A stretch of DNA of 64,000 nucleotides from the NCBI GenBank assembly GCA_022813865.1, contig JALDZX010000018.1, positions 310,001-374,000 on the forward strand, written 5' to 3'. Shown here piece after piece: positions 1 to 64,000 of this stretch (positions within the stretch are counted from its first letter, which is position 1; every line of letters begins with the position of its first letter). This stretch comes from Xylographa opegraphella (lineage: Eukaryota). The translations under genes were made by a program, and so were the position numbers. The notes under the pieces are model-generated. The model saw nothing but the letters and a program-made list of their open reading frames with translations. It was not told the origin of the DNA and ran no database searches.

Positions 1-126
1 CGGGTAGGAGGAATGCGTTACTGGAGAAAAGGAGGCGGAGAGCCGAACGAGAAGGGCGGGAAGGACCAATAGAAGGAGCGCACGAGGATAAAAATGTTCA
101 GCCTGGAGCAATGTTGACAGGTTCAT
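1..126 (-). CDS. Possible 5' end of a gene running off the left edge (MNLSTLLQAEHFYPRALLLLVLPALLVRLSASFSP...)
   Basis: ATG at 126-124, frame open to window edge, hydrophobic stretch; no homology recognisable. Confidence 0.3.
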   Translation of the reverse strand, partial: MNLSTLLQAEHFYPRALLLLVLPALLVRLSASFSPVTHSSYP

Positions 127-589
127 GATGAATGAGATACTCTCGGACTGGGTGGAGAGGCTGGCATGGATGGACGATTCGGAAATCGGGGGTTATTGTA
201 CCATTCGCCCAATGCTGGCCCAGCTTGACAGTATATTTGGGGCGCTTCGAGGAACTCCTTTTGCACGTGCTACGGGCAATTGCAATATTGGCATGTTACA
301 GAGCATAAGATAATGACTCAAGAGTATCAGCAGTTCTATCCTTTTGTTTTTTCAAATTGTGGAGCTACGAACAAATGCAGAGCGATTTGCGCTTGACCGT
401 CCACTGCAAGAACAATCTGTGCTAGAAACGTCTTGACCAACGACACTATCTGGAGTGGCATAACGTGCATCAATATTTCCAGCGCTCCCAAAGCTTCGCT
501 AAAGACTTTTCCCTGGCTATACCTGCGCTACGAAATACATCGCCCACGAACATAGTTCAATGAAGTCGATATCAAAATATCAATCACTA

Positions 590-1221
590 TTATAATATCT
601 CGTCTTCGGAGTCTGGGGGGTTCGCTGGAAGCTGGATATGCTCTGGAGATAGAACAGCCGTTGTTTCGGCAAGCGGACTGGCTACTGCGTCTTCAACCTG
701 CATCTCCTCATCCTCCCAGCCATCTTCATCCTCCTCTTTAGGTATTGGCTTCGTTCTCTTGTCATGAACCTTGCCATTCAGCTCATCCCATGCCGCCTGA
801 CAATAATTTAGCATTCGAAGCTCTAGGTCTCGTGGAGAACGTACGCTGCGCTCTTTCACTGCCTTGCCCTTTATCGCACTGCGCTCCACCTTCTTCTCCT
901 TTTTATCAATCACAGCCTCTGCCCTTTCCATCCCCTTCTCGTGCCTGAGACGTTGTTGTCGGCTTAAAGACTTCCCTTTGCCTTTTCGTTTCACGATACC
1001 GGCGCCGTTGTGAACTGACAGGACAGAGGGATGTGATGCAGAACCCGTATTAGGCGATTTGACACCTTTGAGTGATTTATCAAGGTTTATTGAAGGAGAA
1101 GAAGCTCGCTTGGCCGCTCGGGAGTGTATCGACTTTGCTGAGTTCGATCAGCGGAGAGCACTTCTCGTGGAGCTGACGTCTTGCATTTGTTGTTCTTCTT
1201 CAGCTTAGCAGTCTTCGCCAT
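590..1221 (-). CDS. ALB1: Ribosome biogenesis (pre-60S) factor Alb1
   Basis: Spliced product MAKTAKLKK...SIHSRAAKRASSPSINLDKSL...LSRQQRLRHEKGMERAEAVIDK...AWDELN matches fungal Alb1; introns 1138-1184 (GC-AG) and 797-844. Confidence 0.85.
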
Positions 1222-1550
1222 GACTGTAGCTATCTTCCTGTAGGATGGACTTTAGTGGAACTAGGACCTATGCTAATGGGAGGAAGGGGCGCAGGTCGAC
1301 GGTACGGAGTAAAATGTTACGTCAAATGCAGTGTCTCGTTTTCCCGGATGACATTTCCTTTCACGCGACCACATCACTATTCGACAACTTTGCTCATGCT
1401 TGTTATTCTCAACTATCTGCATAATATAGCTCCAGATCGGACAGCTATTTCTTGGAGTAGTAATCTACATATTCTGAGGCCTACATTTGCGAAAGTATCA
1501 GGAACATGCTCCACGGGTAGCGGGAGGGCTCCAGCAAACCTTTTTCCACA

Positions 1551-3836
1551 ATGAGCTCTGAGTTGAGAACAGAAACATCTGAAGCTTTCAATAGCTGGAA
1601 AGGCTCGCAGAACTTAGGTATTCCAATTGCCTGGACCACACTACTTGCTTATGGCATGCTCGCCGTGTTGTTCTGCTACTACGTCCTTCAAACTCTTGAC
1701 TATTATCCACTCCTATCTATTCCGGAACGAGCGTGGGAGGTACTTGTATACATGACGCCGTCATCTCTAGTGATTGCACTGGACAAGCGCAAAAATACAT
1801 CAAGCGAAGGCAAGCCAGAGAACCCCGAAGATTATTCAAGGTCTCGATCATTTGCAGCAAAGAGTGACGCGATGAGACATATTCTGGGACTAAATAGTGC
1901 GAGTATGCTCAGTAGCTTCCAAAGAGCAAGGTCTTTGTCGGGCATGACCAGCATCTTTAAAGCACCACCTAAAGGCAGTCTTCCAGGATTGGGAAATTGG
2001 GATAATTCGTGTTATCAGAACAGTGTTATCCAAAGTCTGGCGGCACTACCTTCGCTATCATCATTCTTGGCTCAGACAATACCAGCAGGCAGTGAAGCAA
2101 ATGGACCATCCACCGCAACGGCATTGAAGAATGTGATAGAGGACCTCAACGATCCTGGGAATGCAGGTCAGAGACTTTGGACGCCTGCTGAGCTGAAGAC
2201 TATGAGTAGCTGGCAACAACAAGATGCTCAAGAATACTATTCGAAAGTTCTAGATGAGGTCGACAAGGAGGCTTCGAGATCTATGAAGCGAAAACGGACA
2301 CATATGGGGTTGGGAACGATTGAGGATTCAGTACCAACATCAAGAGAGCCGACTGAAGGCAATAGTGGTGATACTGCCCAGTGCCGTTTTGATCAACTTC
2401 CGGAAGCGCTTTCCCACAGCTATTTGTCTAACCCATTGGAAGGGTTACTTGCACAACGTGTAGGCTGCTTGAAGTGTGGCTTTGTTGAAGGTCTATCGCT
2501 AATCCCTTTCAACTGTCTCACTGTACCCCTGGGAAAACAATGGGAATACGACTTAGAGAGTTGCCTTGACGAGTACACCATGTTGGAGTCGATTAGTGGC
2601 GTCGAATGCTCGAAATGTACTTTGCTTCACCATAAAGAACAATTACAGCGACTGCTTCAGCGTACTCAATTGTCGTCTGAGGCTACTTCCAAGGGATCAT
2701 CGATGTCAGAAGCCTTAAATTCATCTGTCAGTGCACGCCTCAATAATGTCTGCGATGCTCTTGAAAATGAGGATTTTTCCGAGGTCACTTTAGCCAAGAA
2801 ATGTCAAATTCCGGTCAAGGCCCGTATAGAGACTACTAAGTCGAAGCAAGCAGTCATTGCACGGCTTCCCAAAGCCCTCACAATACACGTAAACCGTAGC
2901 GTGTTCAGTGAAAGGACTGGAGTGCTGAGTAAGAACCAGGCAAGTGTGCGATTCCCGAAGTTGCTGGACTTGACACCTTGGTGCCTTGGTAACTCGTATA
3001 TTTCGGGCCAGAACGACTCCATTGCAGAGACGTGGGATACAGATCCATCCTCGTCCATGCTATTTGATACATTTACCGATGAATCTGGTGTATCATTAGC
3101 AGATAACGGCAATCTGTTCATACTTCGAGCAGTGATAACACATTTTGGTCGTCATGAAAATGGTCATTATATCTGTTATCGAAGAAATCCACAAGATGTC
3201 AGCCTCAACGATGATGGCGAGGAGGGTGACAGTTGGTGGCGGCTGAGTGATGAAGAAGTCTCCGAAGTCAGTGAAGAGGTTGTCCTCGACCAAGGAGGAG
3301 TTTTCATGCTCTTCTACGAGCGTTTCCAGTCTACTCAAGTTGGCTCTATTATTGATCAGAAAGTTGCTGGATCTTCCAATACCGTAGAAGTACTCACAAA
3401 CCTCACAGGCCCTACAGAGCTTGAGGAACCAGTTTCGATTGAAGAACAAGGACAACAAGATCCTGAGGTACTTGCACATGGGGTTCTGGTCACTGAGGAT
3501 CAATATTCAACCACCCCAAGTAGCATTTCGCGACCACACGCACAACCAGTACCGGTAGCCGCAGTAGAGTCCATATTATCCTCAGCAGTCGCTGTTGACG
3601 AGGAAGCTTTATTGCAAATAAGAACGAGCAATAAAAGCATTGATAGAAAGGGTGTTACCATAGACAATGGAACGGCCCCGGAAGATATCGAGTCCGGAGA
3701 TAGGTCATCTGGACTTGGGGGAACCGAAAAGGAGGACCGGAAAATTCCACCACCAATGCGAACTGCAGGCGTAAGAAAATTCGATCGTCGGGAAAATGGA
3801 ATGGCCTCTGTCTCCTCTATGGTCACAGCAAACTGA
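1551..3836 (+). CDS. Ubiquitin-specific protease (peptidase C19), membrane-anchored Ubp16/USP30-like
   Basis: 761-aa ORF; Cys box GLGNWDNSCYQNSVIQ, QQQDAQEY, His box HFGRHENGHYICYR, WWRLSDE; N-terminal hydrophobic helix. Confidence 0.92.
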   Translation: MSSELRTETSEAFNSWKGSQNLGIPIAWTTLLAYGMLAVLFCYYVLQTLDYYPLLSIPERAWEVLVYMTPSSLVIALDKRKNTSSEGKPENPEDYSRSRSFAAKSDAMRHILGLNSASMLSSFQRARSLSGMTSIFKAPPKGSLPGLGNWDNSCYQNSVIQSLAALPSLSSFLAQTIPAGSEANGPSTATALKNVIEDLNDPGNAGQRLWTPAELKTMSSWQQQDAQEYYSKVLDEVDKEASRSMKRKRTHMGLGTIEDSVPTSREPTEGNSGDTAQCRFDQLPEALSHSYLSNPLEGLLAQRVGCLKCGFVEGLSLIPFNCLTVPLGKQWEYDLESCLDEYTMLESISGVECSKCTLLHHKEQLQRLLQRTQLSSEATSKGSSMSEALNSSVSARLNNVCDALENEDFSEVTLAKKCQIPVKARIETTKSKQAVIARLPKALTIHVNRSVFSERTGVLSKNQASVRFPKLLDLTPWCLGNSYISGQNDSIAETWDTDPSSSMLFDTFTDESGVSLADNGNLFILRAVITHFGRHENGHYICYRRNPQDVSLNDDGEEGDSWWRLSDEEVSEVSEEVVLDQGGVFMLFYERFQSTQVGSIIDQKVAGSSNTVEVLTNLTGPTELEEPVSIEEQGQQDPEVLAHGVLVTEDQYSTTPSSISRPHAQPVPVAAVESILSSAVAVDEEALLQIRTSNKSIDRKGVTIDNGTAPEDIESGDRSSGLGGTEKEDRKIPPPMRTAGVRKFDRRENGMASVSSMVTAN

Positions 3837-5032
3837 ACGAGTAACAATGCGAAATTGAACAACGAAGCATGTCCGGCGTTATGAAGACATTGGAGGGGTC
3901 GCTATAGTGATATTTTCTTATGAGATACCCATTGCTGCACGGACGACGTGGCCCACGTTTTCATTCAGTATTTCTGCTATCAGATATCTGACAATAAATC
4001 TATTTATTAGGATATACCTACTGGCCGTTACAGCCTGAATTGCACCATCTTGAATGTGGCGTAATTGCGCTAAATATTGGAAGGGTCTTTACAGCATGTT
4101 TCAGTTCTTCTGTGAATATGTGCAGGTGTTTGCTCGTTTGCTGTCGCTCCCTGGCCACATTGACCTATGGATGAATGGGACTTATAGCTTGTCATGATCA
4201 TTCGCCCAGCAGTTTGGTGCTGTCGTCTGCTCTAAAGTTCTCCAGGTTCTTCAGTCTACTTACTTATGTATTGCACACGCATCCAAGTCTTTATAGCAAA
4301 GATCTTTACTCTTGTACGCCTTTCAACTTTTGCGGTGTTTGTTGCGTGCCGAAATTCTGTGTGGTCTGTGGAAGTCGTTTTTGAAGTACTGCCGGCGAGC
4401 TGCTGCAGACCTCAAGCTGTACTATCGATATTCGGGGCACTAGCATCCTTGTTTTTCCACATACCCTCGTTCTCATCCACATTTTAGCATTCATTATGCC
4501 AGAATTGCTGAGTGTGCCCGTAGTGCCTTCTTCATCAGGCCTGAGCTCATATGTGGCTGAGTATGCGGAAACACATATGTCCCACGGAATAATGAGAGCA
4601 CCCTTAGTGCTGCAACACCTCTTTTGAATATAGACATGCATAATTGGAGAGTTCGATAGCAGTATGTATGAAGCGGCTTCAAAATCTGGTTGGATGTCGG
4701 TGATACGATGCTATATAGTGAGTCGCGTTGAATTTGTTTTGGAGGCTGCAAGCTTCATCATGAGTCATGTTGCATTTGCTACGGGCACTTGACATTTGAG
4801 CAGAAGTTATGCATCTGGTTGATAGGACAATTCGGCAGTTAACACCATTCAAATCGAATTTGGTGAATACATAAACGGCCGAAACCCAAATCGTGTTATA
4901 GTTCGATGTTGTTGACCTGCTATATGAAGCTTCTCTTCACACTTCACCTTTGTCTTCTTCATTGCAGAGTTGTCAAAGGCAGATCTCAATTAAGTAGCAA
5001 GCTAATACAATCATTGATAGTGACGTGATACT

Positions 5033-5799
5033 ATGGCATTCAATATGTTCATGGGTTTTGACATAAATCGTGCTGCTATGGAGGATGAGGCAGTCGGGCA
5101 TGCATTAATTATGTTGCAAACTCTGGACCGGTATGTCTTTGGATGTGTAACTTTCTAAACATGCTAACGGTTCATAGAGATCGAATCAAAGCACAGTACA
5201 CTGATTTCAAATTCGTGTGTAGCGACAAAACATTCAACGTATATCGTAAGGTACTGGGCACGGCATCTGAGCCGTTGGATCGTATGATGCGGAGTGGCTT
5301 CAAGGCGAGTAATCTACCGATATGTGATTGACACTGCTGATGTCGTATATAGGAAACAATCAATTGCTCAGCCGAGCTTGAAGGCATCCCGACCGCCCAT
5401 ATAGAGATCCTACTGGATTATCTCTATCGTGGTGTCTAGGACCGTGGCCATTCGCTGGCGACTCATGTCGCTATGTATGTTCTGGCGGACAAATATATGA
5501 TCTCCAGCCTCAAATCTAGGGTGATCGACCGCGTCGAGCAGCTCACCTCTTTTGAATTCTCTACGCTCCTAGCAAATGTCGTCGAACTTATCGCTCTGAT
5601 TTGGCACTCTGATGTGCCGGAGGATAAGGCCATAAGACGGCCTGTCATGGAGGCAGCCATCAAGCACAAGGACAGACTTCTGAAAATGCAAGAGTTCAGG
5701 GGCCTACTATGGCATGGTGGTGACTTCGTGCTCACGTTCTCAGACGGCGGTTACGCGCCCAAGTGGGGTGGAATGGAGGATCCAAACGAGCCGGCGTGA
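5033..5799 (+). pseudogene. BTB/POZ domain gene with an in-frame TAG
   Basis: YTDFKFVCSDKTFNVYRKVL...GFK|E...LLDYLYRG...MYVLADKY; introns 5131-5177 and 5305-5352 (GC-AG); TAG at 5437-5439 in frame with both flanks. Confidence 0.7.
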
Positions 5800-7375
5800 G
5801 TGAAAGTGCTGCCTGGATTATGATTGAAACAGGATTGCCAGATACCTACTCAAATTGCTACTGATTTGCGATTTCGATGAAGATTGCCTGCTATCTAGAA
5901 TGGGTTCTTAGGCTGGCGTATACTGATATGTTGGTCAGACCTTGGGTGTGTAACCTTTAGTCTCAAAGCAAATCAAAGTGCCGCTTTCATTTGAACCAAA
6001 ATATATCTGTTTCTATCTTTCTCCACAAAATAACCCTACGACTTCATCGCTGTCCTTCTACCACATACAGTATAAATTATAGTCCCGAGTTCATGTATAT
6101 ACCTTTGTTCCCAGCGCTCCATACCAGAGCACTCTCATCTGTTACCCCCTATGAGGCTCTGCACGAGGCGAGAGTTAGTGATCGATTGCGTTGTAGCGGT
6201 TTTACGGACGGATCAGCTTCTGTGGCTTACCTTTGCAGCAAGCTTATCTATGGTTTGCCTCGGGAATTCAACAGTCACCGACTTGATATCTGTTTGACAT
6301 GTAACGTACATCTCGTTGGAGATCACGTCCAATCTCGCGGCCGAATTCTCAAGCGGTTGTGTTATTATCTCTCCGTGCCAATACTTGCTAACTCTGCACG
6401 GAATTACTACTTTCTTGAGATCAACGATTCTAGCGAATGTATATATAAACACATATATATGACAATGTCGTGTGTATGTTAGTTAATGTATCTATCTACT
6501 GAAACTATACCTGGGTGTCGAACAAGCTCTGGAATACAATTTTGTCAATACCTGGCTTCACGTTCTGCTGCCTCTCCTCGACTTCAGGGTCCACAGAGTG
6601 GTTTTCTTCACCATTAAACTCGTCTTATAGTGCAAATTTCGACAGCATTAATAGTATGGAGTCTACTTCATCAATACTTACGCACACAGCTCCTCCTCTA
6701 TTCTTCCTTTCCGCTTTCGCAAAAGTCATTACTACGGCACCACGACTATATTTTTCGAAGCGGTGAGTCCGAAGATCAAGCAAACTTTGCTTGCATCGTG
6801 CGTTATCCCAAATCTGTCAATTCGCCAGCTCAAATTTATAATTTCGCTGATCTCAAAAACACATGCCATCAGCACGCGGAGTACCGCATCTTCGTGTGCA
6901 TTCCATGTGGCTATCTGTTGCCAAGTTATACCACAGTCTTCTACTCTGTGGCACCTACTTGTAACAGGTCTGCCATAATCGAATACAGTAAGGTCTGTCG
7001 TCGCCCCAATGATTGCTTTCTAGCACCCAAGCCTCTGCCTTACACTTCTGTGGTTTAACAAGCTACGGCACTACTATCGCGGTAAAACATGTAGTATAAG
7101 TGGATACGTGTGGTATGGTAGATCGTATCGTATGGATATTCACAAAGTGGTGAAGTGATCTCAGCCGTTTAATATTACCGAGCGCTAGATTCTAGGACTA
7201 GGGCTAGGGTATTCTAGCGTGGCTTGGAATGCATATCACGTGATTCCGCGCTTTGCCCAAAGTTCTTGCTGTTCGCCCGCAGCATGCTTTTTCTCCCACT
7301 ACGTTATTATGTAGTCAGAATGTGAAGCTCGATGCGACTTGCTCATCCATGACCTGCCAATGTTGTTACGGTTGA

Positions 7376-9501
7376 ATGCACAACGCCGTCGGCGTCGCAG
7401 GCTCGGAGTCCTCACCCCAGTCCTTTCTTTCCACCCCAGCCTTGTCACATCCCACGAGCTCGGTAATGGGCGCAATAATCTGATCCACGACGATGCGATG
7501 ATCATAGAACGGAATGCCACAATCGCGATCTGCAGCGACGTTTCCGAGCCCTCTCACGAGGATCACCTCGCGAGCAACAACTTCACGCTGGCTCCGGAGG
7601 TCTGTCTTTCCGGCTACTCCCCACATTACTACTTCCGGCTCTGGGATATGCCGCATTGTGTTGGGCGCAATGGTGAGCCCCAACCGGCCGTGCTCGTCAC
7701 GTATGCGAGTGGGAACTGTACTGGTAACCATTGTCCGCCCTTCGACGGGGTGGGAGCCAAGGCCGGGGCGGTGGATAGAATTCCCTTTTCTCTTCCCTCC
7801 CTTCCAATCCTACCCACAGCACTGGTCGTTAATCTTCTATAGCGGGCCCACATACCCTGTCATTCGGAGCCGTTCGACGAGGTCGCGGATCCTTTCGAAA
7901 GAGCATACACCACTGGCGGAGAGCTTCAGGCTCCAGTTCAACATCGAGGCCCCCTCGCTCTGTGTGAGCACCCGCAGCCCAGACTCACCGATGGCTTGGT
8001 CCAGATGATCTACGACGGCTGCAATCGTGGACATCTGGACTCATGGAAAATATACCGTCTCCCCATCGATACTTGCCAGAGGACGCACGAGGCCCGAGGG
8101 CTCCACTTCCACAACCCGGGTACATGCCTCGATGGCTCCCGAGCTCGATGGGCTCGAACGCAGGACACGGAGTGCGAAGTCCTCCATGATCTTACTGAGA
8201 TCACGAACGAGGATTTTGCCTGGGATGCTTGCCGACTCCTGAATCTTGACAATCAACAGATTGGCAGCGTGGCCTTTCAATGTGGTCGATCTGATGTAAA
8301 AGCCGTCCATGAAGACGTGATCGTTGAGGCTACACCGACCACGGAAATCATACCACTCAAGCGATACCCGGAGCTACCACCTGCGAGACATGTACCACTG
8401 CCGACGCCGCTCCCTCCGAAACCATGGATAGTACCCTTCTGGAAGGGCCTATTCCTCATCGACAGGCTAGAATCGGGCGCCCGAAACGATCGGTATGTCA
8501 GCCCCATGTTTCAAGTGCTTGCTACGGACAGCTGTTACACCAGATACAGTTCTCCACTCCAGATCTTCCAGGTTCCAAGGTGTTTCAATCTGACGAGGGC
8601 GAATGTTGCATTTTTCACATGGACTTATTGCAAAGGGTCTCCGGTTATCTACGATGGTACGCACGAGAGAATACTGGGTATATCATTCTGTATGTCTACG
8701 GACAATGGGTACAACAGCATGGCTTTTTGGTGCGACGGCACAGGACCACCATGGGAACATAAACCCCAGAAGCGTTGTTTTCGTATCTATAGCCTGCAAG
8801 GGCCATTGCTCCTCGGTGGACTCTCAGCCCTGCTCGTGCTACTAAGTCGGGTATGGTTGATTTCGAGGATCAGAGAGAATTTCAAGGTGAACTGGTTTAG
8901 TTCTGTTGGTTCTCCAGTCGACTGGTCCCCCAACGTACAAAGAGTCTCGAGAGGAAATTATGGTACCGTTCCGATTCATAATTAAGTATCCTTGCGGTTG
9001 CCATTGGAATTCCTGAAATGCGTTGGACCTGCCCTAAATTAGGTAACGGAAGTGAAAATATGTTTTTATTCCGGCATTCTGGCTGTCGACGAGACTTCAG
9101 CCCAATTGGAGTGGAGGAACTTTTTGATATCACAGCAGTTGTGAAGCGTGAGGAAATTGTATCGGGCCCAGAAAATCATGTGCCTCGGTAACCGTCGTCC
9201 GACATTACGGCACCGCAAACTGGGCCCGTGCAAGGTGACCTGTAGCTGCAGTGCTAGCAGACCTCCCAGCACCAGGGCAGCAGTCTTTGTGTGTGGCCAC
9301 ATTATTCGCTCTGTTTTTGACAGCTTGTCGATGGTGGAATGGGAGGTCCAGCGACGTGGTCGCGGCGTTTTGGAGACGACCCAAGATGGCGGATGGTGCG
9401 CCAAAAATGTGAGCTGGGCTGGCAGAAGTTGTCGAGGGAGATGTCTTGCAAGAATAAACAAGCATAACCGTGATGGCGGAAGTGAGGACAACAGAAAGTG
9501 A
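7376..9501 (+). pseudogene. Frameshifted gene for a secreted multi-repeat Cys-patterned protein
   Basis: Broken signal-like start (MHNAVGVA/LGVLTPVLS) and repeated units ending WSLIF, SVAFQCG, SMAFWCDG spread over ORFs 7339-7842, 7514-8008, 7996-8985 and 9148-9501. Confidence 0.45.
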
Positions 9502-9618
9502 TATCGTTACAAGGATCGTACAAAATAATACAGCATTAAGTGGCGTAACGGGCCCTTAACTCAAAGTCTTACGAACTTACTTCCAGCAACCTGTGATCAC
9601 AGCGCTCACGCGGTATAC

Positions 9619-10934
9619 TTAATGACTCGCGCCGGTGCTGAAATCTCTAGTGAACACCAAGTCTTTCTTTACATCAAGATTAAGGTCCCGAGGCTCAGAA
9701 TCGGCCCATCCATTACGTAGTGCGTAGGTCTCGTTACCATCATCGTGGAGACTATGGAGTGGATTGCCCGGCTTGGTAAGTAATATGCGTTCTCCTCGAG
9801 AACTAAATCTCTTGCTGTCCGAGCCAGCAGTAGCAGTAAAATGTGGCTTCGTGATTTTCCAATGATTTGGAGTGAGCTTATTGACAAGCGGGCGGAGAGT
9901 GGGCAGACTGGCGCTGACGACAGCCATGGCGAATTCGATTGAGCTCCAGTTTGCAATGCCGACGAGGGTGTCTGCATTCATATTAGAAGGAAACAGAACT
10001 GAACTACAAAATCAAGGCTCACAGGTATTGTCCGCGACATCTATTCGAGTCAGTGAGACAAGTCGGACAATGCTAGCAATGATGACGCTAAATTGATGTT
10101 AACAGTCGTAGCTTTGAAGTGGTTGTATAAGAGATTATCTTACAAGCTTCCTAAGAGAAAGATGAAAGTCAAGGCTATTTTGGAGCGTCGATCGAGCTGT
10201 AGCTTCCAAACTTGCCAAATAGGCATAGCGAGGATAAGTACATCCGTCAAGAGATTTGGAATAGCAACGGAAATATAGAATGCCTGAAAGTTGATACAGT
10301 ACACCCCTGGCGTGCCTTGTAATTCAAAATCCCAGAAAGCATTGATTGGGTTGCAGGAAAAAATGGATCCCATGAGCACAGCTACACCCCAAGCCAGCAT
10401 GAAGACTATGGTAATATTGATCCAGAGGTGCAGGCGCTTGCTGGTAAAAAGATACCGATAAAGCAGTAACAGAGAGATTTTGACGGTGACCTGGCCAAAG
10501 GCGTAGAAACACTCCGCAACAATGAGGTACTGCAGTGGCCATCAACATGATAAACTCAACAGTCGTGAAGGCAAGTACTTTAAGCATAATTTTGACACCA
10601 GAAAAGGTACGGTCGGCCATAGCGACCACCTCAATGTGCTTGCCGAGCCCAAAGCGCACAACTGTTATCTCCAGTCAGTTTTTGCGATGGTAGTACAATT
10701 CGGCTACAGACCCCAGATATCAACACAACTGATGACATAGCAAGCTACCACTCCGCCGAAAAGCACGTAGTCCGAAGCAATGAACGGGGCATTGGATATC
10801 TTTCTTGACACTAGGCGAAGAACATAGAAAAGCATGCAAAGCACCATGCTCGCCACCGCGGACCGTATCACAGTAGGGGATTGGTCATCGCTAATTTCGA
10901 TGCCCGCAGGTATTGACATACTGTCGAATGACAT
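9619..10934 (-). CDS. PTH11-like (rhodopsin-domain) integral membrane protein, no CFEM domain
   Basis: Exon fragments LRLVSR, SDY, FGLGKH, SCNPINAFWD, NLLTDVLILAMPIWQVWKLQL, ASIVR, WSSIE...SASLPTLRPL; several introns. Confidence 0.88.
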
Positions 10935-11734
10935 ATCGTTGTGAATCTAAGCAGTTCGTAAATGTGGAAACAGACGAAGAGAATAAAGACTCATGACAAC
11001 CACTTGCTGGCGAAGGATGGCTGTCCCTGCATGAGGTATAGATATTATGTTGAGTAATAAAAGGGCAGCAACGATGTCATGGAAGGGAGGTGGGAGATAA
11101 GGTTGCTTCAGGCTTCTGGTCACGAACCATGTGGCTCATCCAAAGCACTTCTCGCATGGGTAAAGACCTGGTCATTGGGCCGAATCAACCCCATAGTCGT
11201 CATTGAAGCTAATGAGACGATGGCTAAAGGTCGGATGCATGGTAGATCGAATTGGTGTGGGCGGGAATGAAAGCGGACGTTCACTGCAACCAACGCGTTG
11301 GGTGAGTCCTCGGCATCACCCCTCACACCATTTTGTGTGCCGCACACTTTTACTGCGAGTGTCGCTCCAAATTCCCGTTTCAAGCCGGTGCTTCCGCTAT
11401 ACAGCAAAGAAATGCTAGATGAGGGTCGGGTGGAGAATCAGGAAAGCATTTCGGCAAAACGGGGAGACACGCTAGCCGAGTGATCTAGGCCAATAGGACC
11501 TAGAGGTTTGAGATAGCGGCGGAATCTGCAAGTCACGTTTCCGGGCCGCCGTGTCGGGCCGGACCGTGTAACGAGACGTGTGAGGTAAGGTAAGGTAGGG
11601 CCTAGGCGTTCCAACAACATCTTCAGGCTCTCCACTATTTCCGAATACCAGTCATTCCTAAGCCCCGACTTGCCTGTTGGCTCCCCAAAAGCCATCGAGA
11701 CAGCACTACTCGTAGTAGAGCAAGTCTATCCGCA

Positions 11735-12263
11735 ATGGTCTAGCCCTATAAGACCCATCCCGAGTTTCTACATCCACTAACCCGCCAACCAGTCCAAAGA
11801 CTCCTCGCACACCTACGTTCACTTTGCCTCTGCGCGTTTCGCCGATCTCTTCGAAGTAAGCCTCAGTCCTACCTTTCCATCGCTCCCCTTCTCTCTCATT
11901 CTTCCACTCACCCCAAAAAACTACCCTTACCGCCCGTACTCCCCAACCATCATGCCTCCAGTCAGCCCTCCGCCTTCTCCACAACCAGCTAATTCCCCTT
12001 TCACACAGGAATTCAACCGCCCGCCCCACCTCCCCCACGAGCCCATCTACGTCCCACCCCAGCACCAGCCGCTCAACCCGGAAGACGAAGACGACGTCGT
12101 GCCCGACCAACACGCCGCGTTCGGCATTCAGCGCGCCACGCAGATGAAGCGCGAGCCAGCGTGGAAGGACCTCGGGCTGGAGGAACTGCTGCGGAAGGGG
12201 CCGAAGGAGGGAGGCGAGGGCAAGGTCAGGGCGGGAAAGTGGAGTGCAGTCATGCCGCGGTAA
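11735..12263 (+). CDS. APC13: Anaphase-promoting complex subunit Apc13/Swm1
   Basis: Spliced M|SKDSSHTYVHFASARFADLFE|EFNRPPHLPHEPIYVPPQHQPLNPEDEDDVVPDQHAAFGI...EPAWKDLGL; introns 11738-11792 and 11856-12008. Confidence 0.8.
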
Positions 12264-12463
12264 GGAAGGGAGACGTATGAACGGGGACAATGGCAGCTCA
12301 TGCAGATGGATGGGACAAGAATTGACTTCTTAATCGATGGATACAACTGAAGTATTCGCTTCGAATGGGTGCGAAGGCGTGAAGCATGCGTTAGACTACC
12401 AGCACCAGGATCCACCAACGCCAGCTATATGCTCCATGTCTTTCCAATACGCCCACAGTCACA

Positions 12464-14618
12464 TTATATCCTGACGACGTCCACCCGCGCCCGTTCGAAA
12501 ATTTTATGGCCGATCATCGTGCTCTCAGCCGCGTGCTCCTCATCTGTGACCTTCCTGGGATGCAGAGAAAACTGGGCGTATGTACCAGCTGCTCTCTTCT
12601 TGGATGTTGTGCCGGGATTGACCACCAGCACACTTTCCACTACCTATCGCAAATCATTAGCACGAGTTTCTCATCGGGTTGTCTTGAAGAACCCACCTTT
12701 GCAAACGGCGTGAGAGCACTCGGCAGAATCAGGACATCCGGACGAACATTCAACCACTCCCCAAGCTTCAAATAGCTGATATCCAGAGGCATGCCGGTCG
12801 CCAGGCCCTCTTCCGTCGCTGCTTTGGGCAGATGTTCTCGGTTCACCGGAGGGAACAATGGGAAGAAGTGTCGCTGCTGAATGACATGTCGCGGAAGACG
12901 GGCCAACATATTGTTTTCCTTCGGCTTCCCAACAACAACTTCTTCTCGTCGCAGGTCGTATAGGATATCTTGTGCGGAAATACCAATCACGATCTCGTTC
13001 AGAGAGATCGTCACTGGATTCGAGACAGTTCTAGCCTGCTTGGGAAGACCAAGCTCCTTCTTGCCGAAAGGTTCTTGCGGCCATGAAACATGTTTGTTAA
13101 CCGCGTCCCGAACAGATGGCACCAGGATGATGGTAATACTTGGCACTGCTTGCGCTAAACGTCTGAGCGGCCCTGCTACCATTATTCGGAATGCATCTGT
13201 CAGGGTGGCCTTGTCAGGCTCGATGCTAGGATCATCAGGGAGATCGAAATCTCCAGTCGCGAGCAGAGGGTGCTCAATATCGAAGAGAGGACCAATTAAG
13301 ATCATCGCATCAGCATACGTTTCGCTCGCTTTTTCGCAAAGCGTATGCAGAGGTTCGAAATCGAGATTGTCATCTGCAGTGTATGGGCCTGACGATACAA
13401 TCACGTTTAGAACAGAGGAATTCGTTCTCGCATCGTCGGCATCCGCATACCCCACACGTTCGTTGACCACGTCTAGTGTTGAAGGCGAAGACGCTGCAGG
13501 AGGTAGTAAGGGGACGTCGAGAACCTCCCGAGCGGAGAAGTATTCACCGGATGCATTGATACCACGAAGCGCAACTATTTGGCCTGGGAAGAACTCTTGG
13601 GATGCGAGCGCTTCCACTTTCAAGGACACACGTAGTCCGGCTCCCGTTCGTCGTGAGGTTTCCAGAACCAAAGAAGCCGCATTCAGCTTAGATTCCGGCG
13701 TGTCAGAAGCTATTCTGCCAACCGCGATGATCTCGCTGGTACTTTTGCTTGCGGGATTACCAAATGCTGAATCCTCGAGATTGTGGTGGATTTGTACGAA
13801 ACTCATGAACTCGTCTATCCGGTCATCGAGAACTTCTGACGCCTCAGAGAGATGCATTGCCAATGGTTTGTAGAAGAATTTCTTGAGATCAGTATTTGCG
13901 GTTAATTTGACACGAGGCTCAGCCGGAGGTGCTACTAGTGGTTCACAAGCATCTAAATGCCCATTGAGTGTTTCGATGATTTGTCCAGCGTTCGGCCGAT
14001 CCCCAAATGGAATTAATCTGGCACTTGTTAGGGTTGACATGCGTATTGCTTCGCCGAACTTACGCAGCGCCATTGCTTTGGCCTTTGATCTCTGCTCCAC
14101 CCGCTCTGCCATCAGTCGGTGAACTTCTTGGATGAGACTTGCTGACTTTCGGAAATGCTGGAGTCTCGAAAGCTACTTTCCGCTTCGATGCACCGTTGGT
14201 TGATGCAATTCGAGGGGTGTTGGGCGTCAAACCGTCCAGCCTAAACAACTCTTAGCTAAAACCAAGCTGCAACTCTCTTCAGTACTCACATGTCGTAGGC
14301 ATCGCCGTTGCTCGCAGAAACGCGAGGGGTAGCGTGGATGCCTCTTTTGTCGGCGCTCCTGACGTGTGCTTTGCCTCTTGTCTCTCGCTCTAATATTTCC
14401 TGAACATCCTTCTTGAAAGCCCGAACTGTTCGTAGATCTAACTTGGTCTCTTCCGAGCCCATCTTCATGCAGTAAGACTCCCATTTGTAGAAAAGTTCTT
14501 GCGCCGATATTGAATGAAGTCGCATGATTGACTGGAGCTCGCCCAGGATGTCAAGAGGTATGCTTGACTCGCCTGGAATGACGAAGAAGCCGTTGAGATC
14601 GTCTGCAGTGTCTTCCAT
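12464..14618 (-). CDS. POL12: DNA polymerase alpha-primase subunit B
   Basis: ELFYKWESY, VGRIASD, FFPGQIVALRGIN, SGPYT, HVSWPQ, VVNPG; introns 14241-14289, 14018-14063, 12644-12696. Confidence 0.95.
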
Positions 14619-14704
14619 GGTTGAATTGGTAAAAGAGCTATACCAATGGTCTTGTCGTGAAGCACCGATCTCAGGTATCCAAAATGGCGTAAAGTGGTTC
14701 CGAG

Positions 14705-14753
14705 GTTGACGCGACGGAAAGTGCCAGGATGACGTGAAGCGCGTCGCGTCAAC
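14705..14753. promoter_or_regulatory. Inverted pair of MCB-like (ACGCG core) elements in the POL12/PDR16 divergent promoter
   Basis: GTTGACGCGACG (14705-14716) and its exact reverse complement CGTCGCGTCAAC (14742-14753), about 90-135 bp upstream of the POL12 ATG. Confidence 0.6.
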
Positions 14754-14881
14754 AACTACGGATAAGGCTGAGCATAGATCTCACCAACGGAACCTTCTGT
14801 TCCGTTGCATTTTTGTCTCGAAGTCTATTACTCCGTAAGCTTCCCCGAAAGTACTGCGCTTTTTCCCATACTATCAGCAAC

Positions 14882-16031
14882 ATGGCCAACAAGATGCCGC
14901 TATCGCCCCCTGCGGCCAATGGTCTAGTGCCCGATTCGCAAGGAGACTTAACTCCGAATCTCCAAAGAACGCCCTTTACCCACCCATCTGCTGCCTCTCA
15001 CGACCCCCCTCGTACCACTTTGACTCCCGAGCAAGAAACCAAGTACAACTCCGTTTTGAACACTGTCTCCTCATGGACGACCATTCCCAATACTTCTGCC
15101 ACCAAGGCTCCTACCTTGCCCATCACCGACGCCGAGCGCATGTGGCTAACCCGCGAGTGCCTCCTACGATACCTCCGCGCCTCGAAATGGTCCGTCCCCG
15201 ATGCCATTCGCCGCCTCCTCGAGACCCTGACATGGCGCCGAGAATGGGGCCTGGTAGAGCACACGGCTGACTACATATCAATCGAGAACGAGACTGGAAA
15301 GCAATTGATCCTTGGATACGACATCGATGCACGACCCTGCCTGTACTTAAATCCTTCGAAGCAGAATACCGAGAAAGGGCCGCGGCAGCTGCAGCATCTG
15401 GTGTTCATGCTTGAGCGGACGATTGACCTGATGGGGCCGGGCCAGGAGACGTTGGCATTGCTGATCAACTTTCAGCAGATGAGCAGTGGCCAGAGCCCGA
15501 GCATTGCGCAGGGAAGGCAGACGATGAACATTCTGCAGAACCACTATCCGGAGCGTCTGGGACGGGCGTGTGTGATCAATAGTAAGCGCTACTGATAAAA
15601 GCAAGAACGCTCTGTAGGAGTGCTGATTATTTTCCGTGCTAGTCCCCTGGTTCTTCTGGGTCTTCTACAAGACTATCAGCCCTTTCATCGACCCGACGAC
15701 GAAGCAGAAGCTAAAGTTCAACGAACCCATAAGCCTGCACGTTCCGCCGGAGCAACTCTTGAAAACGCATGGTGGCGAAGTGGAGTTTTCTTACGAACAC
15801 AGCGTATACTGGCCAGCGCTGAATCAATTGGCGGGGGAGAGGAAGAAGAAGCAAGAAGAGCGATGGGTGAACGGCGGTAAAAGGCTCGGAGAATCGGAGG
15901 TATACCTCAAGGGGGGCGATGAGAAGTCCATCGGCGAATCGAAATTGGATAATGTAGACACTGTGACGGAGAAGCTCCAAGAGCTGCAGAGTACAGAGAA
16001 GACCATTCAGCAGCCATTCGAGACACAGTGA
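14882..16031 (+). CDS. PDR16: CRAL-TRIO/Sec14-family phosphatidylinositol transfer protein, Pdr16/Pdr17-like
   Basis: WLTRECLLRYLRASKW, ENETGKQ, LQNHYPERLG, ISPFIDP; intron 15582-15642. Confidence 0.9.
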
Positions 16032-16667
16032 GCATTCCTGCAGGCTGGCGTTGGCGCTTTTCGGACTTCAAGACGAAGATAGAGGTTAAATGTGCACACA
16101 AGCTGATTTATATCATGAATTGTTGATATTTTAGGTAGACTATAGACTTGTGAAATTCTATAACAGCAGATAATATTGTGGCTTCAATTACTGTTCTCTC
16201 AAAGTATTTCATAATGTCAACTCTACTGAGTCTCTGAAGTACGTATTCACACGTAGATTTCTGACGACCTGCCAAATCTGCGACTCCCGCTTCTGGGCAA
16301 GTGAAGATCCTCGCATTGTTGGAAGACAGGCCATAGAAAAAACACTTGCCTGTGTTCATGCTATGCAATCAAATGCTCCTCATTTGTACGATATAGTCTT
16401 GTCCGAATACCATGGATCGTGAGCTTTCTTTGAGATTGCCACGGTGTCGCCTCATTGAGGTATGGCTAAAATCGCTCGATATTGACAGCCGAATGCAACT
16501 GAGGCATCTAATTCCATGCTACCCATATTCCTGACAAATACTAGCGCGAAAACGGCAATCTCATTTAAGAGCATGTCTCATGAAGTTGACAGAGACTTTG
16601 AGACTCTTGTCTGTCGGATATTCACAATTGAGCACTATTAGATATATAGGACCAGTTTTCAAGACTG

Positions 16668-18240
16668 TCAGCCGTTGGTGCTCAGACGATAGACCACAGG
16701 TACCGAACTGGGTGGTAAAGATCCATACTCTGTGACAACCATATTGATATAGTCTGCAGGGGTCACGTCGTACATCAAGTTGAGTAATTGCAAATTCGGC
16801 GAGTCCCGCCAAGATGACAACGCCGTTGTAGACTCTCCTTGAATTATAAGCTCGTCAGGCGGCGCTACCTCGTTCGAGACAATTGAGTCCAGAGCTACCT
16901 TGTCGGTGAACTTGATGCTTTCGCAGCAAACTATCACCGGCACATCCGATTCTTTAGCCATCATTGCAACTATGGCTGTACCGATTCTTGAGAAGAGCCT
17001 CCCATTGCTCATCATCGCATGAGCTCCAAGAAATACCTTCGTAGCATCCTTCATGACATGATCAATGGCATGAGTGAGCGTATATTGTACTTCCAGTCCA
17101 AGGTTGGCAAGCGCAAGTGCAAGGTTCCTCCCTTCAAAAAGAGGTCTTGAGTCCACAACAATGACTCGAAAACGGGTGCCTTTTCGATATGCCTCGACAA
17201 GCGTTTTTTCGACAATACTACTCTTTGCGAATGTTAAGATAACATCACCATTCTGGATCTTTTCTGCTGCACTGTTGGAGATAACTTGATCGGCTACAGT
17301 GATTCTTTCTCTGATGAAATTATCAATGCCTTCACAAAGCTTTGCCTTGGCCTTGGATTCCTCTGTGTCTGGATCAACATCGTTTATTTCAAGCTTCAAC
17401 CATCTTATTGCATTTCCCATTGATACCGACAGCGGTCGGCAGGATACGAGATATTCGATCTGTGGTGACAGATGCGAAGTAAGGTGTCGAGGTAGAGAGT
17501 TTTGCGGAGGAGTGACATATGATTCAATTACCTGCATGATACAGTCAATGGGTATTCCGTAAATGTACAGGTGAATACTGTACCCTTTTGAGCACCATAA
17601 GAGTGGCCACACAACGAGCATTACTTCCACAAATAACATAATTGCTCATCTGAAGGCCCAACGCTAAAATGGCTGGATGCACATCTTTACCAGCGGCAGC
17701 TATCGTAATCCGCCTCGGTAGACCATAAAGGTGTTCGAATAAGGCCACATTTTTGTTGTCTTTTTTGGGCTGAATGGTGGGAGTCGTTGTTTGGGGTGGA
17801 GCTTGCCTTAGCGGCATACTTTTCTGTAATGATCCAGTTGGTTTGTGGTTCTTCTTCGTTACAGGAGTTCCAAGCGGAGCTCCGGCGGATCCTCTTTGAC
17901 CCGATTCCTCCAAAGTTTCAACCTTTCGAGGATTTTTCAAGTCCGGCAGTATTGCTGGTGGCTTTGTTTGTGGCTTTTCTTGCTTTTCTTGTGCCCTTCT
18001 CGCGGCCTTCGCTTCCTTGGCTTTCTTTTTCAACTCTGCACCAGAAGATCTGACACTGGCTTCGGTGCCCTCTGTGGCGGCAGCGGATTCTGCTTCTGGC
18101 TGGGGTCCAGGCGCTGCAGCTGGCCTTGTATTGTCCCCGTTCGTCAATTGAGCTGCATTACCACTTATAGTGGAACCATCCGCCGTCTTTACACCGTTCG
18201 TCTCTGTAGACTTCTGAGAACTTTCTTGAGGAGTCGCCAT
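16668..18240 (-). CDS. GCD2: Translation initiation factor eIF2B delta subunit
   Basis: VHPAILALGLQ, GSNARC, CRPLSVSMGNAIRWLK, VDSRPLFEG, LNLMYDVTP, TEYGSLPPSSVP; intron 17532-17583. Confidence 0.95.
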
Positions 18241-18503
18241 ATTTCCGAGAATAATTTTAGGCCGCTAATGAGTGTGGTTTGGTCGGATGCTGGTGGCCGT
18301 TATGACTCGGGATTTCTGAGTCAATTATACTTCGTACCCTGAATGCGGGACGGATGCGGGCGACTAGGATAAGGGCCTCTTGTTTCAACGTCATCCCCCC
18401 CAATCCCTGCCAATTACGCTTTGAAGTCGAGGCCAGGCCATTTGCGGCTTCTGCACAACTAATGGGTGATATATGATCTGGATCAGTAGTTGGATATTCT
18501 AAA

Positions 18504-20312
18504 ATGGCAGAACCTGAGAAGAACGATGCAGATAATGATCTCGGACTATCAATAGCTGCTCTGATCGAGCGTCCACGTCCTGCACACCAGGTAGCGTTTG
18601 AACTAAGACATTGTGGTAGCAGTCGTTGATGATACTAGGAGTCCTATGATGAGTCCAGTACCAGTGAATCGGAGTATCAGCATGCTCTTGAGGTCCGCTA
18701 TCTACAAGCTCTGATGTGAACCACAATTGAAGTGGACAAGTAGGTAATCTTCGACGCGGAGAACCTCCACCGCCGCAAATCGTCTATGAATGGCTTGGAT
18801 GCTCCCAAGTTGACGCGGAAGAAAGAACAAAAACGTACGGATACAGCCTGCTTTGTTCACCAGCTTCTAGAGAATGAGCGCAAGGCAAAGAAGGCGGCCA
18901 AGAATGGCGGGCTCAACGATATAGCGGAGTATCGAAAAGGAGACAAGGAGGGTGAAGATAGCGCGCAGGATACTGAAAACCACTCAAGGCTACTCACCAA
19001 GAAGCAGCTGTCTGATATGACGTGGGGTGTGCGGGAGCTTTCAAAGAAGTTAGGCAGCCTCCGTCTCAAGCTCAAGGTTAAGGCTGTTTTCATTCTCACC
19101 AAGGCTCATGATGAAGATTTGATTGGTTATACACGAGAGATCACTGGCTGGCTACTATCGAAAGAAAGAGCTACACCTTACATCGTGTATGATTGCACCC
19201 AGTCGAGAGCATAGCCCTTGCTTATCAAGAGGTAGTTATGTGCAGGACATTTTGGAGCGCAACCATAAGTTTGACGCCGCCGGGTTATTGAAGCAAGATC
19301 CTTCGTACGAAGGCCGCTTGAAGTACTGGAACAGTGAACTTTGTGAAAGGCATCCACAAACATTCGATTTTGCCATAAGTGTGGGTTCAATGTGTCTTCG
19401 ATGCGCAGTACTGGCTGAAACTGAGTAGCTTGGAGGCGACGGCACTGTACTCTATGCGAGTTGGCTTTTCCAACGTATCGTTCCCCCCGTTCTATCATTT
19501 GCCTTGGGGTCTTTGGGCTTTCTCACGAAGTTTGATTTCGAAGAATATCAGGAAACCCTGACTACGGCATTCCTCGAAGGTGTTACTGTGAGTTTACGGT
19601 TACGCTTTGAAGGGACTATAATGCGAAGTTCAAAGCGAATCGGGGACACGAAGAGAGATCTGGTAGAAGAATTAATTGGGGAAGAGTGCGATAACAATCA
19701 TACACACAAGCCAGAAAGAACCCACAACATTTTGAATGAAGTCGTTGTCGACCGGGGTCCCAATGCCAGTAGGTGTTCCGCTATCAATCAAAAACACCGT
19801 GTTGATCAATACAGCTATGTCTTCGATCGAGATATTCGGAGACGATGAACATTTTACAACAGTCCAAGCCGATGGAGTTTGTGTTGCTACACCTACAGGC
19901 TCGACTGCATACAATCTTGCCGCCGGTGGATCATTATGCCATCCCGAAAATCCCGTTATTCTTGTAAGCGCAATATGTGCCCATACGCTCTCATTCCGGC
20001 CGATCATTCTACCTGACACGATTGTCCTTCGGATTGGTGTACCATATGATGCTCGAACATCGTCTTGGGCGAGTTTTGACGGACGGGAAAGGTAAGCCTT
20101 GAACTTCTGCCGCGAACTCGGCGCGACTAATTGTCAACAGGGTCGAGTTGTGCCCTGGAGATTATGTAACAATCTCCGCTTCTCGGTATCCATTTGCAAA
20201 TGTGATGCCTCAAGGAAGGAGAAGCGAGGATTGGGTCAAGAGTATCTCGAGAACGCTGCAATGGAATTCGAGGCAGAGGCAAAAAAGTTTCAAAGAATGG
20301 GCAGATCAATAG
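18504..20312 (+). CDS. ATP-NAD(H) kinase, Utr1/Yef1-like
   Basis: LGGDGTVL, GSLGFLT, LNEVVVDRG, ADG...ATPTGSTAYNLAAGG, HTLSFRP, SFDGR; about 6 introns, first two exons inferred. Confidence 0.9.
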
Positions 20313-20895
20313 TTTATATTATTAATAGTACCCTAAACCTGAGTGTTTTCAATGTGTGGTGTTTTGTAAATCGAGAAGACTGTTTGCTCTGGTGTTTGAG
20401 TGGCGGCGCAACTTATCTCCTGCAGCGAAGAGCAGAACCAGAGGATTAGCAAGGAACTGGCTTTTGCAGACTCTCTGAATAGTATACGGAGCCAATTCAA
20501 GAAGGGTAGCTATAGACTCGGCGACGATGGGGCTAGATCACGCAGCGCATCATTCACAATTGATGAGTGTACTAAGAAGCACCGATAATATGTATCCTAA
20601 GAAGTTCAAGGAAATGGTAGAGATATTGGATGCACTGAATTTTGAACGACAGCATTCGCCTAGAGGTAAACTTTAGTCTATACACAATATTCTCTGCAAA
20701 CGATAGTGGATAAACTGTAGCCCACAGTTCAATTGCGTGCAAAGACAGCTGTGATGATATACTTCGCTTAGGACTAAGCCCTAAAAAGAGTAAACTTCTG
20801 GTAACCTCATCGCCAATTGACCAACAGCCACAACAGACCTGTTCCCTATCCTGAATGGTCAATCGACGGCTATAAATGCATCGTCTCAAGCCATA

Positions 20896-21663
20896 ATGAA
20901 CACATCCCAGGGCACCAAGCCCCCTCTCCCTTCCACCGCCTCCGCCACCCTACTCAAACCTCCCCTCCCCTCCCCGGGTCTCCGCACCCCCTCCAACCGC
21001 AAGACCATCTACGACCGGAATCTCAACCGCACCCGGACCGCGGAGCTCAGCCGCGCCAGCTTCGCCTACCTCTTCAGCGAGATGGTCACGTACGCGCAGA
21101 AGCGCGTGACCGGCATCCAAGATCTCGAGCGGCGGTACGTACCCTCCCCGAGACCTTGCCGCTACGACCCCTTTTCTCCCGGCCAGACACACATTGCTGA
21201 CTCCTAGCCCTCTCGCAGGCTCAACGAGCAAGGCTACTCCCTCGGCGTGCGCCTGCTCCCCCTCCTCCTGTACCGCGCCCCTCCGCGCACGGCCACGCGG
21301 CCCACGCGCATCCTGCCGCTGCTGCAGTTCATCACGACGACGCTGTGGAAGCACCTCTTTGGCCGCCCAGCCGACGCGCTGGAGCGCTCCTCCGCCAACG
21401 AGGACGAGTACATGATCTCCGACAACGAGCCGCTGGTCAACATGTACGTCAGCGTGCCCAAGGAGATGAACCAGCTGAACTGCGCCGCCTACGTCGCTGG
21501 CATCATCGAGGGCGTGTGCGATGCCGCGGCGATGACGGCCGCTGTCAGTGCGCATAATGGCGGCACCGAGATGTGGCCCGGGAAGACGGTGTTCTTGATC
21601 AGGTTCGAGGCCGGGGTGGTGGAGAGGGAGGCGATACTGGAGGGGAAGGGCGTGACGGGGTGA
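20896..21663 (+). CDS. TRS31: TRAPP complex subunit Trs31/TRAPPC5
   Basis: FAYLFSEMV, LWKHLFG, EYMISDNEPLVN.YVSVPKEMNQLNCAAYVAGIIEG; intron 21135-21218. Confidence 0.93.
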
Positions 21664-21797
21664 GGGAGGGGGATTGGGTGCTGCTGATGGGGTTTTGCTG
21701 AGAGGATGGGGATGGGGCCATTGCATCGCGCGGTGTTCAAGGGATATGCATGGGAGGTGCAAGCATGCATTCGAGAAATATGCTTGATATAGATCGT

Positions 21798-23219
21798 TCA
21801 TACGTCGACTCTACGGCGTTTGTCCTCGTACCGCCTTTCATCCGGAGATGGGCTTCTTTTCCGTCTGTCTCTGCTGTCCCTCCTTCGCTGTCGTATTGGT
21901 GAAGGTGATCTGGATGTCGAATACGAGCGAGGTCGTCTGTCCTCAATATCCCGGTGCTCTCGGTCTGGCTTATAGCTTCCGCCTTGATTCCTCGACCATT
22001 GCTTTCCATCCGACGACGCGCGAGGTCCTTCCGGGGCATTCTCTGGAGCTCTCCTCCTTTCGCGGACCTGAGTTGCATTGGCACCGGAAGCTCCACCACC
22101 ACCTCCATCGCGATCCGGCATGAATCTTTCGTCTAAGCCGCCATCCCTCCGTGGACCTTTCCCTTCCAACGCTCCCCACTTCCCCGTATCCTCGCTCTTC
22201 AGGTCCTTGTACTTAGTCCGTCCTTTCCGGCCCAATTTTGTCATATCCCGGATCTGCATATACTGAGGCAGGAGTTCCCGGTTCGTCACATCATCCGCAT
22301 ACCGGCTCCCCATAATATCTCTCCTGTCCAGCCCTTCGGCTTTGGAGTCGTCCTGGAAAAATGCGCCTTTGTGGAAGTACTTCTGTAGATACCCCATCTT
22401 GCCTCGTCCCTCCTGTTCCTCCTTTTGCCCTTCGATAAATACTCTATCTTCCTCGTCTCTTTCTTCCTTGCTGAGATTCCGCCGCCGTTCGATCTCCTCT
22501 CTCTCCCTCTCAGCTACTTCAATGGCCTCCCGCTCTCTCTTCACGCGCTTCAGCTCTCGCAACTTCCACGCAGCCCGCTCAGCTTCCGGGTCCAGCCCAT
22601 CGATATCGTCGACTTCCTCTCCATCCGCCTCCTCATCGTCGTCCCAGTTCTTCTTTCCTGCCGCCTTGGCCGCTGCATTCTTTTCCAGTTGGGCCTGAAC
22701 AAGCTCGTCCGCTTTCTCCTTCCGCCTCGCCTCGTCCTCCGCCCACTTCTCCTCTTCAGTCTTCAAGTCCACTATTGCAGTAGTATACTTCCGCTTATCC
22801 TTCCTAATGAACGTTGGCCGAAGCAGAATCTTCGGCGCTTCCTCCTCACTGCTTTCTTCCTCTTCACTCTCCTCTTCTCCATCCTCGCTGCCCTCCTCCG
22901 ATTCGCTTGACTCGGTCTCAAACCCTTCCTCCTCCGCAGCTTGAGCGGCCTTTTCGGCTTCCAAGCGTGCTGTCTCTAGGGCAGAGGCTTCTGCACGGCG
23001 CGCATTGAGATCAACAGACTTCAGTGTGCTGGCGATCTTCGTGGCAGGGAACGAGGTAGCTTTAGGAGGTGGAGCTGTCTGCGGAGGTGAGGAGTGTGCA
23101 TCTTCCTCGGCTTGCGAATCCTCTTCGCCTTCGGAGGATGACTGAGGGTCTTCAGGACCTTTGCCGGGGCGATAGCGGGTGGGCTTGAGAGGATTGGCGG
23201 TCATGCGCTTGGGAGGCAT
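21798..23219 (-). CDS. MFAP1: MFAP1-family spliceosomal B-complex protein (Spp381/Saf3-like)
   Basis: 473-aa ORF; AWKLRELKRVKREREA, GYLQKYFHKGAFF, LPQYMQIR, GRKGRTKYKDL; RS-rich tail. Confidence 0.92.
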   Translation of the reverse strand: MPPKRMTANPLKPTRYRPGKGPEDPQSSSEGEEDSQAEEDAHSSPPQTAPPPKATSFPATKIASTLKSVDLNARRAEASALETARLEAEKAAQAAEEEGFETESSESEEGSEDGEEESEEEESSEEEAPKILLRPTFIRKDKRKYTTAIVDLKTEEEKWAEDEARRKEKADELVQAQLEKNAAAKAAGKKNWDDDEEADGEEVDDIDGLDPEAERAAWKLRELKRVKREREAIEVAEREREEIERRRNLSKEERDEEDRVFIEGQKEEQEGRGKMGYLQKYFHKGAFFQDDSKAEGLDRRDIMGSRYADDVTNRELLPQYMQIRDMTKLGRKGRTKYKDLKSEDTGKWGALEGKGPRRDGGLDERFMPDRDGGGGGASGANATQVRERRRAPENAPEGPRASSDGKQWSRNQGGSYKPDREHRDIEDRRPRSYSTSRSPSPIRQRRRDSRDRRKRSPSPDERRYEDKRRRVDV

Positions 23220-23234
23220 GGTGTAGATCAGCTA

Positions 23235-23276
23235 AGACGGCCTGTGTGATCGCGGTTCTTCCTAAAGGGTACGTAT
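23235..23276 (-). repeat. Degenerate inverted copy of U1 snRNA nt 1-42
   Basis: Minus-strand ATACGTACCCTTTAGGAAGAACCGCGATCACACAGGCCGTCT versus U1 ATACTTACCTTCTTGGAAGAACCGCGATCAAGCAGGCGGTCT: 35/42 identical, ungapped. Confidence 0.85.
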
Positions 23277-23437
23277 AAGGCGAAAACGAAACCGGGCGAC
23301 GGTACAGACTGGAAGCGCACACCCAATGCAGATGTATCATTTACGCTTCCCCGACGCCTGAGGATAGGTAGCTTTCAGATGGCCAAATGCGGTAACCACA
23401 ACCGTTTACCCGGCCATGAACTAGCGCGTCCCTCAGG

Positions 23438-23445
23438 TATATAAA
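23438..23445 (+). promoter_or_regulatory. TATA box of the U1 gene
   Basis: TATATAAA about 45 nt upstream of the U1 5' end, followed by a pyrimidine tract. Confidence 0.6.
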
Positions 23446-23486
23446 CACCCTTCTCACCTCTGTTGTCCTCTTTTCCTTTTCTTTTC

Positions 23487-23634
23487 ATACTTACCTTCTT
23501 GGAAGAACCGCGATCAAGCAGGCGGTCTCTTACAAAGCGAGTCCTCCATTGCACATCGGGGCGACAAGTCTTGTCGAGTGTCCTTCGGGGCCCTCGCTGG
23601 GGGAATTTTTGATGGTCTACCTCACCCTAGAGGC
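23487..23634 (+). ncRNA. U1: U1 spliceosomal snRNA
   Basis: 5' ATACTTACC; stem-loop I ACCGC-GATCAAGCAG-GCGGT; stem-loop II loop ATTGCAC; TTCG-capped stem III; Sm site AATTTTTG (23604-23611); 3' end approximate. Confidence 0.95.
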
Positions 23635-24390
23635 TTCTTTTCATCATTGTGGTGCCTGGTGCACAACTTTGGAGAAGAGTTCAGTAGTTAGATAGTTGAT
23701 CATATGTAGTAAGATCACAATAATAGATAGCACAAGGTACTATTGTCATCGATGTTACGTGGTTTGGAACAAGTTTGTTCTATTCGCAGTCCTCAACGCA
23801 TCGAGCTCTTTCCGCTACAACACCTCAGCAAAAGTATAGGTAGGGAAGCTCAGAATGACATGCTCTTGCTATCTGGTACCTCATACCAGAAGCCAACGAA
23901 CATTCCCACAGCGATCAGAATCCTTTCGCTGGAAGTACCACCAAGCATAATCTCAGGTTGTGTTGAATCTATCACGGCAGCGAAGTACTCTACCGTGTCG
24001 ATGGAAGCCGCTGTTCCCACGCTCATTAAGCATTGTCCACTCAATCAAAGGTAAAGAAGGTGGTCGTATCTTACGCACCCCGTACCCAGTTCGTCCACTG
24101 TGATCGTGCATACACCGTGCCTGTAGTCCAGTGTGCAACCTACGCACGCTTGCCATGAATCTCACAGTAGTCGAAGTGACGTGAACAAAGATCGAATATG
24201 CTGTCAATGAAATGCCTATGTACACTCCACCGACAACCGTCCGGCCCTTCTGCTCAAATTACACATCAACCATGTCAAGCTCCCGTACCGAATATGCTAT
24301 TCCTCTACCTTACACGACTCAACTGATTATCACCAACCACGCTCCACCCCGCCCCCAACACCACCCACCCCCCCTCCCAGACCCTCGCAC

Positions 24391-26084
24391 TCACAATCCC
24401 TCCACCGCAATCACAGGCGCATACAACGGACAAATATAATCCACCACGATCTGCCGAATCGTAACCTCACCAAACAGGCCATTCGGGCCCAGATCCCCCA
24501 GGTCCACATCCAGATGCGAGCCCAAGCGCGGCCACCCCGGCCCACCCGTCGGGTTCTTCGCGAACCGCGCCCACGCCGTCTGCATGTACGAGCTCAGCGC
24601 GACCTCCTGGGCCGTGGCGCCGGCGGTCGGGTACGTGCCGAACACGAGCGGGATCTCCGAGGAGTGGTACACGCCGGCGTCCGGGAAGGTCTGCGTGTTG
24701 GGGAAGCTGGCGTTGAAGTAGTAGCGCCAGGCGTCGTAGCCCGACGTCGAGGCGAGGTTGGCGAGCGCCGAGGTGGGGCAGAGGAAGGTGGCGTCGGTGA
24801 TGATGGCTGCGATGGCGAAGTAGGGGGTCTGATAGACGGAGAGCGGGTACGCGGCCGCGATGGCGGCTTGGAGGGCGGGCAGGCCCGGAAAGTTGGTGGC
24901 GAGGAAGGTGGTGATGTTCAGGGGCTCGTCGAGGCCGTCTTCGGCGGCGAAGGGGCGCCCTTCGTTGGCGTTGGTACCGATAAGGATGGGAACTTGCGCG
25001 GCAGTGTGGGAGGTGATGGCGAGGGCGACGTTGCCGGTCTCGGTCTTGTTGTCGACGGTCGGAGGAAAGGAGAGCGCCGCGTGCTCAATAACGCTCTTGA
25101 TCTTGGTGGCGGGGACGGCGCGCACGCAGTTTATCTGGGACGTTGCGGCGGTGCAACCGACTGCCGCGACCAAGGTTTCCCATGATGCTGGTCCCGAGCC
25201 CGTGAATGCGGCTGCTTCGCTTTCGAGAATGGCGGCCCGGAATGGAAGGGGAGACGGGGGCACACTGAAGAGCTCTTTGACAGAGTAGCCGCCAGCTGAC
25301 TCGCCGAAGATGGTAACCTTTTTTGGGTCGCCACCGAATTGCTTGATGTTCTGCTGGACCCATTGCAGAGCCATTCGCTGATCGAGGAAGCCGGCGTTTT
25401 GGGAGTCTATAGGGAGTTGAGGGGACGATGAGAATCCGAACACTGGACGAGCTCAGTGGCTTGTCCAGAGTTCTCCTTATGAATAAGGTGCTTACCATTC
25501 GTTCGATAGTTATGAGTTACGAGAACCACATCTTGATTGGCCGCAAATGATGAGCCATCGTAGGGCGGAATATTTGCAGTCCCGAACTGCAGATTGCCCC
25601 CATATATCCAGAACATAACAGTCCTGCCTGTTGCTGGGGCGGGACTGGCAGGTGTGTAGACATTCAGGTACAGGCAGTCTTCGCTTTCAACTGGAGGTGG
25701 TCCTCCAGGGTTGTTGAACACCGCCATAGTGAAGTTTCTCGATGGCTCAGGGTCTATACGAAAGTTAGAAGCTCGTGTGTCAACTTTCCATGCCGACAAC
25801 TCACAGTTGAATTGCTGTATACATGCGTCCTTGAGGGTCGCGGCATTTATTGGTTTGGACCATGACGCCGGGGCTGATGGAGGAGAGAATCGCTGCGGCG
25901 GCGACGCTGCGAATGGTATGCCAAGGAATTTATTGACTGCGACTGTTGCTGATGGTAGCGTCGTTGTAGTTCCAATAACTACTCCAGACGATATGGTTAC
26001 AGTGGGAATTGCAGCAGAGACAATCTGAACAACTAGCAGTAGAGAACACAAGGAAAGAGCGGTAAGAGGAGATTGAAAATGCAT
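24391..26084 (-). CDS. Secreted type-B carboxylesterase/lipase
   Basis: Signal peptide, FLGIPFA, SEDCLYLNV, WIYGG, NYRT, FGGDP..VTIFGESAG, HSSEIP; two introns. Confidence 0.93.
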
Positions 26085-27177
26085 TCTGTAATATCCGTCG
26101 AGCAGATGCGTACTCCCGAGTTCTTTATGCAGCAGAGACAGAGAAGAGAAAGGAGCAGATCAAGGGCCAGAGAGTAAAAAGAAACATAGGTTTCCACTCG
26201 AAGAAGAGGGGGAGCTTCATGACGAGAAGAGTTTTACCCAGTCTATCGAACGGCCGCGTGCACGAGCGCCGAGGTTATTGGCATTGCTACATAGCAGTAC
26301 CTGAGAACGGACAGCGATACCGAGGCTCACCATGGCAGAAGACGAGTGTAAAGCCATGAGGCCCAACCGCGAAGCGATCTCCCATGAATTGGTGGATTGC
26401 CTCTAGATTCCGAAATGCGGGGTTGGTGTTAGAATGAATATCCACAACTGCAAAATGAGTGGCCACTCAGTTTTCAAAGTGACCAGAGAACCTGCCAATA
26501 ACAGAACCCCTCTTCCGTACCTACCTTATTGGACTGTGGCGTTCGAGGTCGAACTTGTCATCTTCGGCGCTGGTGCGATGGTGCGAGAGCTCGGATACAC
26601 TCGGACTTATTAACATGGTGAGCCGATTCGCTCTTGGTCGACAGTCAGGTATGAGTCTTGATTGTTCGTTCTCAAACATCATACTTCTTTTAAGACCCTG
26701 AGCCACGAAGAAAGTGTTGAACATTCAGCACCTTGGTTGGCGAGAATAAGGCGTGTATTCCGATTGGTTCAGGATTTGTGACACTAGATCTTCAGTATTA
26801 ATTTATACTTATCTTACCCAGACTCAAGATATTGGGTTCATTTTTGCTTTGAGTTTATTCTGCTATGCATAGCAACATAGACTCTACCTAAGTCCCGTCC
26901 ACTCTTCAGACAACACTCCAATAACAGGAGTATCCTGTTTTACTGTTAGCCGCGAGAATACATGCTATAAAGAAAAGCTACAATTCTCTTCGCACGATGA
27001 GGACGTGCAGCCAATGTGAAGCTACACAGCTTGAAGTAGTAAACACAACTATTATTGGCCTGTATTTACCAGCCAGGCAAAAACGACCAAACACTGCCCA
27101 AACGCCATGTATTGCCATTGCTCAGAAAACAAAACGCCCCTCATCCTTTAGAAGACAATGCCAGTAAAAGTCATTCA

Positions 27178-27665
27178 TCAAATAACATAATGTCGCACCA
27201 TAGGTTCCACGAACCCTTTATCGATAGAAATATTCTCGGCCTGGTAGAAATCACAGCCCCCTAATCTGCACACATAATGTATCTGTCTTGCCCTGTATGT
27301 TTCCGGGCCCGAGATCTGTCTCTTGCTTGATTCACCGCAATCGCACAGCGGGTTCGTCGGATCGTTGCCTCGCTCGTCTACGAAGCAATGGAACTTGTCG
27401 CAGCGGACGCATTTGTAGTATGGACGTCCCGCATTGCCCTTTTTATTGGACAGGCTTGTAAAGAGCTTGTCGGTCGGCCGTCCGCAGAGAATGCATTTCG
27501 GCGCTTGCGTAGGGGCGGGGGTCAAGGTGAATTGGGGCCGCGAATCACTGGGCTAGTACACACTTCAGAGGTTGCCATAAAATAGCTAGTCATTTAGGTC
27601 GCATGTTGACTTACAGCCGTAAACTCAACCTGGCGGTCGGAAGGGGTACTGAAGCACTGCCCCAT
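27178..27665 (-). CDS. Small tandem GRF-type zinc-finger protein with MGQCFS N-terminus
   Basis: CILC...NAGRPYYKCVRC and CDC...YVCRLGGCDFY; exon 1 27665-27615 joins in frame via intron 27553-27614 (GTAAGT...TAG). Confidence 0.65.
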
Positions 27666-28951
27666 GGAGACTGTATCAATGTAGATGTAGACCTAACCTT
27701 GCTTGTTGTATAAGCTCTAGGGAGTTAGTAAGTTTGACCTGAGCAATGAGCGCTCATTGTTTTATAAGGATAATCCGTAGGTACAGAAGTATCTAGGTAG
27801 ACATGGCGAAGAGCCCATCGATACGCCCAGACATCACGATGCTGGTAGCAGAAGGTGCTGAGCCAGGCTGAGACGGGGCGCAGGGGACAACAACTTTCGG
27901 AATAATTGATGCCGCAATGCCCGATGTAACCCCCCAACGGAAGTACATAAAACCGGTCGGAGCTCCAGGTCTCTCATTATTTCACAGGTTTCGAAGGCAA
28001 GGCTGGTGTTACACAAAGGACTGTAAAAAGCTTGGTTGACCAATCAGCCTCGTCAGCATGTATGCAGGGGAAATGGATATGATAACGACCTGATCACAGC
28101 TAAGAATAGGCGAGGCTTCCATTTCATTCGTGAATGAGTTGTAGTGAGTGAAGTAAAGGGCGCATACGCTTCCGTGAGAGTCTGGGGCGCTGGCAAGGCT
28201 GGACTTCCTATCTCAATAACCTCTTTTTTCTCTTAATTAAACCTCGGTACTAACGTATCTCGCGAGGCTGAGACTGAAGACCAGTTTCCTAAATACGAAT
28301 CTGGAAATCGATACAGCTTCTATTCTATCAATAGGAAATCACAGCACTATATCAATCGACTTAACTAGTTCTCAAGCAAGATCTAGTGATTCTTCATTCG
28401 GATTGTTCTTACTTCCCAGCCTGATCATTTCGGATTTTCGAGCACGGTCAACTTGAGGCTCTGAATACGTTAGTGTGCACATTAACGGCTCAGCCGTGGC
28501 ACAGCATAATAATGCTGCCAACTTCGGAGGTGACCAGTATTCGTGTGTGTTAATCACCTGCGGGTTATTTTCAAGCTAGCTGTCCTGCATGCAGGTGCTT
28601 TTATCGAGTTTACCTAGGATACAATCGTCCGAGGTACCTTAGCCTATCATTTAGACTGCTCAGCCTCCTGCTTACCAAGACCCTCACGCAAAACTTAGCA
28701 ATGGTCAGGCATGAATGTTGTCTCGCCTCTTTGGACGGGACACTTTGTATGCATGCAGTTGAGTCGAGATGTATATCCCTGTTTTTTCGTCCCCCGCATA
28801 CCTCCTACTCTAGATAGTCTACAATTCCTTCCAGGGGCCATCAGGCTGAGACGTTCCTCGGTCTTAAGAAATGATTTTGCTCAATTTCAGTCCCTCCCCC
28901 CTTGGGCTCTGAAGGCACACTTCTTTTTAACTGTCATACACTTTTTGCATC

Positions 28952-30725
28952 ATGCCAGCACACTCTCCTTTCAATGTCAGCCAGCTAAGTCATCTTCCGT
29001 TAAACATCAAAAGCGATGATCTCGAGGTGGGCAGTAAAGCTCTGTTGCAGGGCAGCAAAGCCATCTTGCAAGTGATCGATGCACCCTTCGACGGTACGAC
29101 GCCGCGTGCGCTTGCTCGTTTCTGCTTCGGCGATAATGTTGCTGAGGGGCTGGAAAGCCTATCTCCACACAGCAGTAATACCGCCAGGATTCTGGAATTT
29201 ACTGTCCACTCTGACTTCCTCATCACTGGTCTCAGAGATACAAAAGGTCCAGAGTCAACCAGGCCCGCTAGAGATGCGTTGATCAAATACCTGCAGGACA
29301 CATACACCCGCCCGTTCGAAGAACGGCAGGTTTTCCGATGGCTTAACGATCCTCTTCTCGTAAATGATATCGGCAGTATCTCCTCTCAATGGTCCCAGCA
29401 TTTGGGCGGCAAGAACAAGAATTTGTACCGACTTGTGAACCGGACGAGCTTGCAGCAGCATCCATTGGACCTTGATCTCCGTCCAAGAGACTCATACTTG
29501 ACTTGTGTTCAAGATGCCGATGACCGGCTGATAGGTAAGTGCTTTTCTTTGACTTTCATTTGTTGCTTACCGGCTTTCAGTCATCGTAGTCAATGATGTC
29601 TGGTCCGATCAGTTTTTTGCCCCCAATGGAAGCTCCGGTGACCGGCTTCTATTTCAAAACCCGCGCATGACCGCAAGTATACTGGATGGAAGCAGTTGGA
29701 CCGCCTTCGGTGATGGGTCTTTGCACACTTTCGCCAGGCTTTTGGTCTTGGATTTCTTCCTTTCGTCCATCTATTTGCAGAGAGTGGATTTCTTTGGACG
29801 TCTTATTTACCCACAGTTGTCAAGTAAAGAACGCCTGAAATTCTCCCTCACTAGCAACCCTCATCTTCAAGTACCGCTGGGGCTCTTCGAACCTCGTATA
29901 TCGGCCAAGCGCAAACAAGCTTTCCAGGAAATAGAAGATGCGGAGGGTATCCTAAGAAGCGTCAATAACCTGGTTGACTCCATTGACTATGTCGTTGAAG
30001 CTCTCAAGCCAGACAACATCGTTGGAACGCAGGAGCCCGCCCGCACGATACGCAAGAGATATATGCAGGAGCTTGACGGACTATGCAAAGAACGCCGTAA
30101 GAACGCGGAGAGAGCCCTGGAGGCTTTGAACCGCCAGCTCGATTACCTTACGAAGAGATACTCGATCCGCGAGGCGGACAGTATCAAAAGACTGACAATC
30201 CTGGCCTCCATATACTTGCCGTTGTCTCTTGCAGCCTCTTTGCTAGGTATGCAAACCCCATTCAGGGCGATAGCTCACAACCAAACACAAGAGAAACAAG
30301 ACCTCGACGGAACCAACCTGCTGTTCGACTTCTTGGGGGTGTTTATCATACTGGCCTCTGCCACTATCTTCATTCTACAAATAATCAGGCTCGGGCTTTG
30401 GCTCAAGTATTATGGGCTGGGATATATATCGAAGAAATTCAGCGGCCCGTTTTCGATCTTCTACTACGGGAGGAAGTGGAAGTTTGGTGAACGAGGCGGC
30501 AAAATCTTCGACGTAGTCCGTGTTTTCGCTGCTTGGTGGCTGGGTGCTGGTCTCCTTATCTGTCTCTTGGTAATATTCATCTTCGGCATGCTGAAGAACA
30601 GTCAGGCCGCATGGAACTCTGCATGGAGACTTTTCACAGCATATTGTGTGGTCGGAGGGGTCTTTGGTATTGTTTACATCGTTCTTTATTGGTACTTGTA
30701 TCAGAAAAGGTTTCGAGTCAGTTGA
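28952..30725 (+). CDS. Fungal protein with C-terminal CorA-like transmembrane module
   Basis: SIKRLTILASIYLPLSLAASLLGMQ plus further TM helices; intron 29534-29612 joins ORFs 28952 and 29667 in frame. Confidence 0.7.
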
Positions 30726-31814
30726 AATTTTTGCCCTTTGCTACAGTCTGTATCTTGATCAATCAATTAAACTCGTTTCCTATTTGTTAATTTCTGGAAA
30801 GTCAGTAAGGAAACCTCTCGTCTTTCCATGTTGTGGAGTTGTACTAGGCCGGAGCCCGGGTAGGGTATGACGGCAATGGGTTAAATCACCTGTTCTGGGC
30901 CTAGTGTAACACATTGAATTTCTTGCTAAAGGTCCCTACTAAAGGCGCAGTTAAGCGGATTTTACTACTCCGTATGGAAACCGGGAATGCTTATCTGTAC
31001 GACACGTCCTTTTACTCCGTTTATAAGTAAATATTAACCCCCTGTGCATGCGCCGTACTGATCTCGTACTTAGCTAGGTAGAGGACAAGTGCATGAGCCC
31101 TGCCCCATCCATCGAGCTTGTAGCGCATCGCTGCTTTTCCACCCCGCGCTTCTTCCAATTTTTGCCGCGCATACGTCGGCTGGCGTTGAGGGGCCGAGAC
31201 GCGAATCCACTGCAAAGGACCTTTTAGCTGAGATCGCCGTGCCGCGGACTAGTTGGGGTGGAGAAAACGGATTGCCGCGAACCTACCGCTTTCGGGAGGA
31301 AAGTCTGGACTGGCATCAGGTAGGTAGGTTTGGAATATCATCGATGAGCTCACGTGCTGGAGCGTCCGCGGCGGATGTTCGGGCTAAATAGAGCCGGATG
31401 CTTGAACGCGTGGTGTTGTCGCAGGGTGATGTATTCCAACGAGAACGCCGGAAACGTCCCGGGTCATGGACCAAGGTCGACTTCAGATGGCTAGCATACA
31501 GGCCAAAAACCTATCCCGGGATGGAACTGCTTGATACAACATGTTCAAGCTATCGGCCATGCAAAGCTACTTCTAGCAGGTTTGGCAACTACTACGGTGC
31601 AAGCCCTGCAAGGAATAATTAGTTGAAGTCATACATTATGTAAATGGTGTATAATCCACACAGTATATTTCATGCCCTTCGACTTATGCAATACGGAATT
31701 ATTGTGCGCCATTATTTTTTATTGCATCTCAGTAATACCTATACTAGGTAGTAATGCTACAGCCTTTTCCAAAAGAGAGCAAACTTCCGCGAACCCTTTG
31801 GTCCCTTGCAGAGC

Positions 31815-32820
31815 TCATTTTGTAGACATCACTCGAACGAGCAGTTCCTCCAGCTGGGCAGCCACGAACTTAGGATTGTCCTTTTGGATAAAGTGGACGC
31901 AGCCTGGAGCAATCACAACGCCATGGCTTTTATCCTTATCCGTCAAGCATAGTAATCCTTCGTTGTATTCATTCCAGCCGCTGTCATAGAAAAGCTTTAG
32001 CCACACACTTTAAAACATGTCAAGCGGACCTACAGATTCGAGAACCGTGTAATCAAGCTTCGGGGATCTTCATCATCTTCAGACTTTCTTCCGCGAATGC
32101 CTCAGGATCGTGGCCGACTACAGTCAACCACAACCCATTTCCGTCCGGTCCTATCAGCTTTGGCGCTCCTGGTTCCGGCAACAGCTTTTTAATATTGCGT
32201 CTGTCCAGGCCCTCGGGGTTCTTGACATCGGCACTGAGCATTTTGAGCAATTTGGCACATGCTTCGTGATACTGCTCCTACGTACAGTCGTCTGCAACAA
32301 CGTCCCCAGGGTCGAAGCCTGCTGCCTGCGCACTGGGCCAGAGATCCGAGAGTTCTGTGTTTCCGACATTCGAGTCCAAGATGAGAAGTCCGGCAACCTG
32401 TCGCGGATAGTGATGTGCGTACAAGCGAGCGAGATGGACACCGATGCTGGCGGCGACAAAGATCAAACGCCCAGGCTGTGAGCCATGCGGCTGCGGCGGC
32501 ACCACGGCTTGTAGAAGCTCATGGAGGTCTTTCGTCGCGTCCACAAAGTCATGGCCATAGCCGGGCTCTTTACCAGGCTGCTCGTCCAGGGGATCGCGAG
32601 CTGTGGTAGCACCCTGGCCGAAGCGGTCGTAGGTCAACATCTGCGGCTTATGGGCACCACCCGCCTCTTAGACCATCGCTATCACGGGTTTCGATGATGC
32701 TGCTGGCAGACCGAGTCCATTGATAAATACAATTGGTTTCAATTGCTCATCCTGATCTGGGCCCGAAAGGTCGTAGGCAATTTGAGCCTGTGGTTTCGAG
32801 GGAAGTGAAATGAAAGGCAT
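31815..32820 (-). pseudogene. Alpha/beta-hydrolase pseudogene
   Basis: VFINGLG, LTYDRFGQG, nucleophile elbow AASIG, GCVHFIQKDNP; in-frame TAA 32668-32670, TAG 32278-32280 and a 1-nt frameshift near 32060. Confidence 0.85.
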
Positions 32821-33521
32821 CTGATAGACTGCTGAGCTGAGCTTGTGTACACCAAACCGAGGTCGTATTTGATCACCAAAATCGAGGGGGAGATGTTGGA
32901 GGGGAAGGTTGTATTGTGTTCAGCTGTCAGAAGGATTGTGGATAGCCAGTGCTAAGGCCCAGGCCGCACCAGCTCGCGTTGTCTCAAATGACAGTCAAGG
33001 TCAAAGAACAGGGATTTACTGTTTGACTGCGCCCACTTTATATGTAAACTTTTCTCAGCTGGTAGGCCACAATCTCATCAACTCGATATGCTTTCCATCG
33101 ACCCCAAAGAACTAAGCAGGCGACGAGAGGCGTTGGCAGTGATGCTGATTGGGAAGCGCTTGTGCGGGAGGCGAAGACGGACGATGGAGAGTATGGAGGC
33201 GGGGATGAAAGCAAGCGACTAGTGAAAGGAGAAGTAGACTAGAAAAACAAGGAGACTTTAGAATAACATTCTGATGGGACTCGTCAATTTTGAATATTGC
33301 CCCATAAGATTCAGTCTCATGGATGTTAAAAAAGCTTCAGCGAAAAGACAAAAGAAAAGTTCAAATCGATCCAAGCTGAACAACATTTCCGTGAGATTGG
33401 GTCGCACCTCGCACTCGCACTCCATCGAACCCGCAGCTGCTTACGCTGACAGCACACCAGTTGCGTCAGCGAGCATTCTTTCCCCGGCTGTCGCCTCAGG
33501 CCTCCCTCCTCCTTTCCCGCA

Positions 33522-34330
33522 CTAGGTCCAACTGACCGTCCCCGCCGCTGTAACCATCAAAATATCAGCCATAACCGCCGCCTCATCTCCCTCCACGAAA
33601 TTATACTGTCTCACCACCGGCACGATATGCCCCAGCGCGCGCTTGATATTCGCCAGCTCCTTCGGATCCATCAGCCGCCCTCGCTCCACCGGCGTGTAGA
33701 TGACCGCCCTCGCCGGACTGCCGACCTGCTGCATATAGGCGCTGAGTTTCTGCACCGAGCTTTTGTCGCCAGGCCCCACGTGCGCGACCACGATGCCTTT
33801 ATTGCCGATAACGGCGACGCCGGTGCAGCCGCAGATGGCGCTGGTTTCGATGCCTTGCTGCTGCGTGGGGAGGGGAAGGAATTTGGCGTCGTTCATTTTG
33901 ACTTGGATGTAGCCGACGTGAGGGGAGGCGGTGCGGTAAGAGGAGGAGCCGGAGCCGGAGCCGGAGCCGCTGGCGCGGGGGGAGAGTCGGGAGAGGGCGC
34001 GCTCGTAGAGGTTATCGAGGTCGCGTTCGTAAAAATCGGCGACGTCCGGTTCGTAGAGATTGTCGAAGTTCCGCTCGAAGAGGTTGTCGATGTCCCGCTC
34101 GTAGAGGTCGTTGATGTCTCGTTTGTAGAAGCCATCAACATCCCGCTCATAAAGCTTCTCACCGATAGCTCTCACAGGTAGTCTGGAGTAGCCAGCTCCG
34201 CTGAGAGGGATGTTAGCCGGAGATTAGATATGAGCCTGACTATTACGAACGGGGATGAGACATAAGCCTGCACATTCGCTGCCGCTAGGGCAATGGTTAC
34301 CACGAAGGGAATCGAACGAAGGAAATGCAT
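33522..34330 (-). CDS. Secreted protein: signal peptide, 7x LYERD-type pro-repeats, C-terminal Cys/His domain
   Basis: MHFLRSIPFVVTIALAAANVQA; intron 34201-34250 (GTTCGT...GCTAAC...CAG) joins in frame; motif GIETSAICGCTGVAVIGNKGIVVAHV. Confidence 0.8.
33999..34154 (-). repeat. 24-nt coding tandem repeat, 7 units
   Basis: LYERDVDG/FYKRDIND/LYERDIDN/LFERNFDN/LYEPDVAD/FYERDLDN/LYER. Confidence 0.9.
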
Positions 34331-35333
34331 GTTGAGAAAGAATAGGGAGAAAGTGGGGAACGGGCTTGAGTCGACAGTAGCGGCCTAGAAAGCAAAAGAT
34401 AGAAAGCTTTTGGTGAAGACTGAAATAATCAATGCTAGGTTTCACGATTGTACAGTAAAGAACTGGAGCTTGTTCGGAGGTGATATGAATTGCTTGCTAG
34501 AGAACATCTTACGAGCTTTTATAGAAATCAAGAGTTCTTTCAAAATAACCCCAACATTGAATATCAGCAATAGGATTCAGGGTTGTAGCAGCCTCTCTGT
34601 ATCCGCAGCACCAAGTTGTTATTGTCTGACCCAAGCTCGGCCTTATTGTGGCCGAATACAGACAACTTAGGACCGCAATTTCGTACCCCATGTTCAACTT
34701 GAAAATGAATTCCAGATACAATTTCACTCAACGCAGTATTAGTAAACAAGCCGAGCAATAACGAGCTGACAACTTCAGGAATGATGAAGCGACATAGCCC
34801 TGTCGTGCTTGTGTACTCGTTTCCATTCTTCTATACCGTACACAGCCGCAGCCCTCGTAATAACGAGACTCTTGATCCAACCACAAACCTTTTAAGGTTG
34901 TGTTACAAGACTGATATACGTTGGTGTATAAGCATCGCTCGGCCTATAGTGTGCTCCTTGGTAGAGAGTGAAACAAGCTCGCCACCCGAGTAGGTACAAA
35001 CTAGAGGCGGCAAGTGCGTGTAAGCCGCTACGGCTAACAAGCCGAGTTACCGCACCGCGTACGCCGCGGCTGAACGGGATGTCAGTCTTGGGAGTAAGGT
35101 AAGCCCTAAGATACCTTATTAACTATTCAAGGTTATGTGCCTTGAGCGGTTGTGCAATTTTCATCGTAGAAAGCGCTAGGTTTCAGGATTGACTTCGGAT
35201 TTAAACAAGCTGTAACATGAATAGTGACTGCGTTACCTATGTGCTTTAAGTTCTAGGTAAACAAGTTTAGAATGAGCTTGAACCAGACCATATCTCTCAA
35301 GGATCAAGATCTGTTCAGTCGTGACTTGTGAGG

Positions 35334-36251
35334 CTAGCCATCTTGAAGTAACTCAACGATACTGGCAAATCCCCAGCTTCGCGCGCGATCCAATGGCGTC
35401 CTACCTAACGTATCTTTGATATTCTTGTCCGCTCCCTTTGCTAGCAATGCGACAATCATGGCCTGATTCTTCGCCGTGACTGCGGCATGTAATGGAGTGC
35501 CAAGGCCTCGAGGACTCCAGGTTTTGAACAAGTGCGGGCTGTCCTCAAACTCGAGCCCGTTGATTGGCACACCTTTCTCCAGTAAATATTCATATATCGC
35601 CAATCTCCCGGGCTTGGTTCCCCGGGCTACGGCATGAAGTAGACTACCACGGCGCGGGTCTCCACCGTACTCGAACAACATCTTTGCTGTTTCCAGTGAC
35701 CCTCGTCCGGCTGCGCAGGTGAGCGGGGTCCAAGGGTGGTCGAGAGCATAGGCATTGCTCTTGGCACCATGCTCAAGAAACCAACGAACAAGTTGCAAAT
35801 CGTCCGTTTCAACTGCGTAACTGTGTCCTTCCAGTCAATCTCCGTCGGGTCAAAGCAAATGATCGGTGGGAGATTCAGCTTACGAAAGCGACGGTGGCGT
35901 AACATTCTCCCACAGTTGGTTAATCTTCCAGCCATGGCGGAGGAAAAGCTCTAATGAGTCTATTGATGATCGCCGGATTGCAGTCCTTACTGCAGGTTGA
36001 TCGCAACGAAATTCATGATCGAGGAGGTAGGAAACCATATGTAATTGACCGCCGTTGACCGCGGCTGCGAGTGCCGGATGGAACCAATACATAAGCCGTT
36101 CTTCGTCTCCACGCTCAGGGACAGGCTCGGGCATTTCCTTCCATTCTGCAAGAATGTCTTGGACAGCGTCAATGTTGCCATCGCTGGCTGCTTTGATGAG
36201 ACGCTGCAGTAGGCCATTGCCCGCATACCTTTCAAGAGCCCTAGATGGCAT
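35334..36251 (-). CDS. Ankyrin-repeat protein
   Basis: LVRWFLEHGA, TPLTCAA, LLHAVA, GTPLHAAV, GRTPLD; one intron near 35824-35883. Confidence 0.88.
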
Positions 36252-36573
36252 TCTTCTTTCAACAGACGATGCTCTTGCAGACTACTAAAGACAGTTCGAA
36301 ACCCTGAAGTTCGGTAGTTTTCGCATACCTGCTGCTGTCGTTTTCAGCAAAATCGGTAATCTCGAAGGATTCCTATGTGACACGTAGCTACTGTTGGCAA
36401 ACATTCCAAACTATAGTAGGTACTTACTAGTGCTTAGTTCGGATAGTCGCAGATATCATATTCGATTCAATCGTCCTCCACACAACCTCACCCTTTCCAG
36501 ATCTCCTCACCACTCTGTCGCCTGCCCACCAAACCACTCCACACCTCCCCTCTCCCCATCCCGGAAGAGGAAA

Positions 36574-37257
36574 ATGGTCTCCTCCCATCCTCCATACCCC
36601 ATAAAAGCACACCCTACTGACCCTTCCCCGCAGCCACCCAAACGCCGCCAACCCCCTCCGCCCACAAAACTCGCGCGCCCCTCCGCCCTCGCCAAAGCCC
36701 ACCACATCAGCGCCCGCACGGAAGCCGAGATCCGCGAAGCTTTCGCACTGTTCGCCGTCCCCGCGCCGTCCCTCTCCTCCACCAGCGTCGCTCGCTCCTC
36801 CCTCCCATCCTCGTCTCTGCGCCGCGCCCTCCTCGCCCTCGCCTGCCCGCCCACATCCGCCACTGAACTCGCCTCCCTCCTCGAAGCCGCCGACCCGACC
36901 GCCTCCGGCGCGGTCAGCTACGAGAACTTCGTCGCTGTAGCGGCGCTGAAACTGGAGGCGAGGGGGGCGGATGTGCAACGGGGGGAGGTGCGCGAGGCGT
37001 GGAGGCTTTTTGTGGGGCGGAGTGGGGGAGGGGTCCGAGGAGGGGAGGAGGGTGGGGACAAGGATGGGGACGAGGAGGATCGGAGGAGGATCACGGTTGC
37101 GGATCTGAGGCGCGTGGCGAGGGAGTTGAAGGAGGAGGTTAGTGAGCAGCTGCTTGCGGATATGATCCTTGAGGCAAATGGGGGCCGAGGTGTGCAGAGC
37201 GGGGTGGGGGCGAGGGAGTTTGAGGGGGTGATGCGGAGGGCGGGAGTGTTTGGCTAG
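36574..37257 (+). CDS. Centrin/calmodulin-like EF-hand protein
   Basis: EAEIREAFALF, DPTASGAVSYENF, ITVADLRRVARELKE, EFEGVMRRAGVF; probable intron 36577-36633 giving M|PPKRR. Confidence 0.8.
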   Translation: MVSSHPPYPIKAHPTDPSPQPPKRRQPPPPTKLARPSALAKAHHISARTEAEIREAFALFAVPAPSLSSTSVARSSLPSSSLRRALLALACPPTSATELASLLEAADPTASGAVSYENFVAVAALKLEARGADVQRGEVREAWRLFVGRSGGGVRGGEEGGDKDGDEEDRRRITVADLRRVARELKEEVSEQLLADMILEANGGRGVQSGVGAREFEGVMRRAGVFG

Positions 37258-37687
37258 ATGGGTGGAGTGGAAGGTGGGAAGGGTGGGAAACATAGCCGGG
37301 GATATCCGGTTCGAGTGGGTCGGTTGAGATTGAGTACCTAGGACGGGCAGCATCTGACGTAGTGAGGTGTTCGCTGAGGATTTGATCACTATGGAAGCTA
37401 GAACGGACGAGTACCGAGAGAGGTGTGATGCTGAGCCAAGTCATCTACCTAGCCGCTGATAAAGAAAGACAAGCCATCACTATGATCGAATGCAGGTGTT
37501 GTACAACTCCCATCTCACACGGTCAGATCGACATGCAGTTTCCCCCATGCAAGACTCCACCGCAACGTCGCCATGCTCGACGAAGGCGAAAATCAAGTAC
37601 TCGAGATAAGATTCTCCATCAGAGATTGCCACACCAAACTCTTACATCTCCCTTCAAGTCCTTCCCTCGCAGAACCTTCATCCATCC

Positions 37688-38611
37688 TCAAGTCACCGTC
37701 TGGCTCCTCTTCCTCGACTTCTCCTCTTCCTCAGCCTCCCGCTTCTCCTCCTCCATGATCAGCCTTTCCACCTCCCCGTCCTTCACCCTCGCCTCCTCGA
37801 TCTTGCCACTGATCAGCGCCGCTTCTGCCGCCTTGGCAACTACCTCGCTGAAGCCCGCGTGGTCGGAGTGCTGCTTGTAGTAGTAGCTGTTGTCCTTGGG
37901 CTTGAGATCAGCGGAGAGGTTGTTCAGAACCACGTCGCGGATGCCGTCGATGGAGGCCTGCGCGCTACCGTCGCGGTTCCAGATCATGATCAGGTTGCTG
38001 TTGAAGCGGACGGAGAGGGAGATGCCGCAGAGATCGTCCTCTGGGTGTGCTCGTTAGCGGGTATTCTATGCGAAAAAGGATGGAAGAAGGTAAGGCTCAC
38101 TTGGCTGGATCACGTCTGCGAACTGCTCGCCGACTGCCAGCAGTAGAATCTCCTTCCACGTCTCCTCAGACTTGTCTTTCGGCACGCGGAAGGTCCAGGC
38201 ACCGCCTTTCACATTACGGGGATCCTCCCAGACAGGCTTGACGCCACGCTTGAAGAAATGCACGGAATCTTTCATCTGGAGCCGGTTGAGCGGGAAGCTG
38301 TTGTACGCTTCCCAGAATGGCTTGAGCGTGATGATGTTTTCGAGGAGGAGGGTCAATCGGCCTTCGTAGTTGCCGTGATCGGAGTGCTTATCATGGTAGA
38401 AGCTCCAGGCGTGCTGGAAGGGAGGGGGACGCATACGGCGGAGCATGTTCATTTTGGCGACGCCACGTTGAGGGGATGCCGAAGATGGAGGAGAGATGAG
38501 GTTGGAGACTGTGGGATTGGTGGGGATTGCAGGAACAGACGAAGCGACGACGTCTTCTTCGACCGATTCGAGGCCGTTGACGCGGACGGCGGGGTGACGA
38601 GAGGAAGCCAT
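37688..38611 (-). CDS. eIF4E-family cap-binding protein (non-canonical paralogue)
   Basis: HAWSFYHD, KPFWEAYN, HFFKRGVKPVWEDPRNVKGGAW, GEQF, DDLCGISLSVR, IWNR; one intron near 38042-38100. Confidence 0.88.
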
Positions 38612-39753
38612 TTTCCTGACGGGACGTGGGGCGGCGACGGGTTGGTGCAATGGATCAAGATGAGCTAGGCCGATGTCTCTGAGCACGTTGCAGCCAATGA
38701 GAAGCGTGAAGTATTGCTTTAGGCGAGCGATGTACTATTCCTCGGTAGTGAAAACTGGAACCTGGTCTTTGTTGGCTCGCGAAGCGTAAATTTTGAAACC
38801 GCAATTGGCCGTGTCAGGGGTTAAGAGAACTCTGTCTTGAAGAGAGATATAGTCGACGACAAGAAGAGTTTTGGGATTGTGCTTCCCGTGTTTTCTGGAG
38901 AAGAAGTAAGGCATTGCCAGTGATTGCTTGGTGAAGGAGAAGGTGAAAGATGCGATATGAGATGATGCGAATATGGCTCGAGGAGGTCTTGAGATGTGAA
39001 GATTGATTACAAAAGAAATGGTTGCAAACACAGAGAAGTTGCTTCTGGTAAATGGTGAAGTTTTTGAAGAGCAAGAAGGGAATGATATAGACACAACATC
39101 GTGGAAACCCCCATGATTGACAATAGGAACGAGCGACAATCACTCTCGGCTTTCCTATCAATAGCAAATTATCAAGCAACAATAACCAAGTCATAATCTA
39201 TATTGTCTGCTGAAGTGAATGGCAAATACAATAAATCGTACCATCAAACTTTTCAACACTGCGACGCGATCACTGAATGAAGGGGGGTCTGAGAGTATCA
39301 AACAATAGAAAGAGTTTCTGTACCTTTCTGTCGCTTCTTAACCGCGTTGAACCGATATCGAGTGTATCTTCAAGATAAACATTACCATCACAAACTGTGT
39401 AGGAAGCATGGAATACCCCAAACGTGATGCTGTCCTTCAGCACACAACAGGCCAACGCAGCGGTCAGCCAACGGTTGTGAAACGAGCGCCTGCGTCTCTG
39501 CCTCGCAACCATGCACGTCATTAGCTCCCGCCGCTAGAGAACATAAAACTCAAGACCGTATTTTAAATTAGCCCGTGTCGCTTTGTTCGTACCACCACCA
39601 CCACCACGGGGACTGGAGCAAAGATAACTCTAAATCTCCGCACACGGAGATAACGTCAAGCGAACTTGCTGTCGATTGACAGCTTCTCAATTGCTTCTAT
39701 CCACCAGAGCCACATCTCCCCACAACCACAATCACCACCTCCCACCATCCACA

Positions 39754-40611
39754 ATGTCCACCACCATGCTCCCCCACCCACCACGCAAGCGCCCCCGCGC
39801 CCCCACCCTCGACCTCACCGACCCAATCAACTCTTTCGTGCCACCAACGACCTCCAAGCGCGCGCGCAACACCACCCACAAGCTCCCCTCAGTCCTCGCC
39901 AGCCGGACGGCGTCATACTCTTGCGCCGCTGCCCTCCCACCCACACCAAGCCCACTGCCCGCCGCACAGGCCATTCTCTCGCCCTCCATTTCCAGCCACT
40001 CGTCTTCATTTTCCGCCTCTTCGCTGTCGAGCAACACCAGCGCTACCTCGACGGATAGCGACGACGAGGACACAGATAGTGACAGCGACAGCGCGTCAAC
40101 GCTGCAGCCGTCGTCGCCGTCTGGGGAGGAGGACGCTTCGGATTCGAGCTCTAGCTCCAGCTCGTCGTCGTCGTCGTCGTCGTCTTCCTCTTCGGACGAT
40201 GGTTCAGACGCCAATGACGAAGTAGCACCAGCTACGTATTTTGCATTCCCGACGGCAGGTCCGCCGCCCGTTTCCTCGTCGTTAGCATCCCGCCTACGGA
40301 CCTTCCTCCCTGCTCTTGCAACCGCGAACCAGTCGCTGGAGGTGGAGCGCGAGGAAGGGAGACTGGAGGAGCGGAATCTGGAGATGGTGGATGAGGAGGA
40401 GGAGGGCCAGTATATTGAGATGAATCTGGGGCTGGGCGTGTTGGAGGAGAAGGGGGAGGGGAGCGAGAGTGAGGAGAGCGAGGAGAATGAAGGGAGGGAT
40501 GATGTCGACACGGAAAAGGAGGTGGATGTACTTGGGAGGTTGATGGGGTTTGGGAAGCGGGGACGGAGAAGGGAGAAGCCGGGGATAGAGGTGCTCGAGG
40601 CTGTGGTGTGA
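39754..40611 (+). CDS. DUF4598/NOPCHAP1-like acidic protein
   Basis: LASRLRTFLPALATANQSLE and YIEMNLGLGVLEEK after Ser/Asp-rich low-complexity region. Confidence 0.75.
   Translation: MSTTMLPHPPRKRPRAPTLDLTDPINSFVPPTTSKRARNTTHKLPSVLASRTASYSCAAALPPTPSPLPAAQAILSPSISSHSSSFSASSLSSNTSATSTDSDDEDTDSDSDSASTLQPSSPSGEEDASDSSSSSSSSSSSSSSSSSDDGSDANDEVAPATYFAFPTAGPPPVSSSLASRLRTFLPALATANQSLEVEREEGRLEERNLEMVDEEEEGQYIEMNLGLGVLEEKGEGSESEESEENEGRDDVDTEKEVDVLGRLMGFGKRGRRREKPGIEVLEAVV
40162..40182 (+). repeat. (TCG)7 microsatellite encoding poly-Ser
   Basis: Seven consecutive TCG triplets. Confidence 0.9.
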
Positions 40612-40841
40612 GGGATATCAGATGCGGGGAGCTGAGTTGCACAGGGTGTGTATGAGAGATGTATAATGAGCAACGGTCTATACGTGTTTATAACTACTCA
40701 GACCACTGTATGAAACGTCGTTGAAGATCGTGTGCGGTGCCGGAGCGCATCTGGAATCGTTTATTGGCTTGCTCCTCCAAGTCTACTATAATACATTGAG
40801 AATAAAGACAGTTCATCCATGATCAGATCAAGATGTTGGTA

Positions 40842-42693
40842 TTACGACGATTCCCGAATCCTACATTGCCATCCGGAGTTTGCCTCCAGTAAAGGTAAAC
40901 TATCCCCGAGTTAGCTTTATGTAATTGGTGGTAGGTATTCCGGAAACTCATATACCTGGCTCCTAAACACCAACCCAACTCATTACCCTTGATCTTCTTT
41001 GCGATCCTCACTTCCCTATCAATCGGCATCTCATAGCCTGTATGCAACAACGCCATCATAAAGTTCAAATCAAGGCAGTATTCGGGCCGGTCCCTCAACT
41101 CATTGATGGCCCCATCCACGCCCTGGAATGTCTCCCAGCACTTCTCGCCCTGGCAGACCTTCTCCGTTAGATCTCGCAATTCTTTCAGAGTGAAGGATTC
41201 GGGCATGCCCAACGGCTGCGTTCTGTCGTAGAAATAGCTGAAGATGTACACGTCTTCACGTGCGAAAGTCATCTCGAGGGAAGGCTGGTGCACACCTCCG
41301 AATGAGCAAGGAGCCAACTCGCACTTTTCTTCTTTCTTAAGAATCCTCTCGGCCAGTCCTCGGCACTGAGCTGGGGCACCTGTCCAAGGACCCACCATGG
41401 TGGCGTTCAATTCTGTCCCGTCATCAAGTGTAACTTTCACTTCGGTACTCATGTTGGGAGCAATACAGGGATTCTCGATTGATCTGGTCATCCACGACTT
41501 GTCGGAGCCATAGTTATCGCTTACAGATTGAACCAAGGTCTTGTGCATGCTCTCGCGTGCAGACATGAGCCCGTAGCCCAGATGTGAATGCTGATAGAGC
41601 TCAAAGTCTCGGCCTCGGAAATTGAGCTTGTATTTGTGGTCACCCTCAGCTAACTTATCAGGCATACCCTTAGAAGGGCTTTTGAATATAGGCTGGAAGA
41701 CGATTTGGGTCGATCCACCGCCAAGGTCAAAGACAGCGGCTGTTGGAGATTTATCAGGGCCACCTATCTTGCCTAGAAGGTAGTTGGTTGTGATCCATGC
41801 GTAAACGCCCTCATCTTTACCTTCCATAACTACAACGCCATCCCTCTCCCTTGAGACAACGGGAAATGGATAAACCGTCTCCAGGCGAATACGAACAGCC
41901 TCAAGGATCTTGTCGCTCAATTCGGGCCCAAGCTTCCTCAATCCCGCTGTGGCTTTAACAGCAACAGGCGAGCAAAACTTGAGGTTGTCGGGCACTGTCT
42001 GCATAGCAACGTCCATGAGGACATCCAAACTCCTTGCGGCTCCTTCAGCATCAGCTCCAAACGAACTAAGACCGGAACCGCCCTTTTTAGGTTCTGTCAT
42101 CTTAAACTCCTCATGCTCGAGCTCGGGTGTGGCACCGCAATTGTTGAAACGGTACACATGTATTCGTGAGCCGGTACTGCCGGCATCAATCATTAAAGCA
42201 TATTGAATTAGAGGTTTATCGGAAGAATAGGACTTCGAGCACTTCGTTGTCCCAATAGATGGATCGGAGGATGAAGAACCGGAGCCAGAATTGCCTGTCA
42301 GGCGCATTAGCACTTGTTCCTCCAATATCCAAGCAAATATCCAAGCTGTCGCTTGCAGCCGAGCAAGAACTGTAACATACCAACCAAGTCCCCAACATTT
42401 GCCCTTCCATTTGGGCTAAGCAAAAAGAAAAGAAATATAAAGACGGCAATCAGACCCCCAGCCCTCAAGAATCTGGCACGCTGACTTTGCGTCATCCAGG
42501 CGTTTTTGAGGGACTCCACCGCGCCGGCTGGGCCGTTGGCCGAGTTGTTACTGGTATGTCTCTGGGCCTTCTCGAAGGGATCGTGCTGGGCGTTGCGGGT
42601 GGGAAGTGTCACTGAGCGTCTGCGTGGCGAGGAAGTGAAGCTAATATAGGACCATAAGCTGGGTCGACGACGAGCATCGATTCCAGTTGACAT
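40842..42693 (-). CDS. GDA1: Golgi guanosine diphosphatase (GDA1/CD39 family)
   Basis: Apyrase regions DAGSTGSR, ATAGLR, EGVYAW, DLGGGSTQ, GWCLGA; N-terminal TM anchor; two introns. Confidence 0.93.
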
Positions 42694-43535
42694 AGAGATG
42701 TGGGAGTATTGGCGGATAGAAAGCAAGCAGTTACCCGGACTTCGAGGGCTCCTGCCACAATGAAGAGCGCAAAGAAATTGCAGCTGGAATAAAAGCGTGA
42801 AAGACTGTTGATTGATCGATTACATCCACATTGTATGGTGAAAGGCAGGGGACACGAAAAGGAATGGAGATCAGTCCTCCGTACAGTTGTTGACTCGTGT
42901 TTGCTTGCGCATGGAAACCGAAAAAATTCAGGGGTCCAAACCCTGATGAAGCCAAGGATCATCTAACCATCTAAGGTTAGAGTATCCTGCTTGTGCTTTG
43001 GAGATTTCCAGTCGACAAACGACTTCGACGAACAACTTCGTCTCCTTGCAAATGATCCTCATGTTGCGTCTAATACACGCGAATAATTGTGAATCATAAA
43101 TACTACATCCGTATAATTGCCATCGAACGTGCTAGTATGAATGTCCTCGAATCTCGAACGCCCGGTAATTTGTACTTTTACTTGCTTCAGTGGTGGGCAC
43201 TGTGTGCACTGACTGATGCACCATTAAGATCATCTTTACACAAACTGTGTCCAGAAGGTTGTGGGAAAGCATGCTGTAACGTAAAAGCATCTCTTGGCTA
43301 TTAAAGGTGGGTGTGAAGTATTTCCCATGTAAACATCCATCGAATTCTGTGTATTTCCTTCTCCGTATCTTCCTTGTAGAATCACGAAACAGCACCAGGC
43401 ATACTTTTTCCTTCTTTATCATCCCTTACATAAAAACTTAAGAACAATTTTAAAAAACGAGAGAGAAGAACAGAAGAACACCCAAAAGTGAGGAAGAGCC
43501 AGTTTCCCTATCATAGCGTGACCGTGGTCGCTGCC

Positions 43536-43780
43536 AAAAAAAAAAGTCAGCTCCCAGCTAGAGGCCAGGGCGACAAAAAGTTCAGATACCCGGATGGATA
43601 TCTTATGAAAACCCTTATACTATCAGGGATTTTACTCCAGTGCAGGTCTAAGGCGAATGTGCTTTTGGTAATGCCGGTGCAATTACGTGGACTTTCAACC
43701 ACACTCGCTGGGCTCGAACCCAGAACCTGTTCGCGGTGCTCTAAAGCATCCGCGCTTGATCCGTTGAGCTAAATCGGTGG
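43536..43780 (-). ncRNA. Putative RNA polymerase III unit: degenerate tRNA-like head plus structured 3' RNA
   Basis: Box A TAGCTCAACGG (43771-43761), box B GGTTCGAGCCC (43720-43710), several hairpins, T10 run at 43545-43536. Confidence 0.55.
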
Positions 43781-44135
43781 GATAAAACCCCGGATCGGCG
43801 ATGGAGGATATTCTTCTTATCTTAAATATAAAGGCATCATCCAGTTTGAAAGATTTGACCATGATTCGTGCAGCAGTACTCATTCTGTACCATAACATCG
43901 ATTACAACATATTATAGGTTTATCTACATTGCTGTACATGCTGGAGAGGGTCTTCACAGTGCTGTAGATGTTGAATCGGGTCTCCAGACTGCGTGCATTC
44001 TCGTGTACTAGCACCACTGCAACAGGGGACGTACACCTTGGAAATGCACACTTGTTACGTAACATCCATACGTTATTGCATTAATATCTATCATTATGCT
44101 TCTTACATTGCGTTGGCACAAAAGCTACTTAGATG

Positions 44136-44894
44136 TTATTGTCGCAACAGCAACCCAAGCAGAACCACCAAGCCCATCTCCACCCCAACCCGCAAAGCTC
44201 CTGCCGTATTGGTAGCCACACTCAGCGGCGCCGTCCCTGCCACCGAAGCTGAAAGTGTAGCCGAAGACACAATCGTAGCATTCGCACTCGGCGCCCCAGC
44301 GGAAAACCCAGCGGAAAACCCAGCACTCCCAGCGTTTTGCGGGGCCGTCGACGTAATAACCAAAACAGTCGGCGGCAGCGGCGCAGGAGTCATCGTCACT
44401 ATACTCGTGTACACCCGCGCCACAGGCATACTGGTCGTCGCCGACAACAGCGGCGCGACCGTGGGCAAGGTGTTGATACTCGAACTCGCCGTCCCCTGCG
44501 GTATTCCGTCGCACAAGAACGCCACTGAGAGGTATTCCACCATGCCCAAGCAGATTCCATCTAGGCTAGTCCCAGTACCTTCGATAGTCTGGTCCGCAGG
44601 ATGGGCTTGGTATAAGGTCTTGCAGTTTGTATCTGAGTACAGTGCGAACGAGCCACGAGTGCCATTGGCGCACATGGGGCGGCTGTCGACAATGAAGCTG
44701 TTATAGCCACCGTTAAAGCTCACGACAGGGCCCGGGGAGCCGCAGATGTCGGGAGCGACGGTATAGTTGTTGGCGAACACTGGGTCCTGGCAGCCGGCGT
44801 CGGCGAAAACGGTGACAGAGCCGGTGGAGATGGCGGAATTGAGGGTGGGGCACAGTAGGAGAAGAGTCAGTAACGACAGTATTGAGGATGACAT
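44136..44894 (-). CDS. Secreted, probably GPI-anchored Cys-patterned cell-surface protein
   Basis: Signal MSSSILSLLTLLLLCPTLNSA, six-Cys domain ending SVAFLCDG, Ser/Thr stalk, hydrophobic C-terminus. Confidence 0.8.
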   Translation of the reverse strand: MSSSILSLLTLLLLCPTLNSAISTGSVTVFADAGCQDPVFANNYTVAPDICGSPGPVVSFNGGYNSFIVDSRPMCANGTRGSFALYSDTNCKTLYQAHPADQTIEGTGTSLDGICLGMVEYLSVAFLCDGIPQGTASSSINTLPTVAPLLSATTSMPVARVYTSIVTMTPAPLPPTVLVITSTAPQNAGSAGFSAGFSAGAPSANATIVSSATLSASVAGTAPLSVATNTAGALRVGVEMGLVVLLGLLLRQ

Positions 44895-45827
44895 TCTGGG
44901 AGTGCCTGAACGAATGTGGAGCGTACGAGTGGAAGAACAGTAGCGACAGGATACAGGATGGACTGGATGTGCGATGAAAAGAGAGTGGGGTGGTGTATAA
45001 TATACGAGGGCAGACGACACGAGGGATTGGTGGTATCTGCCAAGGCCCAGCTGGATTGGACCAAATCTAGTGACAGCCGCGGTGCAGGGGTTGCAAGGTG
45101 CCAAGCAGTATGGGAGGATTCGGGATGGAGATGAGGAAAGCCATCGCCCACGAAAGGAATTCACACTGGCCAACGTTTGGCAGAACGACACGAGAGGAAC
45201 ACCCACTCAATAAGTATCTCAGAGACAGAGAATCCCCGGACGTTGAGATAGACTAGTCGTGGAGATCTAGAGCTGTACCATCGAAAGTCCGGCGTGCCAG
45301 CTCCCGGTTAGCTCTGGCAAGGTAACTCTAGTGGTCGGCCTTGACTAATGATATTTCTAGTAATTTTGAACACCATCCAGACGTGATTCAATCCCTACGT
45401 TGTCATAATGCTGCAAAAAAACAATAGCTCAAACCCATCTAAGCAGAATCAAGAATAATGGTTGGCGATCCAGATAACCATCGGCTCATAAAATAACATT
45501 AGGACACCCGTGCTATCGAGAAACGACAGTATGTTTAGCAAAGATACCAATTTTGCCATTACTTTGATAGCATTGATGACAGCAGTTGTTCAACTACCCT
45601 TGACGAAGCAAGCATAACATGAGCCTATCCTCAGTAGCTGGATAAAGTATACCACTGCGCTCAGTAATTAACCAACCAGTGTTCTGATGTAGTCGTTCAG
45701 CACGCTTTCTCTTGCGATCGATGTCTATTTCATAAAGCCGCTCATCATCCATGTCTAGAATAATCTAAGATATTCCTCCTCCAGAACTCCTCCCTCAATC
45801 ATATCTCCAATTTCAAACCAATCATCC

Positions 45828-47790
45828 CTATTCAAACACTTTCCCCACATCTCGCACCAATTCTTCCTCTCCTTCCAGTAATCCTTTCTTCTTCTCCACC
45901 ACCCCCTTCGCGCCCAGGGCGTCTAGCACATCCTTCACCTCTTCACCGCACCCATATGCCATTAAACCCAGTGCAAGCATTAACCCCTTTACCATCTCCT
46001 TCCTCGCTTCCTCCTTTCCCAGCGCCTCCAACATGCCCGCCACGAGCTCCACCTGCGCATGCTCTGGGAGGGTATCACGCTCCCTTGACGTCAGCCGCTC
46101 TGCGTGGTTGAAAGCCGAGATGTTGAAAGCCAACGAGGCAGCAGAGACACGGACGGCTGCATGATCTTCGTCGAGCAAGGAGGAGGCGGTAAGCTGGATC
46201 AGTGGGGAGGAGAAATCCGGATTGGAGAGGAGGAGGGGCGGAAAGAGTGAGGAAGTGAAGAGGTTGCAAGCGAGCTGGAGGGTGACGATGCGCAGGGCGT
46301 GCGGGCAAGAATCGGTAAGGGCGGTGGTGCGCTGTAGTAGGTGTCGGATGAGCGTTGGGTCGTCGGAAGCGAAGTAGCCGCTGACCCGGGTGTCAACCAG
46401 GGCAAGGCGGAGGAGGTCGACGAGGGGAAATAGAGAGGATGGAGGGAGCGTTGCGAGAGAAGAGGTGATAAACGCGCTTATGGTTGGTAGAGAGGGAAGG
46501 GGGGCTGATGCGTCAGGGGACGAGCTGCGGGTTACGATGAAGTCTTTGAGCGCAAGGACCGAGGGGTCTGTGCCGGTGGGGCCGAGCTTGGCAATCAGTC
46601 TGTCGAGAGGAGGGAGTTTGCCATAGGTGACCGGATGGTGTGGGCGTTGGAGAGTTGGTAATCGAAGGTTGGAGTGCGGATGAGGTGGATGTGCCATTTG
46701 AACCAACATGCGGACGTTGCCGAGCAGTTTAGCGGGGTCGGCGCCAGCCCACTCGTCTGTTTTCTCGCCATACAAGAAGGTCATAAAAGTCGGGGTGGCC
46801 CGGACTTTGTACTCGGATCCTATCTCGAAGGCTTGGCTGAGGTCTATCTTAGTGAGTACAGCTTTTCTACCCACTTCTACTGCTAGCTCTTCGTAAGCTG
46901 GATAGCAGATTTTGCAGGGTGGGCATGTAGCAGAGGTGAAGAAGATGACAGCGCATGACGATTTGGCGGATTTCAGTAAAGCGTGCAGTTCGTTGAGTCT
47001 TGTAACATTATGGACGATACCTGTTGGAGGACCATCGACTTTGACGCCAACTCCGTTCGTGTAAGATGACATATTAGTGATGCTCCCATTCGTGCTTGGT
47101 GTTGCCTTTGCGGAGCTGGGCGGCGGTACTGAAGATTTGGGCACTTGAGCCTGAGTCATACCGCGCATTGCCTGGTCGAGTTGAGGCTTCAGCATCTGAC
47201 CGAAGGGTGTATTTAGAACGGTCTGTGGTAGAGAGGTGATGTGATCTGGTATCCCTTTGCCAACGAGAAACATCGTAAAGTCATTACTGAAGTTGTTGCA
47301 ATTATGAAGGAAAAGGTCGTAGGACTTGAAACCCAGTGAGCTATGTGAGGTTTTCTAACGTTGATAGAATAGTTGCTAGAATACCTACCTCTGCAGTGTA
47401 GATCGTTTTCAGAGACTCCAAGTATTCGAGTATGACTTCCATGTCCAGTTCTGTTTTCCCCATAGATATCGCTTCCATAGGTCGTCCATGATGAGAAGAT
47501 CCAGGGTAGCAGGTCTGAACCCCTGCACCAAAGAAGTACTCTACGCCACCAAATATTACAGAGGTGTGGTAGACAGCGTCGATATGCGTGCCGAGAAAAT
47601 TGCGGGACATCTAGATAGCCATAATGCATCAGGCGAAAGATTCATGATGGTAGGACACATTTGAGACGAACCTGTCTGGCAAGTCCCTATAGCACAGGAA
47701 GTTAGCTTGATTGCAAGAACTGCCTATTGATAGACGCATGCTCTGTCTACGTGCCTTTGAAAGATCGTAAACATAAAGCTGAACCTCCAT
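45828..47790 (-). CDS. PPPDE/DeSI peptidase + thioredoxin + PUL domain protein
   Basis: VQLYVYDLSK|GLARQ|MSR...AVYHT, YDLFLHNCNNF, CPPC, ATPTF, helical PUL-like tail; introns 47687-47754 (GC-AG), 47611-47671 and one near 47325-47388. Confidence 0.9.
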
Positions 47791-48254
47791 CATATTCATA
47801 CAACTCTCTCTAAGTACAAACTTTAACGCAACAAAGGGTTGGGGTTTCTTCGATTCATAGTCCGTAGACGTATGTATTCCTTTGACTGGCCATTAGGCAG
47901 TAGTTGACGCGTTCTTAACTCCTTACGAAGGAATTCCATGGACAACTACGCCACCGAGGCGCCTCGGGCGTTGCGGATGGCAAAGCGCCTATCGCTTATT
48001 TAGCGCTACTAACGAGGCAGGTCCCATGTGCGCACTAGCAAGGACTGTTCGAATGTACAAGACTGAATAGGTACCTTACCTTAGTCAAGTATTGTCAAGA
48101 GCGCTGCACTCCGAAGCTGTACTTAGGCACATGCTTATAATTGGCAATTTTTACCGTCAGTAAAAATGTACAGCCACGATTTCAATGCATGTCACTGGGT
48201 GTGCTTGCGGTCTTGTGAACGTGAGCATTTAATACGAGAAGTGAACCGTCCAAA

Positions 48255-49217
48255 CTACTGAATTCTTTCCCCAAGCGGATCACCAAATTCCTGTTCCATA
48301 ATAACAGTAAAAACCATGCGTCTCGTGTTAGGTACCACCAACTGACGTGTCCGTTCGTTGAGAACAGGTTCTTCGAGGACAGCTTCGACTCTCCATTTTG
48401 TACCGGTCAGCAGCCCAACTTCGCCCCAAAAACCTGTCCAGCTCTCGATATTGTGGTGATAAGCCATTGGTCCTCCGTCTGGAACTGTATAATCTCCGGA
48501 ATGGAGATTGGCGGCTTGATGGCCAAAGATCCAGCACCCTTTTTGTGGACGAAGACGCTCTACCAAATACCTAGCCATATGGAGTTGATAGACCCTCATA
48601 TAGCTCCCAAAAAATCCAGCCACATGGATCAGTTGACATTTTCCGGCAAGAAGAGACAACTTGTGAATCTGGTTCCGGACATCCCCTACTATGAACGTTT
48701 TGCTCAAACTTCGATGGTCTCGAAAAAGGTCCCATCCAAGGATGGTGTGCCGTTTGTCGAAGTTCAAGCCATAAATGTTCTTTATGACGACTCCATCACT
48801 AACAAGCTGGCGAATGTTTTGCCCGAGGCCGCAGTCGAAGTCAAGCAACACTTCGTCCCTATAAATGCGCCCAAGGATTTCCTTATACTTCGGGTGATGG
48901 TTGATGGATATGCCGAGGAAGTGAAGATTCCCGAAGTACGGGTTCGGAAAGAGTTCGAAGCATTGCAATCGCTGATCGCAGTATATGTTAGAGAGACTGA
49001 TGAGTAGGGAAAGAGAATATGTAGCCAATATCGCGCGAACATAGCAAAAGAAGTCTCTTACTATTTCCTCAATGTGGGGGACAACTTGATCAGGAGCGAT
49101 GCTTGAGTAGCTCTCCAACAATTTCCGTGTAGATGGGGCGAGGGACTTCGAAACATCAAACCACCGTCCTTCTGAGATAGCAATACTCACGGTATGACTG
49201 TTAACGAGGCCGGGCAT
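48255..49217 (-). CDS. Divergent class I SAM-dependent methyltransferase (AusD/Trt5-like family)
   Basis: RKLLESYS, LLDFDCGLGQNIRQLVSDG, GWDLFRD, YHHNIESWTGFWGEVG; in-frame intron 48972-49061. Confidence 0.75.
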   Translation of the reverse strand: MPGLVNSHTVSIAISEGRWFDVSKSLAPSTRKLLESYSSIAPDQVVPHIEEIVRDFFCYVRAILATYSLSLLISLSNIYCDQRLQCFELFPNPYFGNLHFLGISINHHPKYKEILGRIYRDEVLLDFDCGLGQNIRQLVSDGVVIKNIYGLNFDKRHTILGWDLFRDHRSLSKTFIVGDVRNQIHKLSLLAGKCQLIHVAGFFGSYMRVYQLHMARYLVERLRPQKGCWIFGHQAANLHSGDYTVPDGGPMAYHHNIESWTGFWGEVGLLTGTKWRVEAVLEEPVLNERTRQLVVPNTRRMVFTVIMEQEFGDPLGERIQ

Positions 49218-50183
49218 TACGAAGCTCGAAATGCAATTCGCAAACAATCGACAAATGAATCCACCATAGGTTGGACGAAACGAGTACGGAAAGTCGAGAA
49301 GTAGTACCAGTTCAGTTTTCAATAACAGTGCCAACAAAGCTGCCGGTGTTAGAGAAGCAGGAATAAGATGATTTAAGAGTCAGTGTGCTTATAAGAGATG
49401 AAGGATTGAATCATTTCTACTGTACCAAAGAAGACAAAGGTATGATCAGATTGAGAATGTTAACGTTTTCTGAGAAAGACCACCATGATGCATCGCGGCT
49501 GCCATGGTGCCATTTTAGCAAAGTAATGACAATTTTTTTCAAATTTAAGTTTCCAAGCAGGTCTCGCAATGACCTCCTTTACCTTCTTGTGGACTTTGAA
49601 CCTTCCCTCAAGCTCCAAAGAAGCAGCTACGATATCAACCGACTAAACATGATAAACTTAAAGTGATTGAAGTACGTATGATTTCGCCGGCTAGGCCGAG
49701 ACGATTGCCTACCCACGCAAGCAACGTGAGATGCCAAGCGCTGGCCACCTTTCACAGCAGCTTTCTGTGGTGGGTAGATGTCGGACTAGGCTGGTTGCTT
49801 GCGGATCATCTATAAGTATGGTACGGAGTATCAGAAACAAAATGTCAAACCGATAATTCCAACAAATTTGAATCCCAATACAGCCTTGCGCTTGGACCTA
49901 TCCAAAAGGTATCACAACTCCTTCGAGACTTGTGACAATGGTAGATCGGGCCTTCATTTGAGTGTAGGCAGTTGCAACATATTTGTTCTGGTTATAATCT
50001 AGAGTACAAGATTCCATATCTTGTGCTTCTGTGCTCAATGGCGCAGGGTCGTGGGCGATGAAACGTCATAACCACGTCGAATTCTCAGGAAACGCCATCA
50101 TGCTCAGCCAAGAGCTGCATGTTGTGATGGTGGCAATTGAAAATATAATTCTATATATTTTTTGCAGCCTCTCGTGATTCTCA

Positions 50184-50982
50184 ATGCCTATTGCAGTGAT
50201 AACAGGAGCCAATTCTGGCATCGGTAATGCTCTAACCACACTCTTGGTCGGCGAGGTTAGGAAGACCTCCGCCTAACCATCTGAGACCTTTGCTGCTGAC
50301 CGGATCAAGGAATACGAAGTCTATGCTTGCGACATCCATATCTCACCTTCCCTCGGGTCTAGTGGCGCGCATCTCGTAACTCTCGATGTTACGGACGGAT
50401 CGTCTGTAGCCTCACTAAAGAGCAGATTGAATGATTCCCCACTCGATATTCTGTTCAACCTCGCAGGTAGATATCTCCATATTCTCCTTTCAAGATTTGC
50501 CTTATCTCAATATCGTATTCCTAGGTATCATGCCCCCGCAATCCGAAGACTCCCTAGAGGCCATTACCTCTTCCATCCTACTCCGTACCTTCTCGACCAA
50601 CGCATTTGGGCCACTTTTGCTCACACAAGCTCTCCTCCCCAATCTTCTCGCTTCTCAATCTCCCAGAGTCTACAATGTCTCCTCGCGCGTCGGCTCCATT
50701 ACCGACAACTCCTCCGGCGGAGCATATGCTTACCGCTCTAGCAAGGCGGCATTGAATGCCGTCTCAAAATCAATGGCTGTGGATCTGAAGGACAAGGGTG
50801 TCATAGTACTGATATTGCATCCCGGAATAGTCAAGACGGGATTGGACCCCACCAGCCACAAACTGGAAGCCGCGGTAGAGGCCGGGGTGGCGGCGAAAGA
50901 ATTATGGGAGGTATGTAAGTCAAAGGACATGGAAGCAAGTGGTAAGTTCTGGCATCGGACTGGGGAGGAGCTGCCTTGGTGA
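50184..50982 (+). CDS. Short-chain dehydrogenase/reductase (C-factor/CsgA-like)
   Basis: VITGANSGIG, NLAG, SSRVGSI, YRSSKAALN, LHPGIVKT; two introns. Confidence 0.9.
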
Positions 50983-51315
50983 CAAGGGGCAATGTGTTTT
51001 GATATAGTCGTATGAGACGTAGAGGGATCATTGGAATCATTGCACTGACTTTGGCAAACACAAATACCCACTCATCTAGACGTGAAAAATCGTAAGTTAA
51101 TGATTATACTACAGTCCGAGTCACGAGCTCACCTATCATCTCAATAGTATAGATCTCTACTATTAACCCAACGCTATGACACTTGCCGGGTCTTTGAACG
51201 ACGTCGTCGCTTCGGTCTTCTACACTGCTTTGATTTTCTTGATGCTTTCGACTCCATGACATGCGGGACGTCTGTGCCCACTTTGCCTAAGGAGGCTCAT
51301 TACCCAATAGTCACG

Positions 51316-51549
51316 ACGCGTTGACGGGCCAAGCATCAACCAACCACGGGGCTATCACTGAAGCCAATATGCCTTAGAAAACGTTTCGCTGGCACAAATC
51401 GCTATTATCATCCTTCAACTAGATAGTAGAGGACGGACCCGCGCTATATTTCAGAACCCCAACGTAGTATTGAAAGATTGATAATTGAAGTCCCTTGATC
51501 ATTGCTAGCAACTTAGCGCGTAAGATAGGGCAAGTCTCAAGTGACGCGT
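51316..51549. promoter_or_regulatory. Two perfect MCB hexamers upstream of the kinesin gene
   Basis: ACGCGT at 51316-51321 and 51544-51549. Confidence 0.4.
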
Positions 51550-51722
51550 TGCCGGCGCTAAGTCGGTAAGAGTTAGACTTGCCGAAAAGGCGAACCTTGT
51601 GTCGATCATTGTTTACTCTGGGAACTTTGGAAGCCACGACAAACGCAGCAGAATGAATGTATGCATCGCAACGTCTCCGGTTCAGAGTGATCTTGTTTGA
51701 AGTGCAAGAGCTCCTCGAAGAT

Positions 51723-53676
51723 ATGGCCCTTGATGCGAGAGCCTTTCCTGGTGTCGCCGCAGATGTGAGACCTAAGTCGTCTGCTTCGTCGCCGTCTTTG
51801 CGCTCCCGGGAGTCCGAGATCATCACCATGGGCAGGAGCACGCCGGACAATGGTGGAGGTAATGTCAGAGTTGTGGTGAGAGTTAGAGGGTTTCTACCAC
51901 GAGGTAATCTTTACATAACACTATGAACGACTTATATTAATATCTAACACAGAGATTGAACGGGGCGCAGAATGTCTCATAGAGATGAATCCTGATACAC
52001 AGGGAACAAAGCTTTTGATACCCAGCGGCAACGATCCGGCAAATACTCGATCGCAAAGCCGAAAAGTCTTTGAAGAGAAGAACTTCACTTTCGACAATTC
52101 CTTTTGGTCTCACGACATGGCGGACGCACACTACGCCCATCAAGAGGATATCTACAATGCGCTTGGTGAGGAGTTTCTCGACCACAATTTCGAAGGATAT
52201 CATACTTGTATCTTTGCATATGGTCAGACTGGCTCTGGAAAGTCTTACACTATGATGGGTACACCGACACAGCCAGGTCTCATTCCAAGGACATGTGAAG
52301 ATTTGTTTCAGCGAATAGAGTCCAGCACTTCGCCCCACGTCTCTTATACTGTACGCGTTTCCTACTTCGAAGTCTACAACGAGCATGTCCGTGACCTCCT
52401 CACTCCGTCTCGCCCCACGAATTCAGACCATCCATATTATCTCAAAATCCGAGAGCATCCAATTGAGGGCCCTTACGTCAAAGACCTGACAGACCTCCCA
52501 GTTAGAAACTACCTTGAGCTTCTAAGATATATGCGTATCGGTGATGCTTCTCGAACTACCGCTTCTACCAAAATGAATGACACTTCCTCTCGCTCTCACG
52601 CTGTCTTTACCATTATGCTCAAACAAATACACCATGATCTATCCACGGATTCGACTACTGAACGTCTCGCTCGCATTCGCTTGGTCGATCTTGCCGGCAG
52701 CGAGCGTGCTAAATCTACTGAAGCAACCGGCGCCCGGCTGAGGGAAGGCAGTAACATCAACAAATCTCTCACAACCCTGGGTCGTGTGATTGCCGCACTT
52801 GCTGATCCTCGACATGGCCGTGTTCACAATGGTGGCAAAGGAAGGAGTAAGGACGTAGTGCCATACCGAGACTCTATTCTCACCTGGCTGTTGAAAGACA
52901 GCTTAGGCGGCAACAGCAAAACCGCCATGATAGCCTGCATCGCCCCTTCTGACTACGACGAAACGCTCTCAACCCTCCGCTATGCCGACCAAGCCAAGAA
53001 TATCCGTACACGTGCCATTGTCAATCAAGACTCTGTCTCCGCAGCTGAGCGAGACGCTCAGATCGCAGAGATGCAGAACACGATTCGGGAGCTGCAAATT
53101 CAGGTCTCGCTGGCCAATCAAGTTGCCAACGAAACTCAGAAAACGAAGAGCACTACTCATGCAGCTGTAGGAGGTCAACGAGACGAGAAGCTCGAGGAAT
53201 ATCAGATCAAAGTAGAGCGTATGCAACGGCTCATGGAAGAAGAGCGGCTGGTCGGGGAAAGCAAGATTAGACAGTTGATGGAGCAGAATGACGCCTTGCG
53301 ATTGCATCTCAAACTAGCAGTTGAGAGTCTGAAGAACCCCATTCCTACCATGGCAATCCCTCCAGGCCCTCAATCGCGAAGTGTTAGTGGCTCGAGCTTC
53401 GAGGCTAGATCGAGGACCACTCCAATACAAGAAGGGCAGAAGGAGAACCGTGAGCCGTCTCCGGAAACAGAGCCCGAGGAGGTGCATGAGGATCATGCAG
53501 ACGAAGATATGGTAGATGCGGACGAGGATGAGGCACTACAAATGCAAGCACACATGGAAGAGCTACTGAAAGATCTCGGTTTATTCAGGAGGAAGATTGC
53601 CGATGATCATCAAAGATTTGGGATCGGGACGGGAATGAAGCGGAAACAGCCTTTACATGAGGTACAAGTGAACTGA
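51723..53676 (+). CDS. uncB: Short kinesin-3 family motor (UncB/Nkin3-like)
   Basis: NVRVVVRVR, FAYGQTGSGKS, SSRSH, LVDLAGSER, VPYRDS, short coiled-coil tail without FHA/PH; intron 51904-51952. Confidence 0.88.
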
Positions 53677-53842
53677 GTTATGCAATGAACACAATCAAGT
53701 GAAATGGACACAAGGAGCTGGATAGAGATGACCATAGTATTTCTGGTTCTTAGCATAGGCGCCCTGGCGCATGGCATATATCTGTAGTTCTCCACGATTC
53801 AACTTTAGGCGACACCATACAATCCTGGTCAGTGCTTCCACC

Positions 53843-56579
53843 TCACCGCTTCGGCCGCAATGTCTTGATGAGTCGCTCTAATTCCAGCACCACGCCTCGA
53901 TCTCCTGCCTTTTCTTTCAATCTCTCCAGACCCTCCACATCCTTCACCTTCACTAGTTCCTCCCCGGCCTTGCCCACCATGCCGCACTTCACCCACATCT
54001 CACTTCGTTCCTGCGCTGTCAAGCCCGTGCACTTCCCCACAAACACCCCCGCCAGCTTTGTATTCCCCGCACCCAGCACGGCATTGAAGTATGGCTCCCA
54101 CGCGATGGCGCTCCTGCGCGTTTTGGACAGCTCCTCCAGCTCGCCCCAGTTCCGCGCCGCCACGAGCGCGCGCAGCCGGATCCACGCGAAGGACTTCTCC
54201 GACATGTGGAAGTCAGACTGGATCTTGAGCGCGCGCTTCGAGTAGCCGGTGCGGATGAGGGTGTGTAGCGTGGCGTTGAGCGAGAGGCCGATGTAGGCGG
54301 CGTCCAGGTCACGGGAGAGAGCGTCCTGCACCCGGAGCAAGGACTGCGCGTCGGCGAGGGCGCGCTGGTGAAAGATGGCGGCGGGGTCTTTGGAGTCAGC
54401 GAGGGTTTTGGCGGCGAGTTTGAGCTTGTCGAGTTTTTGCGGAGTGGTGGACTGGGCAAGAGCGGAGGAGAGAAGGAGGTTGGAGGAAGGGAGCAGGCGG
54501 TCGTCTTGGTAATAAAGGTCTTTGAGGAGGGGGACATCATTGGCGGCGGCGGAGGACTCGACGAGTGCGGAGGCGAGGGGCCGCGCGGAGAGCAAGCGAA
54601 AGAAGGACGCAAGGGGAAGTTTGGATTTGAGATGCAGGAGAACGAAGAAGATGAGGTCGGTGTCGCCGCTTTCGATGGCTTTGTCGAGGGCAAGGGTATC
54701 TTCTTCCATGGAGAGCAGAAGTGGGACTTGTTTGCCCGCACGAGGCTCGTGGTTCAGAAGCTGTGTTGCGAGATGGGCACGTCCTTCATCGTAGGCGGCG
54801 CGTGCGATGGTGTCGAAAGAGACACCGCGCTTGGACGCGAGCTTGGCGACCACTGCGGCGCAGATAGTGTCTTCGTCCGCGGCTGAAGTACGGACTTTCT
54901 GGGTGGCCCAGTGTACGTATATCTTATCAGTAGGGAGACGGAGGTACTCGGAGACGCGGATGGCGAGGAGATACTCTTGGCGGTTGATGAGGCGTTGGAT
55001 GAGTTTTACCGGGGTGAGGCGAAGGTATTCATCGTAGGAAATAGATAGGCCGATACGGTAGTCGCGGACGGCGTTGAGGACGCGCAGGGTTTCGCACATG
55101 TTGACGAAATCGTCGCTGTTGTAGAGGTCGAGGACAGATTTGCCAAATGAGGCAGCTTTGAGGAGCTGCTTTTGCCAGTGGGAACTGTATTCGTGGCCTG
55201 CGGCACGAATACACATGTCGATAGCTTCGTCAAGGTTTGCGCGGATGAGCTTGATGTTGTCATCCGCTTTCGGTGACTTCTTTTCGAGTTGGTCAACAGC
55301 GTCAAGGAGAACTGATGCTGGGGCGGTAGAGCTGAGCTTGAAGACCTCTTCTGTGTCCTCTGTACAGGTTTGAGTATGTCCGAAAGTATTGAATGTCCAG
55401 AAAGGTCTTACCAGGTACTTTCTGTAGAAACTCGCAGACATCGTTAGTGATCAAGCGGACACCATCAATATCAGCTAGGAGATGGACCCATCCATCGTAA
55501 TAGTACCTAATATCCTGTTAGTCTTGCGAAACGAAATCGCTGGGAACCTCGCCTACTTCAAAGCGGCACCATTGGGTCCGACCATGTGAACTTCATCTTC
55601 CCAAGCAAGAACTACGGAGTTGTTGCCACACCACTGCACATCCTTCGGCACAGTCTTGGCCTTGGAGTCGTACTCACTTAGTTTCTTTTGAAAGTCGCTG
55701 CTGATGACCCAAACCTTGCCATCTTCGGTATAAAGTGTGACGAATTGGCCGTTTGGAGAAACACTGACATGCTTAAAGGGGCCGTCTTGCAAGATTCGAT
55801 CTTCAGCGTCGGAGTTATCCACGACATATATTGTCTTGTCCACCGCCAGCAGGACTTCGACAGATCTGGAGAGTGTATAAACCGGCGGTATTAGACTCCA
55901 CGAATGGATGGTACCATCCGGCGGTATAGCAAGTAATTTTGGCCGTGGTTCAGTATAATGAGAGACCGCGATCAGCTGATTGTTGGAAAGCATTGCCACA
56001 AACCCGGTAGACCAAAATCGGCAAGAAGTGACTCCGTGTTCCTCCGCACCCTATTTCTTGAGACATTAGAAAGAAACTATCGACGTACACTCATTACACT
56101 CACATTTCCCAATGAAAATTGAGTGAAATCTCCTTGCAGGTCATAATAACACCTCACTGAACCATCCTTGGTCACGATTATTAGCTTTTCGTCTTCCGAC
56201 CAGCCAAGCCCCTTTATAGAGCCTTTATCCCACTGAGAGTAGCAATCAGCAAACATGCAGGAGCATTATGTATATGAGCATTATACTTTAATTCGCCTAA
56301 TGAGCCTTCCCGAACAACTATAGACATCGATGCTGGTTTTCGCGGCCTGGCTACCCCGGTACGTATGTATTTTGTCTTCGTCTCGGCATAGCGCTTGATC
56401 TCTTAATCATCGTGGTCTTCATTTTCGTGAACCAACGTACCAATTGCACCGCCGTAAGGGGCTCCGGCGATCACGTAGTTCTCTAGCTCAAGGTCCTGGT
56501 CGAAGACGGCATCATAGAGCTTGACCTTTCGGTAGAATCTATCCCCAACCCTCTCCCAATCAGCCCTCGGATTTGCCAT
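53843..56579 (-). CDS. VPS16: HOPS/CORVET subunit Vps16
   Basis: MANPRADW, APYGGAI, VSPNG, QKQLLKAASFGK, QVPLLL, AIESGDTDL; multiple introns. Confidence 0.95.
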
Positions 56580-56887
56580 TACTTATCTTGAGCCTGCCAT
56601 CGAATATTTTCATTATTGACTCACGAAGAGTAACTCCAATAAGTGTTTACGGTATGGTAGTCCGATGACATGGTGTCACAATCTCAGCGGAATTATGTTA
56701 CGCCGCGCGGGTAGGGCGTAGTAGTCTTGATAGCAAACATCACCTGTCGAACTGTAGTATCCCATGTCACCATCACGACGAAAGTGATGAGCGTCTGGAA
56801 CGGTGCGAATATCCATGATTGCGCACAGTTCTAGAGAGCTGATGCAATACTTTGCACCGATAACCGAGTTACCAGATCACCCGAAGC

Positions 56888-58468
56888 ATGGAGGATGAGG
56901 GCATTCTGTCCAAGGTCCAGGATCTGACCGATGTTGAGCTTGCTTTATTACTGTGTCTCGTGGCAAATCAGCATTGTATCGTCGAGACCATTGATGAGGC
57001 TGTGGATAGACTCGAAGATGAGATACAGCTGGTATGAACCACACCGATGAACTGCCAGCAGTACGCATCGCTGACCGATGTCGGCTGAAACAGATAGCTT
57101 CCAATGTCTTTGGTCTTTCTGTTGCCGTGGTCCAATGCTCTCGAGATACAACCCTGGAGGATTTCAGTTCTGATATCCTGATTTCAGATCAGACAACGAC
57201 GCACGACGATCCTGTAAGAGTTCATCGGGACATTCTTCTTGCGCCTCTCTACTCCTCAGACGTCTAATCATTATTTTACTCCTCGTCTCGTCTACCACCT
57301 GTGATATGCATTCGGCCCGTATCTGCCGCAATGCTCCATTCTAATGGCTGTGATACTCACCGTATCTCTGTTTTGCGTCTTTCCTATGATGTTTCTTGCT
57401 TCGTTACTCAAAAAGATCTTCAGTGCTTATCGTACATTGCGTACATTGCATCGATATGTACCTTCCTAACACTGATGATCTCAAGAATTCTAAAAAGAAC
57501 CGCAAAAACTCTCTGTACAGACATGAGATGTCATCAACGCGCGAAGAAAGCCGACTGCCAAATGTAATCATTGCCAGCAATCTTAGCTTGGCCGTTCATC
57601 AGGTTCAGATCCAAGCCCTTGAGGTATGCTTGTCAACCTACTCTTTGTGCAGGATCTAAGAACATTGTAGCTGCTTCGTACCGGGCGTATTTTCACACAT
57701 ACAGCTGTCTATTCGGTTCCGAAACCTTTTCTCCTAGTTTTATTAGACGTGGCATCTGGTACACCATTAGTCAAACATCTTGTATAGAATTTCCCTTGCT
57801 TGATTACTTTTCCTCTTACCTCTAGGTAGAATGATCATGTGTTCTTATCCCATTACCACGATCCGGAAGATGGCTTCGCCAACATCGAAGAAGGTTCCGA
57901 ATGGATTGAGGATGATCGGGCCTCTCTCTCCTCCGTTGTACACAAATCCGTTGCGAGAAATCATATCAATAATCCTTTAATCGACTTGGAGGTGAGGTCC
58001 AGGTGTATCCGATAATGTTCCCTTTGGCTCATTCGAGCTGTAGAACATTGAACTCCTCAGCTATCGAAGTCGTTCTACCAAAGTCAGCGTTGAAGTCAAG
58101 CGCTATCTTCATGATATAATTACGTTTTTGAGACGTCACCACGCTGTCGCCAGTGGAATAACTCCTCTCGCTTCAAAGCACTTTGAGCTTCTTGCCAGGT
58201 GACTATCTCGATTCTCGAAAAAGATCCGGGCTTATTCACCGACTACAGGTCCCTCGCTCCTGTGCACGGTCTAGACTTTGTGACGCCGTCGCTGGTTCAG
58301 TTAGCCGCAAGGAAGGTGTACAGGCACCGAATCGTCATTGTCGAGCCTGAGGACGAGCGAAGCATGCAGTATGGGAGTGATCTGGCAGCCGTCAGAGCAC
58401 TGCTTGAGAGTCTGACTCCCGATAGGGTGATTGAAGAAGTATTGGAGAGTATTGAAGTTCCATTGTAA
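56888..58468 (+). CDS. Mtc2-like / magnesium-chelatase-like (degenerate AAA) protein
   Basis: LTDVELALLLCLVANQHCIV, VQIQALE|LLRT, DHVFLSH, FLRRHHAVASGI, FVTPSLVQLAARKVYRHRI; about 7 exons. Confidence 0.75.
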
Positions 58469-58684
58469 TGGGCAGTCGTTATATATGATGTGCCTTATAT
58501 ATGATGTGCGTTATATATCATATAAGTTAACGAGCCTCCGTATCGAGCGCCGCCACAATGAGACTAGTCTACAATCTGCTGGCACAAAACTCAACTCCTT
58601 TCTGCAGGTTTCTTCTTTTCTTCTTTTCTTTTTTTCCCTCAGAGACTGAACCACAAACCCACATCCACCATACAGTCACTCACA

Positions 58685-59147
58685 ATGACTTCTCAAGTCT
58701 GGGTTTATTTCGACAATGTAAGTGCATACATCAAGACTTGCAAGCTCTTCTTGCTATGCAGCATCTCCCTTCTTTCGATGATACTTGCACTTGCGATCAC
58801 CAACATCATCCATTGCATTCTTGCACAACACAAAGCTAACCATTCTCCCAGTGCCATGCTCCGCCTCCTGGCTTTCGTTTCGGCCAGTTGGTGGGGGCGC
58901 CGGTCGTTCTCACCTATGACGAACGACAGCGATGGGCCAAGCTCGTCGATTGTTTGTCTTCCCCATATAGTATTAGTGATCTGTGATCACAGTGACATTT
59001 CCACTAACCTTTCACTGTAGTGTACACCTGGATCGACTGCCTCCAGCTGAGGCACGGGCAGGACCACGCAGCAGTCCTTCGGGACTACAACACCTTCCGC
59101 GGCCCGCAAGGGTACCCCACCATGACAAGGTGGTTCTCTCTGAGTAG
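58685..59147 (+). CDS. Putative 64-aa three-exon microprotein (MTSQVWVYFDNCHAPPPGFRFGHVHLDRLPP...HDKVVLSE)
   Basis: Exons 58685-58717, 58852-58886, 59021-59147; donors GTAAGT and GTTGGT, CTAAC branch sites, YAG acceptors; no family recognised. Confidence 0.45.
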
Positions 59148-59890
59148 CAAGTAAATAGTTTCTTCCCAAATAGAGGATTTGGATTATGCTAACAACTACA
59201 TTCAGGCGCGCGCATCTCCGCGCAGAGATCAGGGACCTCACGGTCAGGGCAGGAGTTCAACCATTTATATGGTTGACTCCCATGACGCTTTGACCTAGGC
59301 ATGGTCTACAGTCCTGGTGGCGACGCCAGGGCTGGCTCGATGAAGGTTCCTTCCCACTGTGGTTGGGGCCTGAGGGTTCATCGGCGACGAGTTCGCACTT
59401 CTACGCAGTGCCGATGACAAGTACCTTTCCGCGATAAGCGCGACAAGCGAAACTAAGTCGAACTCATCGTTTGTATGTATAGGTTGCCTTTCTTGTTGAA
59501 CTACGTAGACTATAAATGCACGAGACTCTCATGCTACAGCAGACTATGGTACGAATGCGTGAGACCTGTCTAAAGTCCCTCTTATGCACGTTAAGCTGGC
59601 GGTACAGCTACAGACGACGGTGAAAGTGCGTGATCGTAAAGTTGTCGCGCTTAACACTGCGCTTAACATTACGCCTAACAATGCGCTTAACACCTTGCGA
59701 CACTCTGCGCATGTTACTGTACAACATTTGTGATTCACAGTGATGTTTTGGTGTGAAGCAAACAGCCGCGGTAATGTCGTTAGATTTGCGGTTGTGAGCA
59801 ACACCTGCTTGTTTTCGCTCGATCATGCGCTTAGTGGTGTTTAGGGTTTTTAGTCCGCAACCGACAAGTCGCGGTGACTGTGAAATAAGC
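59021..59890 (+). ncRNA. Unidentified highly structured RNA region (lncRNA or structured 3' UTR), containing intron 59151-59205
   Basis: Dense hairpins with UUCG, GCAA and GCGA tetraloops and long-range helices that close through G-U pairs on the + strand; ends approximate. Confidence 0.55.
59647..59694 (+). repeat. Four tandem 12-mers, consensus GCGCTTAACANT
   Basis: GCGCTTAACACT GCGCTTAACATT ACGCCTAACAAT GCGCTTAACACC. Confidence 0.9.
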
Positions 59891-60141
59891 AAATCTTATA
59901 ATCTAGGGAGATTTGTACTCGTGGTTGTGTATTCTACGGTATTGCCTCTTGCTGAAGTCTTGAATTCTGCTACGGGCAGAGGGTCAAACCGGTGATCGTG
60001 CGACCAATACAGTAGCTTTTAAAAGTCATTCTATACTTTTGGTTATTTCCTACATGATCAGCGATACGATACCGATGGCTTTTATGATTGCTTCCTATCA
60101 ACCGCCCATAAATCTACTCCACGCCCCTCCCCCATCCCTCC

Positions 60142-64000: not shown

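What the first reader, a model, noticed from the sequence alone, without database searches (positions are those of the whole stretch)
23235..23528. U1 snRNA look-alike directly upstream of the start codon of the divergent splicing factor MFAP1
Seen: U1 and MFAP1 are head-to-head about 270 bp apart. On the MFAP1 sense strand, 23276-23235 repeats U1 nt 1-42 (35/42 identical, 16-nt exact core GGAAGAACCGCGATCA) and ends 15 nt before the ATG. The splice-site-pairing arm is mutated (ACGTACC versus ACTTACC), the GATCA loop start is retained and the stem carries one C-C mismatch. Established: U1-70K binds the stem-loop I loop, and snRNP proteins such as U1A regulate mRNAs through snRNA-mimic elements. 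Inference: an inverted U1 duplication co-opted as the MFAP1 start site/5' UTR, possibly coupling a B-complex factor to free U1-70K; on the other strand it is antisense to U1. It may also be a decaying U1 pseudogene fragment.
Basis: partly seen in the sequence, partly recalled or inferred. Interest (0 to 1): 0.8.

Follow-up and report, generated by a model that had tools for sequence, protein, structure and literature searches.

The report
Decaying inverted U1 fragment before MFAP1
A lichen fungus carries a real but eroded 57-base back-to-front copy of the start of its U1 splicing-RNA gene just ahead of the neighbouring MFAP1 gene, and it looks like a leftover of a local DNA copying slip rather than a regulatory device.

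Summary
A U1 snRNA gene (23487-23635, +) lies head-to-head with an intronless MFAP1 ORF (21798-23219, -), 267 bp apart. On the MFAP1 sense strand, 23276-23235 repeats U1 nt 1-42 (35/42, 16-nt exact core). The match runs on into the untranscribed U1 flank (arms 23235-23291 / 23472-23528, 45/57). This is far beyond chance.

The proposed function is not supported:
- The copy breaks an SL1 pair (C23-G38) kept in 8 of 8 lichen U1s and loses the lower stem. It folds at -4.8 versus -11.7 kcal/mol, no better than shuffles.
- The exact core is not longer than uniform decay would give (P 0.14-0.19).
- U1-MFAP1 pairing is old: 23 of 26 lichen-fungal loci have it, 0 of 54 other fungal loci. None of the 23 carries an inverted copy of its own U1.
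- A relative at 80% MFAP1 identity has no SL1 loop motif in the 63 nt before its ATG.

Best reading (about 0.6): a lineage-specific, DNA-level inverted duplication, of the template-switch kind, now decaying. It may lie in the MFAP1 leader or core promoter by position only.

Untested: the MFAP1 start site (no RNA data) and the closest Xylographa genomes (no DNA reachable).

Interest is low. The conserved U1-MFAP1 gene pair is the more notable by-product.

The parts
23235..23291 (-). Inverted partial copy of the U1 gene (U1 -15..+42) on the MFAP1 sense strand. It ends 15 nt before the MFAP1 ATG. There are 12 differences from the U1 arm.
   Evidence: 45/57; 35/42 in +1..+42; 10/15 in the flank; score 54 against shuffle maximum 24; nhmmer E 6.6e-4.
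23247..23262 (-). 16-nt exact core shared with U1 nt 15-30. It covers the 5' side of stem-loop I and the first five loop bases (GATCA).
   Evidence: two exact matches in the window; a run of at least 16 is expected in 14-19% of uniformly decayed copies.
23472..23528 (+). Source arm: U1 promoter-proximal pyrimidine tract (-15..-1) plus U1 nt 1-42.
23487..23635 (+). U1 snRNA gene: 5' end ATACTTACC, SL1 loop 23512-23521, SL2 loop ATTGCAC 23548-23554, Sm site AATTTTTGA 23604-23612, short terminal hairpin.
   Evidence: RF00003, 51.4 bits, E 7e-12; 128 bits against the lichen U1 profile; 28 of 37 pairs covary in 8 lichen U1s.
23407..23414 (+). TACCCGGC, a candidate upstream promoter element of U1 at -80..-73.
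   Evidence: the only 8-mer shared by 5 of 10 intergenic regions. Function is inferred.
23438..23445 (+). TATATAAA at U1 -49..-42. TATA-like boxes stand at a similar place in the other lichen U1 loci.
   Evidence: read from the sequences. Function is inferred.
23638..23643 (+). TTTTCA just past the U1 3' end, invariant in 8 of 8 lichen U1 loci. Candidate 3'-end formation signal.
   Evidence: invariant columns T152-A157. Function is inferred.
21798..23219 (-). MFAP1 (Spp381-type B-complex protein) ORF, 473 aa, no intron needed.
   Evidence: PF06991, E 2.9e-67; 89% identity to a Xylographa bjoerkii protein.

Best explanation
The element is a short DNA-level inverted duplicate of the start of the adjacent U1 snRNA gene, covering about U1 -15 to +42 (57 bp). 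It was written into the MFAP1-proximal side of an old, shared 267-bp divergent U1-MFAP1 promoter region in the lineage of this Xylographaceae-like lichen fungus. The most likely cause is a replication template switch or a similar local event that replaces a stretch with the reverse complement of nearby sequence.

Since then the copy has drifted. The U1 arm is held by selection. The copy has 12 changes, including two in the otherwise invariant splice-site-pairing end and one that breaks stem-loop I. As RNA it no longer forms a U1-70K-type hairpin.

By position it probably lies in or at the MFAP1 leader or core promoter, but nothing indicates a role beyond that.

Shown: the homology, its limits, the loss of fold, its absence in the relatives that could be reached, and the old synteny. 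Inferred: the mechanism of origin, neutrality, and its location relative to the MFAP1 start site.
For: (1) Real homology that ends abruptly at both ends: 45/57, score 54 against shuffle maximum 24.

(2) It includes the untranscribed U1 flank: 10 of 15 identical. P is 0.0016 against all 15-mers of the window and 0.053 against equally pyrimidine-rich ones. It holds only the 5' 42 nt of U1. Both points favour a DNA copy over an RNA-derived one.

(3) The copy is not a gene. Homology ends at +42 with no SL2 loop and no Sm site. No TACCCGGC or TATA stands upstream of it.

(4) Decay hits positions that are constrained in real U1. T5 and T10 are invariant in 8 of 8 lichen U1s and are changed in the copy. 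G38 pairs with C23 in 8 of 8, with compensatory changes in 3, and is C in the copy.

(5) Fold: U1 nt 1-49 folds at -11.7 kcal/mol with the expected 10-nt loop. The copy folds at -4.8, and 181 of 200 shuffles fold at least as well. In a 72-nt context the SL1 shape is not in the minimum-energy or centroid fold.

(6) No sign of selective retention: an exact run of at least 16 occurs in 14% (57 nt, 12 changes) or 19% (42 nt, 7 changes) of uniformly decayed copies.

(7) Lineage-specific as far as can be seen:
- 23 of 26 lichen-fungal MFAP1 loci have U1 head-to-head at 246-390 bp.
- In all 23, the best match of their own U1 start to the intergenic region scores 13-24, inside the shuffle range.
- P0004 (80% identity) carries a 21-aa gene-caller extension that translates the 63 nt before its ATG. 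It is incompatible with GATCA or GCTCA in any position and with the 16-nt core at up to 4 mismatches. Its overall fit to the copy is 24 of 42, equal to the shuffle mean of 24.3.
- A contig of organism B (run X2) that covers 23159-23222 continues with 30 letters unlike the window, judged by eye.

(8) The intergenic length of 267 bp is within the range of relatives (246-390). This fits replacement rather than insertion, as in the template-switch model (PMC5453318, passages read).
Against: The closest relatives could not be examined at the DNA level. These are five Xylographa species at about 89% protein identity, plus Ptychographa and Lambiella. So 'lineage-specific' is bounded only by relatives at 80% identity or less, and the copy's 21% divergence could mean it is old and shared within the family.

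The MFAP1 start site is unknown.

The five loop positions that are invariant in lichen U1s (G26, T28, C29, A30, G35) are all kept in the copy, and its two loop changes fall at positions that vary among species.

The copy supplies the only pyrimidine-rich tract within 75 nt of the ATG. In other lichen loci such tracts lie within about 60 nt of the MFAP1 ATG. A promoter or leader role is therefore plausible.

The flank extension is only marginally significant once composition is allowed for (P 0.053).

The template-switch origin is an inference without an ancestral state.
Confidence: 0.6

Rival explanations
1. Promoter or leader co-option at the DNA level. The duplicated U1 start module (pyrimidine tract plus initiator-like ATAC) now positions MFAP1 transcription initiation. 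The two genes would then fire from mirrored core elements of one bidirectional promoter, and the MFAP1 mRNA would begin with a U1-like leader of about 57 nt. The RNA shape would be irrelevant.
For: All 8 lichen U1 genes have a CT-rich tract directly before +1. The copy keeps 13 of 15 pyrimidines there. In other lichen loci pyrimidine-rich stretches lie within about 60 nt upstream of the MFAP1 ATG, and the copy occupies that place here. The U1-MFAP1 pairing is conserved, so a shared promoter region is under some constraint.
Against: There are no transcript data. No U1-like module stands on the MFAP1 side in any of the 23 syntenic loci, so MFAP1 does not need one. No motif is shared on the MFAP1 side. 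An 11-nt match in L002 is within the shuffle range.
Confidence: 0.2
2. The copy is a stem-loop I mimic in the MFAP1 5' UTR that binds free U1-70K and couples MFAP1 output to U1 snRNP status.
For: The loop starts GATCA, and all five loop positions invariant in lichen U1s are kept. The location 15-57 nt before the ATG is compatible with a 5' UTR. snRNA-mimic regulation exists for U1A (recalled).
Against: The stem is broken at a pair kept in 8 of 8 U1s, and the lower stem lies outside the homology. The fold is -4.8 kcal/mol, no better than shuffles, and is absent in context. The core is not longer than under neutral decay. The copy is absent in 23 syntenic loci and in P0004's upstream 63 nt. MFAP1 is not the SL1-binding protein. 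The searches listed no paper on an SL1 mimic or on U1-MFAP1 coupling.
Confidence: 0.05
3. RNA-derived origin. The copy is a 3'-truncated retro-pseudogene of U1, like the self-primed class of mammalian snRNA pseudogenes, that happened to land next to the U1 gene.
For: Only the 5' 42 nt of the RNA are clearly represented. The similarity in the flank could be compositional (P 0.053 among pyrimidine-rich 15-mers). Contigs of X1 break inside U1 and show other flanks, so further U1 copies exist in the data. One departs from the window at 23493.
Against: The flank match is 10 of 15 with a 9-of-10 block. No flanking direct repeats were reported around the copy. A landing 180 bp from the parent gene in inverted orientation is what local template switching predicts, not random reinsertion.
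Confidence: 0.1
4. Antisense or hairpin role. A + strand transcript crossing 23235-23528 would pair with U1's 5' end or fold into a long hairpin and act through double-stranded RNA.
For: A 316-nt + strand RNA spanning both arms would fold at -122.6 kcal/mol, z -6.8. The + strand of the copy carries GGTACGTAT, a 5'-splice-site-like word.
Against: The U1 start site lies inside the right arm, and its TATA and TACCCGGC elements lie between the arms. The U1 RNA therefore lacks the left arm. No promoter for a + strand transcript upstream of 23235 is evident, because that region is the MFAP1 coding sequence read antisense. The element is not conserved.
Confidence: 0.03

Closest known systems
Truncated or partial U1 snRNA pseudogenes of animals (recalled from the literature of the 1980s; no call)
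   Same: A non-functional partial copy of U1 that keeps the 5' part, has a mutated splice-site-pairing end, and lacks the Sm site and 3' hairpins.
   Different: It is only 57 bp, inverted, 180 bp from its parent gene, and appears to include 15 nt of untranscribed flank. A local DNA event is more likely than dispersal or retro-copying. I found no description for fungi in the listings of the searches.
Short template-switch mutations that create inverted repeats (four-point model; PMC5453318, passages read; PMC8794818, listing and start of abstract only)
   Same: A stretch is replaced by the reverse complement of nearby sequence, giving a new inverted repeat with sharp ends and no net change in length.
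   Different: The event here cannot be reconstructed because no close outgroup DNA was reachable. The arm length (57 bp) and spacer (180 bp) could not be compared with the published size range from the passages I read.
U1A polyadenylation-inhibition element and other snRNA-mimic autoregulatory sites (recalled). A U1A stem-loop II mimic in a lichen fungus was noted earlier in this scan (e1-7585404)
   Same: An mRNA-borne sequence that resembles an snRNA protein-binding loop.
   Different: Known cases regulate the gene of the very protein that binds the loop, keep the closing stem, and are conserved. Here the gene is MFAP1, not U1-70K. The stem is broken and the element is absent in relatives.
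Conserved divergent (bidirectional-promoter) gene pairs
   Same: U1 and MFAP1 share a 246-390 bp head-to-head spacer in 23 of 26 lichen-fungal loci.
   Different: This pairs an snRNA gene with a spliceosomal protein gene. No paper in the listing holds all three terms U1 snRNA, MFAP1 and bidirectional promoter. Co-regulation is not shown.

Membership tests
U1 snRNA gene (Rfam RF00003): the gene at 23487-23635 | 5' end ACUUACC that pairs with 5' splice sites | tested here: met
   ATACTTACC at 23487-23495. Positions 1-11 are invariant in 8 of 8 lichen U1s.
U1 snRNA gene (Rfam RF00003): the gene at 23487-23635 | Stem-loops I and II with their conserved loops, the four-way junction and the Sm site | tested here: met
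   Full-length match to model positions 1-166. Loops GATCAAGCAG and ATTGCAC and Sm site AATTTTTGA are present. 28 of 37 consensus pairs have compensatory changes.
U1 snRNA gene (Rfam RF00003): the gene at 23487-23635 | Score at or above Rfam's gathering threshold | tested here: not met
   51.4 bits against 69.5, although E is 7e-12. The shortfall comes from short or divergent helices, and the covariation supports membership.
U1 snRNA gene: the copy at 23235-23291 | Intact splice-site-pairing end | tested here: not met
   ATACGTACCC. T5->G and T10->C fall at positions invariant in 8 of 8 U1s.
U1 snRNA gene: the copy at 23235-23291 | Stem-loops II to IV and the Sm site | tested here: not met
   Homology ends at +42. 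Beyond it identity is at background level. In one search the nhmmer alignment beyond +42 runs into the MFAP1 start region at falling posterior probability, scoring 14.4 bits over model positions 1-61.
U1 snRNA gene: the copy at 23235-23291 | Own upstream promoter elements (TACCCGGC-type element, TATA) | tested here: not met
   Neither is present in the 80 nt upstream of the copy on the MFAP1 sense strand.
snRNA-mimic regulatory element (U1A PIE type / proposed U1-70K stem-loop I mimic) | Loop sequence of the mimicked hairpin retained | tested here: met
   GATCACACAG against GATCAAGCAG. All five loop positions invariant among 8 lichen U1s are kept. This is not more than chance decay allows.
snRNA-mimic regulatory element (U1A PIE type / proposed U1-70K stem-loop I mimic) | Stable closing stem that presents the loop | tested here: not met
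   C-C mismatch at the pair C23-G38, which is kept in 8 of 8 U1s. The lower stem lies outside the homology. Fold is -4.8 against -11.7 kcal/mol, with 181 of 200 shuffles as good.
snRNA-mimic regulatory element (U1A PIE type / proposed U1-70K stem-loop I mimic) | Lies within the transcript of the regulated gene | not testable with these tools
The start site is unknown.
snRNA-mimic regulatory element (U1A PIE type / proposed U1-70K stem-loop I mimic) | The regulated gene encodes the protein that binds the mimicked loop | tested here: not met
   The gene is MFAP1 (PF06991), not U1-70K. That U1-70K is the SL1 binder is recalled knowledge.
snRNA-mimic regulatory element (U1A PIE type / proposed U1-70K stem-loop I mimic) | Conserved in orthologous genes | tested here: not met
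   Absent in 23 of 23 syntenic lichen loci and in the 63 nt upstream of the ATG of P0004. The nearest relatives (Xylographa spp.) were not testable.
Template-switch inverted duplication | Reverse-complement copy of nearby sequence with sharp ends | tested here: met
   Arms are 180 nt apart, 45/57 identical, with background identity outside.
Template-switch inverted duplication | Replacement of the ancestral stretch, shown by a close outgroup | not testable with these tools
   No DNA of close relatives could be fetched. The spacer length of 267 bp is within the range 246-390 of relatives, which is compatible but not decisive.

The most novel reading that the evidence does not exclude
The mirrored U1 start module is not junk. 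It makes MFAP1 initiate at a U1-type start, so the mRNA of a B-complex protein begins with a U1-like 5' end and a relaxed stem-loop I. That leader would be sampled by U1-70K, or by snRNA-specific cap, export or initiation factors. Together with the anciently conserved head-to-head U1-MFAP1 promoter of Lecanoromycetes, this would tie synthesis of a tri-snRNP or B-complex factor to U1 snRNP supply.
Probability: 0.06. Interest if true: 0.7.

Novelty: new member of a known kind. Interest (0 to 1): 0.22.

Why it matters
As it stands, this is mainly a caution. A striking look-alike of a functional RNA next to a functionally related gene can be the by-product of a local copying slip inside a shared promoter. 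If the copy turned out to be conserved in Xylographaceae and to form the MFAP1 leader, it would be a rare case of an snRNA fragment recruited into an mRNA.

The by-product has more lasting value. The U1 snRNA gene and the spliceosomal MFAP1 gene have stayed head-to-head, 246-390 bp apart, across distant lichen-forming fungi. This gives a simple system for asking whether an snRNA gene and a spliceosomal protein gene are co-regulated from one promoter region. It also shows that lichen U1 genes fall below Rfam's gathering score and so go unannotated.

Tried and rejected
- Whole-genome search: no genome is held for this window. Other U1 copies and fragments could therefore not be mapped.
- RNA evidence: no RNA holder listed. 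The MFAP1 start site stays unknown.
- Read laying at 80% likeness: contigs of organisms B and C (X2, X3) gave no cover over 23240-23470. This says nothing about presence or absence there. X3 contig 16 links an MFAP1 piece (22186-22403) and a U1 piece (23583-23618) with 1469 letters between them, against 1179 in the window. That only shows the linkage in organism C.
- Rfam at gathering threshold: 0 matches in the window.
- Earlier notes of this scan: nothing near the place or by sequence. By words, only conceptually related items turned up.
- Shared motifs on the MFAP1 side of the spacer: none. The only shared 8-mer is the U1-side TACCCGGC.
- An 11-nt match in L002 between its U1 start and a site about 35 nt before its ATG scores 17, inside the shuffle range. 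Rejected as evidence for a mirrored initiator.
- P0004 shares 'HRP' and an 11-of-12 compatible island (CACAGGCCGTC-like) with the 3' end of the copy, at a different distance from the ATG. This is too weak and too degenerate to call orthology.
- RIP-like decay: the 12 changes are not dominated by C-to-T or G-to-A. Not pursued further.
- A protein search with spurious ORFs that cross the copy, hoping to find gene-caller artefacts from close relatives, was considered and not run. Such ORFs overlap MFAP1 or lack start codons, so the chance of a hit seemed too small for the cost.
- Literature: searches listed no paper on a stem-loop I mimic, on a U1-MFAP1 gene pair, or on snRNA genes of Lecanoromycetes. 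Only the listings were seen.

Full report
**Anatomy**

The window comes from a lichen-forming ascomycete. Its MFAP1 protein is 89% identical to that of Xylographa bjoerkii, 79% to Lambiella insularis and 76% to Ptychographa xylographoides. Xylographa belongs to Lecanoromycetes, Ostropomycetidae, Baeomycetales, Xylographaceae.

On the - strand, 21798-23219 is an uninterrupted 473-aa ORF with a full MFAP1 domain (PF06991, E 2.9e-67). An in-frame TAG lies 15 nt upstream, so the ATG at 23219 is the first possible start.

On the + strand, 23487-23635 is a U1 snRNA gene. Rfam's U1 model matches end to end at 51.4 bits, E 7e-12. That is under the curated threshold of 69.5, which is why the gathering-threshold scan found nothing. 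The gene has these features:
- ATACTTACC at its 5' end
- a 10-nt stem-loop I loop, GATCAAGCAG (23512-23521)
- the loop II word ATTGCAC (23548-23554)
- an Sm site AATTTTTGA (23604-23612)

Aligned with seven other lichen U1 genes found here, 28 of 37 consensus base pairs show compensatory changes. The gene is therefore genuine. The two genes are head-to-head with 267 bp between them.

**The observation**

The reverse complement of 23235-23276 matches U1 nt 1-42 at 35 of 42 positions, with an exact 16-mer (23247-23262 / 23501-23516). The copy ends 15 nt before the ATG.

The similarity also continues for 15 nt into the untranscribed pyrimidine tract upstream of U1 +1 (10 of 15). The repeat arms are therefore 23235-23291 and 23472-23528, 45 of 57 identical and 180 nt apart. 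Identity falls to background immediately outside them.

This is not chance:
- The local alignment score is 54, against a maximum of 24 in 200 shuffles.
- A profile of lichen U1s finds the copy at E 6.6e-4 in the whole window, and nothing else below E 1.
- The flank extension has P 0.0016 against all 15-mers of the window, but only 0.053 against equally pyrimidine-rich ones. It is likely but not certain.

A contig of run X1 spans 21700-23513 without a difference. X1 may be the data the window was assembled from.

**State of the copy**

The 12 differences are at U1 positions -11, -5, -4, -3, -1, 5, 10, 12, 14, 31, 32 and 38.
- T5 and T10 belong to the 11-nt 5' end that is invariant in 8 of 8 lichen U1s.
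- G38 pairs with C23. That pair is kept in 8 of 8, as C-G in 5 and G-C in 3. The copy has C-C.
- The lower half of stem-loop I needs U1 nt 43-45, which lie beyond the end of the homology.

Folding bears this out. U1 nt 1-49 folds into the expected hairpin at -11.7 kcal/mol. The corresponding 49 nt of the copy reach only -4.8 kcal/mol, and 181 of 200 shuffles fold at least as well. In a 72-nt context from the flank to the ATG, the hairpin is not part of the minimum-energy or centroid fold.

The loop itself is well kept. All five loop positions invariant among lichens are retained, and the two changes fall at variable positions. However, a perfect run of at least 16 nt arises in 14% (57 nt, 12 changes) or 19% (42 nt, 7 changes) of copies that decay uniformly. 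The pattern gives no statistical sign of selection.

The copy has no SL2 loop, no Sm site, and no TACCCGGC or TATA element upstream of it. It is a gene fragment.

**Relatives**

No genome is held for the window. I therefore fetched 80 MFAP1 loci with flanks from metagenome contigs.

In 23 of the 26 best loci (L001-L026, all from lichen metagenome assemblies, 59-73% identity), a U1 gene lies head-to-head with MFAP1, 246-390 bp away. The three exceptions are:
- L009, with 3 kb of upstream sequence and no U1
- L013 and L020, which hold fewer than 350 nt upstream

These 23 loci fall into seven clearly different U1 sequence types. Their MFAP1 is closest to named proteins of Physcia stellaris (82-85%), Lecanora helva (76-77%), Lasallia pustulata (71-74%) and Protoblastenia rupestris (65-73%). 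Physcia belongs to Lecanoromycetidae, a different subclass from Xylographa. The pairing is therefore old within Lecanoromycetes.

None of the other 54 loci (L027-L080) has a U1 by profile or by motif. These are mostly other fungi, and by my reading of the table, 47 of them hold at least 580 nt upstream.

A contig of organism C (run X3) also joins an MFAP1 piece and a U1 piece.

In contrast to the pairing, the inverted copy is not shared. In all 23 syntenic loci, the best match between their own U1 start (-20..+70) and the spacer scores 13-24 on the MFAP1 sense strand and 13-17 in direct orientation. Both are inside the shuffle range.

One closer relative can be glimpsed indirectly. P0004 (80% identity, from a Logan contig) was called from an upstream ATG, so its first 21 residues translate the 63 nt before the true start. 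Those residues are incompatible with GATCA or GCTCA anywhere and with the 16-nt core at up to 4 mismatches. They fit the 42-nt copy no better than shuffled residues do (24 of 42 against a mean of 24.3).

A contig of organism B (run X2) that covers the first codons of MFAP1 continues upstream with letters unlike the window, by eye.

The five sequenced Xylographa species would be the real test, and their DNA could not be reached with these tools.

**Origin**

Several features point to a DNA-level local event:
- an inverted copy of nearby sequence with sharp ends
- the copy covers an untranscribed flank plus only the first 42 nt of the RNA
- it sits 180 bp from its parent
- the spacer is no longer than in relatives

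This is the pattern described for short template switches, in which a stretch is replaced by the reverse complement of a neighbouring stretch (PMC5453318, passages read). It remains an inference, because the ancestral state is not known.

A self-primed, 3'-truncated retro-copy is the alternative (recalled from mammalian snRNA pseudogenes). It is less likely given the flank match and the location.

Contigs of X1 break inside U1, and their summed depth there is about four times that of the flanks. Loose ends show other upstream and downstream flanks. More U1 copies therefore exist in those data. One of them departs from the window at 23493, that is, inside the splice-site-pairing end.

**Function**

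I commit to the reading that the copy is a decaying by-product with no RNA-mimic role (about 0.6).

The most credible functional alternative is at the DNA level (about 0.2). All lichen U1 genes have a CT-rich tract right before +1. In other lichens MFAP1 has CT-rich stretches within about 60 nt of its ATG, and here the copy supplies that tract. The copy may thus have become, or replaced, the MFAP1 start region. In that case the mRNA would begin with a U1-like leader.

The U1-70K model (about 0.05) fails on four counts: stem stability, conservation, lack of excess retention, and logic. Known mimics regulate the gene of the binding protein itself (recalled).

A hairpin or antisense role would need a + strand transcript across both arms. 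Such an RNA would fold very stably (-122.6 kcal/mol, z -6.8). But the U1 start site and its promoter elements lie within or between the arms, so U1 RNA does not include the left arm.

**Comparison and novelty**

The thing works like, and is best filed with, partial snRNA pseudogenes and template-switch inverted repeats. It is not a member of the U1 gene family, because three defining features were tested and not met. It also fails three of five features of an snRNA-mimic element.

The searches listed no paper on a stem-loop I mimic, on a U1-MFAP1 pair, or on snRNA genes in Lecanoromycetes. I saw only the listings.

The conserved U1-MFAP1 divergent pair, with a shared TACCCGGC element (5 of 10 spacers) and TATA-like boxes on the U1 side, is the more interesting by-product.

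**Limits**

- No transcript data, so no start site.
- No DNA from relatives closer than 80% protein identity.
- No whole genome.
- The age of the copy and its position relative to the transcript remain open.
- No supplementary files bear on these claims.

Noticed in passing
window 21798-23635; loci L001-L026: U1 snRNA and MFAP1 are head-to-head, 246-390 bp apart, in 23 of 26 lichen-fungal metagenome loci covering seven U1 sequence types. They are paired in 0 of 54 other fungal loci. This is an old pairing of an snRNA gene with a spliceosomal protein gene, specific to Lecanoromycetes, and none of the papers listed holds all three search terms.
   Followed up: partly
window 23484-23652 (run X1): Contigs of X1 break inside U1, with summed depth about 4 times that of the flanks. 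Loose ends show other upstream and downstream flanks, so further U1 copies exist in the data. One departs from the window at 23493, inside the splice-site-pairing end, and may be a truncated or re-targeted U1. Compare earlier notes e1-7559355 and e1-7702249 on fungal U1-like genes with altered 5' ends.
   Followed up: no
window 23407-23414 and 23438-23445; U1 upstream regions of L002, L010, L011, L017: The candidate U1 promoter has a TACCCGGC element followed by a TATA-like box. The gap between them is 12-14 nt in four other lichen lineages and 23 nt in the window, about one helical turn more.
   Followed up: partly
window 23637-23644; alignment A2 columns for T152-A157: TTTTCA just behind the U1 3' hairpin is invariant in 8 of 8 lichen U1 loci, which suggests a 3'-end formation signal. 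A near-identical word (CTTTTCAT) also spans the U1 start site in the window (23481-23488).
   Followed up: no
window 23487-23631: Lichen U1 genes score below Rfam's gathering threshold (51.4 against 69.5 bits), so standard annotation misses them.
   Followed up: yes
protein P0004: The 495-aa form of a relative's MFAP1 is a gene-caller extension from an upstream ATG. The first 21 residues are translated 5' flank. Such extensions can be used to peek at otherwise unreachable upstream DNA.
   Followed up: yes
window 24391-26084 (-): Two adjacent ORFs (350 aa and 225 aa) read like the two halves of a secreted type-B carboxylesterase or lipase, with an FGESAGG-type motif. They are probably one gene split by an intron. 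The family assignment is from recall and was not scanned.
   Followed up: no

Follow-up and report, generated by a model that had tools for sequence, protein, structure and literature searches.

What is the Pol III-type unit of 225-265 bases that lies on the minus strand upstream of GDA1 in the Xylographa opegraphella window? The window is the whole stretch of DNA that was analysed, 64,000 nucleotides of contig JALDZX010000018.1 (assembly GCA_022813865.1, positions 310,001 to 374,000), and all positions below are counted from its first letter. A first-pass annotation had read the unit as a broken tRNA used as leader for a separate RNA of about 150 nt, with a SINE as the alternative. From its sequence, the unit appears to be an intact Pol III type-2 transcription unit on a decayed tRNA, one copy of a small, low-copy dispersed family, for which a SINE-like, tRNA-derived origin is the most probable one; we put the probability of this reading at about 0.45.

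Genes are densely packed in the window, which comes from a filamentous fungus. The unit lies in a 1.4-kb spacer that runs from the stop of a Ser/Thr-rich frame (44136) to the start of GDA1, the latter ~850 nt downstream of the unit, and all three are on the minus strand. The neighbouring genes are:

40823-42307 and on, minus strand: GDA1/CD39 (Pfam, E = 4e-99)
44136-44894, minus strand: Ser/Thr/Ala-rich frame of 252 aa with hydrophobic N-terminus and C-terminus and without a Pfam match, the gene directly upstream of the Pol III-type unit

The sequence of the 252-aa frame looks like that of a secreted or GPI-anchored wall protein. The other frames of the window recognised by Pfam include a PUL-thioredoxin protein, kinesin, Vps16, eIF4E and eIF2B; a transposon protein or reverse transcriptase was found in none of the 27 open frames scanned. 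At 60142-62641 (minus strand) there are frames with zinc-dependent dehydrogenase (enoyl reductase type), KR and ACP domains. By this domain content they make up the 3' portion of a gene for a highly reducing polyketide synthase, and the position of these domains at the end of the window suggests a secondary-metabolite cluster there. A carboxylesterase-family gene at 24394-26159 (minus strand) extends over two frames (Pfam positions 3-142 and 144-483), which are most likely separated by an intron.

The promoter elements and the arms of the tRNA-like head are as follows:

43832-43822, minus strand: TATA-like TTTATATTTAA, read from the sequence, 51-61 nt upstream of box A
43800-43790, minus strand: 5' motif CGCCGATCCGG, near the expected start site and near-identical in two other copies
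43771-43761, minus strand: box A TAGCTCAACGG, two mismatches to TRGCNNAGTGG
43754-43732, minus strand: extended arm, predicted by folding, at the place of the anticodon arm (9 bp, one bulge, 4-nt loop UUAG)
43723-43708, minus strand: T-like arm that holds box B, its loop one base short
43720-43710, minus strand: box B GGTTCGAGCCC, no mismatch to GGTTCGANNCC, inside the T-like arm

Box A and box B start 51 nt apart. The first-pass annotation had described consensus boxes at tRNA spacing on the minus strand; they are where it placed them, and they form the sole such pair in the 128 kb of the two strands. Box-B-like sites with at most one mismatch number 16 on both strands, and just one of these, that of the unit, has a box A (at most two mismatches) 35-75 nt upstream. 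Of the features by which a Pol III type-2 gene is recognised, the internal box A and box B at tRNA-like spacing are therefore present, and oligo-T downstream on the same strand is found twice, as T5 and T10 (below). The type-2 layout is well supported by the unique A/B pair, the degenerate tRNA head and the two T runs. The TATA-like TTTATATTTAA is, by its position, a possible candidate for a TFIIIB-positioning element. The window holds one other exact box-B word, GGTTCGAGGCC at 21602 on the plus strand, which overlaps two frames of the opposite (minus) strand, 20950-21810 and 21798-23231, the latter a match to MFAP1. We take this word to be a chance occurrence, since it has no box A upstream and lies within the span of long opposite-strand frames.

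The head is clearly tRNA-derived and degenerate, as judged from its sequence. ARAGORN finds no tRNA gene in the window, either with default settings or with introns allowed, and no tRNA model of Rfam is matched by the whole window at gathering score or by stretches of 701 nt and 121 nt at E up to 10. The first-pass annotation had seen imperfect stems in the head, and the cloverleaf that defines a tRNA gene (acceptor, anticodon and T arms) is lacking. At a threshold of 80%, ARAGORN returns a forced Arg(tct) model, which requires an intron of 21 nt and draws a false T arm, passing over the real box B; a tRNA with a long intron, for which this model at a lowered threshold is the sole support, was rejected. 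The arm at 43754-43732 differs from an anticodon arm of 5 bp and 7 nt, and it lies inside the 38-43-nt head stretch matched by two other contigs. Folds of the 255-nt and the 226-nt stretch predict no acceptor-like stem usable by RNase P or RNase Z, which argues against a tRNA-like leader that would be cut off.

Downstream of the head there are ~165 structured bases and then T10; the part between the head and a 38-nt 3' module is a structured body of ~110 nt. The elements are:

43708-43653, minus strand: predicted body arm, whose lower stem of 9 bp (GCGAGUGUG/CACAUUCGC) leads through a large internal loop to an upper hairpin (43686-43668)
43633-43608, minus strand: hairpin 1 AAAAUCCCU/AGGGUUUU, 8 bp with one bulged U
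43612-43575, minus strand: 3' module composed of linker, hairpin 2, GAAC and T5, conserved on other contigs (z = -2.57)
43603-43584, minus strand: hairpin 2 AGAUAUCC/GGGUAUCU, 8 bp, loop AUCC
43579-43575, minus strand: T5, the first run of at least five T after box B, directly behind hairpin 2 and GAAC
43574-43546, minus strand: hairpin 3, G+C-rich, between T5 and T10, in this copy only
43545-43536, minus strand: T10, the longest T run of the window, 29 nt beyond T5

Folding recovers the hairpins and the terminal stem described earlier (43633-43608, 43603-43584 and 43574-43546). The 226-nt stretch 43800-43575 folds at -74.4 kcal/mol (z = -3.33), and 0/200 shuffles are as stable; for the 255-nt stretch z = -2.27, with 4/200 shuffles as stable. 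Among the parts, the body arm has a predicted energy of -17.4 kcal/mol (z = -2.32, 3/200 shuffles as good) and hairpin 3 with T10 one of -13.2 kcal/mol (0.91 of the ensemble, z = -2.04). The head gives z = -1.85. Hairpin 1 with the module gives z = -0.75, and two folds compete there. In the predicted minimum-energy fold of the 226-nt RNA the 5' strand of hairpin 1 pairs instead with the 5' leader GGGGUUUUAU (43791-43782), and the leader helix closes head and body into one multi-branch domain; the short-range fold leads to hairpin 1. The leader GGGGUUUUAU nearly repeats AGGGUUUU, the 3' strand of hairpin 1, and each of the two is able to pair with AAAAUCCC. This leader sequence is absent from the leader of two related contigs (records 2 and 5, below), and the predicted alternative pairing could be a switch or a coincidence. 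By our own reading and in the folds, the bases just 3' of the T-like arm are taken up by the lower stem of the body arm. Head and body thus look like one folded domain, which again counts against a separable leader, as the lower stem begins right after the T-like arm.

T runs of this kind are rare: the two strands (128 kb) hold 91 runs of at least five T and four of at least seven. The T10 reported by the first-pass annotation is real and is the longest of these four. The 'Sm-like' site of that annotation is also present and reads AACUUUUUG, but it contains T5, a possible Pol III stop that had not been considered. Analysis of the runs in their context makes T5 a likely weak primary Pol III terminator, and T10 is a candidate strong or fail-safe one. 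Because T5 stands directly after a hairpin, the RNA may end ~35 nt earlier, with hairpin 3 and T10 as fail-safe. For Saccharomyces cerevisiae, excerpts of PMC9278858 describe T4-5 tracts as weak Pol III terminators that are improved by RNA structure just upstream, and they add that such tracts are commonly backed by further T tracts and that T≥6 is strong. As far as these excerpts go, yeast tRNA genes have the same arrangement as the unit, T4-5 behind RNA structure and then a longer, hairpin-preceded T tract within tens of bases, whereas the yeast pair of weak and strong terminators belongs to genuine tRNA genes (PMC9278858). Hairpin 3 with T10 (43574-43536) weakly resembles hairpin 2 with T5 (43603-43575): 15/29 bases of the latter fall in invariant columns, and the 3' strands of both hairpins read C-GGG..CUGA(A)C-Tn. 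Possibly a tandem copy of the end of the module has decayed into the fail-safe terminator.

In transcription, TFIIIC would bind both boxes and place TFIIIB near the TATA-like element, with a start around 43800-43785. Most polymerases would stop at the hairpin-assisted T5, and the main product may thus be an RNA of ~210-225 nt with a U tail, not one of ~250-265 nt, the length expected from the remaining polymerases that would stop at T10.

Relatives of the unit were found in the same genome. When the contigs of its public sequencing run (98,362 contigs, 30.6 Mb) were compared with window positions 42000-44900 (2,901 nt) at 80% likeness, 5/98,362 matched: the locus itself and four other loci that carry parts of the unit. 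Five loci are a lower bound, as copies diverged beyond 80% likeness escape. All the matching contigs have single-copy depth (~160). Record 2 carries both ends in the same order and on the same strand, the head at 43772-43735 (38 nt, 3 differences) and the 3' module at 43592-43574 (19 nt, 0 differences); from head start to module end it measures 166 nt, 33 nt shorter than the 199 nt seen here. In records 3 and 4 the match is confined to the 3' module: record 3 covers 43612-43575 with 1 difference and, in the loop region, two gaps of one base each, and record 4 covers 43610-43575 with 4 differences and 1 gap. Record 5 has the head only (43772-43730, 43 nt, 7 differences). What the loci have in common is therefore a 38-43-nt head piece and/or the 38-nt 3' module, and the sequence between these is unlike; against record 2 this copy is 92-100% alike in head and tail, with a middle that cannot be aligned at 80%. 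Upstream of the head, records 2 and 5 (mutual agreement 0.85) have the motif C(G/A)CCGATCCGG in common with this copy and show A for the first G of CGCCGATCCGG (read by hand, reverse-complemented). Within the window blastn (word size 7) finds no further copy; the best other match is 23 nt long (E = 0.05).

Many dispersed copies had been named beforehand as an argument against a new RNA gene. This has come true in part, since four other contigs bear the head and/or the 3' module, but the copies are few. The four contigs shift the odds toward a SINE-like family and away from a one-off new RNA gene.

Searches of metagenome, genome and viral contigs outside this genome yielded no relatives. An 18-nt motif of the 3' module occurs at 34 metagenome loci, which were rejected as chance: the 5' strand of the hairpin is absent from the 45 nt upstream (by eye), and the 230 nt upstream contain no box-B-like word at any of the 34 loci. 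With a gapped pattern of 21 bases, one locus was obtained in genome contigs, likewise rejected, which lies inside a 300-aa bacterial open frame and has no T run after it; viral contigs gave 0 loci. A full-text search with six motifs of 13-15 letters found no publication that prints the motifs of the unit. Contigs from two other organisms of the same study match a GDA1 stretch, 42092-42261, at depths of 315 and 390, one of them with 30 differences in 170 letters, and their further matches within the 2.9-kb stretch are only short low-depth pieces at 42471-42660. The cover by these contigs is on GDA1 coding parts only and leaves out the RNA region, which proves nothing about absence.

The unit does not belong to a known RNA family either. 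The whole window has 0 Rfam hits at gathering scores, and stretches of 701, 121 and 186 nt searched at E up to 10 give only chance-level miRNA, lncRNA, riboswitch-fragment and snoRNA rows. The snoRNA rows score 13.1 and 11 bits, compared with gathering scores of 45 and 50; a match to a known snoRNA or snRNA, which would have spoken against a new RNA, was thus not obtained. RNaseP_nuc and RNase_MRP have no hit downstream of the head at E up to 10. Several candidates were rejected by inspection. GAAAGUCC and ACAUUCGCCUUA resemble the P4 strands of RNase P or MRP RNA and fail to pair as P4 (by hand), nor does Rfam support this assignment. There are three CUGA, and no C box (RUGAUGA) of a C/D snoRNA can be read; the CUGA of the module lies inside a Watson-Crick stem. 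An H or ACA box at the right distance is missing, which removes the H/ACA snoRNA, the motifs of a hammerhead ribozyme are in the wrong order, and a U2-like branch-point loop (UAGUA) is only a short word. Pre-miRNA-type hairpins as in herpesvirus tRNA-miRNA units were also set aside, as the stems here are only 8-9 bp.

A SINE-like origin would account for the dispersal. The family would have spread by RNA-mediated copying, and the conserved 3' hairpin and T-rich end would be the part recognised by a reverse transcriptase or an RNA-binding protein. The unit is a short (<1 kb), interspersed, non-tandem repeat, with parts on four other contigs; heads and tails are held in common separately, bodies are unlike, and the most conserved part is a 3' stem-loop. 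Thus the SINE alternative of the first-pass annotation gains dispersed relatives, but copies are few, and neither a target-site duplication nor a clear simple-repeat tail accompanies them. The best flanking repeats are a 5-mer (1373/2000 shuffles as good) and a 7-mer (226/2000), and no target-site duplication was recognised. A 7-nt direct repeat, AAACTGG (43841-43847 and ~43500-43506, minus strand), flanks the unit together with the TATA-like element and T10 and is not significant. The sequence has no A-rich tail and no clear simple-repeat or microsatellite tail; the unit ends in T runs, and behind the module the copies carry a short C-T(n)-G unit one or two times (read by hand). A SINE is by definition reverse-transcribed by a partner LINE that has the same tail, and no partner LINE or reverse transcriptase is among the 27 window frames scanned. 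Mg-SINE and Foxy are classical tRNA-derived SINEs with a LINE-derived 3' tail, and to our knowledge a T-run ending is unusual among described fungal SINEs.

The definitions of SINEBase, in the excerpts of PMC3531059 used here, describe SINE families and their partner elements as having heads and tails in common separately, with unlike bodies, set a threshold of 60% identity to a tRNA species across 60 nt or more, list a 3' tail of simple repeats, and give a mean SINE length of 253 nt, to which the 225-265 nt of the unit are close. They also ask for 100 copies, whereas we find at least five loci among 98,362 contigs at 80% likeness (PMC3531059, excerpts). As portrayed in that part of the source, classical tRNA-derived SINEs are like the unit in their head, body and tail modules, their internal Pol III promoter, their length near the mean and their conserved 3' stem-loop (PMC3531059). 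The unit differs from them in its copies, far below 100, in having neither a clear simple-repeat or A-rich tail nor a target-site duplication, in the lack of a partner LINE among the window frames, and in that a Pol III stop signal ends the conserved module (PMC3531059, same excerpts). Closer parallels come from Aspergillus fumigatus, for which excerpts of PMC5063351 list eight tRNA-related, non-cloverleaf elements of 140-493 bp with 1 to ~5 copies, 5/8 of them transcribed. According to the published description, again in part, AfuSINE2 is like the unit in coming from a filamentous ascomycete and in having A and B boxes in a non-cloverleaf, tRNA-related 5' part before an unrelated body; its elements are likewise of low copy number and inserted in gene-rich regions (PMC5063351). 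They have target-site duplications of 4-14 bp, and one has a LINE-like (ACT)n tail, whereas the unit has neither and ends in T runs; the AfuSINE2 boxes are described there as degenerate, unlike the perfect box B of the unit (PMC5063351).

The same copies can be read in another way, which we hold to be possible but less likely: a previously undescribed family of Pol III small-RNA genes, each built from a promoter head of tRNA origin, a body of its own and a 3' handle common to all, kept by selection and not by parasitic spread. The handle (hairpin 1, hairpin 2, GAAC and the U tail) would bind a La, Lsm or LARP-type protein, the members would differ in target or partner through their variable bodies, and each gene would have its own pair of weak and fail-safe terminators. 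The uneven conservation, 92-100% in the head and 3' module shared with record 2 and not alignable at 80% in the middle, favours such genes and counts against a SINE-like origin, because neutral decay from one master would not give it. The ends of the related contigs, 30-letter consensus sequences that were read by hand without a statistical test, point the same way. In 3/3 module-bearing contigs the likeness to this copy stops sharply, right after the T run (from 43574 onward), and a second T run of each locus's own follows within ~30 nt of the module. This copy has T10 there; in the related contigs the run comes within a few bases, as T5 in record 2 and as T7 in the joint consensus of records 3 and 4, although T7 may belong to one record only, as these two agree at just 0.67. 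By chance a run of at least five T within 35 nt is expected at ~2.5% of places. That every copy seen has such a second run suggests that termination has been selected for, as would be the case in genes. The second run of this copy is the longest of the window and has a stable hairpin before it, which matches the fail-safe terminators of real Pol III genes as given in excerpts of PMC9278858.

Hairpin 1 adds to the case for selected genes. The sequence that precedes the module in records 3 and 4 is not that of this copy and can nevertheless form the hairpin, so that hairpin 1 varies between the three copies yet stays pairable. Compared by hand, the four pairs at the top of the stem are CCCU/AGGG in this copy, GGCU/AGUU in record 3 and ACCU/AGGU in record 4, with a similar loop UAnAGUA. 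The TATA-like element at a fitting distance, the missing target-site duplication and the gene-dense region, with transposon genes absent nearby (Pfam, 27 frames), also agree with genes. Against them stand the nature of the comparative evidence, which consists of the hand-read contig ends, the lack of relatives in the searches outside the genome, and the fact that LINE/SINE 3' tails too can retain hairpins with compensatory changes. We know of no multi-copy Pol III RNA family of such a kind in fungi. It is for this reason, and because the comparative evidence is thin, that we place the SINE-like origin above a family of selected genes.

A dead tRNA gene or tRNA retropseudogene, next to which the hairpins and T runs would be meaningless, is improbable. 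The clearly tRNA-derived, degenerate head is what such a relic would leave, but the loss of the stems has spared the promoter, with its perfect box B and good box A. Moreover, three other contigs repeat the 3' module, which is no part of a tRNA, T5 and T10 have the positions of terminators in a window poor in such runs, and the whole 226-nt unit is more stable than 200/200 shuffles.

The yeast genes RPR1 and SNR52 begin with a tRNA-like leader that contains the A and B boxes and is removed, and they end in T runs; both are single genes for known RNAs, RPR1 for RNase P RNA and SNR52 for a C/D snoRNA. A leader of this type, which would carry the promoter and be cut off to release a separate RNA of ~110-150 nt, is the least probable of the explanations: A/B boxes upstream of a structured RNA that ends in T runs do repeat the RPR1/SNR52 layout in outline, but here the downstream part matches no Rfam family (RNase P RNA, MRP RNA, snoRNA or other) even at E up to 10 and shows no C box or H/ACA layout by reading, the unit is multi-copy, head and body are predicted to fold together with no acceptor-like stem to guide RNase P or Z, and the copies have 38-43 nt of the head in common, far more than the length of box A. 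The broken-tRNA leader of a 150-nt RNA, as first proposed, is accordingly improbable.

For the fungus itself, the cassette of A/B boxes, TATA-like element and terminators is a candidate native Pol III promoter for guide-RNA expression, and a TFIIIC/TFIIIB complex, if bound ~850 nt upstream of the GDA1 start, could influence the GDA1 promoter. Annotation pipelines leave such units unlabelled, as there is neither a tRNA call nor an Rfam hit. If the copies are selected genes, they would be the first multi-member fungal Pol III small-RNA family beyond tRNA and 5S, with a conserved 3' protein handle. If the unit is SINE-like, it would be a further example of how gene-rich fungal DNA can harbour tRNA-derived Pol III units at low copy number, here with T-run and not A-rich ends.

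Follow-up and report, generated by a model that had tools for sequence, protein, structure and literature searches.

An interval of 870 nt in the lichen fungus Xylographa opegraphella, 59021-59890 of the stretch of DNA analyzed here, raises the question of whether a dense run of predicted RNA helices marks a gene for a structured RNA or belongs to something more familiar. The initial annotation found no long open reading frame (ORF) in it and took these roughly 900 nt for a functional lncRNA or a very structured 3' UTR. To answer the question, we considered the interval within the whole 64-kb stretch in which it lies, hereafter the window. Our results point to a small orphan gene followed by its 3' UTR and a spacer, with one stable fold set over the stop codon, and we regard this combination as probable. 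The interval 59021-59890 would then be the 3' part of an ordinary mRNA locus and not one RNA gene, and the sequence beyond 59293 would consist of a 3' UTR and then a spacer reaching up to a convergent MDR gene.

The statement that the interval has no long ORF holds for the unspliced sequence only. Once three canonical introns are removed, the plus strand contains an ORF of 116 codons in four exons, running from an ATG at 58685, with a CT-rich tract upstream of it, to the TGA at 59291-59293 (Table 1). All introns run from GT to AG, a CTAAC branch site stands a short way ahead of each CAG or TAG acceptor, and intron GC is 0.33 to 0.44 compared to about 0.58 in the exons. The intron that had been proposed at 59151-59205 is canonical in its signals and proves to be the last intron of this small gene. 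Since exon 3 begins at 59021, the first 273 nt of the supposed lncRNA (59021-59293) are exons 3 and 4 of a conserved ORF, intron 3 included.

Table 1. Features of the small gene, its predicted folds, and the sequence up to the neighboring gene (z scores compare folding energy with that of dinucleotide shuffles).
Feature	Position	Strand	Basis or score
Exon 1, ATG 58685-58687, 11 codons	58685..58717	+	Donor GTAAGT next; both Xylographa protein N termini align
Intron 1, GTAAGT ... CTAAC ... CAG, GC 0.44	58718..58851	+	Sequence signals
Exon 2, 33 codons plus 1 base	58852..58951	+	ORF and alignment to both orthologues
Intron 2, GTTTGT ... CTAAC ... TAG, 69 nt, GC 0.39	58952..59020	+	Junction matches both orthologue proteins
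Exon 3, best conserved part of the protein, contains the UUCG and GCAA mini-hairpins	59021..59150	+	Protein similarity, codon score
Intron 3, GTAAAT ... CTAAC ... CAG, 55 nt, GC 0.33	59151..59205	+	Canonical signals
Exon 4, coding part, 28 codons plus stop TGA 59291-59293	59206..59293	+	ORF, C-terminus match to MMC15_003066
Unusually stable module: exon 4, stop codon, first 47 nt beyond	59206..59340	+	-67.6 kcal/mol; z -5.81 (+; 0/200), -2.65 (-; 2/200); 200 shuffles
GC hairpin	59208..59223	+	Predicted fold
Extended hairpin, 82 nt, stop codon in 3' arm	59226..59307	+	30 pairs, -36.2 kcal/mol, folding index 0.86
11-bp hairpin with GCGA loop	59309..59334	+	z -5.31 (+), -0.92 (-): strand specific
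UUCG and GCAA hairpins	59066..59120		z -0.29 (+), -0.23 (-); 200 shuffles
First 290-nt window of the interval	59021..59310		z -2.58 (+), -3.59 (-)
Second 290-nt window	59311..59600		z -1.05 (+), -0.71 (-)
Third 290-nt window	59601..59890		z -0.74 (+), -1.16 (-)
Presumed 3' UTR, end at 59560 a guess	59294..59560	+	UGUAUGUAUA near 59473 and UAUAAAU near 59510, by eye
Part following the module	59341..59561	+	z -0.31 (+); 200 shuffles
Supposed large arm, helices at chance level; probably spacer between two convergent genes	59562..59860	+	z -1.61 (+; 12/200), +0.09 (-); 200 shuffles
12-nt tandem repeat in spacer, 3.9 copies	59647..59693		
Last exon of convergent MDR/enoyl-reductase-like gene, bounds the spacer	60142..60936	-	ADH_zinc_N, E 8e-22

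Evidence that this ORF is conserved comes from two relatives. The 43-aa translation of exon 3 matches two of the three candidates scored, both of them hypothetical proteins of Xylographa: MMC32_001937 of Xylographa parallela (88 aa; E 7.6e-16, 86% identity) and MMC15_003066 of X. vitiligo (103 aa; E 2.2e-11, 97% identity over 67% of the query). An alignment of the complete conceptual protein with each of them needs no gaps and shows 65 of 88 and 80 of 103 residues identical, respectively. The frame is kept gap-free over four exons in three species, at an amino-acid identity of 74 to 78%, and the exon junctions and the N terminus agree with both orthologues.

It is at the 3' end that the models part. 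MMC32_001937 stops where retention of intron 3 would stop the ORF of the window, at the TAA at 59152-59154, whereas in MMC15_003066 the glycine before 59112 is joined directly to exon 4, which implies an alternative in-phase donor for intron 3 (GTACCC at 59112). The 116-aa protein is obtained by a splice at 59151, in contrast to the orthologue models, which retain the intron or use the equivalent of the donor at 59112. The C terminus of MMC15_003066 falls at exactly the position where exon 4 ends in the window, and 21 of the 28 residues of exon 4 are identical. Because the two orthologue models differ in this region, intron 3 and its donor are in doubt, while the frame of exon 4 is shared. The Xylographa genomes were annotated ab initio with funannotate, Augustus, snap, GeneMark-ES, and GlimmerHMM, and both orthologues are predictions of this kind, with no RNA support stated in the passages of the source that describe the annotation (PMC9098629). 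The two models therefore speak for conservation of the frame and not for expression.

As known so far, the 116-aa protein is restricted to the lichen-fungus genus Xylographa and has neither a family nor a fold match. A word-indexed search with MMC15_003066 recovered, among four candidates, the protein itself and MMC32_001937 and nothing more, and phmmer with the same query against 1.84 billion representatives returned MMC32_001937 and no relative outside Xylographa. Pfam has no family for the small protein. The ESM Atlas gave no usable match, the recognition value of 1825 lying below the 2300 that is reached by 91% of known families. AlphaFold2 predicts three helices for MMC15_003066 (core pLDDT of ~70 to 77, mean of 61, pTM of 0.54), and Foldseek with this model against the PDB returned 0 matches at an E of ≤0.001 and 9 at an E of ≤10. 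Two kinds of match were rejected as spurious. One was a 744-aa phmmer match (8 matched stretches, E 6.3e-5) that is the translation of a tandem repeat; the other came from a metagenome scan with MMC15_003066, in which 296 pattern matches reduced to two loci, both in GC-rich contigs and both resting on one 8-residue pattern that is off frame, with one of them inside a long open frame of another frame.

Protein-similarity searches returned no X. opegraphella protein for the small-gene locus, and none from X. soralifera, X. bjoerkii, or X. trunciseda either, though their MDR orthologues are in the database. The MDR neighbor is 100% identical to an X. opegraphella protein and 85 to 91% identical to proteins of these other three species, which places the window in X. 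opegraphella or in a nearly identical relative. Along the window, the small gene stands between an AAA_lid_2 gene and this MDR gene. As the searches gave no X. opegraphella protein for it, the small gene appears to be missing from the annotation of that species.

Codon usage provides a further line of evidence. A codon table was trained on the 6043 codons of 14 long ORFs in this window. By it, the spliced ORF has a score of +11.2 bits in its own frame, and the other two frames score -39.6 and -17.0; when the training ORFs are cut into pieces as long as the spliced ORF, the corresponding values are 15.2 +/- 11.8 (in frame) and -35.0 +/- 18.0 (out of frame). Taken exon by exon, the reading frame stands out in exon 2 (+4.3 bits versus +1.3 and -8.9) and in exon 3 (+4.6 bits versus -17.9 and -6.8), and in exon 4 alone the frames are barely told apart (+0.9 versus +0.2 in one other frame). 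GC content at the third codon position (GC3, 0.68) exceeds that at the first (GC1, 0.58) and second (GC2, 0.47). Around the gene, minus-strand and other ORFs in 58990-59995 have codon scores from -12.9 to +3.0 bits, and sliding windows in all frames over 59294-60141 include a single open 40-codon window above 6 bits (6.2).

The replacements relative to both orthologues have a mean BLOSUM62 score of -0.17, compared to -0.60 for random single-base nonsynonymous changes (P 0.04), a slight tilt toward conservative changes in a test that is weak because shared replacements enter it twice. Residues 77 to 81 form a run of multi-base replacements relative to MMC32_001937, and given these replacements this piece could be noncoding. 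An open frame across canonical introns, significant similarity with collinear junctions, and frame-specific codon usage, three of the properties expected of a protein-coding gene, are present at 58685-59293, and we consider it probable that such a gene lies there.

How the helices are to be understood is a separate matter, as all those checked do exist in the sequence, with one arm shifted by one base (59625-59636 and not 59626-59637) and the UCGAUGAA/UUCAUCGG helix located at 59337/59377. The interval 59021-59890 as a whole also folds better than its dinucleotide shuffles, with a minimum free energy of -302.9 and a z of -4.05 on the plus strand (0 of 20 shuffles as good) and a z of -2.44 on the minus strand (1 of 20 as good). 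This excess is local and not spread through the interval. A scan in 290-nt windows, with 30 shuffles for each, and tests of single pieces, with 200 shuffles, place the excess in 59206-59340 only, and the distal two thirds of the interval fold no better than shuffles (Table 1). As a background, 112 window-strands taken elsewhere in the window have a mean z of -0.11, a standard deviation of 1.12, and a minimum of -3.87. On the 5' side of the interval, the plus strand of 58731-59020, comprising intron 1, exon 2, and intron 2, has a z of -3.96, which is below all 112 background values.

Several of the structural arguments for an RNA gene weaken at this resolution. The cUUCGg and GCAA hairpins had been read as a signature of selection on RNA structure, and their stability is that of shuffled sequence; in the X. 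parallela protein, moreover, Ala stands in place of the Arg whose codon contains the CG of the UUCG loop, an exchange that takes two or more base changes in that loop. The helices of the proposed large arm are present at chance level, and by calculation with equal base frequencies about one 11-bp helix, G-U pairs allowed, is expected among the ~45,000 position pairs in each 300 nt. It had also been argued that G-U pairs favor the plus strand. This is real for the 11-bp hairpin at 59309-59334 and circular for the other helices, because these were chosen on the plus strand with G-U pairs permitted. The idea of a very structured 3' UTR is close to the truth for 59294-59340; the sequence at 59341-59561 folds at the level of chance.

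Searches for known RNA classes agree with the earlier impression that the interval resembles none of RNase P/MRP RNA, signal recognition particle (SRP) RNA, U3, snR30, or telomerase RNA: at gathering thresholds, 0 of 4227 Rfam families match anywhere in the window. ARAGORN detects no tRNA, and the search for a C/D box snoRNA gives snoU82P at 10.2 bits, versus a threshold of 42. With permissive settings, CRISPR-DR44, Transposase-2, TeloSII_ncR30, SECIS_1, and snoU82P are listed at E values of 1.2 to 8.8, far under threshold, and were rejected. Within the 64-kb window there is no second copy of 58469-60141, as a multicopy transposon or MITE might have left, the best other match being 20 nt long (E 0.31).

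These results bear on the main alternative, in which the whole locus, from 58685 to ~59560 or beyond, is a spliced structured noncoding RNA and the ORF is fortuitous, called by gene predictors in two relatives. Such a reading can draw on the orthologues being ab initio models only, on the missing X. opegraphella annotation and the lack of a family or fold match, and on structure, namely the z scores of 58731-59020 and 59206-59340 on the plus strand and a spliced coding sequence that is stabler than its synonymous controls (see below). It has to be set against a frame-specific codon signal with GC3 above GC1 and GC2, a gapless frame through four exons and three species, a UUCG loop that is not kept at the codon level, and the absence of any Rfam match. 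Exon 3 also argues against it, since the most conserved stretch is one without excess RNA structure, and structure does not explain its conservation. A structured lncRNA would be expected to lack conserved coding potential and to show a folding excess along its length; here conserved coding potential is present and the excess is confined to 135 nt. We therefore judge it unlikely that the locus is a noncoding RNA with a fortuitous ORF, and a free-standing structured lncRNA is unlikely to the same degree.

If the locus is an mRNA, its sole above-chance structure would be the 135-nt module at 59206-59340. For this piece, the proposal of an unusually stable fold that favors the plus over the minus strand is confirmed. 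A second shuffle run gave a z of -5.0, and 204 random windows of 135 nt all stayed above -5 (minimum of -4.32). After GC adjustment, the module ranks first among 8516 window-strands, with the next loci close behind on that measure. Another locus in the window, at 6871-7005, has a comparable z of -5.85.

In its predicted fold, the module forms 49 base pairs, of which 5 are G-U. After a short GC hairpin comes the extended hairpin, which takes up the last 22 codons together with the UGA and within which 59236-59300 has z scores of -5.55 on the plus strand and -4.32 on the minus strand; the 11-bp GNRA-capped hairpin follows 15 nt downstream of the stop codon. Stems of at least 10 bp number 15 on the plus strand and 5 on the minus strand of the window, and therefore the 11-bp hairpin is uncommon but not unique.

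To separate structure from coding, we used synonymous controls in which the protein and UTR were fixed and synonymous codons were permuted or resampled. Exon 4 with the UTR is stabler than these controls (z -2.61, 8/300, and z -2.38, 4/300), as is the whole coding sequence (z -1.99 and -2.44); the stability of exon 3 does not exceed that of its controls (z +1.21 and -1.06). This excess, together with that of 58731-59020, indicates that some selection on RNA structure may operate across the gene. About -57 of the -67.6 kcal/mol is kept under any synonymous choice.

Comparison with X. vitiligo, as deduced from its protein, shows replacements that require changes at two or more paired positions whose partners are fixed. 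One replacement forces a change at 59246, the pairing partner of the U in the stop codon, and another forces a change at 59256, whose partner is the first position in a conserved Thr codon; one further replacement would convert a G-U pair to an A-U pair. Conservation of the helix is imperfect, since these replacements alter paired bases with fixed partners. Selection on the RNA structure of the module is for these analyses a tentative proposal, one that we are inclined to doubt more than to adopt. Most likely, the module is a near-palindromic inverted repeat from which the gene also takes its C-terminal codons. It would belong in cis to the small-gene mRNA rather than form an RNA of its own, and its effect may be to slow termination or to stabilize the 3' end.

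More specific functions have less in their favor. A role for 59206-59340 as a cis-regulatory or recoding RNA under selection, producing either readthrough into a 47-codon tryptophan-rich extension or a processed hairpin and so making a dual-function locus, is distinctly improbable. In its recoding form, this proposal holds that the UGA followed by C and the hairpin 15 nt downstream promote readthrough into the 47 in-frame codons that are open up to the TAA at 59435-59437. Termination is weakened by UGA C and UGA CU(A), the latter being a leaky context in fungi and animals, and may be bypassed more often when structures lie downstream, according to the parts of PMC4207609 that deal with stop codon context. 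The locus resembles the readthrough contexts described there in its UGA followed by C, in the stable plus-strand hairpin soon downstream (59309-59334), and in the open frame past the stop codon, but the second base after the UGA is C where theirs is U (UGA CC, not UGA CU), the stop codon is paired, and the extension is without a known signal (PMC4207609). The codon score of the extension, -2.0 bits, falls below that of coding sequence (6.1 +/- 5.6) and above that of local noncoding sequence (-17.7 +/- 12.4), and by our own calculation 47 open codons would occur by accident in about 10% of cases. By eye, no recognizable targeting signal is present at the end of the extension. The stop codon is itself held in a helix, and the 15-nt spacer is longer than the ~8 nt that separate stop codon and hairpin in viral readthrough. 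Readthrough at this stop codon is, accordingly, very improbable.

We give equally little credence to the 82-nt hairpin at 59226-59307 being a substrate for Dicer, as a microRNA-like precursor, or a site at which a double-strand-specific nuclease controls the mRNA. Precursors of fungal microRNA-like RNAs are imperfect hairpins, and the present hairpin is like them in being imperfect, ~80 nt long, and held by 30 pairs, with the folding energy and index given in Table 1 and the marked z scores of 59236-59300 on both strands. It differs from them in lying within coding sequence and including the stop codon; it overlaps conserved codons, and the X. vitiligo replacements at 59246 and 59256 change paired bases with fixed partners. 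Scarcely any weight attaches to a selenocysteine insertion element that would have the UGA read as selenocysteine: an Rfam SECIS_1 (RF00031) match at 59332-59388, downstream of a UGA past which the frame is open, aligns the AUGA and UGA core motifs on either side of a helix, but it was rejected as weak and subthreshold (15.6 bits versus 35, E ~2), with an apical part of 5 nt versus 15 in the model and a position inside the putative extension instead of a 3' UTR, which is wrong relative to the open frame, and fungi are described as having no selenocysteine machinery in the parts of PMC4207609 that bear on them.

With termination at the UGA, the preferred reading of a small protein-coding gene leaves the remainder of the interval to a presumed 3' UTR and to the spacer before the MDR gene. 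Two motifs in the presumed 3' UTR, UGUAUGUAUA and UAUAAAU, are ones that we take to resemble yeast-type 3'-end signals. A poly(A) site is predicted near 59520-59560, and the large arm would then fall outside the mRNA. Elsewhere in the window, the motif of the 12-nt tandem repeat in the spacer shows no enrichment (13 matches versus 11.1 expected).

The significance of these findings is mainly corrective, in that a supposed structured lncRNA gives way to a small intron-rich gene, apparently missed by annotation, and an ordinary spacer. In intron-dense fungal DNA, a reading of "no long ORF" calls for a splice-aware check. Should the fold over the stop codon prove to be conserved in other Xylographa genomes, it would lend itself well to study as a possible element of termination or stability, and this in a group for which RNA biology hardly exists.

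Folding far above that of shuffled sequence is seen in a second 135-nt stretch of the window, 6871-7005, besides the fold at the stop codon of the small gene. On the + strand it folds at -52.3 kcal/mol, with a z score (folding energy against shuffled sequence) of -5.85 and none of 200 shuffles as good; a separate run gave -6.44, and the - strand scores -3.58. Two stop-to-stop open reading frames (ORFs), 6618-7058 and 6655-6978, contain this fold.

Within the small gene, intron 1, exon 2 and intron 2 (58731-59020, + strand) have a z score of -3.96, beyond all 112 background window-strands taken elsewhere in the window. By eye, CTTGCA-like words recur in an intron of this segment.

Perfect hairpins with stems of at least 10 bp, G-U pairs allowed, number 15 on the + strand versus 5 on the - strand across the whole window, with a mean of 7.7 in six shuffles of the window, the shuffle count taking in nested duplicates. 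Four hairpins on the + strand form a group (see the table) in a region of overlapping long ORFs on both strands. The upstream gene, which has an AAA_lid_2 match in its last exon, stops at 58466-58468, and the AT-rich repeat that comes directly behind it also makes hairpins of 11-12 bp.

Coordinates of further features in the window
Feature	Position	Strand	Description
Hairpin group	24945-25647	+	4 hairpins, stems 10-11 bp (G-U allowed), in 700 nt
AT-rich tandem repeat	58479-58529		16-nt unit, 2.5 copies
Long ORFs	61778-64000	-	By-eye reading

The long ORFs in the table resemble the end part of a putative reducing polyketide synthase, with its reductase and carrier protein. They adjoin the MDR/enoyl-reductase-like gene, the convergent neighbor of the small gene, and on the same visual reading may constitute with it a putative biosynthetic cluster.
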